Part shown: positions 1 through 64,000 of the stretch, in pieces
How the letters are laid out: each line of letters starts with the position of its first letter
Position numbering within the stretch: position 1 is the first letter of the stretch
Source of the DNA: an uncultured delta proteobacterium
GTDB lineage: Bacteria > Desulfobacterota > Desulfomonilia > UBA1062
NCBI GenBank assembly: GCA_963798485.1
Contig: CAWCTR010000032.1
Span: 18,984-82,983 of the forward strand
Direction of reading: 5' to 3'
DNA: 64,000 nucleotides
Notes under the pieces: model-generated
Database searches by the model: none
What the model was told of the DNA's origin: nothing
What the model saw: the letters and a program-made list of their open reading frames with translations, nothing else
Program-made: the position numbers and the translations under genes

Positions 1-1160
1 TGATGATTTTCATCATACCAGCTGCTTATCTGATCACTTTCGCAACTGGTCATATAAACGGCATTCCCTTTGGATATGGTAGGGTTGGAGACCTTGATCC
101 CGAAGGGACTCGCGCTGGCTATTAAATATTTTCCGGTACTGGATCCCCCGGAAAAGCATGCATCTAAAACTACGGTAACGTTCTTTGCTTTTAACTGAGC
201 GATGTTCTCATTAAATACATCCAATGAGTAGCCGCTCAGGGCAAATTTCAACGAATCACAGTCCGAAGGGACAAAATAACCTTTCAATGTATCGATATCA
301 GGGGCTCCATGCCCGCTGTAGTATATAAAAACATCTGACTTTTCCGGCTTAATCAAGTCATAGAGCTGGCCTTCATGATTTCCCTTGATACCGAAAATCT
401 GCTCAAACTCAGCCTTGGTCGCATCGAGCTTGACGATTATATTGCTCTCTTTGTAGCCTAACATTTTTACGAGATATTCTTTCATTACCTTGGCGTCATT
501 ATGTGCATATTTGACTTCAGGGATATCGTTGTTTTTGTATTTCCGGTTTCCGATCACGACGGCAATGGCATCAGGATTGTGCATGCCTGTCTGGGGTATA
601 TTCATGTCGATGTCTGCAACAAGCGGGATTTCCTCACTTGCCTGCGGGCTTGGCGTGCTCGCGACAACAGGGGTGGCAACAGGGGCTACCATATCAAAAG
701 AGTTATTCGCTATGCGGTCATTATCGTAATAAACATACACCGTCCATCTGCCGGGAATATCCTGGGCCTGTTCTCCCTTCACCGATATCTTGTGAGTTGC
801 CGTCAAATCCTCTACATATTTCCCTTCCGAAACGCTTATGGGATAATTATCCGAGGTGTCGTAGAGTTTGCCCTGGGGGTCATACCACTCCCACCTTAAA
901 TAATGAGAACCCGATACATTCTTCAGTTTGATGTATGAAATGACTTCCGAATCTTTGGGGGTGAATTTCACCATTGCGATACCAGGGGTAACCTGATCGC
1001 CGTATTGATATACCTCCTTCACAAGAAGCGATTTGTCCTACATAAACATCCGCCCTTTTAATTCCTGGTTTGATGAAGCGCATCCGCTGATAAGAAAGGT
1101 CAGGCTGAATAGGAAAACCAGGCAAAGGGGAAAAGTGGAATTATCTCTATATCTATACAT
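1..1160 (-). CDS. Caspase-family (peptidase C14) lipoprotein, runs off the window edge; in-frame TAG at 1038-1040 (possible pseudogene)
   Basis: Manual minus-strand translation: SD GGAGG, then MYRYRDNSTFPLCLVFLFSLTFLISGC (lipobox), TAG at codon 41, and the same frame continues to AVVIGNRKY...YAHNDA...FIYYSGHG...VVLDACFSG (His-Cys dyad motifs). Missing from the ORF track because there is no stop inside the window. Confidence 0.85.
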
Positions 1161-1271
1161 AGATACCTCCTCCGCCATTCAGCAAGTGTAATAAAATTAA
1201 GTGAATTTATATAATATCATAAACAAAATACATTATCAATCTGCCTTGCATTGTGTTCCTCCATATTACTA

Positions 1272-1298
1272 AGACAATTTTGCTATCAAAAAGTTCCC
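1272..1298 (-). promoter_or_regulatory. ECF sigma promoter P1 (upstream of caspase gene)
   Basis: GGGAACTT-N15-GTCT on the minus strand; same architecture as P2 and P3. Confidence 0.7.
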
Positions 1299-1345
1299 AG
1301 TGGTTGATTCGATATTCAGTGGGGCAACACCTTAATCAAATATTT

Positions 1346-2335
1346 TTATTGATCACCGATAGCGGTTTCTATCTTTACCGTTAAGATGTCTTGAGTGATT
1401 TCGCTTGGGATATTCTTGGCGTTCAGGTAGCCCAGCTTCTTGAGTTTCTCGATCAACGCAGTTAACTGCCGAGAGCCGATCTCAACCCGGTAGAGTTCTC
1501 TTTTCTCAAGTGACTGATAGCTGATTGTTTTCGCATTGAATTCTTTTAATACAGCTTCAACTTCCGGCGATGCCGCACTCAGGTCCCGAACAGTTAAAGC
1601 GATTTCAACAGGGGTGGTCATTGGTACTGCCGAACTTTTGTTTGCCGCCTCGGTGATCTGGGGCCCGGATCTCTGGGGAAGTGCGACGTCTCCCTTCTGC
1701 CCGTGGCCTGTCGTTAGAGTAGATGGCGATTTCTTGCTTCCCGCTCCTGCAGATGTTCCGGCCAGGTGACTCGATTCTTCAGAATTGGATTCTCCTTGCA
1801 CCGATGGTCCATGTGCGGATTTATCGGCTGATGGCTCTACCCCGGCTCTTTCATCCTGTTTCGTTCCAGAGTTACTGCCCGCTGGTTGTATTTTCCCTGG
1901 TCCAGTTAGAGTATTACTCCTCCCTTGTGGATTTGTGTGTTTTTCTGCATGGAAGAGGGGTATCTGATGCTCGATCTTGATAAGTTCTGGTTCGGGAAAA
2001 CTGATCCTGTAAAGGAATATCGCTATCACCGCCACCAGAGCAGAGGCAAGAACCTTAACCGGGACCCCGACAGTAAAGAAATCATGGATCTTATCGAAGA
2101 GATTCTTTTTCTGTGATTCCTGCTTAATCTGTGACATTATCTTCTGGGTGAACCATGGCGGTGGCTCGACCTCCCCGAGATTGTTTACCAGGACTACGGT
2201 CTGCCTGAGCTCTTTAAGCTTTTTGCTGCACAGGGTGCATGAAGCCAGGTGAGTTCTGATTGCATCCTTTTCTTCTTCACTGAGGGCATCATCGATGAAG
2301 CCTGTGAAGAGGTCTCTTATGTCGTCGCAGTTCAT
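1346..2335 (-). CDS. Zinc-finger (ZAS, zf-HC2) transmembrane anti-sigma factor
   Basis: MNCDDIRDLFTGFIDDAL...HLASCTLC motif, one TM helix, overlaps the stop of the ECF sigma gene. Confidence 0.85.
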   Translation of the reverse strand: MNCDDIRDLFTGFIDDALSEEEKDAIRTHLASCTLCSKKLKELRQTVVLVNNLGEVEPPPWFTQKIMSQIKQESQKKNLFDKIHDFFTVGVPVKVLASALVAVIAIFLYRISFPEPELIKIEHQIPLFHAEKHTNPQGRSNTLTGPGKIQPAGSNSGTKQDERAGVEPSADKSAHGPSVQGESNSEESSHLAGTSAGAGSKKSPSTLTTGHGQKGDVALPQRSGPQITEAANKSSAVPMTTPVEIALTVRDLSAASPEVEAVLKEFNAKTISYQSLEKRELYRVEIGSRQLTALIEKLKKLGYLNAKNIPSEITQDILTVKIETAIGDQ

Positions 2336-2997
2336 ATCATTATCTCTGCATGGTCTAAGACATCCATTAGACAGTCTTTTAAAGAATTCCTCGCCCTGAA
2401 GAGCCTCGACTTCACCGTCCCATCCGCAAGATTCAGCATAGATCCTATTTCTTCATAGGATAAGCCCTGCATGTCCCTTAAGATGACGACATCCTTGTGT
2501 TCGTCGTCGAGGGCGTTGATACAGTCCTGAACCTTTCTCTCAAGTTCTCTCTTCTCCAGTCTTTCATGAGCGGAACAATCTTCTGACGGGATCTCCATCA
2601 GCGTGCTCCCGTCCTCGGTTTCCACAGGGGCGTCAAGAAAGATACATTCATGGCAGCTGCGGGTATTTTTCTGTTTCAACTTGTTCCGAGAATGATTGAT
2701 GACTATAGTGGTGATCCAGGTCGAAAAGGCCGCATCGCCCCGGAAATTTGCAAGCGCCTTATATGCAGAGAGGAAGGACTCCTGAACGACCTCACAGGCG
2801 TCTTCATAGTCATCCAGCATCCGGTATGCAATGTTCAGCATTCTCTTTTGATACCTCTCAACAAGCAACTGAAAGGCATCCAAGTTGCCTTTTCTACATT
2901 GTGCGACGGAGGCAAGATCATCGTCCCGGACACTCGGGTTACTGGGAGAACCGCGAGGGTAGTTTCCCTTGATAGGCCCTTTTTCCGTAAAGTCCAC
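2332..2997 (-). CDS. ECF RNA polymerase sigma-70 factor
   Basis: Region 2 (DACEVVQESFLSAYKALANFRGDAAFSTW) and region 4 (GLSYEEIG...GTVKSRLFRAR). Confidence 0.93.
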   Translation of the reverse strand: MDFTEKGPIKGNYPRGSPSNPSVRDDDLASVAQCRKGNLDAFQLLVERYQKRMLNIAYRMLDDYEDACEVVQESFLSAYKALANFRGDAAFSTWITTIVINHSRNKLKQKNTRSCHECIFLDAPVETEDGSTLMEIPSEDCSAHERLEKRELERKVQDCINALDDEHKDVVILRDMQGLSYEEIGSMLNLADGTVKSRLFRARNSLKDCLMDVLDHAEIMI

Positions 2998-3120
2998 AAA
3001 ACGATAACAGCGAACAATTTGAATTCTGTCAAGAATGAATGTTCATTGCTAAGGAGTTTATGAGTATGTATCATGGGCTTTTGTAGTATAAAATGATAAG
3101 ATAAATTGTGCCTTATAGGT

Positions 3121-3255
3121 TCAGATTAATGGGCATGACGCGATTACTTCACTAGTGGTTATAAGAGAAAATATTGCGACAAGGATCATTATCCTGAATG
3201 AAGAGCTTATCATCTTCTTCTTCAGATACGGGATCGGAATGGCCCTGTTATTCAT
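3121..3255 (-). CDS. 44-aa small ORF with hydrophobic segment, first ORF after promoter P2
   Basis: SD GGAGGAG, then MNNRAIPIPYLKKKMISSSFRIMILVAIFSLITTSEVIASCPLI*. Confidence 0.45.
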   Translation of the reverse strand: MNNRAIPIPYLKKKMISSSFRIMILVAIFSLITTSEVIASCPLI

Positions 3256-3290
3256 ATACTTTCTCCTCCAGCTTCTCTTTATGCTTTTTT

Positions 3291-3317
3291 AGACAAGGCT
3301 CTAGAGAAAAAGTTCCC
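3291..3317 (-). promoter_or_regulatory. ECF sigma promoter P2 (autoregulatory)
   Basis: GGGAACTT-N15-GTCTAA on the minus strand, upstream of the small ORF, sigma and anti-sigma. Confidence 0.7.
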
Positions 3318-3387
3318 GTGATCGATTGAAGTAATATCCCACTCCTTGTGTTATAAGGTATATATTCGAGATGTGAAAAATAACTGC

Positions 3388-3414
3388 GGGAACTTTTTTC
3401 ATATTTGATTGTCA
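3388..3414 (+). promoter_or_regulatory. ECF sigma promoter P3
   Basis: GGGAACTT-N15-GTCA, about 50 bp upstream of the lipoprotein ATG at 3462. Confidence 0.7.
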
Positions 3415-3461
3415 TATTCAACATGACTCAAATGAGAATATCAGACGGGGAGGATCTAATC

Positions 3462-4073
3462 ATGAAGGTAGAAAGGCTTCTTATCGTTGTACTGGCAGCA
3501 GTGTTCTTCATCGGTTTTATATTTGCTGCAGGTTGCGCAAAGAGGGTCGGCCCGCCGGAGATCAACACCATGATCGGCCAGGAAATGGATGGTGCTCCGG
3601 ACTGGGTTAAGGGCAAAGGTTGCACGACTAAGAAGGCTGACAAGACCATATGCGCAGTGGGCTCCATAGGCGGTACCCGAAATATTTCTCTGGCTCGCGA
3701 GGCAGCTATAGAGCGAGCAAGAGTTCAGATGGCAAGGACCCTTCAGGATAAGGTTATGGCCATGCTGAAGAGCTATCAGGCCACAACGACGGGGGGGCAG
3801 GAATTCGGTACATCAGCGGCTGATGAGCAGCATGTGAGAGATGTATCAAAAACTATAACAGACATGACGCTTTCGGGAACCGAGATGAGGGATTCGTGGG
3901 TAAGCAAGACAGGCACTTATTATGCGCTGGTCGAGCTCGATGTCGATAAATTCAAGGATACGGTCAACAAGATTCAGAACCTCTCTGAATCAGTCCGCAA
4001 GGCCGTTATAGAGCGGGCTGACAAGGCCTTCGAGGAACTCGATAATGAGATAGACAAACAGGAGAGCAAGTGA
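3462..4073 (+). CDS. LPP20-like lipoprotein
   Basis: SD GGGGAGGA; lipobox AAGC; APDWV...AVGS...AREAAIERARVQMA...YYALVELD pattern. Confidence 0.75.
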   Translation: MKVERLLIVVLAAVFFIGFIFAAGCAKRVGPPEINTMIGQEMDGAPDWVKGKGCTTKKADKTICAVGSIGGTRNISLAREAAIERARVQMARTLQDKVMAMLKSYQATTTGGQEFGTSAADEQHVRDVSKTITDMTLSGTEMRDSWVSKTGTYYALVELDVDKFKDTVNKIQNLSESVRKAVIERADKAFEELDNEIDKQESK

Positions 4074-4108
4074 TCGACTCCGTGTAATTTATTAAGAGGA
4101 GAACTGCC

Positions 4109-5182
4109 ATGAGGAACTACCTTGCATTTCTGCTTATCTGTCTGCTGGTCCCGACGCTGATGCAGGCCTCAGATTTTGTGCCAAGAGATATCTATAAAAA
4201 GGCCGCTGCATCGGTCGTGTTCATATCCGGATTCAACGAAGGGAAGGCCATCGGCAGTGCAGGCAGCGGATCCATTATCACTCCTGACGGCCTGGTCTTG
4301 ACAAACAATCATGTCATAACCGATTCCACGAAGAACAAGACGTATGATGATCTCGTCATTTGTCTAAAACCAACGCAGCTCACCGGGGACGAAACTAAGG
4401 ATTTAGGCGAACGTTATAACGCTGAGGTTATTGCAAGAAGTGTTGATCTCGATCTTGCCGTCCTGAAGATAAAAGGCGTCAAAAAGGAACTCTGTGTATT
4501 ACCGATAGGAGACGCAGGGAAGATTGTAACCGGAGATCAGGTAGCTGCGATCGGGCATCCGGAAGGCGGAGGATTGTGGATACTCACAACGGGAACGATA
4601 TCGGGCACTAAGATAATAGGCGATAAAGATACCTTCCAAACAGAAGCGAGCACGAACCGGGGTAATTCAGGAGGTCCATTGCTCAACAACAGGAGTACTC
4701 TTATCGGCATCAATACCTGCATGGTGCGCAAGGCAGATGATGGACTTGCCATTGTAGGGGTGAATTTTGCGATTAAGAGCACACAAGTAAAAAAATGGCT
4801 CAATGAGAACGGGATAAAAGTGGCGACAGCATCTACACCGGAAGAATCGGAACCACTTAAGGTGCAACCTGCTCAACCCCAACCCCCAAACGTGCAGCCC
4901 GTTCAAGCTAAGCCGCCAAAGGAATTGGAGATTAAACCTCCAGTTGAAAAAAAACATAAATCTTCTCCTGTCCAACCTTCAATGGACAGCAACCAGAAAG
5001 ATGAGCCACTGGACAATGATTTCACGGAATTCAAAGGGGTAGACGGACAGATCATGTACGGCATACCGGACAGCAATTTCAATCTGGACAGGGCTACCAG
5101 GATACTTTACGAAAAGACAAAGAAGAATGCAGAAAAATCTTTTAAAGAACTTGATGATCTTGAAAAGGAAATTAATAATTAA
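4109..5182 (+). CDS. Secreted trypsin-like serine protease (HtrA-like, no PDZ domain)
   Basis: Signal peptide; triad motifs TNNHV, DLAVL, GNSGG; Pro/Gln-rich linker. Confidence 0.88.
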   Translation: MRNYLAFLLICLLVPTLMQASDFVPRDIYKKAAASVVFISGFNEGKAIGSAGSGSIITPDGLVLTNNHVITDSTKNKTYDDLVICLKPTQLTGDETKDLGERYNAEVIARSVDLDLAVLKIKGVKKELCVLPIGDAGKIVTGDQVAAIGHPEGGGLWILTTGTISGTKIIGDKDTFQTEASTNRGNSGGPLLNNRSTLIGINTCMVRKADDGLAIVGVNFAIKSTQVKKWLNENGIKVATASTPEESEPLKVQPAQPQPPNVQPVQAKPPKELEIKPPVEKKHKSSPVQPSMDSNQKDEPLDNDFTEFKGVDGQIMYGIPDSNFNLDRATRILYEKTKKNAEKSFKELDDLEKEINN

Positions 5183-5205
5183 ACAATCAACATGTTACAA
5201 TATCA

Positions 5206-5763
5206 ATGGGGGAATCTCTCAATGGAAATAATAGTGACCCTAATACAGTAGACCGCCTTTCACATCCCAGAATAGATCGTTCGGCCAAAGAAATTGTTCA
5301 GGATATTGTGAAAGCTGAACTTATAAGAAATGGATATACCCTTGGAGATAGCATTGACATAATGAGTGCTGAAGTATATTTTTATAATACTTCTGCAATA
5401 GAATCATCAGTAACCCTCACATTGAGGAACAGCATCAGCAATGAGATAATGTTTCAACGATCCTATCGTAGACATTATTTGTGGAAAGATGAATTGATTC
5501 CATCTGTCCAAAGCTTTGCGGCAGACTTTGTTGGGAATATACCTGCGCTCGAGTTAGCAGAAAATCAAGGCCCATCAGCCCCGACCCATACTATCCCCAC
5601 GATCAGTTCTGATCAGCAACCGGACAGAACCAGCCCGATATCCGCAGAGTCGCTGAAGGAGTACCCTACTGGGCCAAACGACTTCATCAAGGCCGAAAAC
5701 AAACCCCTACTATTCAGGGTAGTTATTTGTCTAAGGTGTTTATACAATACTAAAGCCTCATAA
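5206..5763 (+). CDS. Hypothetical protein (possibly degraded)
   Basis: 185-aa AT-rich ORF, co-oriented with the protease, no recognised motif. Confidence 0.4.
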   Translation: MGESLNGNNSDPNTVDRLSHPRIDRSAKEIVQDIVKAELIRNGYTLGDSIDIMSAEVYFYNTSAIESSVTLTLRNSISNEIMFQRSYRRHYLWKDELIPSVQSFAADFVGNIPALELAENQGPSAPTHTIPTISSDQQPDRTSPISAESLKEYPTGPNDFIKAENKPLLFRVVICLRCLYNTKAS

Positions 5764-5950
5764 TAGAGATAACTGGACAATCAACCTCATCATTTGGTCA
5801 GATATCAGCTGACGCACTTTAGGTTCTTATATACAATACAACGCCATCCTCTTTATTCAGTTGGGCTTGGCTACGCCCTTTCAACCTACATCCTTGACGG
5901 GGAGCGCCTCTTCTATTAGAGATGAGGGGACATTTTCATAAGGAGAAACC

Positions 5951-7870
5951 ATGGCCCAGACCCTGACCGCCAAGATCATTGCAAGCCACCTCGTGGAGGC
6001 CACCGATACGGAATATGCCCTGAAGATCGACCAGACCCTCACCCAGGACGCAACGGGGACCATGGCATATCTCGAGTTCGAGGCCATCGGGCTTGAGCGT
6101 GTCAAGACAGAGCTCTCGGTAAGCTATGTGGACCATAACACCCTCCAGACCGGCTTCGAAAATGCCGACGACCACCGTTTTCTCCAGGACGTGGCCAACA
6201 AATATGGGATATACTTTTCAAGACCGGGCAACGGCATCTGCCATCAGGTGCACCTTGAACGCTTCAGCGCCCCGGGCAAGACACTGCTGGGCTCTGACAG
6301 CCATACGCCCACTGGAGGCGGAATCGGGATGCTGGCTATCGGTGCAGGCGGGCTGGATATTGCTGCGGCCATGGCAGGCATGCCCTTTAACATCCCAAGG
6401 CCCAAGGTCGTTGGCATTCTTCTGGATGCAAATCTCGAACCCTGGGTCAGCGCCAAGGACATCATCCTGGAGATCCTGCGCAGGCTCACCGTCAAGGGAG
6501 GCGTGGGCAGGATATTCGAGTATTACGGCCCCGGCGTGAAGACATTGAGCGTCCCGGAGCGCGCCACCATAACCAATATGGGGGCAGAGCTGGGCGCCAC
6601 CACCTCCATCTTCCCCAGCGATGAGGTGACTCGTGCATTCCTGAAGGCCCAGGGCCGCGAGGAGGCCTGGATCGAACTCGAGGCCGATGAAGGGGCTATC
6701 TATGACGGGACCATGGAGATCGACCTTTCGAAGATCGAGCCCCTTGCCGCATGCCCCCACAGCCCTGACAACATAAGGACAATACGGGAGCTCGTTGGTA
6801 AAAAGGTGGACCAGGTGCTTATCGGGTCATGCACAAACTCGTCATTGAAAGACCTCATGACCGTGGCTGCCGTCCTCAAGGGTAAAAAGATCCACCCGGA
6901 CGTGAGCCTTGCCATTGCGCCGGGCTCCCGCCAGGTCATGGAGATGCTTGCGGCAAACGGGGGGCTTAAAGACATTATCGCCTCCGGTGCGAGGATACTG
7001 GAGACGGCATGCGGTCCGTGCATCGGGATGGGTCAGGCCCCTTCCACCGGCGCCGTGTCCGTGCGTACCTTCAACCGCAACTTCAAAGGCCGCTCAGGAA
7101 CGGAAGATGCCGAGGTCTATCTTGCATCCCCTGAGGTTGCAGTTGCATGCGCACTTAACGGGAGTTTTACCAGCCCGAGGGAACTGGGCGCATACCCCGT
7201 AATAACGTTGCCCGGGTCTTTCCACATTGATGACTCCATGATCATAAGGCCCGTGAAAAAACCCGTAACCACTGAAGTCCGCAGGGGCCCAAACATCCGC
7301 CCCCTGCCCAAGCGCGGACCTATGGAGGACACCCTGGAACTTTCGGCCGTCCTGAAGCTCAAGGACAACATCACCACCGATGACATCATGCCGGCGGGCT
7401 CCAAGATCCTGCCTCTACGCTCCAATATCGACGCCATCTCGCGCTATGTGTTCTCCGGTATAGACAAGGACTTTGCAGAACATGCAAAGTCCGCCGGCGC
7501 CGGGTGCATACTGGCAGGTGATAACTACGGCCAGGGCTCTTCCCGGGAGCATGCGGCGCTTGCCCCCATGCACCTGGGCATAAAGGCCGTGTTTGCCAAA
7601 TCCTTTGCGCGCATCCACAGATCGAACCTCATCAACTTCGGGATCCTGCCCATCCGGATCGATGAAGATGGATATACTGAGATCGAAAAGGGCACCGTGG
7701 TGTCAATAAAGAACATCCATGCAGCCCTCGCAAAATCGTCACCCATAGAGGTATCCATTCTAAATGCTGACAAGCACCTGAACTGCACCCTGGCCCTTTC
7801 CGAGCGCGAGAGCGAGATCCTGAAAGTTGGCGGGCTGCTCAACTTTATCAATAGAAAGGTACGAGACTGA
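5951..7870 (+). CDS. Aconitate hydratase (short ~640-aa type)
   Basis: DHN, GICHQV, DSHT, IGSCTN, CGPCIG, TTDDI and YGQGSSREHA motifs. Confidence 0.93.
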   Translation: MAQTLTAKIIASHLVEATDTEYALKIDQTLTQDATGTMAYLEFEAIGLERVKTELSVSYVDHNTLQTGFENADDHRFLQDVANKYGIYFSRPGNGICHQVHLERFSAPGKTLLGSDSHTPTGGGIGMLAIGAGGLDIAAAMAGMPFNIPRPKVVGILLDANLEPWVSAKDIILEILRRLTVKGGVGRIFEYYGPGVKTLSVPERATITNMGAELGATTSIFPSDEVTRAFLKAQGREEAWIELEADEGAIYDGTMEIDLSKIEPLAACPHSPDNIRTIRELVGKKVDQVLIGSCTNSSLKDLMTVAAVLKGKKIHPDVSLAIAPGSRQVMEMLAANGGLKDIIASGARILETACGPCIGMGQAPSTGAVSVRTFNRNFKGRSGTEDAEVYLASPEVAVACALNGSFTSPRELGAYPVITLPGSFHIDDSMIIRPVKKPVTTEVRRGPNIRPLPKRGPMEDTLELSAVLKLKDNITTDDIMPAGSKILPLRSNIDAISRYVFSGIDKDFAEHAKSAGAGCILAGDNYGQGSSREHAALAPMHLGIKAVFAKSFARIHRSNLINFGILPIRIDEDGYTEIEKGTVVSIKNIHAALAKSSPIEVSILNADKHLNCTLALSERESEILKVGGLLNFINRKVRD

Positions 7871-7871
7871 T

Positions 7872-9272
7872 ATGTCCCAAGAGATACGAACTCGATTTGC
7901 ACCATCGCCCACAGGCCAGCTCCACATCGGCGGGGTCCGGACAGCGCTGTTCTCATGGCTCCATGCCAGGCACTTCGTAGGGAAGTTCATCCTGCGGATA
8001 GAAGACACGGATGCCGAGCGCTCAACCGATGATAACACCAAGCAGATCCTGGCATCCATGGAATGGCTCGGCCTGGACTGGGATGAAGGCCCCTTCTTCC
8101 AGTCAGACCGGCTCGATATCTACAAGTCATATATCCTGAAGCTCGTTGAGGAAGGCAAGGCCTACTGGTGTGACTGCACACCGGACAACCTGGAAAAGAA
8201 GCGCAGCCAGGCCCTTGCAGAAGGGAAAAAGCCGAAATATGACGGCACGTGCAGAAGCAAGGGCCTTGGCCCCGGCCCGGGCAGGGTGGTGCGCTTCCTC
8301 ATGCCCGATACGGGTGTCACCTCCTTCGATGACATGATCAAGGGCAGGATCTCTATGGAGAACGCCGAGTTGGATGACCTCATATTGCTCCGTTCCGATG
8401 ACATGCCGACCTATAACCTCACCGTGGTCATCGATGATGCCACCATGAACATGACCCATGTCATAAGGGGGGATGACCATGTGAACAACACCCCCCGACA
8501 GGTGAAGATCTATGAGGCCCTTGGGTTCGAGCTGCCCCTGTTTGCCCATGTCCCCATGATCTTAGGGCCGGACAAGACCAAGCTTTCCAAGAGGCACGGC
8601 GCCACCTCCGCAATGGCATACCAGGAAATGGGATACCTTCCTGAAGCGCTTGTGAACTACCTTGTCAGGCTTTCATGGTCACACGGAGACCAGGAGATCT
8701 TCACCCTTGACGAGCTCAAAGAGTATTTCGATATCCACGACGTGGGAAGGGCTGCCGCCGTATTCAACCCTGAAAAACTCCTGTGGCTCAACCACCACTA
8801 TATCAAGACCGGCGATCCGGAGAGGCTTGCCGGGCTCGTCGCGGATTTCATCACGAGAAAAGGCTATCAGCTGCCGGAAAAGGATTATATCAAAAACGTG
8901 GTCATTGACGTGAGGGAACGCACCAAGACCGTCGAAGAGATTGTGGACTTCGGGGGCTTCTACTTCCACGACATAGACCCCATGGATGATCTCAAGAAGC
9001 AGTTCTATACCCCGGATATCGCCCCGGTATTCAAGGCCATCAAAGGGCGTTTCGAGCAGATAGATCCGTGGGACAAGGAACATATGGAAGACGCCGTAAA
9101 GGCAATCCTTGAGGAATTCAACCTGAAATTCAAGACTATCGCACAGCCCATAAGGGTTGCATTGACCGGCAGGACGGTTTCTCCCGGCCTGTTCGAGATA
9201 ATGCTGACCCTCGGCAAGGGCCTGGTCCTTTCCAGGCTTGAAAAGGCCCTTTCCTTTATAACCAGCTTGTGA
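7872..9272 (+). CDS. gltX: Glutamate--tRNA ligase
   Basis: RTRFAPSPTG, HIGG, KLSKR; ATG 1 nt after the aconitase stop. Confidence 0.96.
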   Translation: MSQEIRTRFAPSPTGQLHIGGVRTALFSWLHARHFVGKFILRIEDTDAERSTDDNTKQILASMEWLGLDWDEGPFFQSDRLDIYKSYILKLVEEGKAYWCDCTPDNLEKKRSQALAEGKKPKYDGTCRSKGLGPGPGRVVRFLMPDTGVTSFDDMIKGRISMENAELDDLILLRSDDMPTYNLTVVIDDATMNMTHVIRGDDHVNNTPRQVKIYEALGFELPLFAHVPMILGPDKTKLSKRHGATSAMAYQEMGYLPEALVNYLVRLSWSHGDQEIFTLDELKEYFDIHDVGRAAAVFNPEKLLWLNHHYIKTGDPERLAGLVADFITRKGYQLPEKDYIKNVVIDVRERTKTVEEIVDFGGFYFHDIDPMDDLKKQFYTPDIAPVFKAIKGRFEQIDPWDKEHMEDAVKAILEEFNLKFKTIAQPIRVALTGRTVSPGLFEIMLTLGKGLVLSRLEKALSFITSL

Positions 9273-9368
9273 TGTTCATTAACCTTCTCCTGATTAGTCT
9301 GTCACGCCGACGGTCTTGGTTGCTTATCAAGGTACGAAGTTACTTCACCCATGAGAAATTTGAGGGAG

Positions 9369-9403
9369 CAGGCCGCATCCAACAATATGCCGGATGCGGC
9401 CTG
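9369..9403. repeat. 12-bp perfect hairpin downstream of gltX
   Basis: CAGGCCGCATCC-N11-GGATGCGGCCTG; no U-tract, so not a classic intrinsic terminator. Confidence 0.5.
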
Positions 9404-9753
9404 AGGAGGAATAGGATATGACTATCCTAAGGGTTCTTTATGTAAGCCGTAATTCTTTTCGCCCAGTGTATCGGGGGGCCATCCCTTGTATCAGCCACGC
9501 TCAAGGGCGAATAAACTTTATCTATTCAAGAGTTATGCCAAAGTATAGTATTGTTTATTTTTATAATGTTATTAGGCTATTATCTATAATTCAATTAATC
9601 CGGACCTCCTGTTATCCCCCTATTATTATGTAAATATTTTCTTATTTTTTCCCAATATTTGGGAATTCTTTTGCCTGATGTAGAAACAATGTTGGGGTTG
9701 CCTCTTGCGCACGAAAAGTAATATTCTTAAGAAAACAATAGAGGAGGCCTTCC

Positions 9754-10347
9754 GTGTCTGAGCATACTCCCACTCGCAAAGAGGCCCTTGCCCTGCTCCA
9801 TTCCTACAACCGGACGGATAACCTGCGCATCCACGCCTATTGTGTGGAAGCGGTTATGCGCTACATCGCCCGGAAAAGAGGGCAGGATGAGGAAAAGTGG
9901 GGTGTCATCGGCTTGATCCATGACCTCGACTATGAGCAGTTCCCGGAGCAGCACTGCACCAAGACCAGGCAGATCCTTGAGGAGAACGGCTGGCCTGAAG
10001 AATATATTCGGGCAGTAGTCTCCCACGGGTGGGGTATCTGCTCGGAAGCAAAACCTCTCAGCGACCTGGAAAAGACACTCTATACCATAGATGAGCTCAC
10101 AGGGCTTGTTGCTGCAAGCGCCTTAGTAAGGCCTTCCAAGAGTGTGCTTGACCTCTCCGTGAGTTCGGTGAAGAAGAAGTGGAAGTCGAGCGCATTCGCC
10201 GCAGGGGTGAACCGGTCGATCATAACCAACGGTGCTCAAATGCTTGGTCTTACGGTAGACCAGCTCATTGAGGACACTATCATGGGCATGCGCGAGGTGG
10301 CCGAGGCAATCGGCCTGAAGGGAGAACCCCAGGGTTCACCATCATAA
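9754..10347 (+). CDS. HD/HDIG-domain hydrolase
   Basis: H..VEAVM...GLIHDLDYE...HG...DELTGL. Confidence 0.88.
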   Translation: MSEHTPTRKEALALLHSYNRTDNLRIHAYCVEAVMRYIARKRGQDEEKWGVIGLIHDLDYEQFPEQHCTKTRQILEENGWPEEYIRAVVSHGWGICSEAKPLSDLEKTLYTIDELTGLVAASALVRPSKSVLDLSVSSVKKKWKSSAFAAGVNRSIITNGAQMLGLTVDQLIEDTIMGMREVAEAIGLKGEPQGSPS

Positions 10348-10420
10348 AGGGGGATCGCTTATACGATTCTTTACCTTGGGTTGGTTTCTTTCACACTATA
10401 AAGAGAAAGGACTTAAGGAT

Positions 10421-11068
10421 ATGGTAAGGAAAATCTTTGAAGGTTTGTACGCATTCATCTGGCAGGATAACCGGCAGAACAACTGCAACAGCTACCTTAT
10501 CGACGACGGGAAACGCATCCTCATCGACCCGGGACACAGCCACCTGTTCAGTCATGTAGAACAAGGGTTCGCATCGCTTAAAATCGATCCGGCCTCCATT
10601 GACCTCATTATCATTACCCATGCACATCCCGATCACATGGAGGCTGCCCAGCTCTTCAAGAAACCCACCCAGCTCGCCATGGGCGCTACCGAGTTCGGAT
10701 ACCTCAAGGAACTGGCAGGGGAGTATTACAAGGTGCCGGAGCCGGATTTCTTTTTAGCGCCAGGGGACCTGGAAGTCGGCAGCCTACGGTTCGAGGTCAT
10801 CGATACACCCGGCCACACGCCCGGGTCCATCTGCCTGAACTGGCCCAAGCAGGGGGCGCTCTTCACCGGGGACCTCATCTTCGAACAGGGCATAGGGCGG
10901 ACGGATCTCCCCGGAGGCAGCGGCAGCCAGCTCAAGGAAAGCATCCTGAAGGTGGAATCTTTACCGGCTCAATATCTTTTCCCCGGCCACGGCAATATAA
11001 TCAGTGGGGCCATGGCGGTAAAAGACAACTTCAAGCAGATCAAGGAGTACTGGTTCAGATATCTCTAG
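10421..11068 (+). CDS. MBL-fold metallo-hydrolase
   Basis: THAHPDH, TPGHTPG, TGD, PGHG. Confidence 0.9.
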   Translation: MVRKIFEGLYAFIWQDNRQNNCNSYLIDDGKRILIDPGHSHLFSHVEQGFASLKIDPASIDLIIITHAHPDHMEAAQLFKKPTQLAMGATEFGYLKELAGEYYKVPEPDFFLAPGDLEVGSLRFEVIDTPGHTPGSICLNWPKQGALFTGDLIFEQGIGRTDLPGGSGSQLKESILKVESLPAQYLFPGHGNIISGAMAVKDNFKQIKEYWFRYL

Positions 11069-11571
11069 AGTGAGCGGATCTGTTGCCTGAACCGGTCCTT
11101 GAGACCTTTTACAAAGGCCGGCCAAACCTCATCATGATCCATGTTCGGTACCAGGGCCGTACCTGATATACCCCTTGCCTTGAGCTCGGACAACATACGT
11201 CCCTGGTGCTCTTGCCTGTACAGCTCATAACGGGCATGGTAGTCATTGATAAAATCTGCAAACGGCTTCACTTCAAGCCCGAGAACCTCTGTAAGGGTCT
11301 TAAGGATAAGGCTGTTGTCCCCATCAGGGTCAATATGGCGGGTTAACTCGGCATGGAGGATATCGGCTAATGCATTGTAGCGGGATGACTCAACAGTAAA
11401 ATCTTTCATGAGTTCATCAATGGTAATCTTCTGATCCATAAGCATCTGGACCCATCCCCTGGCCTTGTCCTCCCATTCCTTTCGCTGGAGGGCCTCTCTA
11501 TCCTCCCGGCTCATGGCAAGGTTCTTGGTCCTCTCCATGACCAGATCCAGCGTACTCTTTATCTTTGCCAT
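11065..11571 (-). CDS. Conserved-looking hypothetical protein
   Basis: Likely start MAKIKSTLDLVMERTK; helical; upstream extension in the ORF track overlaps the hydrolase gene. Confidence 0.7.
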   Translation of the reverse strand: MAKIKSTLDLVMERTKNLAMSREDREALQRKEWEDKARGWVQMLMDQKITIDELMKDFTVESSRYNALADILHAELTRHIDPDGDNSLILKTLTEVLGLEVKPFADFINDYHARYELYRQEHQGRMLSELKARGISGTALVPNMDHDEVWPAFVKGLKDRFRQQIRSL

Positions 11572-11600
11572 AGCTTCATCCCCGAACGTTTTTACCCCGG

Positions 11601-12566
11601 TCAAACCCGACGCACATGCCCGGTAATTACCCCGATGATCTCGGGCCATAACACGGGCGGGAGCGAGTGGCCCATGCCATCGAAGATCTTCAGGCCCGCC
11701 CCACGTATCGACTGTGCCGTATCTATGCCGCATTCAATAGACACCAGCGGGTCATCAGTACCATGTATAACAAGAGTGGGGCTCTTCACCTTGGCAAGCC
11801 TCTCCTTCCTGCTGCCCGAGACAACGATCGCTGCAAGCTGCCGGGCATTTCCCGCCGGGTCAATCCCTCTATGATACGTTTCCACACCGAGCCTGCCTGC
11901 CGTGGTATCATCCATTGGGAAACGCGGTCCGCTCAAGACCCTCCAGACATCCCTGAAGTATGCAACAAAGGCATCCCGGGCGGTGGGAATAGGCCTGAAG
12001 AGTATCTCGATCGCCTCTGTAGAAGGTGGCGGCAGCAGAGGGCTCCCTGTAGTGGACATGATGGATGTTAATGTCATAAGGCGGTCCGGATAAGAAATGG
12101 CAATCTCCTGTCCGATCATACCACCCATGGATACCCCGACAACATGGGCCTTTTCAATATGGAGCGCATCGAGCAGGCCGACAGTATCCTTTGCCATGTC
12201 CGAGATCTTATATGGCGCTATAGAGAGCTTCCCCAACAACAGTGACTGGATATGGGGCATTCCCAATGCAGTCATTTTCGTCGACATGCCTACATCGCGG
12301 TTGTCGAAACGGATTACATAAAATCCTTTTTCAGCAAGCCTAAAACAGAATTCGTCCTCCCAAAGGATCATCTGGCAGCTTAATCCCATGATGAGCAGGA
12401 TCGGATCATTATCCTTGTTGCCGAAGGTATCATAGGCGATCTCGATTCCATTGGCATTGACTAAGCTTAAGGGAGAATGTGGTATCTGTGCATTCATGAT
12501 CTTGATTATCTCTTCTTCCATACGTTGTCTTTGCCTCCTTTTCATATCATCAACCTTCCTCTTCAT
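11601..12566 (-). CDS. Alpha/beta hydrolase (start uncertain)
   Basis: LLIMGL, FDNRDVG, GVSMGG nucleophile elbow, HGTDD, GMGH. Confidence 0.9.
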   Translation of the reverse strand: MKRKVDDMKRRQRQRMEEEIIKIMNAQIPHSPLSLVNANGIEIAYDTFGNKDNDPILLIMGLSCQMILWEDEFCFRLAEKGFYVIRFDNRDVGMSTKMTALGMPHIQSLLLGKLSIAPYKISDMAKDTVGLLDALHIEKAHVVGVSMGGMIGQEIAISYPDRLMTLTSIMSTTGSPLLPPPSTEAIEILFRPIPTARDAFVAYFRDVWRVLSGPRFPMDDTTAGRLGVETYHRGIDPAGNARQLAAIVVSGSRKERLAKVKSPTLVIHGTDDPLVSIECGIDTAQSIRGAGLKIFDGMGHSLPPVLWPEIIGVITGHVRRV

Positions 12567-12749
12567 AAAGACAAAGATTTTCCTGTTGTCTGAAAATGTC
12601 CGGTCCGTTACAATATATCATCGGCCGCATCTTCCGAGAAGCTCCTTAGGATGCAGACGAACGCCGTGAAAACCGCATCCCTTAGGGCCTCTTTGATCAT
12701 ATGGCCTCAATTTACGTGAAACGAATGACAAAGGAGGATGATCAAAGCC

Positions 12750-13121
12750 ATGTCAGAAGAGACCAAGAAACATGCCCACGAAAAGCCCATCGACAAGATG
12801 ACCATCAAGGAGCTCAGGGAGGTCGCCATGGAGATCCCCCACGAGCATACGGAAGTCGCTGTCCGGGATATGACCAAGGAGCAGCTCATTGTTTTCATCA
12901 AGGAGGCAAAAGGCATCAAGGACGAAGGGCCTGTCCATCATGACAAGAAGAAGAAAAAGCCTAAGGCAAAGGTAATCTTGTCCAAGCAGGATATCAAGGC
13001 CAAGATCAGGGACCTCAAAAAGGTAAAAACCGCTGCGTATGAGAATAAGGAAGAAACCCGGGTTGCCATCCTGCGCAGGCGCATCAGCAGGTTAAAAAAA
13101 CTGAGCAGAAAGATCGCCTGA
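12750..13121 (+). CDS. Small basic protein with Rho N-terminal-like helical domain
   Basis: KMTIKELREVA...MTKEQLI; Lys/Arg-rich C-terminus; SD GGAGG. Confidence 0.7.
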   Translation: MSEETKKHAHEKPIDKMTIKELREVAMEIPHEHTEVAVRDMTKEQLIVFIKEAKGIKDEGPVHHDKKKKKPKAKVILSKQDIKAKIRDLKKVKTAAYENKEETRVAILRRRISRLKKLSRKIA

Positions 13122-13599
13122 TACGAATAGATAAACGGGCAGCCCATGCAGGTGATTTCAAGGCATCCATGCCGTGGCTGCCCGGGGTACCTTATGAATC
13201 GTATTACCTGGGAGAAACCCAGATTGTCGACGGGTCTGGGGTAGTCCGGGCACGGATGAGCAGTCATGGTATTATCAAAGAGTAAAAAGAAAGGGCCCTA
13301 TGAGCATGTCTACAATACGCCAAGATGGGCAATCTGCCTGATCAGGGAGAACAATCATTGGAAAACCTTTTCTTCCCAGGGTAGAATTAATTTGCTTACA
13401 ATCATAAAAGTTTCTCCTCCCTATAAATTTTCAACTATATGTAATACAACGGTAATACAGATTATTATTAAATAGTACTAGACTATACCTGTAAATAACC
13501 TGGGGGTATTTCAGTAATTATAACTCATTTATTTGGCACATTTTGTGTAACATATAATCGATGTGAGCATATCCTGTTATCATCTGAAAACCATGAAAG

Positions 13600-15543
13600 A
13601 TGTACATCGGCACCCAATCCAGCTTCAACGAAAGAAGAACTCAAATGAAAAACCCAACAACAGATCTGAGTTTTGTGACTACCAGAGCTGAATCGGAGAC
13701 CAAGAGCTCGGTATCTGTATCCCTAACTACCCTAAGCAAGACCGATTGCATAGGAAGCCTTAAGAATATCGAAGAAGCTGTGAGTTTCAACATCAAGAGT
13801 CCCATCAAAGATGATGTTATCTCGAACAAGGATCTTATAGATCCTGCAACCATGTATCCGCTCAAGTTGGAAAGAGATATCGTTGAAGCACGTCAGGTAT
13901 TTCATGATCAAAGTGCCTGGGAAGATCTACTGACTTACAGCAGAACAATAAAACAATATGAAAATGAAGGATTCGTACCGGATTCTATTTCAGCTATCAA
14001 CCACATGAAAGTTCAGAATGGCTATGTTCCCGAAGAAATATCACATCAGGAATTAACAGGTAGACAGTTGATAAGACAAGCAAAATTAATCAGCAAGGCA
14101 CCGTTTTTCAAAGCAATAACATCACATGTTGAGAATAGGGAAGTTAATGGGTTCTCTAAACAGAAACGACTCATCGAGGAGACAATTCAAATTTTAAACC
14201 TGCTAAGAAGGATTGGTAACGTTTTTAGATGCAATAAGATACATACGATGTTGGGAACTCCCGTGGAGGTAAACGTTGCCTGGCAATGTTTCGGTACCAT
14301 CTGGCCTGCCGGGATTGATTTATATGCAATACTGAGGGAATTATATCCAGCCTTTCATGCGCGCATTACTGGCCAGATTCCTCATTATATCGCAGAGAAC
14401 CTGGAATGTTTATTAGATCAAAACGTTGATAGGAAGACTATTCGCGGTATAGGTAGGTTTCTTGTTGATGATAATAGCAGATTTCTCGGGTTATACCCTG
14501 TTGCAGAAGTTCCTGTAGAGCATGTCACTCTTGACTCAACATTCGTTTCTCAAGACCAGATTGGAAGGAAGGCACTAGTTAAGAGAGTATTGGATGACAT
14601 TACAGATATAATGCAAGGAGATCGTAATAAACCCATGGTGGTATTAGATTATGCCGGGGGAGTTGGGAACCTTTCCGAGTTATTGTTGAAGATGATTTAT
14701 TCTCTTGAGGATAATGAACTACGGGCAAGACTAATGAACAAGGTAAAGGCAGTGGTAATTGATTTGGAGGACGATCAGCTTGAAGCAGGACGAAAGAGAT
14801 TTGAAGTGATGGGCAAAAAGCCAGAACTGCAAGGAATCAAAGATAGAATCATTTTCATGAAAGGTGATGTAACCAAGCCATTGAGCGAATATCAATTAAA
14901 AAGTATACATAACAAGTTTGGCATAAAATATCACGATCAACCTATTTATCTGGGAATGACTGCATACACGATAGGCGCCCTTGATATTCAATCTGATCAG
15001 GATGTGACTACATATGCACAAGCAATGGCTCGTGAAGTATTTAAACAGTGCAGTAAAATTTATGCCGTTGATTTTTCTTCGCCCATGTGGAGATTAAATG
15101 ATTTCTTAAGAGATACAGATAGATGGGGAAATGAATACTTAAGAACAATACATGGTGTGCCGGACCCTCAAGATGAATATACACCATTACCCCGAATTAT
15201 AGCTTCATGGTTGTCATTCCGGCATGGATTGAAATGTAAGACAATAGCTGAGTTTGTCAGGTCCATGGCTCTGGCCCCGGCATTAGCGGCACATTATCTT
15301 ACAGCGTGGCCTGGTTCCGAGGGACACAGTGCCGGGTACAGCGTAGGGGAATGTGGTATGATAAAAAAACCTGGAATACTATCTTTTGCCAATAGCCTGC
15401 AGTCATATGGCGCCAGTGTTGCTTACAAATCGAAAGTATGGCTTGTTGGGACTCTGGATCTCGGAAGAACTTCAAAAGATACTCGTGCCTGGGCATTCAT
15501 CCCCGGATGGGTAGCTGATTTTGTTGTTGCCAGAAATAAATAA
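13600..15543 (+). CDS. Large hypothetical protein with class I SAM-methyltransferase-like core
   Basis: VVLDYAGGVG (motif I), VVIDLE, FMKGDVT; AT-rich relative to flanks. Confidence 0.6.
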   Translation: MYIGTQSSFNERRTQMKNPTTDLSFVTTRAESETKSSVSVSLTTLSKTDCIGSLKNIEEAVSFNIKSPIKDDVISNKDLIDPATMYPLKLERDIVEARQVFHDQSAWEDLLTYSRTIKQYENEGFVPDSISAINHMKVQNGYVPEEISHQELTGRQLIRQAKLISKAPFFKAITSHVENREVNGFSKQKRLIEETIQILNLLRRIGNVFRCNKIHTMLGTPVEVNVAWQCFGTIWPAGIDLYAILRELYPAFHARITGQIPHYIAENLECLLDQNVDRKTIRGIGRFLVDDNSRFLGLYPVAEVPVEHVTLDSTFVSQDQIGRKALVKRVLDDITDIMQGDRNKPMVVLDYAGGVGNLSELLLKMIYSLEDNELRARLMNKVKAVVIDLEDDQLEAGRKRFEVMGKKPELQGIKDRIIFMKGDVTKPLSEYQLKSIHNKFGIKYHDQPIYLGMTAYTIGALDIQSDQDVTTYAQAMAREVFKQCSKIYAVDFSSPMWRLNDFLRDTDRWGNEYLRTIHGVPDPQDEYTPLPRIIASWLSFRHGLKCKTIAEFVRSMALAPALAAHYLTAWPGSEGHSAGYSVGECGMIKKPGILSFANSLQSYGASVAYKSKVWLVGTLDLGRTSKDTRAWAFIPGWVADFVVARNK

Positions 15544-15816
15544 GGGGTTTGACTAGTTCCATAGCACCACTGGTCCAGTCACCGTAGCGGATGTGACTTT
15601 CGGCCACGACTGGAGTCAAATACAGGGGAGGAGGGGCTAACTGAATCTGCATGAAACCCCTTGCATATGTTCAGTCTCGAGTAAAATTGTATTATCAAAT
15701 ACATGTTATCATACAAATGCATGTCCTGTTCTGTGGCATATGAATGTAAGAATCAACCAAGCCCAGACTGACATCAGAAAGTACTACAATACCCAAGGGT
15801 ATCTACAGCTCCATGT

Positions 15817-17493
15817 TCACATGGACTCGGCTTGGTGAGGCACTTCGGGCATTGACATGGTTCCCTTCAGGCGTCTTTTTAAGAGGGCATATCTCATCAA
15901 AGCAGGTATTAACGCGAGCAGGGTATGAACCTGGTAGTATGGTGTATCCACATACCCTTCAACAGGCGGCGGCAGAGGGAGTCCCTTAAGTGATGCCAGT
16001 TTCTCTTCGATAAGCTCCCCTTGATTGTCATAGAGCCCTTCCTCGATTTGTTCCAGATAATTCATGTAACCTTTCTCAACGTATTGCCTCAAGTTGCGGT
16101 TTATCCGCTTCATACCATATCCCATGGAGACCCCCATAAAGGCCCGGAAGAGATCTTTTGAGAATACATCCCTCAAAATGTTCCAGTGAGAATAAGTCCG
16201 GTCGTTGATGTCAAAGATCAGCCTCTGCAGGGTGCTGGGTTTCATCCGCTTCGGGAAATAGGTGACGAAACTCCCGGTCATGTAATCCCAGTAATCGAGA
16301 TTCGTTTGATCGGTTTTTTCATAATATGTCATGAAGCGCCTGTTCAGGGGGATCAGACGCTCCTCATTTTCATTATCCTCCAGATCGTGAAGTATGAACA
16401 GATTCAGGATGAGCCGGTTTTTCGTAACGAAGTCAATCATATCCCTGGCGTTCTCTGGCGTATCTTCATCATACCCGAGCACAAACGTTGACAGGACATT
16501 CATACCGTGATCCGTAATGCTACGGATGCTCTTGAGTACTTCCTCGTGTGTCTGTCTCTTATTGAATGCCTTGAGGCTTTTATCAAGGAGTGATTCTACA
16601 CCGACAATGATCACCTTTACCCCGGCCTTGTGAAGCATTTCAAGCATTTCCTTGTCTCTGCCGATCTCGTGCCGCTCGAATATGATGAACTGTACGCCAA
16701 GGTTCTCATCAACGATTCTTTGAAGGAGAGCTTTGGTATGTTTACGGTCGCTGCAGAAGTCATTGTCCACGACAAAAAACCGCTCATTATATTTGCGCCT
16801 CTTCTTGATATCCTCTATGACACTGTCGATATCCCTGTTTCGGTAGACACCCTGGAACAGCTTATGTGTGGGACAGAATCTGCATCGGAAACGGCACCCT
16901 CGCGTGGTCTGCAACGTATTGACCACCGTTCTGAGTCCTCTGACTCGCGGCTTCACCCGGTCAAACCCTTCAATGAGCGTGATATCGGGTATGGTTGCCG
17001 GGATCTCCGGGGGTGTCCCATCGGGGGTATGGACAATCTGCCCTTCCCGTAGAAATGAGATCCCTGGAAGCGCCTCTATATCGCCTCTGGTGTTCATGCA
17101 TTCGATAAGACGCGGTAGGACGTCATCGCCTTCGCACCGCACCGCATACGTACAGCAATCAAGAACCTTTTCCGGAAAGTAACAGACCATTGGGCCGCCC
17201 ATAATGATGGGGAGTCCGACCCTTTCCTTAAGTACCTTCTTGGCAAATTCCCTCACCTTATTCATTGCCGGGGCAAACACGGTCAGGCATAATATATCAG
17301 CTTCGGTTATAACATCGAATTCCATGGTGCTTACTCCCTCGAGGAAGTACCGGACCTGATAACCCCTGTCCCGCATAAGAGAGGCGAGGAGCAGGCTGCC
17401 ATACTTGGGGAATAGCTGATTGAGTGAACCCAAGGTGTTTATCTTGGCATTGAATTCAATAAAGTTAATCCTTCTGATGGCTGATTGTCCCAT
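15817..17493 (-). CDS. B12-binding-domain radical SAM protein
   Basis: TTRGCRFRCRFC (CxxxCxxC); N-terminal ...IIMGGP...GDD cobalamin-binding-type domain. Confidence 0.88.
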   Translation of the reverse strand: MGQSAIRRINFIEFNAKINTLGSLNQLFPKYGSLLLASLMRDRGYQVRYFLEGVSTMEFDVITEADILCLTVFAPAMNKVREFAKKVLKERVGLPIIMGGPMVCYFPEKVLDCCTYAVRCEGDDVLPRLIECMNTRGDIEALPGISFLREGQIVHTPDGTPPEIPATIPDITLIEGFDRVKPRVRGLRTVVNTLQTTRGCRFRCRFCPTHKLFQGVYRNRDIDSVIEDIKKRRKYNERFFVVDNDFCSDRKHTKALLQRIVDENLGVQFIIFERHEIGRDKEMLEMLHKAGVKVIIVGVESLLDKSLKAFNKRQTHEEVLKSIRSITDHGMNVLSTFVLGYDEDTPENARDMIDFVTKNRLILNLFILHDLEDNENEERLIPLNRRFMTYYEKTDQTNLDYWDYMTGSFVTYFPKRMKPSTLQRLIFDINDRTYSHWNILRDVFSKDLFRAFMGVSMGYGMKRINRNLRQYVEKGYMNYLEQIEEGLYDNQGELIEEKLASLKGLPLPPPVEGYVDTPYYQVHTLLALIPALMRYALLKRRLKGTMSMPEVPHQAESM

Positions 17494-17559
17494 GGCCAAA
17501 CCTCCCGGTGATTAACCTTCACGTCATTCTTCAATAATAAACCTAATGTCCTCAAATAC

Positions 17560-17746
17560 AAGAATATCTTCATATGTTTTTCCATCTCGTATACAAGGGT
17601 TGAGAGGCTTATGGTGATAACCAGGTATATGGCCGCTATTGTAAACCAGACCTCAAAGACCAGAAATGTCTATGCCACGATAGCCTGTGGCCCTGCATGG
17701 TCAGGTCATAGATTGCAATGGTGCTCACCAGGGCCGAGTCTTTGAG
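17560..17746 (-). pseudogene. C-terminal remnant of a polar amino-acid ABC permease
   Basis: LKDSALVSTIAIYDLTMQG, 2-nt frameshift, then QAIVA*TFLVFEVWFTIAAIYLVITISLSTLVYEMEK. Confidence 0.7.
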
Positions 17747-17849
17747 GTAAAGGCACCAATACCTCCTATGGGCGAGATGACAAAGTAGAGTAAAAAAAGA
17801 GACCGATTAAGATTGTATGTCAGCGGCCATAAGTATATGCGGCAAACAA

Positions 17850-19508
17850 CTACCTGACGAGCCCTGCCTTGACAAACGCCTGATTAATAAGGTCACGGGC
17901 GCCTTCCTGCAGCTGCTTCAGGTGTTCGGCGCCTTTGAAGCTCTCTGCATAGACCTTGTAGATATCCTCCGTACCCGAAGGACGCGCTGCGAACCAGCCA
18001 CCAGCGGTCATTACCTTGATCCCGCCGATGGGGGCCTTATTGGCCGGGGCCTCGGTGAGGACGGATTGGATTGCATCCCCTGCCAAGTCCCCTTTTGCGA
18101 TAAGTCCCGGAGAGATCTTGCCCAGTACCGCCTTCTGGGCCGGGCTTGCCGGGACATCCGTACGTTCGTAGGCAAACGCGCCGAATTGCGATTCAAGCCC
18201 GTGATAGAGCTCGGATGGGTCCTTGCCCCGCACCGCCATCATCTCTGCGGCAAGGAGGTCCATAATTATGCCGTCCTTGTCCGTTGTCCACACCGTACCG
18301 TCCGTGCGCAGGAACGATGCACCGGCGCTCTCTTCGCCTCCGAAGCCCAGGGACCCATCAATAAGTCCCTTGACGAACCACTTGAACCCCACCGGCACCT
18401 CGACAAGCCGCCTGCCCAGAGAATGGGCAACCCGGTCGATCATGGAGCTGCTCACCAGGGTCTTGCCGACAGAGGCGTCTCTTCTCCACCTGTCCCTTGT
18501 TGCAAAAAGATATTCGATGGCAACGGCCAGGTAGTGGTTGGGATTCATGAGGCCGCCTGTCTTTGTTACTATGCCATGCCGGTCAAAGTCCGGGTCATTG
18601 CCGAAGGCAAGGTCGAAGCGGTCTCTCAGACCGATGAGGCCGGCCATGGCATAGGGCGAAGAGCAGTCCATCCTGATCTTGCCGTCATGATCCACGGTCA
18701 TGAACCCGAAGGTCGGGTCGGCCTTGCCGTGCATGAGCTCGATATCAAGCCCGTACCGCTCGGCTATATGCGGCCAGAAGGCAAAGCCCGCACCGCCCAG
18801 GGCATCGGAGCCCAGCTTAAGTCCTGCAGAAGAGACGGCATTCATGTTGACGATGCTGGAGAGCCCTTCCACATACGGGCCGATGTAATCATACAGGGTC
18901 GTGGTGGGCGCCTTGATGGCCCGCTCAAAGGGTATGCGCCTTACCGAGGCATTTCGGCCTTCAAGGATCTTGTTGGCCTTAAGGGCTATCCATGCAGTGA
19001 TATTCGTGTCGGCAGGCCCCCCTGAAGGAGGGTTATACTTGAAGCCCCCGTCTTCGGGTGGATTGTGGGACGGCGTCACCACAATGCCGTCTGAGAGCGG
19101 GCGTTGCCTGCCCTTGTTATAATCGAGTATTGCGTGCGAGATCACCGGTGTGGGGGTAAACCCGCCATCCTCCTGGATCATGACTGTTACGGCATTGGCT
19201 GCAAGGACCTCCAGGGCTGTCCGGAATGCCGGTTCGGAAAGCGCATGGGTATCCTTGCCCATGAACAGCGGCCCGTCAATGCCGAGCTCCTTCTTATGGT
19301 CGCAGATGGCCTGGGTGATGGCAAGGATATGGTCCTCATTAAAACCGTAAGAAAGAGAAGACCCGCGATGGCCTGAGGTGCCGAATGATACCCTGTGGGA
19401 AGCGATATTCATATCGGGATGCAATGAATAGTAGGCATCGATGAGCGCCTGCACATTTACAAGCATCTCTTTCGGCGCCGGTTTACCTGCAAGATGATGG
19501 ACTCCCAT
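17850..19508 (-). CDS. pgm: Phosphoglucomutase
   Basis: FGTSGHRG, TPSHNP, DPDFDR, GEESAG, RPSGTE. Confidence 0.95.
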   Translation of the reverse strand: MGVHHLAGKPAPKEMLVNVQALIDAYYSLHPDMNIASHRVSFGTSGHRGSSLSYGFNEDHILAITQAICDHKKELGIDGPLFMGKDTHALSEPAFRTALEVLAANAVTVMIQEDGGFTPTPVISHAILDYNKGRQRPLSDGIVVTPSHNPPEDGGFKYNPPSGGPADTNITAWIALKANKILEGRNASVRRIPFERAIKAPTTTLYDYIGPYVEGLSSIVNMNAVSSAGLKLGSDALGGAGFAFWPHIAERYGLDIELMHGKADPTFGFMTVDHDGKIRMDCSSPYAMAGLIGLRDRFDLAFGNDPDFDRHGIVTKTGGLMNPNHYLAVAIEYLFATRDRWRRDASVGKTLVSSSMIDRVAHSLGRRLVEVPVGFKWFVKGLIDGSLGFGGEESAGASFLRTDGTVWTTDKDGIIMDLLAAEMMAVRGKDPSELYHGLESQFGAFAYERTDVPASPAQKAVLGKISPGLIAKGDLAGDAIQSVLTEAPANKAPIGGIKVMTAGGWFAARPSGTEDIYKVYAESFKGAEHLKQLQEGARDLINQAFVKAGLVR

Positions 19509-19673
19509 TCTAGGATTCGCCCCCCTTTCCCCTCTTTAATAACGTCAATGAAGCATTCACCTATAGTGAGCTCAGGTCATCTTAATAATAATTGATATTA
19601 AGGGGAAGTCTTTGATTGCACAAGGAAAAAAATATTTCAAGGGATCCTGGGGATAGGTGATGCCTCAAGAGGC

Positions 19674-19703
19674 TTGACAATTACTAGACGACCGGTCTAT
19701 TAT
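19674..19703 (+). promoter_or_regulatory. Sigma70 promoter overlapped by TetR (NemR-like) operator
   Basis: TTGACA...TATTAT with palindrome TAGACGACCGGTCTA (19685-19699) in the spacer. Confidence 0.7.
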
Positions 19704-19725
19704 TATGTCTTGAAAGGAATCCGTT

Positions 19726-20310
19726 ATGGCTCGTGATGCAACCAGGCTCAACCTCATCAAGGAGGGGGCCCGCCTCGTTCATGAAAAAGGATACAACAAT
19801 ACGGGACTGTCCGACATCCTCAAGGCGGCAGGTATTCCCAAGGGATCATTCTATCATTACTTCAGGAGCAAGGATGATTTCGGATTGGCCGTCATCGATT
19901 ACTTCGGCGAATCCATACAGGCAATGCTCAAGGGACCCCTGGATGATACCGGCACACCCCCGCTTGAACGGCTTGCCCGGGTCATGGATACCTATCACTC
20001 GATCTTCGAGAAGATGGGACACCGCTGCGGATGCCCCGTAGGCAACCTGATGCAGGAGATGAGCGATCTGAACGAGGATTTCAGGAACAAAGTGGGTCAT
20101 GTCTATTCCCTCATGAAGGACGGCATCGAACAGTGCTTGAGCCAGGCCCGTGAACAGGGGGATATCGCTGCCGACCTCGATCCGGGCCAGGCCGCCCAGT
20201 TCATCCTCAACAGCTGGGAAGGGGCCATCATGCACATGAAGCTCGCCAAGGACAAAGAGCCCCTCATGGTCTTCAAGAAGATGGTCTTTGAACGCATCCT
20301 GAAGCACTGA
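19726..20310 (+). CDS. TetR-family regulator (NemR/LmrA-like)
   Basis: GIPKGSFYHYFRSKDD HTH; GCPVGNL; WEGA. Confidence 0.9.
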   Translation: MARDATRLNLIKEGARLVHEKGYNNTGLSDILKAAGIPKGSFYHYFRSKDDFGLAVIDYFGESIQAMLKGPLDDTGTPPLERLARVMDTYHSIFEKMGHRCGCPVGNLMQEMSDLNEDFRNKVGHVYSLMKDGIEQCLSQAREQGDIAADLDPGQAAQFILNSWEGAIMHMKLAKDKEPLMVFKKMVFERILKH

Positions 20311-20408
20311 CAGGAAAGGGTTTGCTTGGGGTATTCCAATACATAAGAAGAGTAGCCGCATACGAATGACGACCGGATCACTGCCGGGCGTGAACAGGAG
20401 GGCTATAT

Positions 20409-22646
20409 ATGGGCGAATGGAAGAAGACCGGCTGCGTGCTCTGTGCGCAGAACTGCGGGCTTGAGGTGTATGTCGAGGACAACCGGATCACCAAGACCAG
20501 GGGCGACAAGGACAACCCCCGCTCCAAAGGCTATGTCTGCCGCAAGGGGGCCAACATCGCCTTTCACCAGCACCACAAAGACCGGCTCAACCACCCGCTG
20601 AGGCGCGTGGGGGACAAGTTCGAACGTATCTCATGGGAGCAGGCCATAAGCGAGATAGCCGAGCGGCTCAAGGAAATCATCGCGACCTACGGCCCCAAAT
20701 CCTTTGCCTATATGGGCGGAGGAGGCCAGGGATGCCACTTCGAGGCCGCCTTCGGTGTGAGGCTCATGAGGGCGCTGGGATCCCGCTATCACTACAATGC
20801 CCTTGCCCAGGAGCTCACCGGCATATTCTGGGCCCATGGCCGCATAACTGGCAAGCAGTACCTCTTCGGCATACCCCATGAGGATGGTTCGGACATGCTG
20901 CTTGCCATAGGCTGGAACGGCATGCAGAGCCACCAGATGCCGCGCGCGCCCCTGGTGCTCAAGGAATTTTCCAAGAACCCGGACAAGCTCCTGGTGGTCA
21001 TCGACCCGAGGAAATCAGAGACGGCAGAGATAGCAGACATCCATTTCCCTATCCGCCCCGGCACGGACGCACTCCTCACCAGGGCCATGATCGCCATCAT
21101 TCTTTCCGAGGGCCGGCACCACAAGGAATATATCGAACAACACGTAAGCGGCTTTGCCGAGATCGAGCCATGGTTCAAGGACTTCGATGCACAGGCCGCA
21201 GTCAAGGTGTGCGGGCTCGATTTTGATCAGGTCCGGGAGCTCTGCCGCCTCCTTTCCACGCGCAAATGGTGCATGCACACGGACCTCGGCATCTATATGA
21301 ACCGCCACAGCACCGTGGCCTCATATCTCCACCTTGTCCTGCTCGCCGTGTGCGGACGGCTCTGCGTAGAAGGCGGCAACGTCATCCCGGGCCAGCTCAT
21401 GCCCATAGGCGCGCATACGGACGAGCGCGACCCCAGGACATGGCGCACCGTAACGACAGGTTTTCCCGCTCTCATGGGCGTCTTCCCACCCAATGTCATG
21501 CCCGAAGAGATCCTCTCCGATCACCCCGAGCGCCTGCGCTCGGTCCTGTGCTGTCAGTCCAACCCTTTGCGCTCCTTTGCCGATACCACCATGTATGAGA
21601 AGGCCTTCAAGCGCCTCGACCTGCTCGTAACCTGCGAGCTTGCCATGACCGAGACAGCGGCCCTGTCACACTACGTGCTGCCCGCCCGCTCCGGCTATGA
21701 GTCCTGGGACGGCACCTTCTTCACCTGGACCTTCCCGGAGATCTACTTCCAGATGAGGCGCCCGGTCGTGGAGCCTGAAGGCGAAAGGCTCGAGGTGAGC
21801 CAAATCCACACGATGCTCGCCGAGACGCTCGGCCTCATCCCTAAGATTCCGGACTCCCTGAAGGAGGCAGCCAAAGGCGACCGGCTCACCTTCGGCATGG
21901 AGCTCATGAAATATGCAGGTGTTGAGCCCAAGGCCCTGCCCAACATGCAGTATGTCCTGGCGCAGACACTCGGTGAACAACTCGGATCTGCCAATCTTGC
22001 AGCGCTGTGGGGCATGCTCCAGGTGGCACCCAAGGATTTCCGGAAGTGCGCTCTCCGGGCCGGATTCAAGCCGGGGCCTCTCATGGGAGAAGAGCTGTTC
22101 CAGGCCGTGCTCGACCACCCGGAAGGGATCATCCTCGGCAAGGCGGATGAGGGCAACAACTTTGACTCTGTTCAGACCCAAGACCACAGGCTGAACGTGC
22201 ACATCCCCGAGATGGCCGACTGGGTGAACAGCATCGATGCCGAATCAGAAGAAAAGGCCCTGCGGCCCGATCCCGCCTACCCCCTCATCCTCCAGGCAGG
22301 CCGCCATATGAGCATGAACGCCAACACCCTGATGCGTGACCCTGCATGGAACCAAGGCAAGCGTGCATGCACGCTGGCGATGCACCCGGATAACGCAGCC
22401 GGGTTGAACCTTGTCGACGGACAGAAGGTACGCATCGTGACCGAGGCAGGCCAGGCCGAGATCGAACTTGAGGTGACGCCTGCAACCCGCAGTGGTCAAG
22501 TGATTATCCCCCACGGGTTCGGCATGGTGTATGACGGCAAGACACACGGGGCCAACGTGAACCGCCTCACCAAGAACACCTGCCGGGACAGGTTCGCAGG
22601 AACGCCCCTTCACCGCTATGTCCCCTGCAGGGTCGAGGCGGTCTGA
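20409..22646 (+). CDS. Molybdopterin-dependent oxidoreductase, catalytic subunit
   Basis: CxxCxxxC...C Fe-S N-terminus; IDPRKSETA, PGTD, TETAALSHYVLPA; C-terminal MHP. Confidence 0.9.
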   Translation: MGEWKKTGCVLCAQNCGLEVYVEDNRITKTRGDKDNPRSKGYVCRKGANIAFHQHHKDRLNHPLRRVGDKFERISWEQAISEIAERLKEIIATYGPKSFAYMGGGGQGCHFEAAFGVRLMRALGSRYHYNALAQELTGIFWAHGRITGKQYLFGIPHEDGSDMLLAIGWNGMQSHQMPRAPLVLKEFSKNPDKLLVVIDPRKSETAEIADIHFPIRPGTDALLTRAMIAIILSEGRHHKEYIEQHVSGFAEIEPWFKDFDAQAAVKVCGLDFDQVRELCRLLSTRKWCMHTDLGIYMNRHSTVASYLHLVLLAVCGRLCVEGGNVIPGQLMPIGAHTDERDPRTWRTVTTGFPALMGVFPPNVMPEEILSDHPERLRSVLCCQSNPLRSFADTTMYEKAFKRLDLLVTCELAMTETAALSHYVLPARSGYESWDGTFFTWTFPEIYFQMRRPVVEPEGERLEVSQIHTMLAETLGLIPKIPDSLKEAAKGDRLTFGMELMKYAGVEPKALPNMQYVLAQTLGEQLGSANLAALWGMLQVAPKDFRKCALRAGFKPGPLMGEELFQAVLDHPEGIILGKADEGNNFDSVQTQDHRLNVHIPEMADWVNSIDAESEEKALRPDPAYPLILQAGRHMSMNANTLMRDPAWNQGKRACTLAMHPDNAAGLNLVDGQKVRIVTEAGQAEIELEVTPATRSGQVIIPHGFGMVYDGKTHGANVNRLTKNTCRDRFAGTPLHRYVPCRVEAV

Positions 22647-22696
22647 ATCTTGGTAAAGTGGATATCATGCATCCTTCCAGGTGACATGGTATGAAT

Positions 22697-22897
22697 GTGG
22701 GGCGACCGGTTGTGCCGCCCCTACTTTCCCACATACAGTCTTATCCCCGCCAAGGCCGATCAAGCTGTTCAGGAGTGTTACACCAAGGTATCACGCTGCC
22801 TGTAAAAAGGCGGGCGCAAGGCCCACCCTTACATCCATCTGTCGGGGTTCGCTCATGATCACCCCAACCTACAGCTGCGGCCAAGGCCGCTCCTACA
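22697..22897 (-). repeat. Cluster of four different GTAG-type REP palindromes
   Basis: Units at 22697-22724, 22809-22833, 22841-22873, 22877-22897, each a hairpin starting GTAG/GTAA on the minus strand. Confidence 0.7.
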
Positions 22898-22921
22898 ATT
22901 TCGAGTTATAATCCGGCGGGA

Positions 22922-23260
22922 TTAGAATCGGCGTCTGCCGCCGCCGCCTCCACCGCCACCTCCACCGCCAGGCCTTCTGCCTCTGTCGCCACCGCCGCCT
23001 CCACCCCCGCGGTTATCAGCACGCGGACGGGCTTCATTGACATTGATTGCGCGTCCTTTCAATTCCTTGCCGTTCAACCCGGCAATGGCAGCCTGTGCAG
23101 CGGCCTTGGCCGGCATCTCTACAAAGCCGAATCCTCGAGAATCACCGCTGAATTTATCGCGGATGACATTGGCTGTTGTTACCTCACCAAATGCCTGAAA
23201 TGCCTGCTGCAGATCCTCATTGGTAACTTCTCTAGACAAATTCCCTACAAAGATATTCAT
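22922..23260 (-). CDS. RRM RNA-binding protein with Gly-rich tail
   Basis: IFVGNL (RNP2), RGFGFVEM (RNP1). Confidence 0.95.
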   Translation of the reverse strand: MNIFVGNLSREVTNEDLQQAFQAFGEVTTANVIRDKFSGDSRGFGFVEMPAKAAAQAAIAGLNGKELKGRAINVNEARPRADNRGGGGGGGDRGRRPGGGGGGGGGGGRRRF

Positions 23261-23638
23261 GCAACCTCCAACTGTTTATTGTGGACCTTCTGAACTTCAC
23301 CGGGAGTCTACTAATCATTCCTGACCTAAGACGCGTTTAGGCCTCCGAAGAAGTCACCTGTGAAGCCTTATACACCTAGTATCCTTGCGATACAATATAA
23401 ACTCATCGTTCCTCTTTTCAGGACCCAGGACCTCTTGAGCAAGGACGATGGCCGTGACCGCCACGGCCTCGTGAAAGTCTGAGACACGGTTGCTCCGGTT
23501 ATCAATAAGAAGTGAAATCCTGGGGTCTTCGTCGCAGAAATAATAAGCCTCAATTGTGTAGTCAATGCTCCAGCATGCACTTCATGATCCCAAGGGGAGT
23601 CACAATTTATTCAGGCGTAAGGGGTTACGCCTTGTTTT

Positions 23639-26600
23639 CTAAAGATCGTTCAGCACCCTGGTCAACTCCGTGCCGAGGCTTGAAAGCCGGTAGGGCTTCT
23701 TGATGAATCCGGCAAGGCCCTTGCCGGCAAAACGACCGGTAGTCTCCTGTTCGTCATAACCGCTACTGATGATCACCTTTACATCCGGATTGATACGCCG
23801 GATCTCATCATAAGCCGCCAAACCGTCCAATTTCGGCATGGTGAGGTCCAGGATGACGCAGACGATCTCGCCAGCGTGCTCATGGAAGATCTTGACTGCT
23901 TCTTCACCATCTTTGGCGGTGATCACCTTGTACCCCAGCCGCTCAACCATGGCCCGGCAGAGGTCCCGCACCATATCCTCATCGTCCGCTATCAAGACTA
24001 TGCCTGAGGAAAGCGCCGTTGCACCATTCTCAAGCTCCAAAGCAGACACACCGGATTTTATCCCTTTGAGCGTTTTCTTGCCCTGTGATGCCGGAAACAT
24101 TACCTTGATGGTTGTCCCTTCGCCGGGTTCGGACTCGACCATAATGGCGCCCTTGTGCCCGCTCACAATACCCAGGACTGCTGCCATGCCCAGGCCGCGG
24201 CCTGTGAATTTGGTGGTGAAGAAGGGGTCAAAGAGACGGTCTTTGGTTTCATCGTCCATACCGCAGCCCGTATCCCTGACCTCGAAGAATACATAGGTGC
24301 CGGGGTCCGGCTTCTCCTTGAGACGGCTGTCCTGCAGATAACCCTGGTCGCATTCCAAGGCGCCTGTCGTAATGGTGACGACGCCGGGTTGCTCCCCTAC
24401 TGCCTCTGATGCATTCACGATAAGGTTCATGATGATCTGTTGGATCTGGCTCGGATCGGCCACAACGGACGGGAGGTCGGCTTGCATCTGGAGGTTCAGG
24501 GTCACGGTCTTGGAGATGGATGCCTTGAGCAGGTGTGCCATCTCCTGCACAAGCTCGCTCAGATCGAACGGCTTCAGATCGAACCTGCCCTTGCCTGAAT
24601 ACGCAAGCATCTGGTTCGTGAGGTCTGCAGCCCTCCGGCCTGCTTTCAGGGCCTGGTCGATGAAGGGCCTTGAACGTGATACCGGTGAAAGGTCAAGCCG
24701 TGCAAGATCGAGATTGCCAAGAATAGCCATGAGCAGATTGTTGAAGTCGTGCGCAATGCCGCCTGCCATGACCCCTAAGCTTTCGAGTTTCTGGGCATGG
24801 AGCAGACGGCGCTCCATATCGAGCTTCTGTTCTTCTGCCTTCATGCGCTCGGTGATATCTCTGGCGACGGACATCGTAGCCTGACTGCCATCCATTTCAA
24901 ATAGGACAGTGGAAACCTCCACAGGAATCCTGTGGCCGTCTTTGGAAATATGTTCGGTTTCAAACAACACCTGTTTATTATTAAGCAACTTTTTAATAAT
25001 AGCAGGCATCTGTCCTGAACGGTCAGGCGCGTCAATATCCTGAGGCGACAACTTGAGCATTTCCGACCTTGTATAACCCAACCTTTCGCAGACAACATCG
25101 TTGACCTGTATAAAGTTTGTCGGCTGACCGTCTTTTCCCATTAGGTGAACAGCTATAGCATCTCTTCCGCTGTTAAAGAGCAGGCGGAATCTCTTTTCGC
25201 TTTGCCGCAGCGCCTCTTCGGCCTTCTTGCGCTCGGTGATATCTCTTACCAGTGCCTGGAGGTATGGCTGATCCCCCAGTTCAATGCGGTTCAAAGTGAC
25301 CTCGGCGTCAAAAGGTTCCCCATCCTTTCGCACATGTTTCCAGTAAAAATGTTGGGGTGTTCCATCAAATGCGGCATTGATAACTTCCTGCGCCTTTTCT
25401 TTGGATGCCCTTCCATCGGGCTGCTCAGTCGGGCTGAATTCCCATGGCCTGTAGCCGAAGATGTCATCCTTACTGTCACACCCGAACATCTTCAATGTCA
25501 TCTGATTGCATTCAATGTACCTGTCTTCACTCATTATAAAGATTGCATCATTGGCACTCTCAAAAAGGGTGCGATAGCGTCTCTCCGCCTCCCGTATGGC
25601 CTCTTCAGCCTGCTTGCGTACCGAGATATCGCCCAGGCTGCCCAGCATACGGATTGCCCTGCCTTTGTCATCAGAAAGGAAAACGCCGTGGTCCTCCACA
25701 AAGATATACGTGCCGTCCTTTCTCAGCAGACGGTACTCGGCATTATATGGGCACAATTCCTTTAGGGCCGCCTCAAGAATGATAACCACATCAGTGCGGT
25801 CATCAGGATGGACCATCTCGTTGAACGACTTTATATCCACCGTCCCAAACTCCTCAGGGCTGTAGCCTGTAATCCGCGATATGGCCCCATGCCAGGTGAG
25901 GCGCCCTGATGGGGCATCATAATCATATACGAGCTTCCCGGTCAGCTCGGCCATGAGGCGGTAGCGTTCCTCGCTCTCTCTCAGTGCCTCCTCGACCTGC
26001 TTTCGCTCGGTGATGTCCAAGGCGGTGAACGTTACCCCTGCCAAGAGGTCTCCCGGCACAATGGGGGTAGAGCTCAGGAGGATGTCGATGATCGTGCCGT
26101 CTTTTTGTTTCCAGTGTGTCTCTACGGTCCCGGTGCCTTTGTTCTGGATTTGGCGATATTTCTCAGTACCCACATAATCCGATTCTTCCTGGGTTGGATA
26201 GAAGATGCGGGCCGGTTTCCCCACCAGTTCCTCACGTGAATATCCCGTCATCTCACAGATGCGGTCATTGACCTCCAACAGGATACGGTCAGCCACCACC
26301 CCGATACCCGTGGGTGCCGCCCGGAAGATACTGTCCAGCTTGGCCTGCCGCTGCCTGATGGCCTCTTCTGCATTTTTCCGCTCGGTGATATCGCTCAACA
26401 CTCCATCGTATGAAATAATGGCCCCTGCTTCGTTCCGGTGGACGACAGGCATGTTGACAACCCATCGAATTGAACCCTGCTTATGGTAGATACGGTGCTC
26501 GATGGGCCCCTCATGCTCCCCCATGAGGACCTTGTTGAAATACTCCCGTACCTTCTCCCGATCCTCCTTCACCACCATGTTGAACCAGAGAAACGGGTCA

Positions 26601-27895
26601 GTATTGAATTCTTCCACCCTGTATCCTGTCACGGCTTCGCATGCAGGGCTGTGCTCCGTATAGACCCCCCTGCCTCCTTCGACATGGACGGTGTAGATAT
26701 AATCCGTTATTGCCGCAACGATCTTCCGGTAGCGCGCCTCACTCTCGCGCAAGGCCTCCTCTATCTCCTTGCGCAAGGAGAGGTCCCTGAATTCAGTCAC
26801 CCTGACAGTCCGGCCATGATAGGGAATGTTCTTACCGATGATCTCCAATGGATAGATCGTTCCGTCTTTCCGGACACCCTCCACGTCGTAGGATTTCTCA
26901 TACCCGCTTACAATATTTTGCAGTACAAGATCCCGCCACTTGGGTGCGATGAGATCTAATCCATTCATGCCGATGAGTTCATCCATTGAGTAACCGGTTA
27001 TGTCAACAAGACCATGGTTGCAGTCCAGGATGACCCCCTTGTCGTGAATGCCTATGCCGCCGAAGGACGCTTCATGGAGGGCTCGGAACCTTTCCTCGCT
27101 CTCTTTAAGGGCATTTTCCGCTTTCTTCTGTTCGGTGATGTCGCGGGCCAAGGAAAGCATGTAGGTCTTATCCCCGACCTCAATAAGGCGAGACGAGAGG
27201 ATCACATCCCTTGCCTTCCCGTCTTTCCTTGAAAGCTTCACCTGCGAGCACTTGGTTGAGTCTTTGGCAGAAAGACTCTTTACGAATCGTTCCCGGTCAG
27301 TCTGGTTTGCCCACATATTGATATCCAGGGTAGTCTTACCTATAAGCTCATCATGTTCATACCCGGACCATTTTTCACTAGCCTTATTGGCATCGATAAT
27401 TCTTCCTGTTGCAGGGTCGGATATCACCATAGATTCAGGGCTTGAAAGGAAGGCCTCGGAGAATTTTTTTTCAGACAGTTGCAGCCGTTCTTCCATCCTT
27501 TTTCGCTCGGTTATGTCGCGGAATGTTAACAGGCCTGCATCCTGGCCGCCAAAGGATACACGCCGGCCGATGGCTTCAATCCACTTCTGGTCACGCTTAT
27601 GCGTTATGATCCTGTATTGATAAAGAGAACCTGCCTCCCCGGCCTTGGTGAGCATAAGGACTTCAAGTGCCTTCTGACGGTCTTCAGGGTGGAGGAATTG
27701 GGCAATGTTAAAGCCTTTGGGTGATTTTCGGGGCTTGAGACCCACGATCCGATACGCAGCCTTATTGGCAAACAGGATATTGCCGTCCCGGTCAATTACA
27801 ACCAGTCCGTCGAGCATGTTTGACGTGAGGGTATCGAAGAGTTCACTGGTTTCCTTTAGATTCGAGCTTGTCTTCATATATCGTTTTTCAGGCAA
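23639..27895 (-). CDS. Cytoplasmic hybrid histidine kinase, 8 PAS + HisKA + HATPase + REC
   Basis: Repeated DITERK PAC ends; AHDFNN; [12 protein letters not shown]; DLTMP receiver. Confidence 0.92.
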
Positions 27896-27963
27896 AGGAA
27901 TAGATCCAACCCATATAAGAGTAATAAGACCGTATTGTTAAACAGTCAATGGAAGAAATAATA

Positions 27964-28551
27964 TCATTTTAAAGGCAGGGACCGGGCGATATCCCTCGCC
28001 TCTGAGAGCATCTTCTCCCTCTCGGCAGGGGTGGCAATGGGAACCCCCATGAAGAACCGGTGTTCCAACACCTCAATGCCGCAAAACCTGAATATGCCGC
28101 CGTCGATTGTCGTTCTGATGCCCTCGAGCATGCCTGACTTCCGGTAGTACATGAGGCTGCCTCCCGTGGAGTTGAGGATCACGGCCTTCTTGCCCCGGAG
28201 CAGTCCCTGGGGCCTGTCCCCCTGGAAGGAATAGGCAAAGCCCGGCGAAAAGACCTTGTCCACGTACCCCTTGAGCACGGCGGGCATGCCTGCCCAGAAG
28301 ATCGGGGAGATGAACGACACAATACCGGCCCAGCGAATGTGATCCTGCTCCTGCCTGATGTCTTCAGGGGGCTCTCCCCGGTCGATCATATTGTAGTCCG
28401 AGAGCGTGATTGCCGGATTGAAACCCAAAGCATATAGGTCGCGTATGCGCACTTCATGGCCGGAGGCCTTCAATTCCGAGGCATATGCATCCATAATGGC
28501 ATGGTTAAAGCTCGCCGGGTTCGGATGCGCATATATGATAAGGTTGTTCAC
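27964..28551 (-). CDS. NAD(P)H-dependent quinone oxidoreductase (flavodoxin-2 fold)
   Basis: IYAHPNPASFN, PIFWAGMPAVLKGYVDKVF. Confidence 0.9.
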   Translation of the reverse strand: MNNLIIYAHPNPASFNHAIMDAYASELKASGHEVRIRDLYALGFNPAITLSDYNMIDRGEPPEDIRQEQDHIRWAGIVSFISPIFWAGMPAVLKGYVDKVFSPGFAYSFQGDRPQGLLRGKKAVILNSTGGSLMYYRKSGMLEGIRTTIDGGIFRFCGIEVLEHRFFMGVPIATPAEREKMLSEARDIARSLPLK

Positions 28552-28642
28552 AAGTGGTCCCCATCACGGCATGTGTTGCTTATTAGTATAAGTCCGGGCG
28601 GCAACAAAGCCAGTGGGGATACAACGACAGGCAAAGAACTCT

Positions 28643-30070
28643 TCAGTTCGCCGCGGGTTCTTGAGAAACCTCTCTCACCACCCCAAGACGCATGAGGAGC
28701 GAGCCCTTTTTCGTGCCATCGCCGATAGCCAGGCTGCTGACCACCACACGATTGATAGGGACGAACCTTTCGTCAGGCTGGGCAGGCTCGGTATATGCGT
28801 AGAGGTCATGTATGGCGTATGGCATCCCATCAATTGAGCCGAGGAAAAGCATGATGTGCCCTGGGAACTGGAGTGTGGTTATGCCTGCCACCACGGAGTC
28901 TGCGAGTATTCCTTGACGATCGGTTTGAGAGTTTGCCTTGGTGAAATTCGCCATGAGCTTACCCACCTTGCCCTGCTGGGAGGAATTCCTGGGCAGCGTG
29001 ATACCCATGGCAGCGAAGACCTCCTGGATAAAACGGGAGCAATCCTGCTCTCCGTACATGCCGCCCCACCCGTAAGGGGCGTTTAAAAGCTTGAAGGCCT
29101 GGCTTATGGCATTGCGCGGGGTGTAGGAAAGAAAGCCCCGGTGGACCTGGGAAGCTGCGACATAGGCGGCTTCAAACGCGCACCCTCCTTCTTGGGTGCG
29201 GGCCGGGACAAGGACTTGTATGATGCCGTTATCCCATTCCTGGGCAAGGGGGAGCCTGATACCCATGTGAATATAGGTGAGGTGATGCCTGAGCCAGGGA
29301 TCTTGGTAGATGTCGGCCTTGGCATCGGTGCCCACGACAAAATCCGTGCTCGCCTCATATCGATCCATATCCTCTTTAGGGCACAAGGCAACATTATCCG
29401 AGAGCACCCAGCCTTCGGAGTCGGGGGATATGGTGTAGACCCATACGTGGTCGGCGCTCTCCATAAGTACAAGAACAGGTGTTGCCATATCCAGGGCATT
29501 ATTCTGAAGCCTGTCGATTGCAGTGTCCGTGGCGCTCTTATAAAACGGCTTTGTGGTCGGCAACAGCCTCTGGTCGGAAGGCCTGACCACATATGCAAAG
29601 TGCGCAGTGATGGATGGCGGAATCTGATCAAGGCCCATCAGGACCTCCATCTGGTTGATGAAGTCCTTTGTCATCAGAACCCCGTTACTGTCCACATAGC
29701 CCTGATTTTGGGCAAGCATCTTCCGTAACGAGCCTCTAAACGCCAAGCCGTCACGGATAGGCGAAAGCCGGAGTACATCATGCACGGCCTTGGTCTTTTT
29801 TATGATATAGGCATTGAAGCCTACGATATCCTGCCCTGTCATGATAACGGCATCCGGGTCAGGGTGGCGGCCGATCCAGAACCCGGCGGTATTCATCTCA
29901 GGACTTGTCCCGGGGGCGAGCGCCGGCACACTGTAGTAATCATACTTATATTTATATATGATCTTCGGCTGGCACGCGCTCAGAAGCGTAAGTGCGATGA
30001 CGAAGATAAAAGTGAGTCTCGACAGCATGCGAAACCCACGAACATGGGCAGATCCTCTTGTCGCTTCCAT
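28643..30070 (-). CDS. SH3 + NlpC/P60 cell-wall peptidase lipoprotein
   Basis: Lipobox LSAC; PYGWGG...DCS...LPRNS...GHIML. Confidence 0.88.
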   Translation of the reverse strand: MEATRGSAHVRGFRMLSRLTFIFVIALTLLSACQPKIIYKYKYDYYSVPALAPGTSPEMNTAGFWIGRHPDPDAVIMTGQDIVGFNAYIIKKTKAVHDVLRLSPIRDGLAFRGSLRKMLAQNQGYVDSNGVLMTKDFINQMEVLMGLDQIPPSITAHFAYVVRPSDQRLLPTTKPFYKSATDTAIDRLQNNALDMATPVLVLMESADHVWVYTISPDSEGWVLSDNVALCPKEDMDRYEASTDFVVGTDAKADIYQDPWLRHHLTYIHMGIRLPLAQEWDNGIIQVLVPARTQEGGCAFEAAYVAASQVHRGFLSYTPRNAISQAFKLLNAPYGWGGMYGEQDCSRFIQEVFAAMGITLPRNSSQQGKVGKLMANFTKANSQTDRQGILADSVVAGITTLQFPGHIMLFLGSIDGMPYAIHDLYAYTEPAQPDERFVPINRVVVSSLAIGDGTKKGSLLMRLGVVREVSQEPAAN

Positions 30071-30277
30071 TATTTGATATTATACGACATTGAGCCCTTC
30101 TTGGGAACTCTCATATACATTGTTCAACGGACTCGGGCACTATCGCCGACATGTTCTATCATCACTCCTGAATTCTGTCTTCTGACTCCTGCATATCTGA
30201 TTCCAACCTTTTCTTAAATAATTGTCTTGCAGTTCTTCTCTGAATATTATCTAATTTCCCTCCATGGAGGATTCTGA

Positions 30278-31111
30278 GTGGGCATGAAACGTTGGATAAA
30301 TTATTTGCTGGCAGGCATGTTGCTGTGCGTGTTCATGAGCACGCCGGCATTCGCGGGTAAAACCCTCGTTGTAGCGGTAAATCCCAACTGGCCGCCCATG
30401 GAAATGAAAGATACGAAGGGGAAGATAACAGGCTATGAGATCGATCTTATAAAGGCCATGGGAGAGGCTGCAGGATTCAAGGTCAAGATTGTAGCTGTCC
30501 CGTGGAAAACCATATTCAATGGTCTCGAAAAAGGCAAATATGACGCCGTCCTGGCCTCTGTAAGCATAACGGAGGCCAGAAAAGATAAGTATGATTTCTC
30601 CGAGCCCTATTTCACCACGGAACAGATCTTTGTAGTCCCAAAGGCCAAGAGAGAAGAACCGCTGCGGGAAAAGAGCATTGCGGCCTTCAAATTAACAACC
30701 GGGGCAGAGGCGATCAGGTTGTACCAGAAGGTCAACATTGCCTTTTACACGGTTGAAGAAACCGATAAGGCCTTCAAGGATCTGTCAAAAGGCTTCATCG
30801 ATGGCGTACTCTGCGACTCATCCATGGCAGTGGATTACGCCACGTGCAACAAGAAGTATAAGGATAAGTTCGCCCTGACAACCTGCATGTTGCCCGATGG
30901 GGTGCAAATACCCAAAGAGAATTATGGGATAGCGGTCAGGAAGGGCAATGCCGAGGTCCTCGATCTGATCAACCAGGGCCTCCAAGCAGTGAAAGAAAAG
31001 GGCATCGAAAGCGAGATACGGACGAAGTGGATTAAACCTTCTGAACTCGGGACAGGTCCCGGTCTGCCCGGCAAAGACGGTTTATCCTTGAATGAACGCG
31101 CGGTGCACTAG
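30278..31111 (+). CDS. Amino-acid ABC transporter substrate-binding protein (family 3), orphan
   Basis: WPPME, GYEIDL, ITEARK, FSEPY, YGIAVRKG. Confidence 0.9.
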   Translation: MGMKRWINYLLAGMLLCVFMSTPAFAGKTLVVAVNPNWPPMEMKDTKGKITGYEIDLIKAMGEAAGFKVKIVAVPWKTIFNGLEKGKYDAVLASVSITEARKDKYDFSEPYFTTEQIFVVPKAKREEPLREKSIAAFKLTTGAEAIRLYQKVNIAFYTVEETDKAFKDLSKGFIDGVLCDSSMAVDYATCNKKYKDKFALTTCMLPDGVQIPKENYGIAVRKGNAEVLDLINQGLQAVKEKGIESEIRTKWIKPSELGTGPGLPGKDGLSLNERAVH

Positions 31112-31123
31112 CCATTTGTCTTC

Positions 31124-31690
31124 TCATGCCCGCATGGCCATGAGGAACTCGCTTATCTCATTGTCGGTCAACCCTGCCTTCTCTATCCCGAGTTCCTGCG
31201 TAAGCCCTGCGCAGCTCTGTGTTACCTCCTCCGGCTCCCCGGATGTGCAGATCTCTTCCACATAGATGTCCGGGTCATTCTCCGAACCGAGGATGACATA
31301 TTGAAACAGCCTCACATCCGCCTTCAGACCATGTTGGAGGATGGAATCGATCTCAGGGGGGAATGATGGGGAGAGGATCATGAGCATAGTGGGCAATGTG
31401 AAGTCGATCTCACTTGGCTGGTAGACCCTGGCGAGAAACTCCCGGTTCTCAAGATACCACCGGTAACCGGTCAGCGCCCCGAGCAGGGCATCGCTGAGCT
31501 TGCCTGTATTGATGGTAACGAGATAGATCCTGTCCTTGTCAACGGCCAGGATATCAATGCTCCCGGTAAAGGAGTTTCCAATGCGGTACTCAACGATCCT
31601 TAAACCAAGCCCCTCCTTAAGCCACTGTGCGCATATCCTGATAATATGGGCCGAGTCAGCGATGTTTACAGGTTTGAGAAACCGCATCAT
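31124..31690 (-). CDS. Hypothetical protein, degenerate PD-(D/E)xK (NucS-like) fold
   Basis: GSIDILAVD...YLVTIN (E-x-K absent); 2 nt after the upstream stop. Confidence 0.55.
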   Translation of the reverse strand: MMRFLKPVNIADSAHIIRICAQWLKEGLGLRIVEYRIGNSFTGSIDILAVDKDRIYLVTINTGKLSDALLGALTGYRWYLENREFLARVYQPSEIDFTLPTMLMILSPSFPPEIDSILQHGLKADVRLFQYVILGSENDPDIYVEEICTSGEPEEVTQSCAGLTQELGIEKAGLTDNEISEFLMAMRA

Positions 31691-31692
31691 GG

Positions 31693-32532
31693 TTAAATCT
31701 GTTCCTCCTGCCCTGGGTAACCTTCCAGTAACCGGGAGCAGATTCCGGCCAGCGCATCTTTTGTAACCGAGGCCCCCTGAAAGAGCACCAATGGCCTTTG
31801 ATTGGTGATGGAGCGCTCAAAGTGCTCATCTCTTACCAGGCTGCCGAGAAAATCTATGATGAACTCAAGGCGGTCATGGATAAACCGGGATAGTTTTCTG
31901 AAAACAGCATCATTGTTCGACCCTTCATCCGCATCGTCAAAGACAACATGAACCTTGCTTGAGGAAGAGCGCTCATGAATGACCTTGATATATGCATAGC
32001 ATTGGAGAAGGGACCTCTCATCCGTCCTGGTAATAACGACATACCCATCACATGGCTTTTCTTCACAAATGAAATCAAGAGAGGAAGCCGGGTTTACCAG
32101 GATGAAACCTGCTGAATCCTTATCCACGGCAGGTGCATCAGGCCTGGGGGTTTCCCTCCCTTCTTTGATCCCATCAGGACCGTTGTCCTGTATTACGATC
32201 TCAGGCAATCCATAGAGCCTCACAAAGGCCTTGTCCGTAGTCCTTTCATCATCCGAGAGCACGAAGTGCATGAGGGTTGAAAGCCTGGCCCCTTCAGTGA
32301 GGGAGAAATCTCTTATAATGACTGGGAAGCGATGCCTAGCCAGCTCCAATGCGATGTTTGCGGTAAAGGCTGCCTGGATAAGCGGTGATACGGGGCAGCA
32401 GACACATATGGATCTATTGCCGACATGAACAGTCAAGGCCTGGGCTTGATCCGGTTCTTGCTGCTGGGCCCCGGTCAGGAAAAACCTGGATACGTCCTCC
32501 AGTCCTCTTCCAAGCTTGGGCCGCTCCTTCAT
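31693..32532 (-). CDS. Degenerate MinD/FlhG-like protein with N-terminal LGRGL peptide
   Basis: MKERPKLGRGL; FTANIALELA...VIIRD; SLLQCYAYIK; FLGSLVRD...SITNQRP; no Walker A. Confidence 0.7.
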   Translation of the reverse strand: MKERPKLGRGLEDVSRFFLTGAQQQEPDQAQALTVHVGNRSICVCCPVSPLIQAAFTANIALELARHRFPVIIRDFSLTEGARLSTLMHFVLSDDERTTDKAFVRLYGLPEIVIQDNGPDGIKEGRETPRPDAPAVDKDSAGFILVNPASSLDFICEEKPCDGYVVITRTDERSLLQCYAYIKVIHERSSSSKVHVVFDDADEGSNNDAVFRKLSRFIHDRLEFIIDFLGSLVRDEHFERSITNQRPLVLFQGASVTKDALAGICSRLLEGYPGQEEQI

Positions 32533-32534
32533 AG

Positions 32535-33611
32535 TCAGTTAATCTCAATCTTTGAATTCTCGCCGAACTCGTTTATAGACTTATCCGGGTTATTGGGGTC
32601 GCTCACCCACTGACCATCAACATAAAATTTGTATTCATACCTGCCCTTGCCTAGCGGCACAATCCTCTGCCACATACCCGTGCCTTCAATGTTGACCATG
32701 GGAAGTTCACCCACCTCCCAGTCATTGAAATCCGCCACAACATAGACCTGTGAGGCCTTTGGTGAATAATAGGTGAACAATACGCCGTCCTTTGTCATAA
32801 CCGGCTTGAGGAACTTAGAGTCCTCATGGGACTTGACCTTCTTGAGCTTCTTGATAGACATGATCTCTTTGGCAAGGCTCAGGTAATCCTTGGAGCCGGA
32901 CGAGTTCCTGTCGTACGAGATGATCGACCGGCCATACCCTGCGGCCTCCTTGAGCTTTACATTGAGGTTGATGACGGTCTTAAACACATGCCCATGCATA
33001 TGTTTCCGAAGCTCTTCAAGGGATTCATAGGCGATCTTGGTCCTGCGGTCATAAATAGTGGCAAGTGCATAGACTGTAATCACGGCAGGTCTTTTCAGAT
33101 CTATGAGATGGATGGTCTCAAGCAGTTTGGTCAGGCCATGCAAGGCAAACAGGCCGCTCTCCAAGGGGATGACGGCCTCGGTGCATGCATGCAATGCATT
33201 AAAGGTAAGTATGCCTATGTTCGGCGGGCAGTCGATAACAATGAAATCATACTTCTCTGAGAGGGGATTAAGGATATTTGATAGATAATATTCCCGCTTA
33301 TCCCTCTGGAGCAGGATGGGCTCGGCGGTGCTGAGCATGACATCCGAAGGGATCAAGTCAAGATTGGCGGACAGATTCATGATGACATCATCTACCGAAA
33401 CTGTCCCCTTTCTGGTCTCCGTAAGCAGATCGTATATACTTTTTGCATATTCTCCAGGATTGATGCCGAAGGCAAGTGTGGCATGCGCCTGCGGGTCAAG
33501 ATCCACAACCAGCACCCTTTTCCTGAGATGTGCCAGGCATGCACCCAGATTAATGGCAGTTGTAGTCTTGCCGCACCCCCCCTTCTGATTGATGATTGCA
33601 ATAATCCTCAT
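32535..33611 (-). CDS. ParA/Soj-family ATPase fused to C-terminal glycogen-binding (CBM48/AMPK-beta-like) domain
   Basis: NQKGGCGKTT, DLDPQ, IDCPP; C-terminal VVADFNDW...GRYEYKFYVDGQWVSDP. Confidence 0.9.
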   Translation of the reverse strand: MRIIAIINQKGGCGKTTTAINLGACLAHLRKRVLVVDLDPQAHATLAFGINPGEYAKSIYDLLTETRKGTVSVDDVIMNLSANLDLIPSDVMLSTAEPILLQRDKREYYLSNILNPLSEKYDFIVIDCPPNIGILTFNALHACTEAVIPLESGLFALHGLTKLLETIHLIDLKRPAVITVYALATIYDRRTKIAYESLEELRKHMHGHVFKTVINLNVKLKEAAGYGRSIISYDRNSSGSKDYLSLAKEIMSIKKLKKVKSHEDSKFLKPVMTKDGVLFTYYSPKASQVYVVADFNDWEVGELPMVNIEGTGMWQRIVPLGKGRYEYKFYVDGQWVSDPNNPDKSINEFGENSKIEIN

Positions 33612-33699
33612 CTGAGTTCTCCTCCCCTTTTTTAATTACTATAGTTATACATTACGAATCTAGGAAGGTTCCCCGGATCTTTTTGACCCTAAGGAAGCC

Positions 33700-34224
33700 C
33701 TATCCCCCATCAAGCCCATGGTGCTCCCTTTTGGTAAACCATGAAGAAGGGTCCCTTAAGTATTCCTCGGCGTCCTTCAGGGAGAGGTAGTGCTCGCGCT
33801 CGATGGATGCAAGCAGCTCGAAGAAGGCCTTTTCTTTTTCACCAATAACACTTCTACTCAGTTTCATATATGCCTCAGAACCTTTTGCCTCAAAGGCGGT
33901 TGCAATACCTATGGCCTCCAGGTCATCAATATCCGCCACAGGAGACTCATCCACCCCCCTGACCAGTTCCTTCAAGACGGATTGGATATCCGTAATCTTT
34001 ACCGTCAATGGCATTGATTCCGGCCATTTATCTTTCTTCAGCCATTTTTCATGAAGCGCTTTTAACCTCTGGTAATGCTCCAGTTCATCATCTGCAATCT
34101 TTTGAAACATGGCTTTCCCTATTGAATTATTCGTACGCCCGGCGTGCTTGAGATAGAATTCCCTTTCATTTATTTCGTTTTGAAGTGCAACTTCAAGCGC
34201 TGCAATGCGTTCTTTGTCATCCAT
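33700..34224 (-). CDS. Ferritin-like/rubrerythrin-family protein
   Basis: Two ExxH motifs (DELEH, EREH) with EFY/EAY helices. Confidence 0.85.
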   Translation of the reverse strand: MDDKERIAALEVALQNEINEREFYLKHAGRTNNSIGKAMFQKIADDELEHYQRLKALHEKWLKKDKWPESMPLTVKITDIQSVLKELVRGVDESPVADIDDLEAIGIATAFEAKGSEAYMKLSRSVIGEKEKAFFELLASIEREHYLSLKDAEEYLRDPSSWFTKREHHGLDGG

Positions 34225-34303
34225 GCTCCCTCCTTTAAGCCCTCTCAAAGTTATCAAGCCGTAAAGGCACTCGTTGCCGCATCGACTATGATTTACAGAA
34301 TTT

Positions 34304-34341
34304 AAAAAGGGAAGGACGGGCCTTGTGCCCGACCTTCCCTT
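34304..34341 (-). terminator. Intrinsic terminator of the OmpA gene
   Basis: AAGGGAAGGTCGGGC-loop-GCCCGTCCTTCCCTT followed by T-run on the minus strand. Confidence 0.8.
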
Positions 34342-34366
34342 GCTTTGTAAGTTTGTTAATCAACCG

Positions 34367-35410
34367 CTACTGGATAGGCTTGAACTCGACCCTTCTGTTC
34401 CTTGCCCTGTTCTCTTCCGTGTCATTCGGGGCAATAGGCTTGGTCAGACCATAACCCTTTGTCTCGAGTCTGTTTGCGGCAATACCTTTGCCCACGAGGT
34501 ATGTCTTAACAGCAGCAGCCCTTCTGTCGGAAAGCTTCAGGTTGTATGCAGCCTTTCCCTTGCTGTCGGTATGTCCCTGAACCTCCATCTTAACCTTAGG
34601 ATTGGCCTTCAGGTATTCCGTTACCTCGTCAAGTATCGGATAGGATTCGGACTTGATGTTCGACTTGTCGAAATCAAAGTTGATGTTCCTGAAGATAATA
34701 GAGCCCTGTTCCTTTGGTGCAGGGGCCGGAGGCGGTGGCGTTATTATAGGTGCAGGAACTGGGGCAGGGACAGGCTCAGCCTCGGTCGCAGGCGCCTCTT
34801 CCTTGACCTCTGCCCTTTCCTTGCCGCCGATCTCATAGGTCAGGCCGGCGGTGTACAGGAGGCTGCTATAGGCCGAACCGGCATTGAAATTGATGACGTC
34901 GCGCAGGTCGCCCCTGAGGGCGATATTCCTGGTCAGGAATATCTTTAATCCTCCACCATAGTTGAGCAGGAAGTCATTGTCAGAATTGCCGCCCTTTATT
35001 CCGGGGTCAAAGGCGATCATACCAGGACCGGCTGCGAGGTAGGGGACAATCATGTCCCCAGGGAGAAGGCCTGTCAGATGATAGAGCAGGTCAAGTTTGT
35101 AGATTTTTGTATTTGCATGCTTTTCATCAAAGTCAACACCGTGATTTAGCAGGATATCGCCGTTGTAAGTCGTTTTAACATAATGGAAGGTAAACTCAAC
35201 CCCGAGCTTCTCAGATAAGTTATACCCAAGCCCGATTCCATATGCTGTGGCGCTATCGTATGGAAGATCACCATTATAATTGAATCCGCCGATAAAAGGG
35301 GTCACATTGATCGCTTCGTCCCGGTTCTCAGCAAGAGCTCCGGATGCACAGAAACATACTATTAGAAACGCCATAACTACAGTTACTCGAAACATACTAC
35401 GGTTCTTCAT
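34367..35410 (-). CDS. OmpA-family outer-membrane protein (beta-barrel + peptidoglycan-binding domain)
   Basis: Signal peptide, barrel strands, Pro-rich linker, FDFDKS...GHTD...NLKLSDRRA...NRRVE. Confidence 0.93.
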
Positions 35411-35627
35411 TGGTCATCCTCCTCGTTCATCTCCGATATCCTCATAGAGGTAATTATTTGCTTAACATCTATTTGATAATTGCATTCTCAGGCAAAGTCA
35501 ATCCTTTCCTATGACATTGTCGCGACTTTTTTTAAAGTAGGTCATTTTTAGGTGATACCGGATTGATTGGATTTAGGATATGCATATAGAACTTTACAGG
35601 TCGGTACAGGATCTTTAAGGTGAGTCA

Positions 35628-36917
35628 ATGAATATGGTCTTTACCTCTCCTCTTGGAAATTCCATGATGAAAAATCCCGCCACCAGGCGGAGAGCCGTTG
35701 CCGCTGCCGCCATCGTGATGCAGCTCTGTCTTGGAACGGTATATGCCTGGTCCATCTTCAAGAAGCCCATGATGGCGGCTAACGGCTGGAGCGAGACCCA
35801 GACCCAGTTCGCCTTTATGGTAAACAGCGCCATGTTCGCAATGGCCGTTGCCTTCGGGGGCACAATGGTAGACCGCATAGCACCACGGATCATCGGATCT
35901 CTGGGCGGCATCATGTTCGGCGCAGGGGTCCTTTTGGCGGGTGTTGCGAACAGCATCAAGAGTATCACCCTGCTCATTATCGCCTATGGGCTTATCACCG
36001 GGTTAGGGGGAGGATTCGGATATGTGACCCCCATTGCCACGCTCATCAGATGGTTCCCGGACAAACGGGGGCAGCTTACCGGTCTTGCAGTGATGGGCTA
36101 CGGCCTGGGGGCTTTTGCCCTGGGCAATATCGGCCCTGTACTCATAATGAAGTATGGGGTCGCCAATACCTTTTATCTATGGGGGGTGCTGAGCCTTACC
36201 GTGGTCATTTCTGCCGCGCTCACCCTTGTAAACCCGCCTGATGGCTGGTCCCCGGGAAAGACTGCTTCTTTATCAGCCTCTGCCGTGATCCTCCCGCCCT
36301 CATCTTCTTTTACCGAGGCCGTACGTACCCCCCGGTTCTGGATCCTGTGGATGATGCTCTTTGTCAGCCTCACTGCCGGGCTCGGCCTGATATCCCAACT
36401 CTCGCCCATAGCCCAGGATGTCATGATCAGGGCTTATGGAGGTGCGGTATCCGATGGGAAGATGAAATCCATTGTTATCGTTTCCGGCACCATTGTGGCC
36501 ATCGCCGGCATATTCAACGGCCTTGGCAGGCTCATCTGGGCCTGGGTATCGGATATCATCGGGAGAAAAGCAGTCTTTGCCCTTATATTCATCTCCTTTG
36601 CTCTCGGTTTTGTCATTCTTGCCCATGTGAACACCACCCTCATATTCGCAGTCCTCAGCTTCTTCCTCCTTGCCTGCTACGGCGGTACCATGGCCACCAT
36701 GCCGGCACTGGCGGCCGATGAGTTCGGCCCTGTGAATATCGGCAAGATCTACGGGGTAATATTTACCGCCTGCGGATTTGCGGGCTTGGCCGGACCCTTT
36801 GTATTCGCACGGGTGAAAGAGCTCACCGGCGGATTTACCTACGCGCTGTACATGGAGTCGGCGCTTGCGGTTTTAGGGCTGGTGCTTGTCGTTGTTCTTA
36901 ATAAGATCAGACGGTAA
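35628..36917 (+). CDS. OFA-family MFS transporter
   Basis: GTVYAWSIF, WFPDKRG, FNGLGR, YGG. Confidence 0.88.
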   Translation: MNMVFTSPLGNSMMKNPATRRRAVAAAAIVMQLCLGTVYAWSIFKKPMMAANGWSETQTQFAFMVNSAMFAMAVAFGGTMVDRIAPRIIGSLGGIMFGAGVLLAGVANSIKSITLLIIAYGLITGLGGGFGYVTPIATLIRWFPDKRGQLTGLAVMGYGLGAFALGNIGPVLIMKYGVANTFYLWGVLSLTVVISAALTLVNPPDGWSPGKTASLSASAVILPPSSSFTEAVRTPRFWILWMMLFVSLTAGLGLISQLSPIAQDVMIRAYGGAVSDGKMKSIVIVSGTIVAIAGIFNGLGRLIWAWVSDIIGRKAVFALIFISFALGFVILAHVNTTLIFAVLSFFLLACYGGTMATMPALAADEFGPVNIGKIYGVIFTACGFAGLAGPFVFARVKELTGGFTYALYMESALAVLGLVLVVVLNKIRR

Positions 36918-37014
36918 TAGTTTTACCATCTCCCGATTGACACCGAAGTGAATTTCCCATTAAGTGTGTAAAAGACCTGCTAGGCAGGGCATCAAACAGC
37001 GAAAGGATATTCAC

Positions 37015-38133
37015 ATGGCGCGAGTAGCTTTCATCGGCTGGCGAGGGATGGTCGGGTCAGTGCTCATGGACAGGATGGTAGCGGAAGACGACTTCCACGG
37101 GTTCGAACCTGTCTTCTACACTACTTCCCAAGTGGGACTCAAGGGCCCGAAGGTAGGACTGAAGATACCACCGCTCAAGGATGCCTATGACATCAAGGAC
37201 CTGAAGACTGCCGACATCATTGTAACGTGCCAGGGAAGCGACCATACCAAGGAGGTCTACCCCAAGCTTCGCAAGGCCGGCTGGAAGGGGTACTGGATCG
37301 ACGCATCCTCAGCCCTGAGGATGAAGGACAACAGCATCATCATCCTGGATCCCGTAAACAGGGACGTCATCGATAAGGGCCTGAAAAAGGGAATCAAGGA
37401 CTACATCGGCGGCAACTGCACCGTGAGCCTCATGCTCATGGGTATCGGCGGTCTGTTCAGGGAAGGCCTTGTGGAATGGGTCACCTCCATGACCTACCAG
37501 GCTGCTTCCGGAGCAGGCGCCAACAACATGCGCGAGCTCGTGGAACAGATGGCCTATGTGGGCAAGGCATCCAAGAAGCTGCTGGACAAGCCCGCAACAG
37601 CGGCATTAGAGCTCGATAAGCTTGTGGTCAATGCGCTGCATGACAAATCCTTCCCAAAGAAGGTCTTCGGCTTTCCCTTGGCGGCAAACCTCCTTCCCTG
37701 GATCGACTCGGCCATGGGAAACGGTCAGAGCCGGGAGGAATGGAAGGGCATTGTTGAGACCAACAAGATCCTGGGCACCAAGAAGACTATTCCCGTGGAC
37801 GGCATCTGTGTGCGTATAAGCTCCATGCGCTGCCATTCCCAGGGGCTTGTGATCAAGCTCAAGAAAGATGTGGGCATCAAGGAGATCACTGGAATCATCG
37901 CAGGTGCAAACGACTGGGTCAAGGTGGTCCCCAACATCAAGGAAGAGACGCTCACGCACCTGACCCCTGCTGCCGTGACAGGCACGCTAACGGTCCCGGT
38001 GGGCCGCATCCGCAAGATGAACCTTGGTGAGAAGTACCTCACCTGCTTCACCGTGGGCGACCAGCTCCTGTGGGGCGCAGCCGAACCCATCCGCAGGATG
38101 CTGAAGATCGCGCTGGAGTTCATCGACAAATAA
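37015..38133 (+). CDS. asd: Aspartate-semialdehyde dehydrogenase
   Basis: GWRGMVGSVL, GGNCTVSLM, QAASGAG, DQLLWGAAEP. Confidence 0.96.
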   Translation: MARVAFIGWRGMVGSVLMDRMVAEDDFHGFEPVFYTTSQVGLKGPKVGLKIPPLKDAYDIKDLKTADIIVTCQGSDHTKEVYPKLRKAGWKGYWIDASSALRMKDNSIIILDPVNRDVIDKGLKKGIKDYIGGNCTVSLMLMGIGGLFREGLVEWVTSMTYQAASGAGANNMRELVEQMAYVGKASKKLLDKPATAALELDKLVVNALHDKSFPKKVFGFPLAANLLPWIDSAMGNGQSREEWKGIVETNKILGTKKTIPVDGICVRISSMRCHSQGLVIKLKKDVGIKEITGIIAGANDWVKVVPNIKEETLTHLTPAAVTGTLTVPVGRIRKMNLGEKYLTCFTVGDQLLWGAAEPIRRMLKIALEFIDK

Positions 38134-38201
38134 CCAAGTGCGAAATGCCCTCCCCTCGTGGCAGACAGCATGAAAAATGAAAAGAGAGTAGGAAAACTGC
38201 T

Positions 38202-40292
38202 TTGAAAGATCATTCCATCCGGGCGTTGAACGAATTCGAGGGCAAGATACTCCTGAAAGAGTGGGGGATTCCCGTAATTGAAGAAGCAATTGCGGGAGAT
38301 GAAAACGAAGCCCTTGCAACGGCAGAGGGGCTGGGTTATCCGGTTGCGCTGAAAATATGCTCACAGGCCGTCCTCCACAAGACGGAACAGGGCGGTGTGG
38401 TTCTCAACATCCCTGATGCCGGGACCCTCACGAGATCTGCCCGCCGGATGCATGACAGCTTCATAAATGTCCCCCATGTGCTGCTTATCCAGAAGATGGC
38501 CTCACCCGGCATAGAGCTCATCATCGGGGCGCGGCGCGACCCTGTCTTCGGACCGGTAGTCCTGGTCGGCATCGGCGGGGTCTTCACCGAGGTATTCCGC
38601 GATACGGTTCTTGAGCTTGCTCCGGTATCCATTGCCTCAGCACGTGCCATGCTCGATCGTTTGAGGGGGGCGGCCCTTTTGAAGGGCTTTCGGGGCCAGG
38701 CACCTGCCGATCTCAAGTCGGTGTCCGATGCCATCGCAGCCTTGTCTCGCATGATGGTAAGACGTTCAGACATCCTCGAGATCGATATCAATCCCTTCAT
38801 CGCATATGCAAACGGCGCAGTTGCAGTGGACGCCCTCGTAAGGCTTGCAGACAAACCGAGCGCCGCCTCGATAAAACACCCGGAACTCATTACGGTGGAC
38901 CCATTCTTCAACCCGAGGTCACTGGCACTGATAGGCGCATCCCGGAGCCATGACAAGGGGGGCAACATTATCTTGCGCAACCTCGTCAAGGCCGGCTTTA
39001 AAGGATCAATCCATCCCATCAATCCTTCAGGGCATGATATCCTCGGGATGAAGACCTATAAGAACGTCCGTGACATTGAAGGCCCTGTAGACATTGCCAT
39101 GATCGTCATCCCTAAGGCCGCAGTCCCTGCAGCCATTGATGACTGTGCCGCCAAGGGTGTACAGGCCGTAATACTCAGCACGGGAGGTTACTCGGACATG
39201 GGTGCGGATGGGGCCAACGAACAGAAAAAGCTCATGGAAACGGTTCATGCAACAGGGCTGCGGCTCATGGGACCCAACAGCATCGGTACCATCCATCCGA
39301 GCGCAGGGCTTGCCACCTCCATCGTTGGGCTTGAACCCATCATGCACGGCGGTGTTTCGCTTATAGGACAGTCCGGCGTTTTCTCTTCAGGCTGGGGCCG
39401 CTGGATAGCGGATTACAAGCCTTTCGGCATATCCAAGGTGGCGTGTATCGGCAACAAAGGGGACGTGAACGAGTCCGACCTTCTGGAATACCTGGCAGAT
39501 GATGCCGAGACAACGACCATCGGCATGTACCTTGAGGGGATCATTGACGGTAAGCGTTTTATAAAGGCTGCTGCCAGGGCAGGCAGGAAAAAGCCCCTGG
39601 TTGTCGTGAAGTCCGGCCGCACCGAGGCAGGTGCCGAGGCCATTGCCTCGCACACAGGCTCCCTTGCAGGATCTGATGCCGTCTTCGATGCCGTCTGCCT
39701 CCGCACCGGCATGGTCCGGGTCCATGATTCCGAGGCCTTTTTCGATGCCCTGTCAGCCTTTGAGTCGCTCCCCCTTCCCCGCAGCAATCGCCTCGGGATC
39801 CTTTCCATCACCGGCATGGGATGTGTGGTCACAACGGATGCCTGCGACGAGTATGGGGTGGATTTGCCGAAATTGAAACCATCTACCGTCAAAAAACTCA
39901 GGGAAGTCGTGCCTGCCTGGGCGCCCATTCGCAACCCCATAGATATCTGGTCTGCCGTGGAACAGCACGGCTCGCAGAAGACCATGTCTCATATCGCACG
40001 CTGCTTTCTTGATCAGTCGGACATCGATGCCCTTCTCATCATCTTTGTCCTCATGCCCGAGAGTATATTCGACATTGAAGAGGCATTCGGCGGCATCATA
40101 AAGGAATACAAGCACAAACCCATCCTGGTGAGCTCTTATGGCGGTACGGAAAAAGAGATCAAGCACATCCACGAAGGATTCAAAAACCTCGGTGTTCCGA
40201 GCTACCCCACCCCGGAACGCGCCATCTATTCCTTCAGCCGCATGGTTGAATATGCACGCTTCCGGGGACACATAAGGGACGGCAAGAGGTAA
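38202..40292 (+). CDS. Acyl-CoA ligase (ADP-forming) family, ATP-grasp domain first
   Basis: HKTEQGGV, DPVFGP, DINP; then IGASR, GPNSIG, GNKGD, ASHTGSLAG. Confidence 0.88.
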   Translation: MKDHSIRALNEFEGKILLKEWGIPVIEEAIAGDENEALATAEGLGYPVALKICSQAVLHKTEQGGVVLNIPDAGTLTRSARRMHDSFINVPHVLLIQKMASPGIELIIGARRDPVFGPVVLVGIGGVFTEVFRDTVLELAPVSIASARAMLDRLRGAALLKGFRGQAPADLKSVSDAIAALSRMMVRRSDILEIDINPFIAYANGAVAVDALVRLADKPSAASIKHPELITVDPFFNPRSLALIGASRSHDKGGNIILRNLVKAGFKGSIHPINPSGHDILGMKTYKNVRDIEGPVDIAMIVIPKAAVPAAIDDCAAKGVQAVILSTGGYSDMGADGANEQKKLMETVHATGLRLMGPNSIGTIHPSAGLATSIVGLEPIMHGGVSLIGQSGVFSSGWGRWIADYKPFGISKVACIGNKGDVNESDLLEYLADDAETTTIGMYLEGIIDGKRFIKAAARAGRKKPLVVVKSGRTEAGAEAIASHTGSLAGSDAVFDAVCLRTGMVRVHDSEAFFDALSAFESLPLPRSNRLGILSITGMGCVVTTDACDEYGVDLPKLKPSTVKKLREVVPAWAPIRNPIDIWSAVEQHGSQKTMSHIARCFLDQSDIDALLIIFVLMPESIFDIEEAFGGIIKEYKHKPILVSSYGGTEKEIKHIHEGFKNLGVPSYPTPERAIYSFSRMVEYARFRGHIRDGKR

Positions 40293-40313
40293 TCAAGAAA
40301 ATTTTCTAAGTAA

Positions 40314-41102
40314 TCAGGCCGCTGCAGGCAATGAAGAAACGTGCCGCCCTTCATCATCTTCTATGAGTGCCTCGATGGCCAGGGGCAGGTGGTCGGACAT
40401 GGTGAAGTTGACGACATGAGCCTTTCTGATAATGACGCCTTCCGATACAAGGACATGATCGATATCCCGGCTTGGCCTCCAGCTCGGATACGTAAGCATA
40501 TTCTTAATGGCAGGCTGCAGTCCGGCCCTCTCGGCAATGATCAAAAGCTCTTTGCTGTCAGAGGTGCAGTTGAAATCGCCCACGAGGATAGTCTTGCAAT
40601 CAAGCTCCCTGATGATGTCGCCGATATAGCCTGCCTGTTTGATCCTGTCCCTTGGGCCCAAAGAGAGGTGGGATACGGCAAAGGCAATACTTTGACCTTT
40701 AAGATCCAGATGGACTACCATGAGCCCCCTGCCGGGTATCTTGCCGGGAAGCTGGTGCCTGGCCACGGAAATGATTCGATGCCTGGAGAGAAAGCCTATG
40801 CTGTGGCGTGCAAAGACCAGTTCACGGTTGACCTGCTCAGCCCAATAGTCGAACCCGCCTAAATGTGCAAGGATAGTAGTCTGGTTCCTAAAGCCTGATC
40901 TTATGCTGCCGGCATCCGACTCCTGGATGCCCACCATGTCGAATGACTTGAACAGACCTGATATCTTCCGAAGGTTATCCATCTTGCAACGGGAAGGCAG
41001 CACATGCTTCCAGAGATTCTTCATCTGCTCGGAGCTCTTTGATGCCTTGATGCACACATTCGTGTTATAGCTGAGGATGCGCAATGGCTTATGGACTACC
41101 AT
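40314..41102 (-). CDS. Endonuclease/exonuclease/phosphatase family protein
   Basis: LSYN, GIQE, HLSL, GDFN, IDH, SDHLP. Confidence 0.9.
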   Translation of the reverse strand: MVVHKPLRILSYNTNVCIKASKSSEQMKNLWKHVLPSRCKMDNLRKISGLFKSFDMVGIQESDAGSIRSGFRNQTTILAHLGGFDYWAEQVNRELVFARHSIGFLSRHRIISVARHQLPGKIPGRGLMVVHLDLKGQSIAFAVSHLSLGPRDRIKQAGYIGDIIRELDCKTILVGDFNCTSDSKELLIIAERAGLQPAIKNMLTYPSWRPSRDIDHVLVSEGVIIRKAHVVNFTMSDHLPLAIEALIEDDEGRHVSSLPAAA

Positions 41103-41429
41103 GTCTTGGCTGCGTTCTCCCTGAATCCGAATTTACGTTTAGATCACTATCGGCGCTGACCCTTCATTACATAAGCGCACCTGTATGACAAGGAAAATTG
41201 CAGGTACTGTCTGGAACCACGGATATCCTCAAGGAATTCATGTGCAATGAAATTGTAATGTTATCATGTCCGACCGACCGCCGCCTATCTGAGCGAAATA
41301 TCGTTAAAGGATAGATTTGTGTACAAGATGTTCATATATGCGGAATTTTGAAACGCCGAGCCGGCTATATCTTCAAAGACAACTTGTGCTTGACAGGGGT
41401 GTATTCGAAGGGCATAAAATGTGGTCGTG

Positions 41430-41446
41430 ACAACATTAATTGTTGT
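41430..41446. promoter_or_regulatory. Putative MarR operator
   Basis: ACAACA-TTAAT-TGTTGT inverted repeat between TTGACA (41390) and the marR start. Confidence 0.5.
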
Positions 41447-41479
41447 ATTTCTCGAACGATTACAAAGTGCTTGGAAACA

Positions 41480-41941
41480 ATGAACAGGAAATCATTCTCA
41501 ATCGATGAGTCACTCGGGTTCTGGGTATATCGCATGCACACCCAGAGTGTCGCTGTCCTGAAAAAGGCCTTCCAGGATGCAGGACATGATATTACGCCGG
41601 AGCAGTGGGGCCTCATGGTCCGATTGCAGGAGAACCAGGGGATAAATCAGAGCCGGCTCGGCGAGAAGGCATATAAAGACCGGCACAATGCAACACGTAT
41701 CATCAAGCAGCTTGAAAAGCGCGGATTTATCGAGCGCAGGCCGGATGAGATCGATAAGCGTGCGTATAACCTCTTTATCACCGAACCCGGCCGGGACGTG
41801 CTGGAAGCGCTGGTTCAGATAGTCATGAACCATTATACCGGTGCATTCAGAGGCCTTACCGCCGAGGACCTCAAGGCCATGCGCAGGATACACGAGCACA
41901 TCGTGAATAACCTTTCAAGGATAGAACAGGCATATGAATAA
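41480..41941 (+). CDS. MarR-family regulator
   Basis: ITPEQW, LEKRGFIERR..DKRA. Confidence 0.9.
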   Translation: MNRKSFSIDESLGFWVYRMHTQSVAVLKKAFQDAGHDITPEQWGLMVRLQENQGINQSRLGEKAYKDRHNATRIIKQLEKRGFIERRPDEIDKRAYNLFITEPGRDVLEALVQIVMNHYTGAFRGLTAEDLKAMRRIHEHIVNNLSRIEQAYE

Positions 41942-42977
41942 ATGGGCATTCAGGTTACTGGTTATAGGAATCGTTCTGGCAGGCATATACGCACTCATTT
42001 ACTTCGTCCGGTCACTCTCCCATGAAAGCACGGATGACGCCTATGTGGCAGGGGTGATCGTCCCTGTCTCCGCCGAGGTGAAGGGGAGGGTTGTGAAGGT
42101 GCATATCAATGACAACCAGGACGTTACCGCCGGGTCACCCCTCGTTGAGATCGATCAGGATGATTACCTGCATACGCTGAGTGAAAGAACGGTGAGCGTT
42201 TCACAGCTTGAGGCTCAAGACACAGAAGTGAAGGCTTCTATAGAGCAGGGGAACAAGACCCTTGCACAAGCCCGTGCAAACCTGGATGCCGCTGTTGCCG
42301 AAGAAGACCTGGCTGATAAGGATGTCAAGCGTTATAGTAATCTGTTCCGACAGAAGGTGGTGTCACAGAGCCAGTATGACATCGTTCAATCGCGATGGAA
42401 GGTTGCAAGGGCCAGGAAAGAGGCTGCAAATGCTGCTGTAGCAGGGGCCGAGGCGGCGCTTAGGACCCTTCAGGCGGGTTTGAAAACCCAGGAGTACAAA
42501 ATCAAGGAAGCAGAGGTATCCCGGAGCCTGGCACGGCTGAGCCTTTCCCGGACAACCGTGGTGGCGCCCATGTCGGGAAGGATAGCCATGAAAAATGTGG
42601 ATCCGGGCAAATATGTGGAGCCGGGCCAGCCCCTTCTTTCAATCGTGAAGGAGGATACGTGGGTCATAGCCAATTTCAAGGAGACGCAGATCAAGAAAAT
42701 GTCTGTCGGGCAGCCGGTAGAGGTTAAGGTCGATGCCTACCCGGGCAGGGTCTTCAAGGGGCATGTCGACAGTGTGCAGCCCGGGACCGGCGCGGTCTTC
42801 AGCCTGCTGCCTCCGGAAAATGCAACAGGTAACTTCGTCAAGGTAGTGCAGCGCGTCCCCATCAAGATCATCATTGATTCCCGTTTTGACCCTGCACATC
42901 CGTTATGGCCGGGGCTTTCCGTTGTCCCGACCATTGATGTAAGCCGCCGGACAGGCCCCAGTCTGGCCAAGAAATAG
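41934..42977 (+). CDS. EmrA/HlyD-family efflux adaptor
   Basis: STDDAYV, ANFKETQI, PPENATGNFVKVVQRVP. Confidence 0.92.
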   Translation: MNKWAFRLLVIGIVLAGIYALIYFVRSLSHESTDDAYVAGVIVPVSAEVKGRVVKVHINDNQDVTAGSPLVEIDQDDYLHTLSERTVSVSQLEAQDTEVKASIEQGNKTLAQARANLDAAVAEEDLADKDVKRYSNLFRQKVVSQSQYDIVQSRWKVARARKEAANAAVAGAEAALRTLQAGLKTQEYKIKEAEVSRSLARLSLSRTTVVAPMSGRIAMKNVDPGKYVEPGQPLLSIVKEDTWVIANFKETQIKKMSVGQPVEVKVDAYPGRVFKGHVDSVQPGTGAVFSLLPPENATGNFVKVVQRVPIKIIIDSRFDPAHPLWPGLSVVPTIDVSRRTGPSLAKK

Positions 42978-42985
42978 TCGCTAAA

Positions 42986-44539
42986 GTGAGCGAGAAATCG
43001 ATCAGCAATAAATGGCTCATCGCCATGACGGTGATGACCGGGACGATCATGTCCGCCATTGATACGAGCATTGTGAATGTCGCACTGCCCACCATGCGGG
43101 GGACTCTCGGGGCCTCGGTCGAGGAGATCACCTGGGTTTCAACAGGCTACATCCTCTCGAACGTCATCATTATGCCCATCGTAGGGCTCATGAGCTCCCG
43201 GTTCGGACGCAAGAGGTTCTATATTGTCTCAGTACTGTTGTTCACCTGCGCTTCCATGATGTGTGGTACTGCCTGGAGCCTGGGTTCAATGGTAACCTTC
43301 CGCATTATTCAGGGCATAGGCGGCGGCGCGTTGATCCCTGTTTCACAGGCGATCCTCAGGGAAACGTTCCCCCCGAAAGAGCAGGCCATGGCAATGGGGA
43401 TCTACGGTGTCGGCGTCATCCTGGGGCCGGCCATCGGGCCCACACTCGGGGGGTGGCTTACCGACAATTATTCCTGGCCTTGGATCTTCTATATAAACCT
43501 CCCGGTCGGCATTCTTAACATTCTGTTGGTCATGAAGTTCATCGAAGACCCGCCCTATCTGATCCGCGAGAAAGGAAAGCTCGACCTTGCAGGCCTGCTT
43601 TTCATGACCATCGGGTTAGGGGCGCTGCAGATCATGCTCGAAAAGGGTGAGCAGAAAGACTGGTTCGCATCAAACTTCATCATTACTCTTGCCGCCATCT
43701 CATGCATGGGTCTTATGGTGTTTATATGGCGGGAATTGACAACGGACAGGCCGGCGGTCAACCTGAGGATTCTGAAGGATATGAATTTTACCTCTGCGAC
43801 CTTCCTCGGCGGCATTCTCGGCCTGGCGTTGATGGGCAGCCTTTTTCTCCTGCCTCTCCTCCTCCAGCAGCTCCTTGGATATCCGGCCTTTGATTCGGGC
43901 CTGGCCCTGCTTCCGAGGAGTATAGCCATGGCGTTCTCGATGCCCATCGGAGGCAGGCTCTATAACAGGTTCGGCCCTCGGGTGCTTATCGGAACAGGGC
44001 TTTTGGTGAATGCCATCTCATTCTACGAGTTCTCATGCCTGTCGCTTGACATGGGATACTGGGATATATTTTTCCCCCAATTCATTCAGGGCATCGGGTT
44101 CGGGCTTATCTTCGTATCCTTGAGCACGGCAGCGCTTGCATCCATTGAAAAGCCGCTCATGACCGCTGCAACAGGGCTCTACAATGTCGTCCGACAGGTA
44201 TTCGGCAGCATCGGCATAGCGCTGTCCGCCACACTGCTCACCCAGGGAGAAAACTGGAACAGGGCGATGCTCGTCAAGGATATGACCGCATTTCGTGACA
44301 TCGCCCACGGCTCACTCAATGGATTATGGCCTTACCTGGTTACCAGGGGCGTAAACCCGGCAGTCGCGAAGAACATGGCCTTGAAGATGATGGACGGATT
44401 CATTATGCAGCAGGCGAGCATGCTTTCATACAATCATGTATTCTCACTCATCTCCATGATTTTCCTGTTCTCAATACCCTTGATCATCTTTATAAAAGAT
44501 GCCAGGAGGGATAGGGACACAGATGTCGTTATCGATTGA
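42986..44539 (+). CDS. DHA2 (EmrB-like) MFS efflux permease
   Basis: DTSIVNVALP, GPTLGG, WIFYINLPVG. Confidence 0.92.
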   Translation: MSEKSISNKWLIAMTVMTGTIMSAIDTSIVNVALPTMRGTLGASVEEITWVSTGYILSNVIIMPIVGLMSSRFGRKRFYIVSVLLFTCASMMCGTAWSLGSMVTFRIIQGIGGGALIPVSQAILRETFPPKEQAMAMGIYGVGVILGPAIGPTLGGWLTDNYSWPWIFYINLPVGILNILLVMKFIEDPPYLIREKGKLDLAGLLFMTIGLGALQIMLEKGEQKDWFASNFIITLAAISCMGLMVFIWRELTTDRPAVNLRILKDMNFTSATFLGGILGLALMGSLFLLPLLLQQLLGYPAFDSGLALLPRSIAMAFSMPIGGRLYNRFGPRVLIGTGLLVNAISFYEFSCLSLDMGYWDIFFPQFIQGIGFGLIFVSLSTAALASIEKPLMTAATGLYNVVRQVFGSIGIALSATLLTQGENWNRAMLVKDMTAFRDIAHGSLNGLWPYLVTRGVNPAVAKNMALKMMDGFIMQQASMLSYNHVFSLISMIFLFSIPLIIFIKDARRDRDTDVVID

Positions 44540-44552
44540 AGAGGAGGGCCTA

Positions 44553-45185
44553 ATGGGAGACAAAGGGCATACTGCAGTAACCATATCGAGGCAGATGGGA
44601 AGCGGAGGTACGTATATAGGCTACCTGCTGGCAAAAGAGATGGGTTTTACATACGTAGACCGCGAGATTTTGCGCCTGGCGGCAAAACACCTTAAGACCG
44701 ATGCGGACTGGCTTGAGAATTTTGATGAGAGATCTTCGGGCCTTCTTGCGAATATCTTGAGGGGGTTCGCATTAGGGACCCCGGAAACCACCTGCGCTTC
44801 TCCCTTGAGCAGGCCGGTTTACGACAGGGAGCTGTTCACCCTTGAGTGCAAGATTATGAATGATATGGCTGACCTTCATAATGCGGTAATCATCGGCCGG
44901 GCTGGATTTCATGCACTGAGAGGCCGCCCGGGGGTTATCCGGGTGTTCATCCATGCCCCGCTGGAATTTCGTATCAAACGGTTGATGAAGGTGCAGAATA
45001 TCACGGACATCAGGCAGGTGCGGGCCGATATAGAGAAATCAGATCAGAGAAAGGCCAAGTTCATACGGGATATGGTCGGTGTGAACTGGACCGATTCGTT
45101 GAACTACCACCTCTGTATCGATTCGAGCAGGGTCAGTTTCGAGGCAAGTGTGGAGATGATCATGAAACTTGTGGAAGGCTGTTAG
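44553..45185 (+). CDS. Cytidylate kinase-like protein
   Basis: TISRQMGSGG, VIIGR, YHLCIDS. Confidence 0.85.
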   Translation: MGDKGHTAVTISRQMGSGGTYIGYLLAKEMGFTYVDREILRLAAKHLKTDADWLENFDERSSGLLANILRGFALGTPETTCASPLSRPVYDRELFTLECKIMNDMADLHNAVIIGRAGFHALRGRPGVIRVFIHAPLEFRIKRLMKVQNITDIRQVRADIEKSDQRKAKFIRDMVGVNWTDSLNYHLCIDSSRVSFEASVEMIMKLVEGC

Positions 45186-45249
45186 CCTTTTACAGAAAGG
45201 ATTTCGTTGTTAGGTATTCAGAAATGATCGTTTTCAAGGGGGGGATGGC

Positions 45250-46677
45250 ATGAAGAAATCATCGCGATGGCTGCTAGGGGTCCTTGGCGTGGTCGTTGTC
45301 CTTTGCTGTGGCGCAGTCACCTTCCTGATGCTCGAAGTGGCGCCCGTCGGCACGGCCTATACGGCCAAGCGCATGTGCTCCTGTGTCTTTGTGGCGCATC
45401 GCGACCCTTCCTCGGTGCTCCATGATGAGCTCGGTAAATACGGCTACATCACTACGGATATCGATTATGAAAAGAAGACCGTAACCGGTTCTGTGCTGGG
45501 CATGGCCAAACGCACGGCTGTATACCGGGAAGGCCTCGGCTGCACTCTGGCTGTTGGAATAAGCGAGGATAATCTCAGGAAACAGACAAACGGGTATGTG
45601 CCTGTGCAGCCGAACCAGCCAGGACTCCCCTGGCCTGATGGGGATGTGGTAAAAGATGAACCTGTGCCCAAGAATGTCGATATGCAAAAAGTTAAGCAAG
45701 CCGTTGATCTGGCATTTTCCGAACCTGATCCGGCAAGGCTCCGCAGGACCAGGGCAATTATAGTTCTCTATGAAGGAAAGATCCTTGCCGAGCGTTACGC
45801 CTCAGGGTATACCAAGGCAACACCGCAGCTCGGATGGTCCATGACCAAGAGTGTGACGAACGCCCTGGTGGGCATCCTTGTCAAGAACGGAAGGCTCAAG
45901 GTGAAAGCCCCGGCGCCTGTGCCTGAATGGCGTTCCCCCGGCGACAAGAGAGGCGCTATTACCTTGGACGAGCTCCTGCACATGAGCAGCGGGCTCAAGT
46001 TCAAAGAGGTCTATGATGATCCCCTTTCCGATGTCGTCCGCATGCTCTTTGTTGAGGCCGATGCAGGGGCTTTTGCCTCATCCATGCCCGTCGAAGTGAC
46101 TCCTGATACCCGCTGGCAATACTCGAGCGGGACAACGAATATCATCTCCCGCATCGTCCGACAGGCATATGCAGGATCTTTGAACGAATATTTCTCCTTT
46201 CCCCGCAAGGCCCTGTTCAACAAGATAGGGATGGCCAGTGCTGTGATGGAGCCTGACCCATCCGGCACCTTTGTGGGATCATCCTTCATGTATGCAACGC
46301 CACGGGATTGGGCGCGCTTCGGCCTCTTCTGCCTGAATGACGGGGTGTGGGGCGGCGAGCGTATACTGCCTGTGGGGTGGATGAAGTACAGCACAACACC
46401 TGCACACACAGCGCCCAAGGCCATGTACGGCGCTCAGTTCTGGCTGAATGCCGGCGATCCGTCCAACCCTGCGCAGAGGTGGATGCCCAAGGCCCCGAAT
46501 GACATGTACTCCCTATCGGGCTTTGAAGGACAGTTCGTTTCCATGGTCCCTTCAAGAAGACTCGTCATCGTACGCCTCGGCCTGAGCGTCCCTGAGGAGA
46601 ACTGGGACCAGGGGCAGTTCATTGCCGACATCGTGGATGCGATCCCTGCAGGGGATGTCTCACAAAATAGGCAATAG
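45250..46677 (+). CDS. Serine hydrolase (beta-lactamase class C-like)
   Basis: WSMTKS (SxxK), LLHMSSGL, YSSG. Confidence 0.88.
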   Translation: MKKSSRWLLGVLGVVVVLCCGAVTFLMLEVAPVGTAYTAKRMCSCVFVAHRDPSSVLHDELGKYGYITTDIDYEKKTVTGSVLGMAKRTAVYREGLGCTLAVGISEDNLRKQTNGYVPVQPNQPGLPWPDGDVVKDEPVPKNVDMQKVKQAVDLAFSEPDPARLRRTRAIIVLYEGKILAERYASGYTKATPQLGWSMTKSVTNALVGILVKNGRLKVKAPAPVPEWRSPGDKRGAITLDELLHMSSGLKFKEVYDDPLSDVVRMLFVEADAGAFASSMPVEVTPDTRWQYSSGTTNIISRIVRQAYAGSLNEYFSFPRKALFNKIGMASAVMEPDPSGTFVGSSFMYATPRDWARFGLFCLNDGVWGGERILPVGWMKYSTTPAHTAPKAMYGAQFWLNAGDPSNPAQRWMPKAPNDMYSLSGFEGQFVSMVPSRRLVIVRLGLSVPEENWDQGQFIADIVDAIPAGDVSQNRQ

Positions 46678-46701
46678 GCACTATACTTTAATACCAAAGA
46701 G

Positions 46702-48012
46702 GTGAACATGGAGAAAGCTAGGTCCGAGGTCATTCTGGCGGACACAAAGAGCGGCATCAGGGCGGCGGTGAGCGAGGTCTTCGAGCATTTCGGCGGCGGC
46801 GGAAAACTCCTGTGTTCCAGCCGGGACGTGTACATCAAGGTTAATGCCGTGGGTCCCGAGGCATACGTCTATACCGACCCGAAAGTGCTGCGCGAAACCA
46901 TCCGTTATTTCCGCAGGTGTGGGGCGCGTACGATCTATGTCATGGAGAACTGCACCCAGGCCAACTTCACGCGCCTGGTTTTCCAGGCCACCGGGTATAT
47001 CCAGATCTGCAAGGAAACAGGCGCCGTTCCGGTCTTTCTGGACGAAACCCCGGCTGTCCCGATCTTCCTAGAGGGCATCGAGGAATTCATCGATATCTCA
47101 CGCTTCGTGTTCGAACGGCTCATCGAACATGGCGAAGAAAACCTCTACCTCTCCCTGCCCAAGCTCAAGACCCACTCCATGTCCCAGGTGACCTTGTCCA
47201 TCAAGAACCAGTTCGGCCTCGTGCACCAGAAAAGCCGCATCGCGGACCACAACTATCGCATCCACCAGAAGTTCGCGGACATCTACCGCGTGCTGCGGCC
47301 TGACTTCGCCCTGATCGACGGTCTGATCGCCACCACCCACGGCCACTACCCCACGACGTATAATGCCAATAAGTGTGTGGTGCCCATGGATCTCCTTATC
47401 GGCGGTTCCGACCCGCTGGCCACGGACGTGGTGGCGGCCGCCCTGATGGGCTTCGATCTGACCCAGGTCAAGCACCTGGATCTCTGCCGTGCCACCGGCA
47501 TCGGTATCGGCGATCCGGCCCGCATCGACATCATCAACAAACCCCTGTTCGAGGAACGCACACAGCACCTCACCTGCGAGCTGCTCGACGATTACCCGCC
47601 GGATCTTACCTTCCTCAGGGGCAAGGAGCGCTGCTGCAAGGAGGGCTGCCGCCGCAATACTGAGACCGTGGTGGAGATGCTCTACCGCGACCATGGCGGT
47701 AAAGGCGGTTTCACGATCCTCATGGGCAAGGGCATTGACAAGCAGGCGATCGACAGGATCACCGGCCGGGTGCATATCGCCGGCAGCTGCGCCATCCAGG
47801 ATTATGGTGTTGCACTCCAGGCGCGCCTGGGCAAGCGCAAGGTGACCATGAGCCCGGGATGCAACGACCTGGCGCTGACTGTCCACGGCCTGTGCAGGCA
47901 GATGGGGGTCCTCCCGGTGCAACTGTCACAGATGGACCTGGTGCGTTCCGCCGCCCTGTTCGTCATGGCAAAGCTCAAGGGCTCTCAAGCCAATATCGTC
48001 CCTTTGATTTAG
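46702..48012 (+). CDS. DUF362-domain protein with Cys-rich C-terminus
   Basis: LPKLKTH, TLSIKN.FG, DPLATD; CCKEGC, GSC, PGC. Confidence 0.75.
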   Translation: MNMEKARSEVILADTKSGIRAAVSEVFEHFGGGGKLLCSSRDVYIKVNAVGPEAYVYTDPKVLRETIRYFRRCGARTIYVMENCTQANFTRLVFQATGYIQICKETGAVPVFLDETPAVPIFLEGIEEFIDISRFVFERLIEHGEENLYLSLPKLKTHSMSQVTLSIKNQFGLVHQKSRIADHNYRIHQKFADIYRVLRPDFALIDGLIATTHGHYPTTYNANKCVVPMDLLIGGSDPLATDVVAAALMGFDLTQVKHLDLCRATGIGIGDPARIDIINKPLFEERTQHLTCELLDDYPPDLTFLRGKERCCKEGCRRNTETVVEMLYRDHGGKGGFTILMGKGIDKQAIDRITGRVHIAGSCAIQDYGVALQARLGKRKVTMSPGCNDLALTVHGLCRQMGVLPVQLSQMDLVRSAALFVMAKLKGSQANIVPLI

Positions 48013-48028
48013 GCCGAGGATCGTTCCC

Positions 48029-49066
48029 TTAATATACCTTCTCCCCGGCCATGTCCTCAGGCGATATCTTTTGCCGGAACACCCGGTACACCCAGATCTT
48101 GTACGCTATGACAATGGGCACGAAGATGAGGGCGACGACAGTCATGATGGCCAGCGTGGTCCGGCTGGATGAAGAATTATAGATGGTCATGCTGTAGGCC
48201 GGGTCAAGGTTTGACGGGATCAGGTTGGGGAACAGCCCGATGACGCCGGTAAAGCTTATGGTTATGATAGTTACGCATGATGCGGCAAAGGCCTTCAATC
48301 CGGCCCCCTTAACCAGAAATACCTTGGTAAGGATGAGAGCGGCCACTGCGATGAGGGGGACAACCAAGAGGAGAGGGCTGCTCAGATAGTTCAGGTATAG
48401 CCCTGTAGCAAAGGCCGTATATGCGAGAAACAGCACGGCAACGATGAGCAGCACTGTCCATGCCTGCCCGGCAAAGGCCGACGCACGTCCGCTGAGATCA
48501 CCACCGGTCTTGACAGAGGCATAGATTGCCCCATGCACAACGAACAACATCACAAAAAGAATTCCGGTGAGGAGCCCGTACGGGTTCAACAGGGTGAACA
48601 GGTTCCCATGGTAGCCCGATACATCCATGGGCAGTCCCTTGAAGATGTTGCCGAAGGCCACACCGAGCAGCAGTGCGGGCAGGAAGCTGCCCAGGAGTAT
48701 GCCTATATCCCAAAGCCTCTTCCAGCCGGGGCTGTCTACCTTTCCCCTGAATTCCAGGGACACACCCCGGATAATCAGGGCAAACAGGAGCAGGAGCAGG
48801 GCGGTGTAGAGGTAGCTGAACATGAGGGCATATGTCGTGGGGAAGGCAGCGAAGGTCGCCCCGCCGGCAGTGAGGAGCCATACCTCGTTGCCGTTCCATA
48901 CCGGCCCGACGATAGCGACCATGGCCTGCTTCTCTCTTTCATTCTTTGCAAGAAAATTGTGGAGCATGCCGGTACCGAGCACGAAGCCGTCAAGCATAAA
49001 GTAGACCGCCCAGAGGAGGCCCCACAACGCAAACCAGGTAATCTGCAATATCTTTAGCGCGTCCAT
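48029..49066 (-). CDS. cydB: Cytochrome bd ubiquinol oxidase subunit II
   Basis: LDGF, GPVWNGNEVWL, FAAFP. Confidence 0.95.
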   Translation of the reverse strand: MDALKILQITWFALWGLLWAVYFMLDGFVLGTGMLHNFLAKNEREKQAMVAIVGPVWNGNEVWLLTAGGATFAAFPTTYALMFSYLYTALLLLLFALIIRGVSLEFRGKVDSPGWKRLWDIGILLGSFLPALLLGVAFGNIFKGLPMDVSGYHGNLFTLLNPYGLLTGILFVMLFVVHGAIYASVKTGGDLSGRASAFAGQAWTVLLIVAVLFLAYTAFATGLYLNYLSSPLLLVVPLIAVAALILTKVFLVKGAGLKAFAASCVTIITISFTGVIGLFPNLIPSNLDPAYSMTIYNSSSSRTTLAIMTVVALIFVPIVIAYKIWVYRVFRQKISPEDMAGEKVY

Positions 49067-49067
49067 G

Positions 49068-50441
49068 TCATACCTCCCTTGTCCTTGCGGTCATGACCCC
49101 CTGATCACCCTTTTCCGGACCCTGCTTGGCATATTTGACAAGGAGATACACGTCAACGATACCAAGGAGCGTGTACACTGCGGTAAAAGCGATAAGGGAA
49201 ATGGCCACCTGAGAAACAGAGATGGATTTGGACACCGCATCCGAGGTCTTGAGCAGGCCGTAGACGATCCAGGGCTGCCTGCCCACCTCGGCAACGATCC
49301 ACCCCAGCTGTACGCCGATATACGGACATGCTATCGCCAGGAGCATGATCTTGAGAAAGAGCGGGAAGGATTCCAGTTTGTCCTTTACCGAGAGATAGAC
49401 CGCCATGATGGAGAGCAGGAACATCACAATGCCCAGGACCACCATGACACGGAAGCTGTAGAAGGTGAGTCCCACCGGGGGCCTCAGGTCTTTCGGTATA
49501 TCCTTGAGCCCTTTGACCTCGGCATTAAGATTATGGTATGCGAGCAGGCTCGTCAGCTTGGGGATAGTGAGGAACTCGACTGAGTTTCTCTCATTATCGC
49601 TGTCCGGCACCACGATCAGACTCAACCCCGCCCCTTTCTGTGTGTCCCAGACGGCCTCCAGGGCAGCGAGCTTGGAAGGCTGCACCTTGGCGATCTCGAC
49701 GGCATGGAAGTCTCCGGTAACCATCACGAGAATCCCGGATACAAGCCCGAAGATCGCGGCTGCCTTGAAAGACCGTTTGAAGAGTTCCACCTCGTTTTTT
49801 CTGAGCAGGTGCCATGCCGCGACCCCGGTGACGAAAAAGGCCGCCAGGGTGTAACCGGACAGGACTGTGTGGAAAAACTTGATCCAGCCATAGGGGTTTG
49901 CCGCCACGGCCATGAAGTCGGCCATTTCCGCACGCCTTGATATGAGGGGATTCCCTGAGATCTCTACGATCCTTGAACCTACCGGGTTCTGCATCCAGCC
50001 GTTGGCCAAAAGAATCCACAGGGCCGAGAGATTGGTGGCAAAGGCCACGATGGTGATGGCCCATGCATGGGTCCTTCGGGATACCTTGTCCCAGCCGAAG
50101 ATCCACACCCCGATAAAGACCGACTCAAGGAAGAAGGCCAGCGTAGCCTCCACGGCCAATGGGGCCCCGAAGATGTCGCCTACATACTTGGAGTATTCGG
50201 CCCAGTTCATACCGAACTGGAACTCAAGCGTGATGCCCGTGACGATACCCAGGGCGAAATTGATGAGGAAGAGCTTACCCCAGAACCGTGCCATCCTCAG
50301 CCACATCTCGTCGAGAGTCTTCACGAAGCGCCATTCCATCCATGCCACGAGTACGGAAAGCCCCAGGGTGAGCGGTACAAAGATGAAGTGAAACATACTC
50401 GTAATGGCAAACTGCAGCCTGCTCAGCATCAATACATCCAT
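49068..50441 (-). CDS. cydA: Cytochrome bd ubiquinol oxidase subunit I
   Basis: SRLQFA, HFIFVP, QPSKLAALE, EVGRQPW. Confidence 0.96.
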   Translation of the reverse strand: MDVLMLSRLQFAITSMFHFIFVPLTLGLSVLVAWMEWRFVKTLDEMWLRMARFWGKLFLINFALGIVTGITLEFQFGMNWAEYSKYVGDIFGAPLAVEATLAFFLESVFIGVWIFGWDKVSRRTHAWAITIVAFATNLSALWILLANGWMQNPVGSRIVEISGNPLISRRAEMADFMAVAANPYGWIKFFHTVLSGYTLAAFFVTGVAAWHLLRKNEVELFKRSFKAAAIFGLVSGILVMVTGDFHAVEIAKVQPSKLAALEAVWDTQKGAGLSLIVVPDSDNERNSVEFLTIPKLTSLLAYHNLNAEVKGLKDIPKDLRPPVGLTFYSFRVMVVLGIVMFLLSIMAVYLSVKDKLESFPLFLKIMLLAIACPYIGVQLGWIVAEVGRQPWIVYGLLKTSDAVSKSISVSQVAISLIAFTAVYTLLGIVDVYLLVKYAKQGPEKGDQGVMTARTREV

Positions 50442-50546
50442 GCAGACCTCCTGCCAGATATATTACGGACAACGTCCTATTCTGGGACAACGTCCGTTAC
50501 TGGTTGTTCATTATGAAAATATAATCCTCATTCTGAGTAAATCTAC

Positions 50547-50960
50547 CTACCCGGCACTCAGTGTTTTCAGGGTGACCTCATCCAGAATGCCTTTTGTCAC
50601 TGCCTGGAGCCTCCTCCAGACAGGATGGACCGGGCAGGTATTTTGGAACGAGCACACACCTTCGCCCATGAGGCATTGGTTCGGCATGATCGGGCCTTCT
50701 ATGGCCTCCACGATCTCACGCAGGGTGATCCTTTCCGGCGGCCTCGCCAGCACAAAGCCCCCGTTCACCCCTCTTGTCGACTTAATTAGTCCTGTTTTGG
50801 CAAGCTCCTGGAAGATCTTGGCAAGGAACGTCTTGGGTGCTTCAACAGCACCGGCAATGTCTACGATCAGTGATATATTGCCATCTTTCTGCCTTGAGAG
50901 ATAAAGCATACCGCGGATTGCGTATTCGGCTTTTCTTGTCAACTCCATCATGCATAGCAC
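50547..50960 (-). CDS. Rrf2-family regulator with three Cys
   Basis: STRGVNGGFVLAR; C..C..C..H. Confidence 0.9.
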   Translation of the reverse strand: MLCMMELTRKAEYAIRGMLYLSRQKDGNISLIVDIAGAVEAPKTFLAKIFQELAKTGLIKSTRGVNGGFVLARPPERITLREIVEAIEGPIMPNQCLMGEGVCSFQNTCPVHPVWRRLQAVTKGILDEVTLKTLSAG

Positions 50961-51066
50961 CTATTCAGGATCATTATTATCTTTTATTAATAATTGCATC
51001 TTCATTTTTGTCAAGGGATCTTTTAATGGAAGTTCATGATCTATACAGTTCATGAACAGGTAAAGA

Positions 51067-51217
51067 CGGGCTGTTGCCCAAACCATAAAATGGCTTATGA
51101 GATCCTTCGCTACGCTCAGGATGACACGTAATCTCACTATGATGATTGTCATTCTGAACGAAGTGAAGAATCTCGTTTCTTCACATATTCACCTATGAGT
51201 ATTTGGGCAACAGCCCG
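51067..51217. mobile_element. 151-bp MITE-like element with a nested inverted REP pair
   Basis: 16-bp TIR CGGGCTGTTGCCCAAA/TTTGGGCAACAGCCCG, AAGA directly repeated on both flanks; inner GAGATCCTTCGCTACGCTCAGGATGACA...TGTCATTCTGAACGAAGTGAAGAATCTC. Confidence 0.7.
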
Positions 51218-51312
51218 AAGATTCTTGACACTTTGAAGGAAAGCATTTAAGCATTCGATATGTCGATGATAATCGAAATATACCGAGCGGCACACAGAGT
51301 TAGGGGATAGTT

Positions 51313-51648
51313 ATGCCAAAACAGGATACCAAGAGGGAACAGATCGACAAAGAACTCATCGTTGATGCTTTTAAAGCATTATCCAACAAAAACCGTCTTG
51401 CAATCTTCGAGCAGATCAGGATGGGCTGCTGCGGCAAGGCCGGACTCGGTGGTGACAGCCGCCTTGCAGTGTGCGCAGTTGCAGACGCCGTGAATATCGT
51501 CCCCTCAACGATCTCCCACCACATCAAGGAACTCAGGCGTGCACACCTGATCCGCTGCGAACGGCAGGGACAGTCGATCCTCTGAACAGCCAATGAAGAG
51601 ACCATCAGTTCGATGGTCCAGTACCTCACCGGCAAGGCCAAGTCCTGA
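51313..51648 (+). CDS. ArsR/SmtB regulator, probable selenoprotein (UGA at 51583-51585)
   Basis: FKALS...RLAIF, GCC, STISHHIKEL; TGA falls in the wing strand and the frame continues 20 codons (TANEETISSMVQYLTGKAKS); SECIS-like hairpin follows. Confidence 0.8.
51600..51618 (+). other. Putative bacterial SECIS hairpin
   Basis: GACCATC-AGTTC-GATGGTC; loop starts 21 nt after UGA with G as second loop base. Confidence 0.65.
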
Positions 51649-51742
51649 ACCGGATCAGCCCTAGCCGCAGCTTTAACGCTGCTCAGGTAAAGGTTTCTAA
51701 TTTTTTTTCTGAAAAAGCCTTGACAGTCATGCCTGAAGGTAT

Positions 51743-51778
51743 TATTAGATAATTCGATATATATCGAATTATCTAATA
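51743..51778. promoter_or_regulatory. 36-bp perfect palindrome, putative ArsR operator
   Basis: TATTAGATAATTCGATAT|ATATCGAATTATCTAATA, starting 17 bp after TTGACA (51720-51725). Confidence 0.75.
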
Positions 51779-51855
51779 TCCGTTGCCCGTTGCGCATGGG
51801 TGAAAAGGAATGGAACCATGATGCACGCTGAGGCACAAAGGGAAGGAGGTGTAAC

Positions 51856-52116
51856 ATGATGGACAATGCAGGAAAGGAAAAGATGTTCGGTCTCATGATG
51901 GACATGTGCTGCAAGGGCATGTCCGAAGAGGATAAGTCGAAGATGAAGGAACAGATGCTCTCATGCTGCAATAACATGGCATCCATGATGTCTCAATTCA
52001 AGGACATGTGCAAAGGTATGCCCGAGGGATTCAAGTCATGCTGCGGTCAGATGGGCTTCTCAGAATTCACGAAAGGCTGCTGTGGCAGAGAGGGCAGTGA
52101 AAAGGCAAAGGCCTGA
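51856..52116 (+). CDS. Small Cys/Met-rich protein (four CC pairs)
   Basis: SD AGGAGGT; MCCK, SCCN, SCCG, GCCG. Confidence 0.75.
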   Translation: MMDNAGKEKMFGLMMDMCCKGMSEEDKSKMKEQMLSCCNNMASMMSQFKDMCKGMPEGFKSCCGQMGFSEFTKGCCGREGSEKAKA

Positions 52117-52141
52117 TGCAGCGATGGCCATTGAGGTCACT

Positions 52142-52870
52142 ATGAGCAGGATTAAAGCCACTATGCTGATCTATGCAACCAGGTCTTTCGGTCTTGGTTC
52201 AATGATGCTGTTTTCCCTGTTTCTCTTCCTGGGCTCGTTCACCCTGATTGATCTTGGGCTGGACAGATCAAAGGCCCTGGCGGCTGATGCGCTCCTTTCC
52301 CTGCTCTTCTTTCTCCAGCACAGCATCATGGTCAGACAACCCATACGGAAGCGGCTCGCCGGGATCATCCCCGACATATTCTACAGCGCCTTCTATGCCT
52401 GTACATCAGGCATGGCCCTTCTCGTGGTGATGCTCCTGTGGCAGAAGACCCCGGCCCCTCTTTTTACAGCAGCGGGTGCATCATACTGGCTCCTTCGCAT
52501 GCTGTTTTTCCTGTGTATAGCAGGGTTTTCCTGGGGAAACAGGTCGCTGGGGTCATTCGATCCATTGGGGGTCAAGGCCATAAGTCGATACATGCGGGGA
52601 AAGTTATCCGTGCAGATGCCGCTGAAGGTCCGGGGCGCCTATCGATGGGTGAGGCATCCCCTTTACTTCTTTTCACTGATCATGTTCTGGTCCTGCCCTG
52701 TACTCACTGCCGACAGGCTGCTCTTCAACCTCATGTGGACAACCTGGATCATTACAGGCACGGTCCTTGAAGAGCGCGACCTTGTCAGTGAGTTCGGCGA
52801 TGGGTACCGGGAATACCAGAAAAGGGTACCCATGCTCCTCCCATACAAGCTGCCCGGCAAGGCGCCTTAA
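52142..52870 (+). CDS. Membrane methyltransferase, ICMT superfamily (MddA/nurim-like)
   Basis: FFLQHSIM, FDPLG, YRWVRHPLY, EERDL, YREYQKRVPMLLP. Confidence 0.8.
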   Translation: MSRIKATMLIYATRSFGLGSMMLFSLFLFLGSFTLIDLGLDRSKALAADALLSLLFFLQHSIMVRQPIRKRLAGIIPDIFYSAFYACTSGMALLVVMLLWQKTPAPLFTAAGASYWLLRMLFFLCIAGFSWGNRSLGSFDPLGVKAISRYMRGKLSVQMPLKVRGAYRWVRHPLYFFSLIMFWSCPVLTADRLLFNLMWTTWIITGTVLEERDLVSEFGDGYREYQKRVPMLLPYKLPGKAP

Positions 52871-52924
52871 GGTTTCATCTGCTTGAGGAAGCCCTCCAGC
52901 CTGCCCTTTTCACTCAGTACCTTG

Positions 52925-53461
52925 TTACGCTAAAGAGAACTTGACTTCACCGGTACATTCCCCTTTTACGTGCATCAGGCAGCCATTCGTATCAACCGCC
53001 ATGGTGTACTTTACACCGGCGCTCTCGATCCAGCAGAGTACGCGAAAGAGCACCCCGCACTCATAGCGGTCTATAACACCTAAGCGCTGCATGCCCTGAT
53101 AGGCAAAGCAGTCCCTCCCGGCCCACTCCCAACGCAGAACGTTCTTTTCCGGGAAGCTGTAGGTGAACCTCATGAAATCGCCCTTGCTCACAAGAAAGGC
53201 CGCATCGATGACTTCCTTGAGCCCTTCGAAGGTCTCGATGGTATTCTTATCAAGGCCGAAGAGCTCTCGGGCTCGTCTAAATTCGATGGCAGCGAGCGAC
53301 CTGATGGCAGCCTTGTTGATCCGGTTTGTCTCTTCTATGCCGCAGGACTGCAGGCAGTGAAGAAACCACATGGCATCGTGGGTCATCCAGTTCTTGAGTA
53401 TGTGTTCCTTTAGTACACGTGGACCAATCTGCTCAATCGTCTTCACAAACACCTCCCTCAA
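52925..53461 (-). CDS. Hypothetical protein (DUF6125-like)
   Basis: KNWMTHDAMWF start and Cys-containing C-terminus; overlaps the TetR stop. Confidence 0.6.
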   Translation of the reverse strand: MREVFVKTIEQIGPRVLKEHILKNWMTHDAMWFLHCLQSCGIEETNRINKAAIRSLAAIEFRRARELFGLDKNTIETFEGLKEVIDAAFLVSKGDFMRFTYSFPEKNVLRWEWAGRDCFAYQGMQRLGVIDRYECGVLFRVLCWIESAGVKYTMAVDTNGCLMHVKGECTGEVKFSLA

Positions 53462-54062
53462 AGGCCTTCAGTGCCTGCCAGGCAGCCTCGGAAAGGTGAC
53501 CGACGGCCTGGTCCATCGTGGTTCTGGTATGGCCGGAAAGATACTGCCGGGTGAATTCCATGCATGGTCCCAAGATAATGGAGATATAAATATCAGTCGG
53601 CAGGCCCCTGAGAGCCCCTGTTTTGATGTGTCCGCTGAACCATTGACCGATGTGTCGCATGAACTCCCTGTTGAGGTTTGCTATCTCCTCTTCTGTGTCG
53701 GACATGAATGCAAAGTGGCGCCTCTGGAACAGGTATCGCGACCATTCCACATTGTCCCGGACCCATTTCAAGTGGTGCTCGATCAGGGCGCAGATGCCTT
53801 CCTTCGCCCCCTGCCTGTCTTTTAATGCTGCGATCAGGCAGGCCTGGTAATCACGGATTCCTTCGAGATAAACCCTTGAAGCAAGCTGTTCCTTGCTCTT
53901 GAAGTGGTGGTAGATACTCCCGGTACTTGCCTTTGAATGGCTACGGATATCGGCCATGCTCGTCTCGGAAAACCCGATCTTTGAAAAACATGCCAGGGCG
54001 GCCCGTATTATTGTGCTGCGCCGTGAGTCGGTCCCTGCATGCGTGCCCTTTCGGCCCTTCAT
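53433..54062 (-). CDS. TetR-family regulator
   Basis: STGSIYHHFKSKEQL. Confidence 0.9.
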   Translation of the reverse strand: MKGRKGTHAGTDSRRSTIIRAALACFSKIGFSETSMADIRSHSKASTGSIYHHFKSKEQLASRVYLEGIRDYQACLIAALKDRQGAKEGICALIEHHLKWVRDNVEWSRYLFQRRHFAFMSDTEEEIANLNREFMRHIGQWFSGHIKTGALRGLPTDIYISIILGPCMEFTRQYLSGHTRTTMDQAVGHLSEAAWQALKAFEGGVCEDD

Positions 54063-54097
54063 ATTAGAATCTTATTTTAGAATATTGTTCTAGTCAA
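54063..54097 (-). promoter_or_regulatory. Promoter and operator of the tetR gene (likely leaderless)
   Basis: TTGACT-N17-TAAGAT-N6-ATG; palindrome TAGAATATTGTTCTA at 54078-54092. Confidence 0.65.
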
Positions 54098-54258
54098 GAA
54101 ATATTTTTTCCCTTAACAAGCGTACTTAAACAAGGACCATACGGCGCTTTCGGTACACATATCGCTGTATCAGGTCTCCCCTGATCGTTGTAATTGTTCA
54201 AGTCTCTGTGTTATGAAACTTAGGCGAATCAGGCGAGAAATCAACAATCGGAGTAGAA

Positions 54259-55209
54259 ATGAAAAGGATCTTTGTCGTAGATATAGGCGGGACCAATAGC
54301 AGGTTTGCCGTGTTCGAGGTTCATTCCCAGTATTCAATGACATTAATAAACAGTATCTGGTTACGCACCGGTGATGCCCGTTCTTTTGACGAGTTGATCA
54401 GACAGCAGGCCATAAACTGCCCCGAACTCATTATTTACGATTGTGACGCCCTGGTCATTGCCGTACCGGGACCGGTGCTCGACGACACCAAGGTGGAAAT
54501 GGTGAATGTATTGTGGGCAATTGATATCCAGCACCTGAAGAAGAGCTTCGGCCTTCCCATATATTTCATCAACGACTTCATGGCTCAGGGTTATGGTTGT
54601 TTAACAAAGTCACTCGATGATCAGATAAGGATCAAAGACGGGACATCATGCATGCCCTGCGACATCGCTGTTGTGGGTGCCGGCACGGGGTTGGGCCATT
54701 GTTATCTGAAGACGGACGGCTCCGGAGGCTACATACCTATTCCGGCCGAAGCGGGCCAGATACCTTATCCCTTTATTGATAAGGAGGAATTTGATTTCAG
54801 GGCATTCATCATGGATAACCTGGCAATCCCATACCCCACGGGTGACACCGTTGTTTCAGGCCCCGGCCTTGCCCTGCTGCATAATTTCTTAACCGGCGAA
54901 GACCTCACCCCGGACCAGGTTGCAAAAAAGATCACCCCGGAGAACGATACGACCAAGTGGTTTGCACGGTTCTATGCACGGTCTTGCCGCAACTACTGTC
55001 TGTCCAAACTGTCCCCGGCTGGCGTGCTCTTTATCACAGGCGGCCTTGCGGGCAACTATCCATTTCTGGTGAATAACGATATATTCCGCAATGAATTTAT
55101 TACCTCCACCCTGAAGAGCCCTTATCTTGATCGGCTGCCGATTTATTTAAATACGAACGAGAATAATGGCCTGTGGGGATCAGCCTTATATGGATTTCTC
55201 CACTTTTAA
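54259..55209 (+). CDS. glk: Glucokinase
   Basis: DIGGTNSRF, INDF, GAGTGLG, VSGPGL. Confidence 0.85.
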   Translation: MKRIFVVDIGGTNSRFAVFEVHSQYSMTLINSIWLRTGDARSFDELIRQQAINCPELIIYDCDALVIAVPGPVLDDTKVEMVNVLWAIDIQHLKKSFGLPIYFINDFMAQGYGCLTKSLDDQIRIKDGTSCMPCDIAVVGAGTGLGHCYLKTDGSGGYIPIPAEAGQIPYPFIDKEEFDFRAFIMDNLAIPYPTGDTVVSGPGLALLHNFLTGEDLTPDQVAKKITPENDTTKWFARFYARSCRNYCLSKLSPAGVLFITGGLAGNYPFLVNNDIFRNEFITSTLKSPYLDRLPIYLNTNENNGLWGSALYGFLHF

Positions 55210-55259
55210 AACCATTGGGGATTGGACCGGGCGGGCTCATGGGATTATACTAGAGAATC

Positions 55260-55889
55260 ATGAAGAATGTATATTGCTCAGGCCCCTTATTTTGCCCTGA
55301 AGAGATCGCAGGGATGAACGCCATTGCCAAGGTTCTTGAAGATGCCGGCTACGGAACTTTTCTGCCCCACAAGGACGGCCTTGAGCGATATGTCCTGGGC
55401 TTCGTGAACACCTCGTTGAACATCAACATCCTCGGGATGAGGGACAGGATCGACCGTGCGATATTCGCACTTGATGTCTATCAGATCGTGGAACACTGCG
55501 AATACTTTGTCTTCAACATGAACGGCAGGGTGCCCGACGAGGGCGCCGTGGCGGAGGCAGGCATAGCATTCGCCACAGGGAAACCCGTTGTGCTCTATAA
55601 GAACGATTACCGTTCAACCTTTTGCGGAAAAGATAATTCCATGTTACTCGGCTTGTCCGTCCTGGACCCGGTAGGGGATAGGAAAAAGCTGCCTTCAGCC
55701 CTCCTGGATGCGCAGGAGATACTTGAAAAGCAAGGCTCACCAGACAAACCCGCACTTCCAGCCGGACTGTCAAGGGTTGTCGGCCAGGGGAGAAAAATCT
55801 GGCGCTTTCTTGATACATACCCGGTAAGGGCACTCGGGGAGAAAGACATCCTCCCCCTATTTAAGGAGATCGTAAGGATCGAGGATTGA
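55260..55889 (+). CDS. Nucleoside 2-deoxyribosyltransferase family protein
   Basis: YCSGPLF, FLPH, DEGAVAEAG, N.ML. Confidence 0.82.
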   Translation: MKNVYCSGPLFCPEEIAGMNAIAKVLEDAGYGTFLPHKDGLERYVLGFVNTSLNINILGMRDRIDRAIFALDVYQIVEHCEYFVFNMNGRVPDEGAVAEAGIAFATGKPVVLYKNDYRSTFCGKDNSMLLGLSVLDPVGDRKKLPSALLDAQEILEKQGSPDKPALPAGLSRVVGQGRKIWRFLDTYPVRALGEKDILPLFKEIVRIED

Positions 55890-55950
55890 AAAGGGCGGCA
55901 GAATCAAAGAGGGCTTGACAGATTTTCTCTAGGCTACTATTGGTAATAAT

Positions 55951-56460
55951 ATGCAACAAGAATATCTCAAACCTGAATGTAAGACCTGCACCCCGAATGG
56001 GAATTGCGTTGTTAAATTCAGCTCTATACTAACATCAACGGGCGGCAGACTCACAAAAGAACGGCTCTCTTTATTGCTAACTGTTTGCAATATTGACGGC
56101 CATTTCCACCCCTACCACGTGCTCGACCTTCTCAATGCACAGGGGTACACCCTGTCTCTGACCACCGTGTATCGCAACCTGGCGCTGCTCGTCCAGGCGG
56201 GCATCATACGCAGGGCGTCCATCCAGGAAGACGCAGGCACCGGGGGGGTTTGGTACGAGCACATCTGGGACCACGAGCACCACGACCATCTTGTCTGCTC
56301 ACACTGCGGGATGAAGGTGGAATTCTCCTACCCGGCCATCGAGGTCCTCCAGGAAGCGGTGGCAAGGGAACACGGATTCATCCTGGAGAGCCACCACCTG
56401 GAGCTCAACGGGTTGTGCCCTGATTGCCGGAACAAGCAGGGTCCCGGAGGCGAGGCATGA
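55951..56460 (+). CDS. Fur-family regulator
   Basis: TTVYRNL, HHDHLVCSHCG, GLCPDC. Confidence 0.9.
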   Translation: MQQEYLKPECKTCTPNGNCVVKFSSILTSTGGRLTKERLSLLLTVCNIDGHFHPYHVLDLLNAQGYTLSLTTVYRNLALLVQAGIIRRASIQEDAGTGGVWYEHIWDHEHHDHLVCSHCGMKVEFSYPAIEVLQEAVAREHGFILESHHLELNGLCPDCRNKQGPGGEA

Positions 56461-56555
56461 GGCAATCCAACCCCCCCTTATCCCGGTTTATCATCCGTTC
56501 GGTCCGTGCCGAAAAAGACTTGTATCGAAGTATATATTGAAAGGTTCACACCCAT

Positions 56556-56837
56556 ATGCGAGAGACATCAACCATTGATCCCCAGGAGAAGAACCCATCC
56601 ACGTTATTGGAACTGAAGCAGGGCGAGACGGCTGTCGTCACCGGGATCACCGGCGGCAGGACCGCCCGCGCCCGTATAGCAGGGTTCGGCATTTACGAAG
56701 GGAAGAGGATCCGCATGATCAAGGCGGCCCCCTTTCATGGACCGCTGCTCATTGAGGACACGGCTTCAGGCGCACGGACCATGATCGGCCGCGGCATGGC
56801 AGCCTCAGTGGAGGTAAGCCCTGAAAAAACCTCGTGA
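56556..56837 (+). CDS. feoA: Ferrous iron transport protein A
   Basis: LLELKQGE, GIYEG, APFHGP, IGRGMA. Confidence 0.88.
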   Translation: MRETSTIDPQEKNPSTLLELKQGETAVVTGITGGRTARARIAGFGIYEGKRIRMIKAAPFHGPLLIEDTASGARTMIGRGMAASVEVSPEKTS

Positions 56838-58758
56838 CGAGCTTGTCATCGCGCTCGCCGGCCAGCCCAACTGCGGCAAATCCACGCTTTTCAATGCAGT
56901 AGCAGGGTTCAAGGTGAATACCGGGAACTTTGCAGGCACTACGGTCACCTTTACCGAGACAAAGGTATTGCTCGAAGGCAGGACACTAAGGCTCATCGAC
57001 CTGCCCGGTACCTACTCCATCTCCTCCCACGACATCGCAGAGAAACAGGCCCGTGATTATCTGCTCTCAGGGAATGCGGACGTCATCATCAACGTGCTCG
57101 ATGCGTCGCTGCTGGAACGTTCACTGGAGCTCACCATGCAGCTCCTGGAGATGAACATCCCCATGGTGATCGGCCTGAACATGTTCGATGAGGCCCAGGC
57201 AAAGGGGATCGAGATCGATTTTGCCAAACTCAAGGCACTGACCGGCGTGGACGCCTGCCCGCTCGTGGCGGTCGAGGGCAGCGGCGTGCGCGAGCTCTTC
57301 GAGTCGGCCTTCAGGGCGGCCATGGAGGAGTTCAAACCGATAAAGCCCGTTTACGACCGCGACGTTGAAGAATGTATTGCCGACATCACGTCACGTTATC
57401 CCTCTAGCCTGAAGGACACCCTGAAGATGGATGAGCGGTTCGTGATCATCAGGCTCCTTGAGATGGATGAGGAGTTCGAGCGCATGGTTGGAACGGCCGA
57501 CAAGCCATTCCTGCACTATGTCCTTGAAAAGCGCCGGCAGCTGGCCGAGGTGCACAACTGGCCCGAGGCGGGTGTGTTCGAGTCGCACCGCCACGCGTAC
57601 GTGTTCGATCTCTTCGAACAGGTCGCCATCGTAAGGCACAAGCATGGCAGGAACATAAGGGAAAACATCGACCGCTTCATCATCAACCCTATCGGCGGCT
57701 TTGTTGCAATTGTCGGGCTGCTGTTCTTGATGTTCTTCGCATCGTTCAAGATGGGAGACTTCCTGACCGGCCTCATCGAAGCGCCGCTTGATGCATTGGG
57801 CCACAGGCTTACGGGCATGACCGGGGGGCTAACCGCCGTTGCCGTTTCAGGGCTTTACGGCGGACTCGTCTCCGGCGCGGGGATCGTGCTGCCCTACCTC
57901 GTCCCCCTGCTCATCCTCTTGGCCATCCTTGAGGACTCAGGCCTGCTGCCGAGGATCGCCTTCATGGTGGACGGCATCCTCCACCGGTTCGGCCTGCACG
58001 GCAAATCGGCCGTTCCCATCATCCTGGGCTACGGGTGCAACGTGCCGGCCATCATGGCCGCCCGCGGACTGGAGTACGAGCGCGACCGGGTGCTGACCAT
58101 GCTCATCATCCCGTTCATCGCCTGCTCGGCCAGGACAGTCATCATCCTGGCCCTGGCCGGCAGATACCTGGGCGCTGTCTACACCACCGCCATCTATGCC
58201 GGAAACATCCTGGTGGCGCTTATGGTATCGTTTGCCCTGTCGCGCCTTCAGGTGGACATGTCGCCCGGCATCATCATGGACGTGCCCCCGCTGAGGCGCC
58301 CCTACCCCGGCCTGGTGGCCTCAAAGGTGTGGTGGAGACTCAGGGAGTTCCTCGCCTTTGCCTGGCCTGTGATCGTAATATCGAGCCTGGCCCTTGCCTT
58401 TATCTCGCATGCGGGGCTGGATAAGCCGGTGAACGCCCTGCTGGCGCCCGTCACCTCGGGCATTTTGAGGCTCCCGGAGGCGACCGGCATCACCTTGTTC
58501 CTCGGCATCTTCCGCAAAGAGCTCACGCTCCTTATGCTGAACCAGGCACTCGGTGCCGCTGATGTCTCGACCATCCTGTCGCACGGACAGATACTCGTAC
58601 TCGTGGTCTTCACGGTGCTCTACATCCCCTGTGTGGCCACTATTTCGACGCTCTGGAAAGAAGGCGGGTGGAAGGTGGCCCTGTATTCCATCGCCCTGAA
58701 CACCACCGTGGCCCTCGTCGTGGCAGGCGGCATAGCCCATATGATAACCATGCTGTAA
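56821..58758 (+). CDS. feoB: Ferrous iron transport protein B (probable CTG start)
   Basis: GQPNCGKS lies upstream of the track's GTG; GNFAGTT, DLPG, GYGCNVP, PFIACSAR, YIPC. Confidence 0.93.
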   Translation: MKKPRDELVIALAGQPNCGKSTLFNAVAGFKVNTGNFAGTTVTFTETKVLLEGRTLRLIDLPGTYSISSHDIAEKQARDYLLSGNADVIINVLDASLLERSLELTMQLLEMNIPMVIGLNMFDEAQAKGIEIDFAKLKALTGVDACPLVAVEGSGVRELFESAFRAAMEEFKPIKPVYDRDVEECIADITSRYPSSLKDTLKMDERFVIIRLLEMDEEFERMVGTADKPFLHYVLEKRRQLAEVHNWPEAGVFESHRHAYVFDLFEQVAIVRHKHGRNIRENIDRFIINPIGGFVAIVGLLFLMFFASFKMGDFLTGLIEAPLDALGHRLTGMTGGLTAVAVSGLYGGLVSGAGIVLPYLVPLLILLAILEDSGLLPRIAFMVDGILHRFGLHGKSAVPIILGYGCNVPAIMAARGLEYERDRVLTMLIIPFIACSARTVIILALAGRYLGAVYTTAIYAGNILVALMVSFALSRLQVDMSPGIIMDVPPLRRPYPGLVASKVWWRLREFLAFAWPVIVISSLALAFISHAGLDKPVNALLAPVTSGILRLPEATGITLFLGIFRKELTLLMLNQALGAADVSTILSHGQILVLVVFTVLYIPCVATISTLWKEGGWKVALYSIALNTTVALVVAGGIAHMITML

Positions 58759-58805
58759 GGCGGCCGACTCCTTAGAAAATAAGGTCCTTCTCTGTAAAGC
58801 GTACT

Positions 58806-58866
58806 TTTTTAGGAAGCCCTAAAGGTATTTTGAGGCACATTGTTTTCACCTCAAAGGACACGAAGA
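58806..58866. repeat. 61-bp intergenic repeat, copy A
   Basis: 53/61 identical to 61462-61522 by manual alignment. Confidence 0.7.
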
Positions 58867-58929
58867 AGATCTAAGAAATGTATAACAGGTACTCTTGTAT
58901 CCTTTGCCCCGGTCTGAGATTTCAAGAGC

Positions 58930-59038
58930 CAGTAGGTTGGGTTGAACTTGTGAAACCCAACAACAAGACTTAAGATACAATCCATTCAAATATTCAGATC
59001 TTGATGTGTTGGGTTTCGTTCCTCAACCCAACCTACTG
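58930..59038. repeat. 109-bp GTAG-type REP doublet (REPIN-like), copy 1
   Basis: Terminal IR CAGTAGGTTGGGTTGA...TCAACCCAACCTACTG; near-identical to 61723-61831. Confidence 0.88.
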
Positions 59039-59173
59039 ACTATTTCGACGCTCTGGAAAGAAGGCGGGTGGAAGGTGGCCCTGTATTCCATCGCCCTGAA
59101 CACCACCGTGGCCCTCTTCGTAGCAGGCGGCATAGCCCATATGATGGCCATGCAGTAAGGCGTCCGAGTCCTT
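59039..59173 (+). pseudogene. Duplicated 3' end of feoB
   Basis: Copy of 58639-58773 at a 400-bp offset, 7 mismatches in 135 bp. Confidence 0.9.
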
Positions 59174-59275
59174 TGTTCGAGATGACAAGGATATTGTCTC
59201 TTGAATTCCCATCCTTTCGATCGATCTGGCATTCCGCTCAATCTTGTTGTACTCTTTTGCACGGACGGAGGGACT

Positions 59276-60799
59276 ATGCGTGACAGACACAGGCTCTGGG
59301 GTGAAACGACGGCCTTTCTGGCCCTTTTTCTCGACAATCTCGGGGTACTCGTCTTCCTGAGTTCGATCCTGATCTTCACCTTCAACTACCCTGCGGAGAT
59401 CATCCTGAAACGCATGATCCCCGGTACGGCCCTCGGCGTCCTCTTCGGCGACCTCATCTATACCTGGCTGGCGCTGCGCCTCATGAAGAAGACCGGCCGC
59501 TCCGACGTCACCGCCATGCCGCTCGGGCTGGACACCCCGTCGTCCATAGGCCTCGCCTATGCCGTGCTGGGCCCGGCCTATATCGCCACGCACGACGCCG
59601 AACTGACCTGGCACATCGGAATGGCGACCCTGTTCATGATCGGCATGGTCAAGCTCGTCACCTCCTTCCTGGGCGGTTTCGTGCAGCGCATCATACCCAC
59701 GGCCGGGCTCCTGGGGTCCATCGCCGGGGTGGGCCTCATGCTGTTGGGCTTTCTGCCGCTCCTTGAGATCTTCAACGAGGTCGTGGTGGGCATGGTGGCC
59801 CTCGGGCTCATCTTCGCAGTGCTCCTGGGCCGGCTCGAGCTCCCTGGCAGGATCCCGGGCGTGCTGGCGGCCCTGCTGCTGGGCACTGCCCTGCATTTCA
59901 TCTTAGGATACAGCGGGTACCTTCCGGAATTTTCAAGACCGTCCTTCGAGATGAGCCTGTGCATACCGGTCTTTTCTACAGGCTTCCTGAAGGACCTGCC
60001 AAGGGCTGTCCAGTACCTGCCCATAGCCATTCCCTTCGGGCTGCTGACCATCATCGGCGGGATCAACAACACCGAGAGCGCACGGCTGGCAGGCGACGAC
60101 TACAAAACCAGGGACATCCTCTTGACCGAGGCGCTGACCTCGCTGATTGCCGCCTTCTTCGGCGGTGTGGCGCAGACTACGCCGTACATCGGCCACCCGG
60201 CCTACAAAAAGATGGGCGCCACGTGGTGGTATACGCTGCTCACCGGGCTGCTTGTGGGCCTGGGTTCGCTGGTGGGCCTGCTCTCATTGATTGTGAGCCT
60301 GATCCCGCGTGCGGTCCTGGCGCCGATCTTCATGTTCATCGGCTTCGAGATCGTGCGGCAGGCATACAGGGAATCCCCGAGCGAGCATTCGGAGGCGGTG
60401 AGCTTCAGTTTCCTGCCGGTTATCGCCAGCCTCATCATGATCGTGCTCGGCCAGTTCCTGGGTGCGGCCGGCATCACTCCGGATAAGCTGCCGGTGCGGC
60501 TGGGTGTGTTGCTCCAGTCGCTGACCGTACTCAGTAACGGGTTTATCATGACAGCGCTGCTCTGGGGGGGCATGATGGCCTATGTCATCGACCGCAGGCC
60601 CAGGATGGCCGCTCTGTATGCCCTTGTCTGCGCGTCTTTGAGCATGTTCGGCATCATCCATTCCGTGTTGCCCACAGGCGAGGTGTACCTGCCCTGGAAG
60701 GTCGCGTCACACGTGCATTACACCCTTGCGCTGGGCTATACGCTACTCGCCGGGATATTCCTGATACTCACCAACAGCCATAACGAGCAGCGGGTGTAA
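59276..60799 (+). CDS. NCS2/xanthine-uracil-like permease
   Basis: DVTAMPLGLDTP, TTPYIGHPAYKKMGA; many TM helices. Confidence 0.8.
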   Translation: MRDRHRLWGETTAFLALFLDNLGVLVFLSSILIFTFNYPAEIILKRMIPGTALGVLFGDLIYTWLALRLMKKTGRSDVTAMPLGLDTPSSIGLAYAVLGPAYIATHDAELTWHIGMATLFMIGMVKLVTSFLGGFVQRIIPTAGLLGSIAGVGLMLLGFLPLLEIFNEVVVGMVALGLIFAVLLGRLELPGRIPGVLAALLLGTALHFILGYSGYLPEFSRPSFEMSLCIPVFSTGFLKDLPRAVQYLPIAIPFGLLTIIGGINNTESARLAGDDYKTRDILLTEALTSLIAAFFGGVAQTTPYIGHPAYKKMGATWWYTLLTGLLVGLGSLVGLLSLIVSLIPRAVLAPIFMFIGFEIVRQAYRESPSEHSEAVSFSFLPVIASLIMIVLGQFLGAAGITPDKLPVRLGVLLQSLTVLSNGFIMTALLWGGMMAYVIDRRPRMAALYALVCASLSMFGIIHSVLPTGEVYLPWKVASHVHYTLALGYTLLAGIFLILTNSHNEQRV

Positions 60800-60825
60800 T
60801 TGCCGCTCATAGGAGGTGTGCAACC

Positions 60826-61458
60826 ATGTTAACAAATAAATCATGGATAGTGTGTTTATGCATGCTGGGATTCAGCCTTCTTGCATGCTGCAGTTCCAAG
60901 GACATCAAGCTCATCGATAGAAGCTATGGGGAGACAGGCATGTCGAACGGCATTCTGGTAGTCTATGGCACATGGGCCGGCTCCACGGCCGAGGTGGCGG
61001 ATGTCATCGCCAAGGCACTGGCCGAAGGCGGAGCCAAGGTGGATGTGAAGCCGGTAGAATCGGTGAAAAGCCTGGCCGGATACCACGCCGTCGTCATAGG
61101 CAGCGCCATCCGGATTGGAAAGGTGAAGCCCGAAGTGTTGAATTTCGTGAAAAATCACCAATCCGAGCTTAGGGGCATTCCCACAGCCTATTTTGTTGTC
61201 TGCATGACCATGAAGGACGACACGCCCGGGAACCGCAAGACCGTGGATGCCTATCTGGACCCTCTGCGAGAACAGGTCAGGCCTGTTGATGTGGGGCTTT
61301 TTGCCGGCAAGATGGACTATTCCAAGCTGGGCCTTTTTGCACGCATTGCCGTGAAGTATTTCGTCAAGGTGCCCGAGGGTGACTTCCGCGACTGGAACGC
61401 CATCAAGGCCTGGTCAAAGGCCCTTTTACCCAAGCTGGAATCAAAGCCGGGGCAATAA
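60826..61458 (+). CDS. Flavodoxin-domain protein (HemG-like) with lipoprotein-like signal
   Basis: LVVYGTWAGSTAEVA, VVIGSAI, FAGKMDY, DFRDW. Confidence 0.82.
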   Translation: MLTNKSWIVCLCMLGFSLLACCSSKDIKLIDRSYGETGMSNGILVVYGTWAGSTAEVADVIAKALAEGGAKVDVKPVESVKSLAGYHAVVIGSAIRIGKVKPEVLNFVKNHQSELRGIPTAYFVVCMTMKDDTPGNRKTVDAYLDPLREQVRPVDVGLFAGKMDYSKLGLFARIAVKYFVKVPEGDFRDWNAIKAWSKALLPKLESKPGQ

Positions 61459-61461
61459 CCC

Positions 61462-61522
61462 TTTTTAGGAGGCTCTAAAGATATTTTGAGGCTCATTTTT
61501 TCCACCACGAAGGACACGAAGA
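61462..61522. repeat. 61-bp intergenic repeat, copy B
   Basis: Matches 58806-58866; continues with CACGAAG repeats. Confidence 0.7.
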
Positions 61523-61722
61523 GCACGAAGAAAATTATTGGACGAAACGCTTATCGCCTGTACGAAGCATCTTCAAGTAGAGTTGATTGGCAGGCCTGCC
61601 TTGACACTTGCCAACTTCATTTAGGATAAGATGGACCTTCACAGAGGGTTCAAAAGAATTTTATCCTTCGTACTGCTATCCATCATTTTCTCGTTCTTTG
61701 CGTATCATTTTCATACGGCCAC

Positions 61723-61831
61723 CAGTAGGTTGGGTTGAACTTGTGAAACCCAACAACAAGACTTGAGATAGAATCCATCCAAATATTCATATCTTGATGT
61801 GTTGGGTTTCGTTCCTCAACCCAACCTACTG
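61723..61831. repeat. 109-bp GTAG-type REP doublet, copy 2
   Basis: Same termini and spacer as 58930-59038. Confidence 0.88.
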
Positions 61832-61975
61832 ACTGGGCAACTTCATTTAGGATAAGATGGACCTTCACAGAGGGTTCAAAAGAATTTTATCCTTCGTACT
61901 GCTATCCATCATTTTCTTGTTTTTTGTGCATCATTTTCCTACGGCCAATTGGGTTTCGTTCCTCAACCCACCTAC
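61832..61975. repeat. Tandem copy of 61606-61720 plus a lone right REP arm
   Basis: 226-bp offset duplication, then TTGGGTTTCGTTCCTCAACCCACCTAC. Confidence 0.85.
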
Positions 61976-61984
61976 GTGACTGGA

Positions 61985-63862
61985 CTATGCTGCGCTAAGC
62001 CCTTCGTGGTTAGATATCTTCGCTCCTTTGCTCCTCAATTTATGCGTCGTGCAGGTTGCCGCGCTGCCATTTGAAAACCTGCGTATCTCGTCGAGGAACC
62101 GGGGGCCATAGCGTTTGAGCTTGTAGTCGCCCACCCCGTGGATGAGGCGCAGCTCTTCACTCGTGGCGGGAAGACGCTCGGCCATCTGGGTAAGGGAGAC
62201 ATCGCTGAAGATGACAAAGGGCGGCACCCCTTCCTCGTCGGCCAGCTTTTTCCGCAGGGCGCGCAGTCTCTCAAAGAGGCCGTGATCATACTCCACGTCC
62301 CCGGCCTTCCGGCGGGAGCGCTTGGGGGCCGGCTCCGCCTTTGCGCGAGGCTCCGCCATGGCGAGGCTCTTTTCGCCGCGCAGCAGGGGCCAGGCTGCCG
62401 CGGTGAGCTTGAGCACCGAATAATCACCCACGTCCTGCAAAAGGAACCCGTGATGAACCAGGTGGCGCAGCAGGCCGGCCCAGTATTCCTGGCCCTTGTC
62501 CGCACCGATCCCGTAGGTGGAAAGCCTGTCGTGCCCAAGTTGGATCAGCCTCTCTTTCTTGGAGCCGCGCAGCACATCGATGACGTATGCCATGCCGAAG
62601 CGCTGCCCGACACGATAGACGCAGGACAGGGCCTTGCGTGCATCTTCCGTGACATCCACAAGCCCTCTCGGGTGCAGGCAGATATCGCAGTTGCCGCAAT
62701 CGTGATCGAGGCGTTCGCCGAAATAGCCCAGCAGGATGCGGCGCCTGCAGCTCAAGGCCTCGGCAAAACCCACCATGGAGCCGAGTTTGTGCAGCTCGAT
62801 GCGCCTCCGATCGGGATTACTCGTGTTCTCGATCAGGCCGCGGGCAATGGCTATGTCGCCATAACCGAACAGCAGAAGCGCCTCGGAGGCAAGGCCGTCG
62901 CGCCCGGCACGGCCTGTCTCCTGGTAGTAGCCCTCGATGTTTTTGGGGATGTCGTAGTGCACCACGAAGCGGATATTGGACTTGTCTATGCCCATGCCGA
63001 AGGCGACCGTGGCCACGATGATGCGGATATCGTCATGGAGGAAATCGTCCTGGGTCTTTTTGCGCTGAGAGGCGGTGAGACCCGCGTGGTAGGGCGCGGC
63101 CCTGAAACCGGCCTGGACGAGCCGGCCCGCCACCTGGTCCACCCGTTTACGGCTCAGAGCGTACACGATGCCCGCCCATTCACGGTGGGCCTGCAGATAC
63201 GCACTCAACTGGGCAAAGGGCCTTTGTTTTTCAACCACGGTATAGCGGATATTGGGCCGGTCGAAACCCGAGATAAAGCACCGGGCCTTCTGCAGGCCCA
63301 GGCGTTCCAGGATGTCCTTGAGGGTATGCGTCTCGGCCGTTGCGGTCAGGGCGATCATGGGGATTTGCGGGAACAGGCTGCGGAGCCTGCCCAGCTTCCG
63401 GTATTCCGGCCGGAAGTCATGCCCCCAATGGGAGATGCAATGCGCCTCGTCGATGGCGAACAGGGCGATGGGGATATCGGAGAGCCTCTCGATGAACTCC
63501 TCGCTCATCAACCGCTCCGGGGCGATATACAAGAGGTCCAGTTCCTTGCCGTGCAGCATGGCAAGCACCCTCCTGGCCTCGGCGCTCTCCAGGGATGAAT
63601 TGTAAAAGGCCGCCTTCACGCCGCAGACCCTCAAGGCATCGACCTGGTCCTTCATGAGGGAGATCAGGGGCGAAACCACGATGCCCACGCCCGCGCGGTG
63701 CAATGCCGGTATCTGGTAGCAGAGCGATTTGCCGCCGCCGGTGGGCATAAGGACAAAGGCGTCCTGACCCTGGATGAGTCCCTCGATGATCTCGCGCTGA
63801 TGGGGCCGGAAAGAATCGTACCCGAAGATGGTTTTCAGACTTGTCAGGGGATTATCGTTCAT
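61985..63862 (-). CDS. recQ: ATP-dependent DNA helicase RecQ
   Basis: MPTGGGKSLCYQ, DEAHC, QETGRAGRDG, CGNCDIC, HRDC domain. Confidence 0.96.
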   Translation of the reverse strand: MNDNPLTSLKTIFGYDSFRPHQREIIEGLIQGQDAFVLMPTGGGKSLCYQIPALHRAGVGIVVSPLISLMKDQVDALRVCGVKAAFYNSSLESAEARRVLAMLHGKELDLLYIAPERLMSEEFIERLSDIPIALFAIDEAHCISHWGHDFRPEYRKLGRLRSLFPQIPMIALTATAETHTLKDILERLGLQKARCFISGFDRPNIRYTVVEKQRPFAQLSAYLQAHREWAGIVYALSRKRVDQVAGRLVQAGFRAAPYHAGLTASQRKKTQDDFLHDDIRIIVATVAFGMGIDKSNIRFVVHYDIPKNIEGYYQETGRAGRDGLASEALLLFGYGDIAIARGLIENTSNPDRRRIELHKLGSMVGFAEALSCRRRILLGYFGERLDHDCGNCDICLHPRGLVDVTEDARKALSCVYRVGQRFGMAYVIDVLRGSKKERLIQLGHDRLSTYGIGADKGQEYWAGLLRHLVHHGFLLQDVGDYSVLKLTAAAWPLLRGEKSLAMAEPRAKAEPAPKRSRRKAGDVEYDHGLFERLRALRKKLADEEGVPPFVIFSDVSLTQMAERLPATSEELRLIHGVGDYKLKRYGPRFLDEIRRFSNGSAATCTTHKLRSKGAKISNHEGLSAA

Positions 63863-64000
63863 ACATACGCCTGTCACGAACAAAGAAGCATCCGTGAAAT
63901 GACCCGATCTTTAGTCTCTCTACCACAAGCATGTACGTTTGTCATGGTATGGGACAAGACCAGTCCGCGGCTATGGAGTTGACAAGCCAAGTCCCCTCTC

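Follow-up and report, generated by a model that had tools for sequence, protein, structure and literature searches.

In repressors of the ArsR/SmtB family, helix alpha5 makes the dimer, and the sensing sites of the solved members lie in alpha3, in alpha3N, in alpha5, or at the C-terminus. Classical ArsR repressors have S3 metalloid sites, and the Cys pair of SqrR and BigR lies in alpha2 and alpha5, outside the wing. The structures of CzrA (1r1u), AfArsR (6j05), CgArsR (6j0e), SrnR (7p6f), and NolR (4omy) have the fold alpha1-alpha2-alpha3-alphaR-beta1-beta2-alpha5 in common, and SqrR and BigR (6o8o and 3pqj) are repressors of the ArsR fold that form a covalent chalcogen bridge between two Cys residues and control sulfide-detoxifying genes. 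As for bacterial selenoproteins, the families listed in the accessible parts of the review tables are enzymes, redox proteins, transporters, and proteins of unknown function; these parts contain no DNA-binding transcription factor, and the only "regulatory" entry in them is an FmdB-family zinc-ribbon protein.

Here we analyze a 64-kb stretch of DNA, referred to as the window, in which a regulator gene of the ArsR/SmtB family has an in-frame UGA at a codon where its non-UGA relatives carry Cys.

Reading frame and homologs of the regulator

Read conventionally, the gene is an ORF at 51313 to 51585 on the plus strand that encodes 90 aa and closes with ...RQGQSIL and a TGA at 51583 to 51585. If this TGA is decoded as selenocysteine (Sec, U), translation can continue through a further 20 codons (TANEETISSMVQYLTGKAKS) up to a second TGA at 51646 to 51648, giving 111 aa in total, with codon 91 in the context ...GQSIL-U-TANEETISSMVQYLTGK. 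The initial annotation, which had proposed an ArsR regulator that probably contains Sec, let the ORF stop at QGQSIL-TGA and counted 20 additional residues on read-through; our coordinates and our translation with TGA as U reproduce both statements. The gene can be divided into the following features:

51313 to 51648, plus strand: ArsR/SmtB-family regulator, full coding sequence with UGA91 as the proposed Sec codon (translation of 111 aa with the stop TGA at 51646 to 51648; profile matches; AF2 fold)
51583 to 51585, plus strand: in-frame UGA, proposed Sec codon 91 (TGA/Cys codon pairing; relatives ending here)
51586 to 51645, plus strand: 20 codons past the UGA, predicted to complete wing strand beta2 and to form helix alpha5 (conserved peptide; AF2)

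The regulator exceeds the curated cutoffs of ArsR/SmtB profiles, namely, NF033788 (metalloregulator; 60.5 bits, cutoff 55), which matches residues 17 to 101 and spans the UGA, as well as PF12840 (27.6, cutoff 27) and PF01022 (23.5, cutoff 22), the margins of the family profiles being small. On the opposite strand, an antisense ORF at 51300 to 51986 (228 aa) was considered as a gene and rejected, because its open stretch shrinks to 68 to 171 codons in relatives.

Among the best 120 database relatives, 116 end exactly at the site of residue 91, 3 have Cys there, and 1 has Trp; public pipelines annotate the regulator in a form of 89 to 90 aa. At the nucleotide level, the codon aligned with position 91 in the window and 80 genome loci is TGA in 22 sequences (the window and 21 loci), TGC or TGT in 58, and GCG in 1, with neither TAA nor TAG occurring in this set. 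Cys occupies the site in 58 of the 59 non-UGA loci, which is the signature of Sec/Cys exchange. TGA forms were found in Thermodesulfobacteriota (Desulfomonilia, Syntrophaceae, and Smithella) and in Spirochaetota MAGs. The Trp form (TGG) is a single metagenomic cluster, made up of 2 sequences and represented by one 714-bp contig, that nests beside a TGA form. Past the TGA, the peptide is conserved across the TGA loci (TANEETISSMVRYLTG, QPVEETIRMMVEYLTGD, and VVNEETVSLMVRYLTGKD), and synonymous codons vary at its conserved residues 96, 102, 104, 105, and 106.

The alignment of homologs thus yields the pairing of Cys and UGA at codon 91 that was anticipated in the initial annotation (58 loci with TGC or TGT, 22 sequences with TGA, none with TAA or TAG). 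A simple nonsense mutation, which Trp or another residue in the homologs would have suggested, is not what we observe, since Trp is confined to one metagenomic protein, and the close relatives have lost neither the UGA nor the hairpin described below (both kept in 21 of 21). The comparative sequence evidence strongly favors Sec at codon 91, and we infer that Sec is inserted at this UGA; the proposal of a Sec-containing ArsR regulator is in this respect supported by the Cys/UGA pairing and by the retention of UGA and hairpin in relatives. The accompanying remark that many ArsR proteins have Cys at this position does not hold for the family in general, as the aligned residue of CzrA is Tyr, but it does hold within the subfamily, where 56 of 57 remote relatives have Cys.

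A SECIS-like hairpin downstream of the UGA

51600 to 51618, plus strand: SECIS-like hairpin with a 7-bp stem and the loop AGUUC, 21 nt from UGA to loop (same place in TGA genes; bSECIS constraints)

The 5' arm (GACCATC, 51600 to 51606) and the 3' arm (GATGGTC, 51612 to 51618) form seven perfect pairs around the loop AGTTC (51607 to 51611), with the hairpin starting 14 nt downstream of the UGA and its first loop base separated from the UGA by 21 nt. This is the perfect stem and loop noted at the outset, and we recover it at the same distance from the UGA. PMC13188914 describes bSECIS elements as having a loop of 3 to 9 nt, a stem of 4 to 16 bp, a G in the first two loop positions, a spacing of 16 to 37 nt from the UGA, and an MFE of at most -7.5 kcal/mol, and the present hairpin lies within all of these constraints (7-bp stem, 5-nt loop, spacing of 21 nt, MFE of -10.3).

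Folded as a single sequence, the region is unremarkable (MFE of -14.3 kcal/mol, z = -0.60; 48 of 200 shuffles fold equally well), so the hairpin alone proves nothing, and its significance comes from the comparison among TGA genes. In 21 TGA genes the sequence extends 60 nt or more past the UGA, and, with a stem of at least 6 pairs required, all 21 have a hairpin whose loop starts 20 to 22 nt past the UGA, with G at loop position 1 or 2. Of the 59 genes that lack the TGA, L007, the closest Cys form, is the only one with such a hairpin; since the TGA genes form one clade, this contrast lacks phylogenetic independence. Across 20 distinct sequences, 93.6% of the stem cells are paired, whereas sliding the 3' partners leaves no more than 57.9% paired, and RNAalifold independently predicts the same stem with 0 compensatory pairs. 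The six inner stem pairs show no compensatory change in RNAalifold; the outermost pair, alone of the stem pairs, covaries (GC in 8 rows, AU in 4, and CG in 1) and is unpaired in 7 of 20 rows. Wobble sites of the inner stem are frozen, Thr97 being ACC in 19 of 19 rows and Ile98 being ATC in 14 of 14, with other conserved Thr and Ile codons varying, and a pooled test of synonymous-site entropy over n = 4 stem codons was not significant (p = 0.12). Furthermore, the conservation of the hairpin is partly protein-level, since the stem sits in the conserved peptide E-T-I/V-x-x-M-V. Given the 0 compensatory pairs and the p value of the entropy test, the case for the hairpin rests on its conservation, the frozen wobble sites, and one covarying outer pair. 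Rfam gave no match in the window at gathering scores; three snoRNA/miRNA matches around the hairpin at E <= 10 were dismissed as chance-level.

Sec machinery and genetic code in the window

Searches of the 56 ORFs of the 64-kb window with NCBIfam models revealed no selA, selB, or selD. ARAGORN returned neither a tRNA nor a tRNA-Sec, be it for the window or for the 22 close loci, and no convincing second gene with an in-frame TGA emerged when the window was scanned for such genes. Because the window has neither selA/selB/selD nor tRNA-Sec, the ability of the host to insert Sec is an assumption. At least one selenoprotein is reported for Desulfomonile tiedjei, a relative of this class, in 10.1101/2022.07.06.499078. 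A global reassignment of UGA was also considered and rejected, because TGA serves as the stop codon of genes in the window such as those for aconitase, cydA, and EmrB, and the family-model matches of aconitase and EmrB extend almost to the C-terminal residue.

Predicted fold and candidate sensing site

The AF2 model of the full-length regulator (mean pLDDT of 75.8) has helices at residues 13 to 23, 26 to 37, 53 to 60, 64 to 76, and 95 to 106 and strands at 80 to 85 and 88 to 93; the mean pLDDT of residues 91 to 100 is 90, and residues 40 to 50 have pLDDT values below 50. The model presents a winged helix-turn-helix with a C-terminal alpha5, a helix that is made only on read-through of the UGA. 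The top PDB matches in Foldseek are all ArsR/SmtB proteins, with TM values of 0.6 to 0.7 to NolR, CzrA, SrnR, and AfArsR.

In the secondary-structure register of the model, a 2-residue turn at 86 and 87 pairs residue 82 with residue 91, which would place Sec91 in wing strand beta2, opposite Cys82 of beta1 and near Cys54 at the start of alpha3; this Cys54/Cys82/Sec91 cluster is read from the register only, because the model gave no coordinates. All 19 close-clade rows (19 of 19) have C54, C82, and C/U91, which are exactly the three invariant chalcogen residues of the Sec clade. The remote rows have C/U91 in 56 of 57 cases and a Cys at most 4 columns from C54 in 57 of 57. The GCC (Gly-Cys-Cys) motif to which the initial annotation had also pointed is present (C39 and C40), but just 1 of 19 close relatives has C39 and just 2 have C40.

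Palindromes and downstream genes

51254 to 51267, no strand assigned: operator-like motif TTCGATATGTCGAT, candidate autoregulation site, about 50 nt upstream of the regulator start codon
51743 to 51778, no strand assigned: perfect 36-bp palindrome, candidate operator before the downstream genes (18-nt arms, 100% complementary, no gap)
51856 to 52116, plus strand: 86-aa Cys/Met-rich small protein with four CC pairs, first gene past the palindrome
52082 to 52870, plus strand: MddA-like membrane methyltransferase (NF045656 match; translation probably begins downstream of the GTG at 52082)

Other Sec-type loci have related TTCGA(A/T)AT palindromes at the corresponding position, with a length of 44 bp in L018 and L022. 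With respect to the upstream motif, a similar one lies 386 to 391 nt before the stop (same offset) in L001, L003, L014, L018, and L022, and that of L002 lies 344 nt before the contig end, this locus being cut short. A scan for promoters and terminators made no calls in 51000 to 52200. By eye, a TTGACA hexamer can be read at 51720 to 51725.

The small protein has no match in Pfam or NCBIfam; 10 of the 22 close loci have a homolog of it downstream of the regulator, versus 0 of the other 58. The product of 52082 to 52870 matches NF045656 (methanethiol S-methyltransferase) with an E value of 3.9e-38 and 131 bits, below the 270-bit cutoff. Twelve of the 22 close loci have methyltransferase homologs downstream, on the strand of the regulator; those tested in L001, L006, L009, L019, and L021 match MddA with 65 to 136 bits, and that of L016 matches an isoprenylcysteine methyltransferase model. 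MddA methylates H2S and methanethiol, according to PMC11445057 and PMC12904073. No ars gene (arsB/acr3, arsC, or arsM) was found in the window neighborhood or in the surroundings of the 22 close loci, and adjacency to ars genes was encountered only in the remote Cys-form relatives L023, L027, L038, and L061.

Proposed mechanism

Taken as a whole, these observations are best explained by an ArsR/SmtB repressor that contains Sec91 through SECIS-directed decoding, binds palindromes, and is released by a thiophile, a reading to which we assign a probability of roughly 0.8. Codon 91 UGA would be translated as Sec under the direction of the downstream hairpin, acting as a bacterial SECIS element, and the product would be a 111-residue winged-helix repressor whose 20 residues after the Sec are modeled as the dimerizing helix alpha5. 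The dimer probably binds the 36-bp palindrome before the downstream operon and probably also the related site in the promoter of the regulator itself. A thiophilic species may then react with or bridge Sec91 and its Cys neighbors, distorting the wing and freeing the DNA. The preferred candidate for this effector is a reactive chalcogenide of the type expected as a substrate of the methyltransferase (sulfane sulfur, sulfide/methanethiol, or a selenium analogue), with a soft metalloid such as As(III) as a close second candidate. The metalloid or redox sensing put forward in the initial annotation is to be read as a hypothesis: some remote Cys-form relatives lie in arsenic operons, whereas the Sec clade has an MddA-like methyltransferase as its neighbor. 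A more far-reaching version, in which the repressor is a selenium-gated switch that is completed only with Sec-tRNA, the product terminated at UGA91 being without alpha5 and presumably inactive, and whose same Sec senses reactive chalcogen or metalloid species, seems doubtful to us at present.

Alternative explanations

The UGA might instead be a real stop, leaving either a 90-residue protein without alpha5 or a pseudogene, with the downstream conservation and the hairpin having another role, for example, as an attenuator or mRNA-stability element. The annotated form of 89 to 90 aa, the lack of Sec machinery within the window, and a hairpin that is not significant on its own would all fit this, but the codon is always TGA and never TAA or TAG in 22 sequences from two phyla, homologs have Cys at exactly codon 91, and the next 20 codons keep their amino acids, change at wobble positions, and run to a normal stop. 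These downstream codons form alpha5, which is included in the family model and in the solved relatives, and a pseudogene would not stay intact in 116 database clusters, which makes a genuine stop very improbable. We consider read-through without selenium just as implausible, be it by near-cognate Trp or Cys or through another recoding signal, with the hairpin as a read-through stimulator. One relative does have Trp (TGG) at the site, and the Sec machinery of the host is assumed; against this, Cys occupies the site in 58 of 59 non-UGA loci, Trp is confined to the one cluster that nests next to a TGA form, and the geometry of the hairpin fits the bSECIS model. In addition, selenoproteins are reported in deltaproteobacteria and spirochaetes, the lineages involved here.

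A different alternative keeps the same selenoprotein and changes what it senses: Sec91, Cys82, and Cys54 could together bind a soft metalloid or metal (As(III), Sb(III), Hg(II), or similar) in a three-coordinate S2Se site comparable to the classical S3 sites, and the downstream methyltransferase and Cys/Met-rich protein would then handle that metalloid. This is possible, though we think it the less likely outcome. It would agree with the score above cutoff for the NF033788 metalloregulator model, with exactly three chalcogen ligands being invariant in the Sec clade, with the Cys/Met-rich character of the first downstream gene, and with ars-type neighbors in 5 of 28 remote loci examined (L023, L027, L038, L061, and L032). 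The regulators of L023 and L027 are flanked by an ACR3 arsenite pump, which scores 454 bits against a cutoff of 282.8, and by an arsenite methyltransferase, which scores 371 bits against a cutoff of 263; those of L038 and L061 adjoin an arsenite methyltransferase, and L032 has an upstream SBF-type transporter that is not confirmed as ACR3. However, no ars gene was found beside any of the 22 close loci, and the ars-linked relatives, which are remote Cys forms with 33 to 45% identity (tblastn), have an additional CC...C motif in a loop, not shared by the Sec clade, and are without Cys82. The regulated enzyme, moreover, is like a sulfide/methanethiol methyltransferase, not ArsM. Our preference remains with the Sec91 repressor released by a reactive chalcogenide.

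Novelty and implications

An ArsR-type selenoprotein is absent from the accessible text of PMC13188914, PMC9312934, PMC12013277, PMC13326102, PMC8318568, PMC11672702, and 10.1101/2022.07.06.499078, and also from the accessible supplements of PMC12013277 and PMC13326102. A literature search on selenoproteins or selenocysteine with ArsR, winged-helix, or helix-turn-helix regulators returned no ArsR-type selenoprotein, and a search linking MddA with ArsR returned nothing. If Sec is inserted, a DNA-binding transcription factor would be a class of selenoprotein that is absent from the catalogs searched. The case would not be peculiar to a single genome: more than 100 database clusters from anaerobic Thermodesulfobacteriota and Spirochaetota would then be annotated about 20 residues too short, and their annotation would need correcting.

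The locus would further offer a natural substitution of Sec for Cys in the sensory site of a well-understood scaffold, which is useful for the study of metal and redox sensing, and the natural Cys and Trp variants that nest in the same clade are ready comparators. It also points to an uncharacterized operon, with a Cys/Met-rich protein and an MddA-like methyltransferase, in bacteria of sulfidic habitats. Should the selenium-gated switch be true, one small gene would make the expression of a methyltransferase that volatilizes such species respond to both selenium supply and chalcogenide stress, and the regulator would be the first transcription factor with synthesis and sensing both dependent on Sec.

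Comparison with known systems

The regulator resembles the solved ArsR/SmtB proteins in being a small protein, here adjoining a palindromic site, and the sequence match to CzrA has an E value of 1e-7. It differs from them in the location of the candidate residues, which lie at the N-terminus of alpha3 and in the two wing strands, and in an 11-residue insertion between alpha2 and alpha3; at the positions of Cys54, Cys82, and Sec91, CzrA has Gly, Ala, and Tyr. SqrR and BigR are structural matches with a TM of about 0.60 (Foldseek), and the proposed Sec-Cys bridge and the sulfide/methanethiol-type methyltransferase would be in the same spirit as their chemistry and targets. With the BigR equivalog model NF040642, however, the regulator scores 17.4 bits against a cutoff of 155, and SqrR and BigR contain no selenium.

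A tie between selenium status and transcription is described in PMC9312934 for LysR_Se and HrsM, which differ in belonging to the LysR family, in having no Sec residue, and in regulating selenoprotein genes rather than a methyltransferase operon. With respect to decoding, the closest likeness is to bacterial selenoproteins such as FdhA and the recent families from the groups of Haft and Zhang, which share with the regulator a UGA aligned with Cys, a hairpin at 16 to 37 nt with an early loop G, truncated database entries, and an occurrence in anaerobic deltaproteobacteria and spirochaetes.

An in-frame UGA paired with cysteine

The ArsR-family regulator gene at 51313-51648 (forward strand) most probably encodes a genuine selenocysteine-containing regulator, a reading to which we assign a probability of about 80%. 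The features of the gene are as follows:

51313-51585, forward strand: regulator ORF up to its first stop, 90 residues, ending ...RQGQSIL
51583-51585, forward strand: in-frame TGA at codon 91, the first stop of the ORF
51600-51618, forward strand: hairpin with a perfect 7-bp stem (GACCATC, 51600-51606; loop AGTTC, 51607-51611; GATGGTC, 51612-51618), from sequence and fold

With the TGA read as U, 20 further codons (TANEETISSMVQYLTGKAKS) lead to a second TGA at 51646-51648 and a product of 111 residues; the initial annotation had described the ORF, read-through length and hairpin exactly, as judged from the window sequence, its translation and its fold. TGA is an ordinary stop for other genes in the window, e.g., aconitase, cydA and EmrB, and the family models for aconitase and EmrB match almost to the last residue of these TGA-ended genes. 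An antisense ORF of 228 codons (51300-51986, reverse strand) spans the entire regulator gene; it is probably not a gene, since the open stretch covers just 68-171 codons in relatives.

A search of 5.8 billion proteins yielded 648 relatives at E ≤ 0.001 among 650 candidates. Among the 120 best of these, 116 (the window's own ORF included) stop exactly one residue before codon 91, three go on with Cys, one goes on with Trp, and each of these four longer forms then reads ...EET(I/V)..MV.YLTG.. The short forms in NCBI and JGI are named plain ArsR-family regulators of 89 aa. A genome scan with one genome per species confirmed 484 of 600 candidate stretches, and in the best 80 loci from these the codon aligned in frame with codon 91 is TGA in 21 (as in the window), TGC or TGT in 58 and GCG in one, with neither TAA nor TAG at this column in the window or the 80 loci. 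Cys codons in 58 loci are thus paired with UGA in 22 sequences, the pairing for which the initial annotation had proposed aligning homologues.

The TGA forms derive from Desulfomonilia, Syntrophaceae, Smithella and MAGs labelled delta proteobacterium or Bacteriovoracaceae, as well as from four Spirochaetota/Leptospirales MAGs. We observe that the amino acids 3' of the TGA are conserved across TGA loci while synonymous codons differ at conserved residues 96, 102, 104, 105 and 106, which matches the prediction of translation in this frame. One locus from a long-read MAG (L003:5969-6331) has the first half of its regulator out of frame through a frameshift or assembly error and is intact around the TGA; it was excluded from the fold alignment and the tree.

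In a maximum-likelihood tree of 28 rows with column 91 masked, the Cys forms (proteins P0054/P0056 and P0052, locus L007) and the Trp form (protein P0059) nest at separate points within the TGA clade, with at least three state changes forced by well-supported branches. The nested Cys forms fit the usual selenoprotein pattern, in which Sec and Cys replace each other repeatedly at a single column. P0059, encoded on a 714-bp contig, groups next to L012, a TGA form, and its Trp at the Sec/Cys position, one base from TGA, may reflect either true Sec loss or a sequencing error. This one Trp-bearing relative argues against the selenocysteine reading.

A conserved SECIS-like hairpin

The hairpin begins 14 nt past the first TGA, with a UGA-to-loop distance of 21 nt. 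By itself the sequence does not fold unusually well (z = −0.60, with 48 of 200 shuffles doing equally well), and comparison has to carry the case. In each of the 21 TGA genes that have 60 nt or more downstream (L002, cut by a contig end, was dropped), 6-8 pairs form a stem whose loop lies 20-22 nt past the UGA and always has a G at position 1 or 2 (AGUUC, GGA, GUC, AGGUC, CGGGGUU); the joint retention of UGA and hairpin in close relatives, on which the initial annotation had made its proposal depend, therefore holds throughout these genes. The same hairpin occurs in just one of the 59 non-TGA loci of the best 80, the closest Cys form (L007), the remainder having weaker stems at scattered positions. 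Mean minimum free energy is −9.4 kcal/mol for TGA and −6.0 kcal/mol for non-TGA loci (Mann-Whitney, P = 2e-6), although the TGA genes are one clade and so do not form an independent sample. The window hairpin satisfies every bacterial SECIS model constraint stated in the consulted sections of a 2026 review (PMC13188914).

Within the 21-sequence alignment, 93.6% of cells are paired, versus at most 57.9% with the 3' partners slid, and RNAalifold, unprompted, recovers the identical six inner pairs with zero compensatory changes. The outer pair is GC in eight sequences, AU in four, CG in one and unpaired in seven, and one inner pair is AU or GU. This weak covariation argues against the selenocysteine reading. 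Thr97 is encoded by ACC alone (19 of 19 distinct rows) and Ile98 by ATC alone (14 of 14), and each of the other conserved Thr (66, 88, 106) and Ile (62, 67, 89) positions is encoded in two to four ways; when the four scorable stem codons are pooled, their synonymous usage does not differ significantly from that of the others (P = 0.12). The hairpin is conserved and SECIS-compatible, suggesting constraint at the RNA level.

Fold and candidate sensory site

NF033788, the ArsR/SmtB metalloregulator model, recognises the read-through product at 60.5 bits (cutoff 55) over residues 17-101, an alignment that crosses the UGA, and Pfam HTH_20 and HTH_5 are matched slightly over their cutoffs. The AlphaFold2 model, built from a 76-sequence alignment (five of the 80 loci were excluded as truncated, frameshifted or over-extended), has a mean pLDDT of 75.8 and a disordered loop at 40-50, with predicted helices at 13-23, 26-37, 53-60, 64-76 and 95-106 and strands at 80-85 and 88-93. 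Its top PDB matches (TM 0.57-0.70) belong without exception to the ArsR/SmtB proteins, namely NolR, CzrA, SrnR, AfArsR, CgArsR, CadC, HlyU, SqrR and BigR. In the model, the final part of the wing and alpha5 in its entirety thus come from the 20 post-UGA residues, so that a 90-residue product would be without alpha5, the dimerisation helix in ArsR/SmtB proteins.

All 19 close-clade rows have Cys54, Cys82 and Cys/Sec91, and 57 remote relatives have Cys91 in 56 cases, Cys82 in none and a Cys at most four columns from Cys54 in all 57. The closest solved sequence, Staphylococcus aureus CzrA (E about 1e-7), has a Tyr in wing strand beta2 aligned with codon 91 and a beta1 Ala aligned with Cys82. In the predicted secondary structure, the two-residue turn at 86-87 puts residue 82 directly opposite 91, and a short bridge at 51-52 lies ahead of alpha3, which carries Cys54. 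Sec91 would accordingly sit in the central strand with a Cys on either side, as read from register, not distances.

Operon and palindromes

51254-51267: weaker operator-like copy, about 50 nt upstream of the regulator start codon
51743-51778: perfect 36-bp palindrome, candidate operator between the regulator and the next gene
51856-52116: small protein of 86 aa, Met-rich and with four CC pairs, downstream of the palindrome, no family match
Following gene, same strand as the regulator: membrane protein, MddA-like methyltransferase
L014:6444-6481, L018:6436-6479 and L022:3514-3557: AT-rich long perfect palindromes with a TTCGA(A/T)AT core, like that of the window lying between the regulator and its neighbour

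The window palindrome starts 17 nt past a TTGACA hexamer, and a promoter scan made no call in this region. The weaker copy also lies about 50 nt upstream of the start in L001, L003, L014, L018 and L022, and related TTCGA(A/T)AT palindromes lie 100-130 nt past the stop in several other TGA loci, those of the Spirochaetota loci L018 and L022 being 44 bp long. Positionally conserved from Desulfomonilia to Spirochaetota, the palindromes are likely operators.

The membrane protein matches methanethiol S-methyltransferase MddA at 131 bits, under the 270-bit cutoff; substrates of MddA, according to the portions consulted of two papers, are H2S and methanethiol (PMC11445057, PMC12904073). By local tblastn, 12 of the 22 close loci carry the methyltransferase downstream of the regulator and on its strand, 10 of the 22 have the Cys/Met-rich small protein there, and the 58 remote loci of the best 80 have neither.

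Two Syntrophaceae-type homologues of the small protein (L006:6994-6996, L011:1145-1147) carry a TGA in a C-terminal ...DQAC[C/TGA]AEKA motif, where sister loci L010, L012 and L013 have TGT or TGC. This TGA could encode a further Sec residue (a CU motif), which would give the operon two Sec sites, or could simply end the protein five residues early; in L006 a 1-nt indel directly after the TGA favours the plain stop. Upstream, the opposite strand carries an Rrf2-family regulator and cytochrome bd oxidase both in the window (48029-50960) and in L001 (3930-5791), a Desulfomonilia MAG locus that is the closest relative among the best 80 (regulator 79-80% identical); subunit I is found at both loci, and subunit II was confirmed only for the window. 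The shared arrangement suggests Desulfomonilia as the class from which the window derives. Ahead of feoB, a 93-codon ORF (56556-57053) ends in TGA and is followed by 72 more open codons; gene starts here may be mis-set, as the FeoB match begins at profile position 21.

Proposed mechanism and effector

No selA, selB, selD, tRNA-Sec or second in-frame-UGA gene is found within the 64-kb window, and no tRNA in the 22 close loci, which counts against the selenocysteine reading. Indirect support comes solely from the Haft preprint, whose consulted part reports selenoproteins for Desulfomonile tiedjei, Syntrophobacter and spirochaetes.

We infer that SelB-dependent Sec insertion at UGA91 would complete a dimeric repressor sitting on the palindromes. 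A thiophilic species would react with the low-pKa selenol of Sec91, giving an Se-S or Se-X-S bridge to Cys82 or Cys54, or three-residue coordination; the strained wing and alpha3/alphaR unit would release DNA, switching on the Cys/Met-rich protein and the methyltransferase.

Gene contexts of remote Cys-form relatives bear on the effector:

L023:1109-4252 and L027:4828-7997: regulator between ACR3 arsenite pump (upstream) and arsenite methyltransferase (downstream), both above cutoff
L038:6566-7450 and L061:6337-8003: arsenite methyltransferase adjoining the regulator, in L061 also an MIP channel

With L032, whose upstream SBF-type transporter is unconfirmed as ACR3, arsenic-type contexts make up five of 28 remote loci surveyed (76 of 135 flanking ORFs scanned, the nearest). 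Firmicutes relatives adjoin EFR1 ferredoxin, aldo/keto reductases and MBL-fold proteins, and the Marinobacter-type L060 and L065 adjoin an old-yellow-enzyme-type reductase. Together, these contexts suggest that the wider family consists of Cys-based sensors for thiophilic compounds; arsenite is one proven context.

As regulators usually sense what their own operon handles, and persulfide sensors with an ArsR fold exist, we prefer as effector a reactive chalcogenide, i.e., sulfane sulfur, sulfide/methanethiol or a selenium analogue. The ars-linked relatives make binding of an As(III)-type metalloid almost as probable, although they differ from the Sec clade in having a CC..C motif in the alpha2-alpha3 loop.

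Relation to known systems

The open full-text literature searched contains no ArsR-type or other winged-helix selenoprotein. Nor did term look-ups find one in the consulted parts of the 2022 and 2026 selenoprotein reviews (family tables included), the Haft preprint or a 2024 metallostasis review, or searches of the deep-Sep and BSepDB papers and supplements, the very long files being covered in part. NCBIfam release 20 has no dedicated model for a Sec-type ArsR regulator. The initial proposal of a selenocysteine-containing ArsR protein is supported by the UGA/Cys pairing, conserved tail, conserved SECIS-compatible hairpin and ArsR fold. Judged from sequence, this would be by standard criteria a new selenoprotein family and, relative to the literature searched, a new form of the known ArsR/SmtB sensors, with selenocysteine as its key residue.
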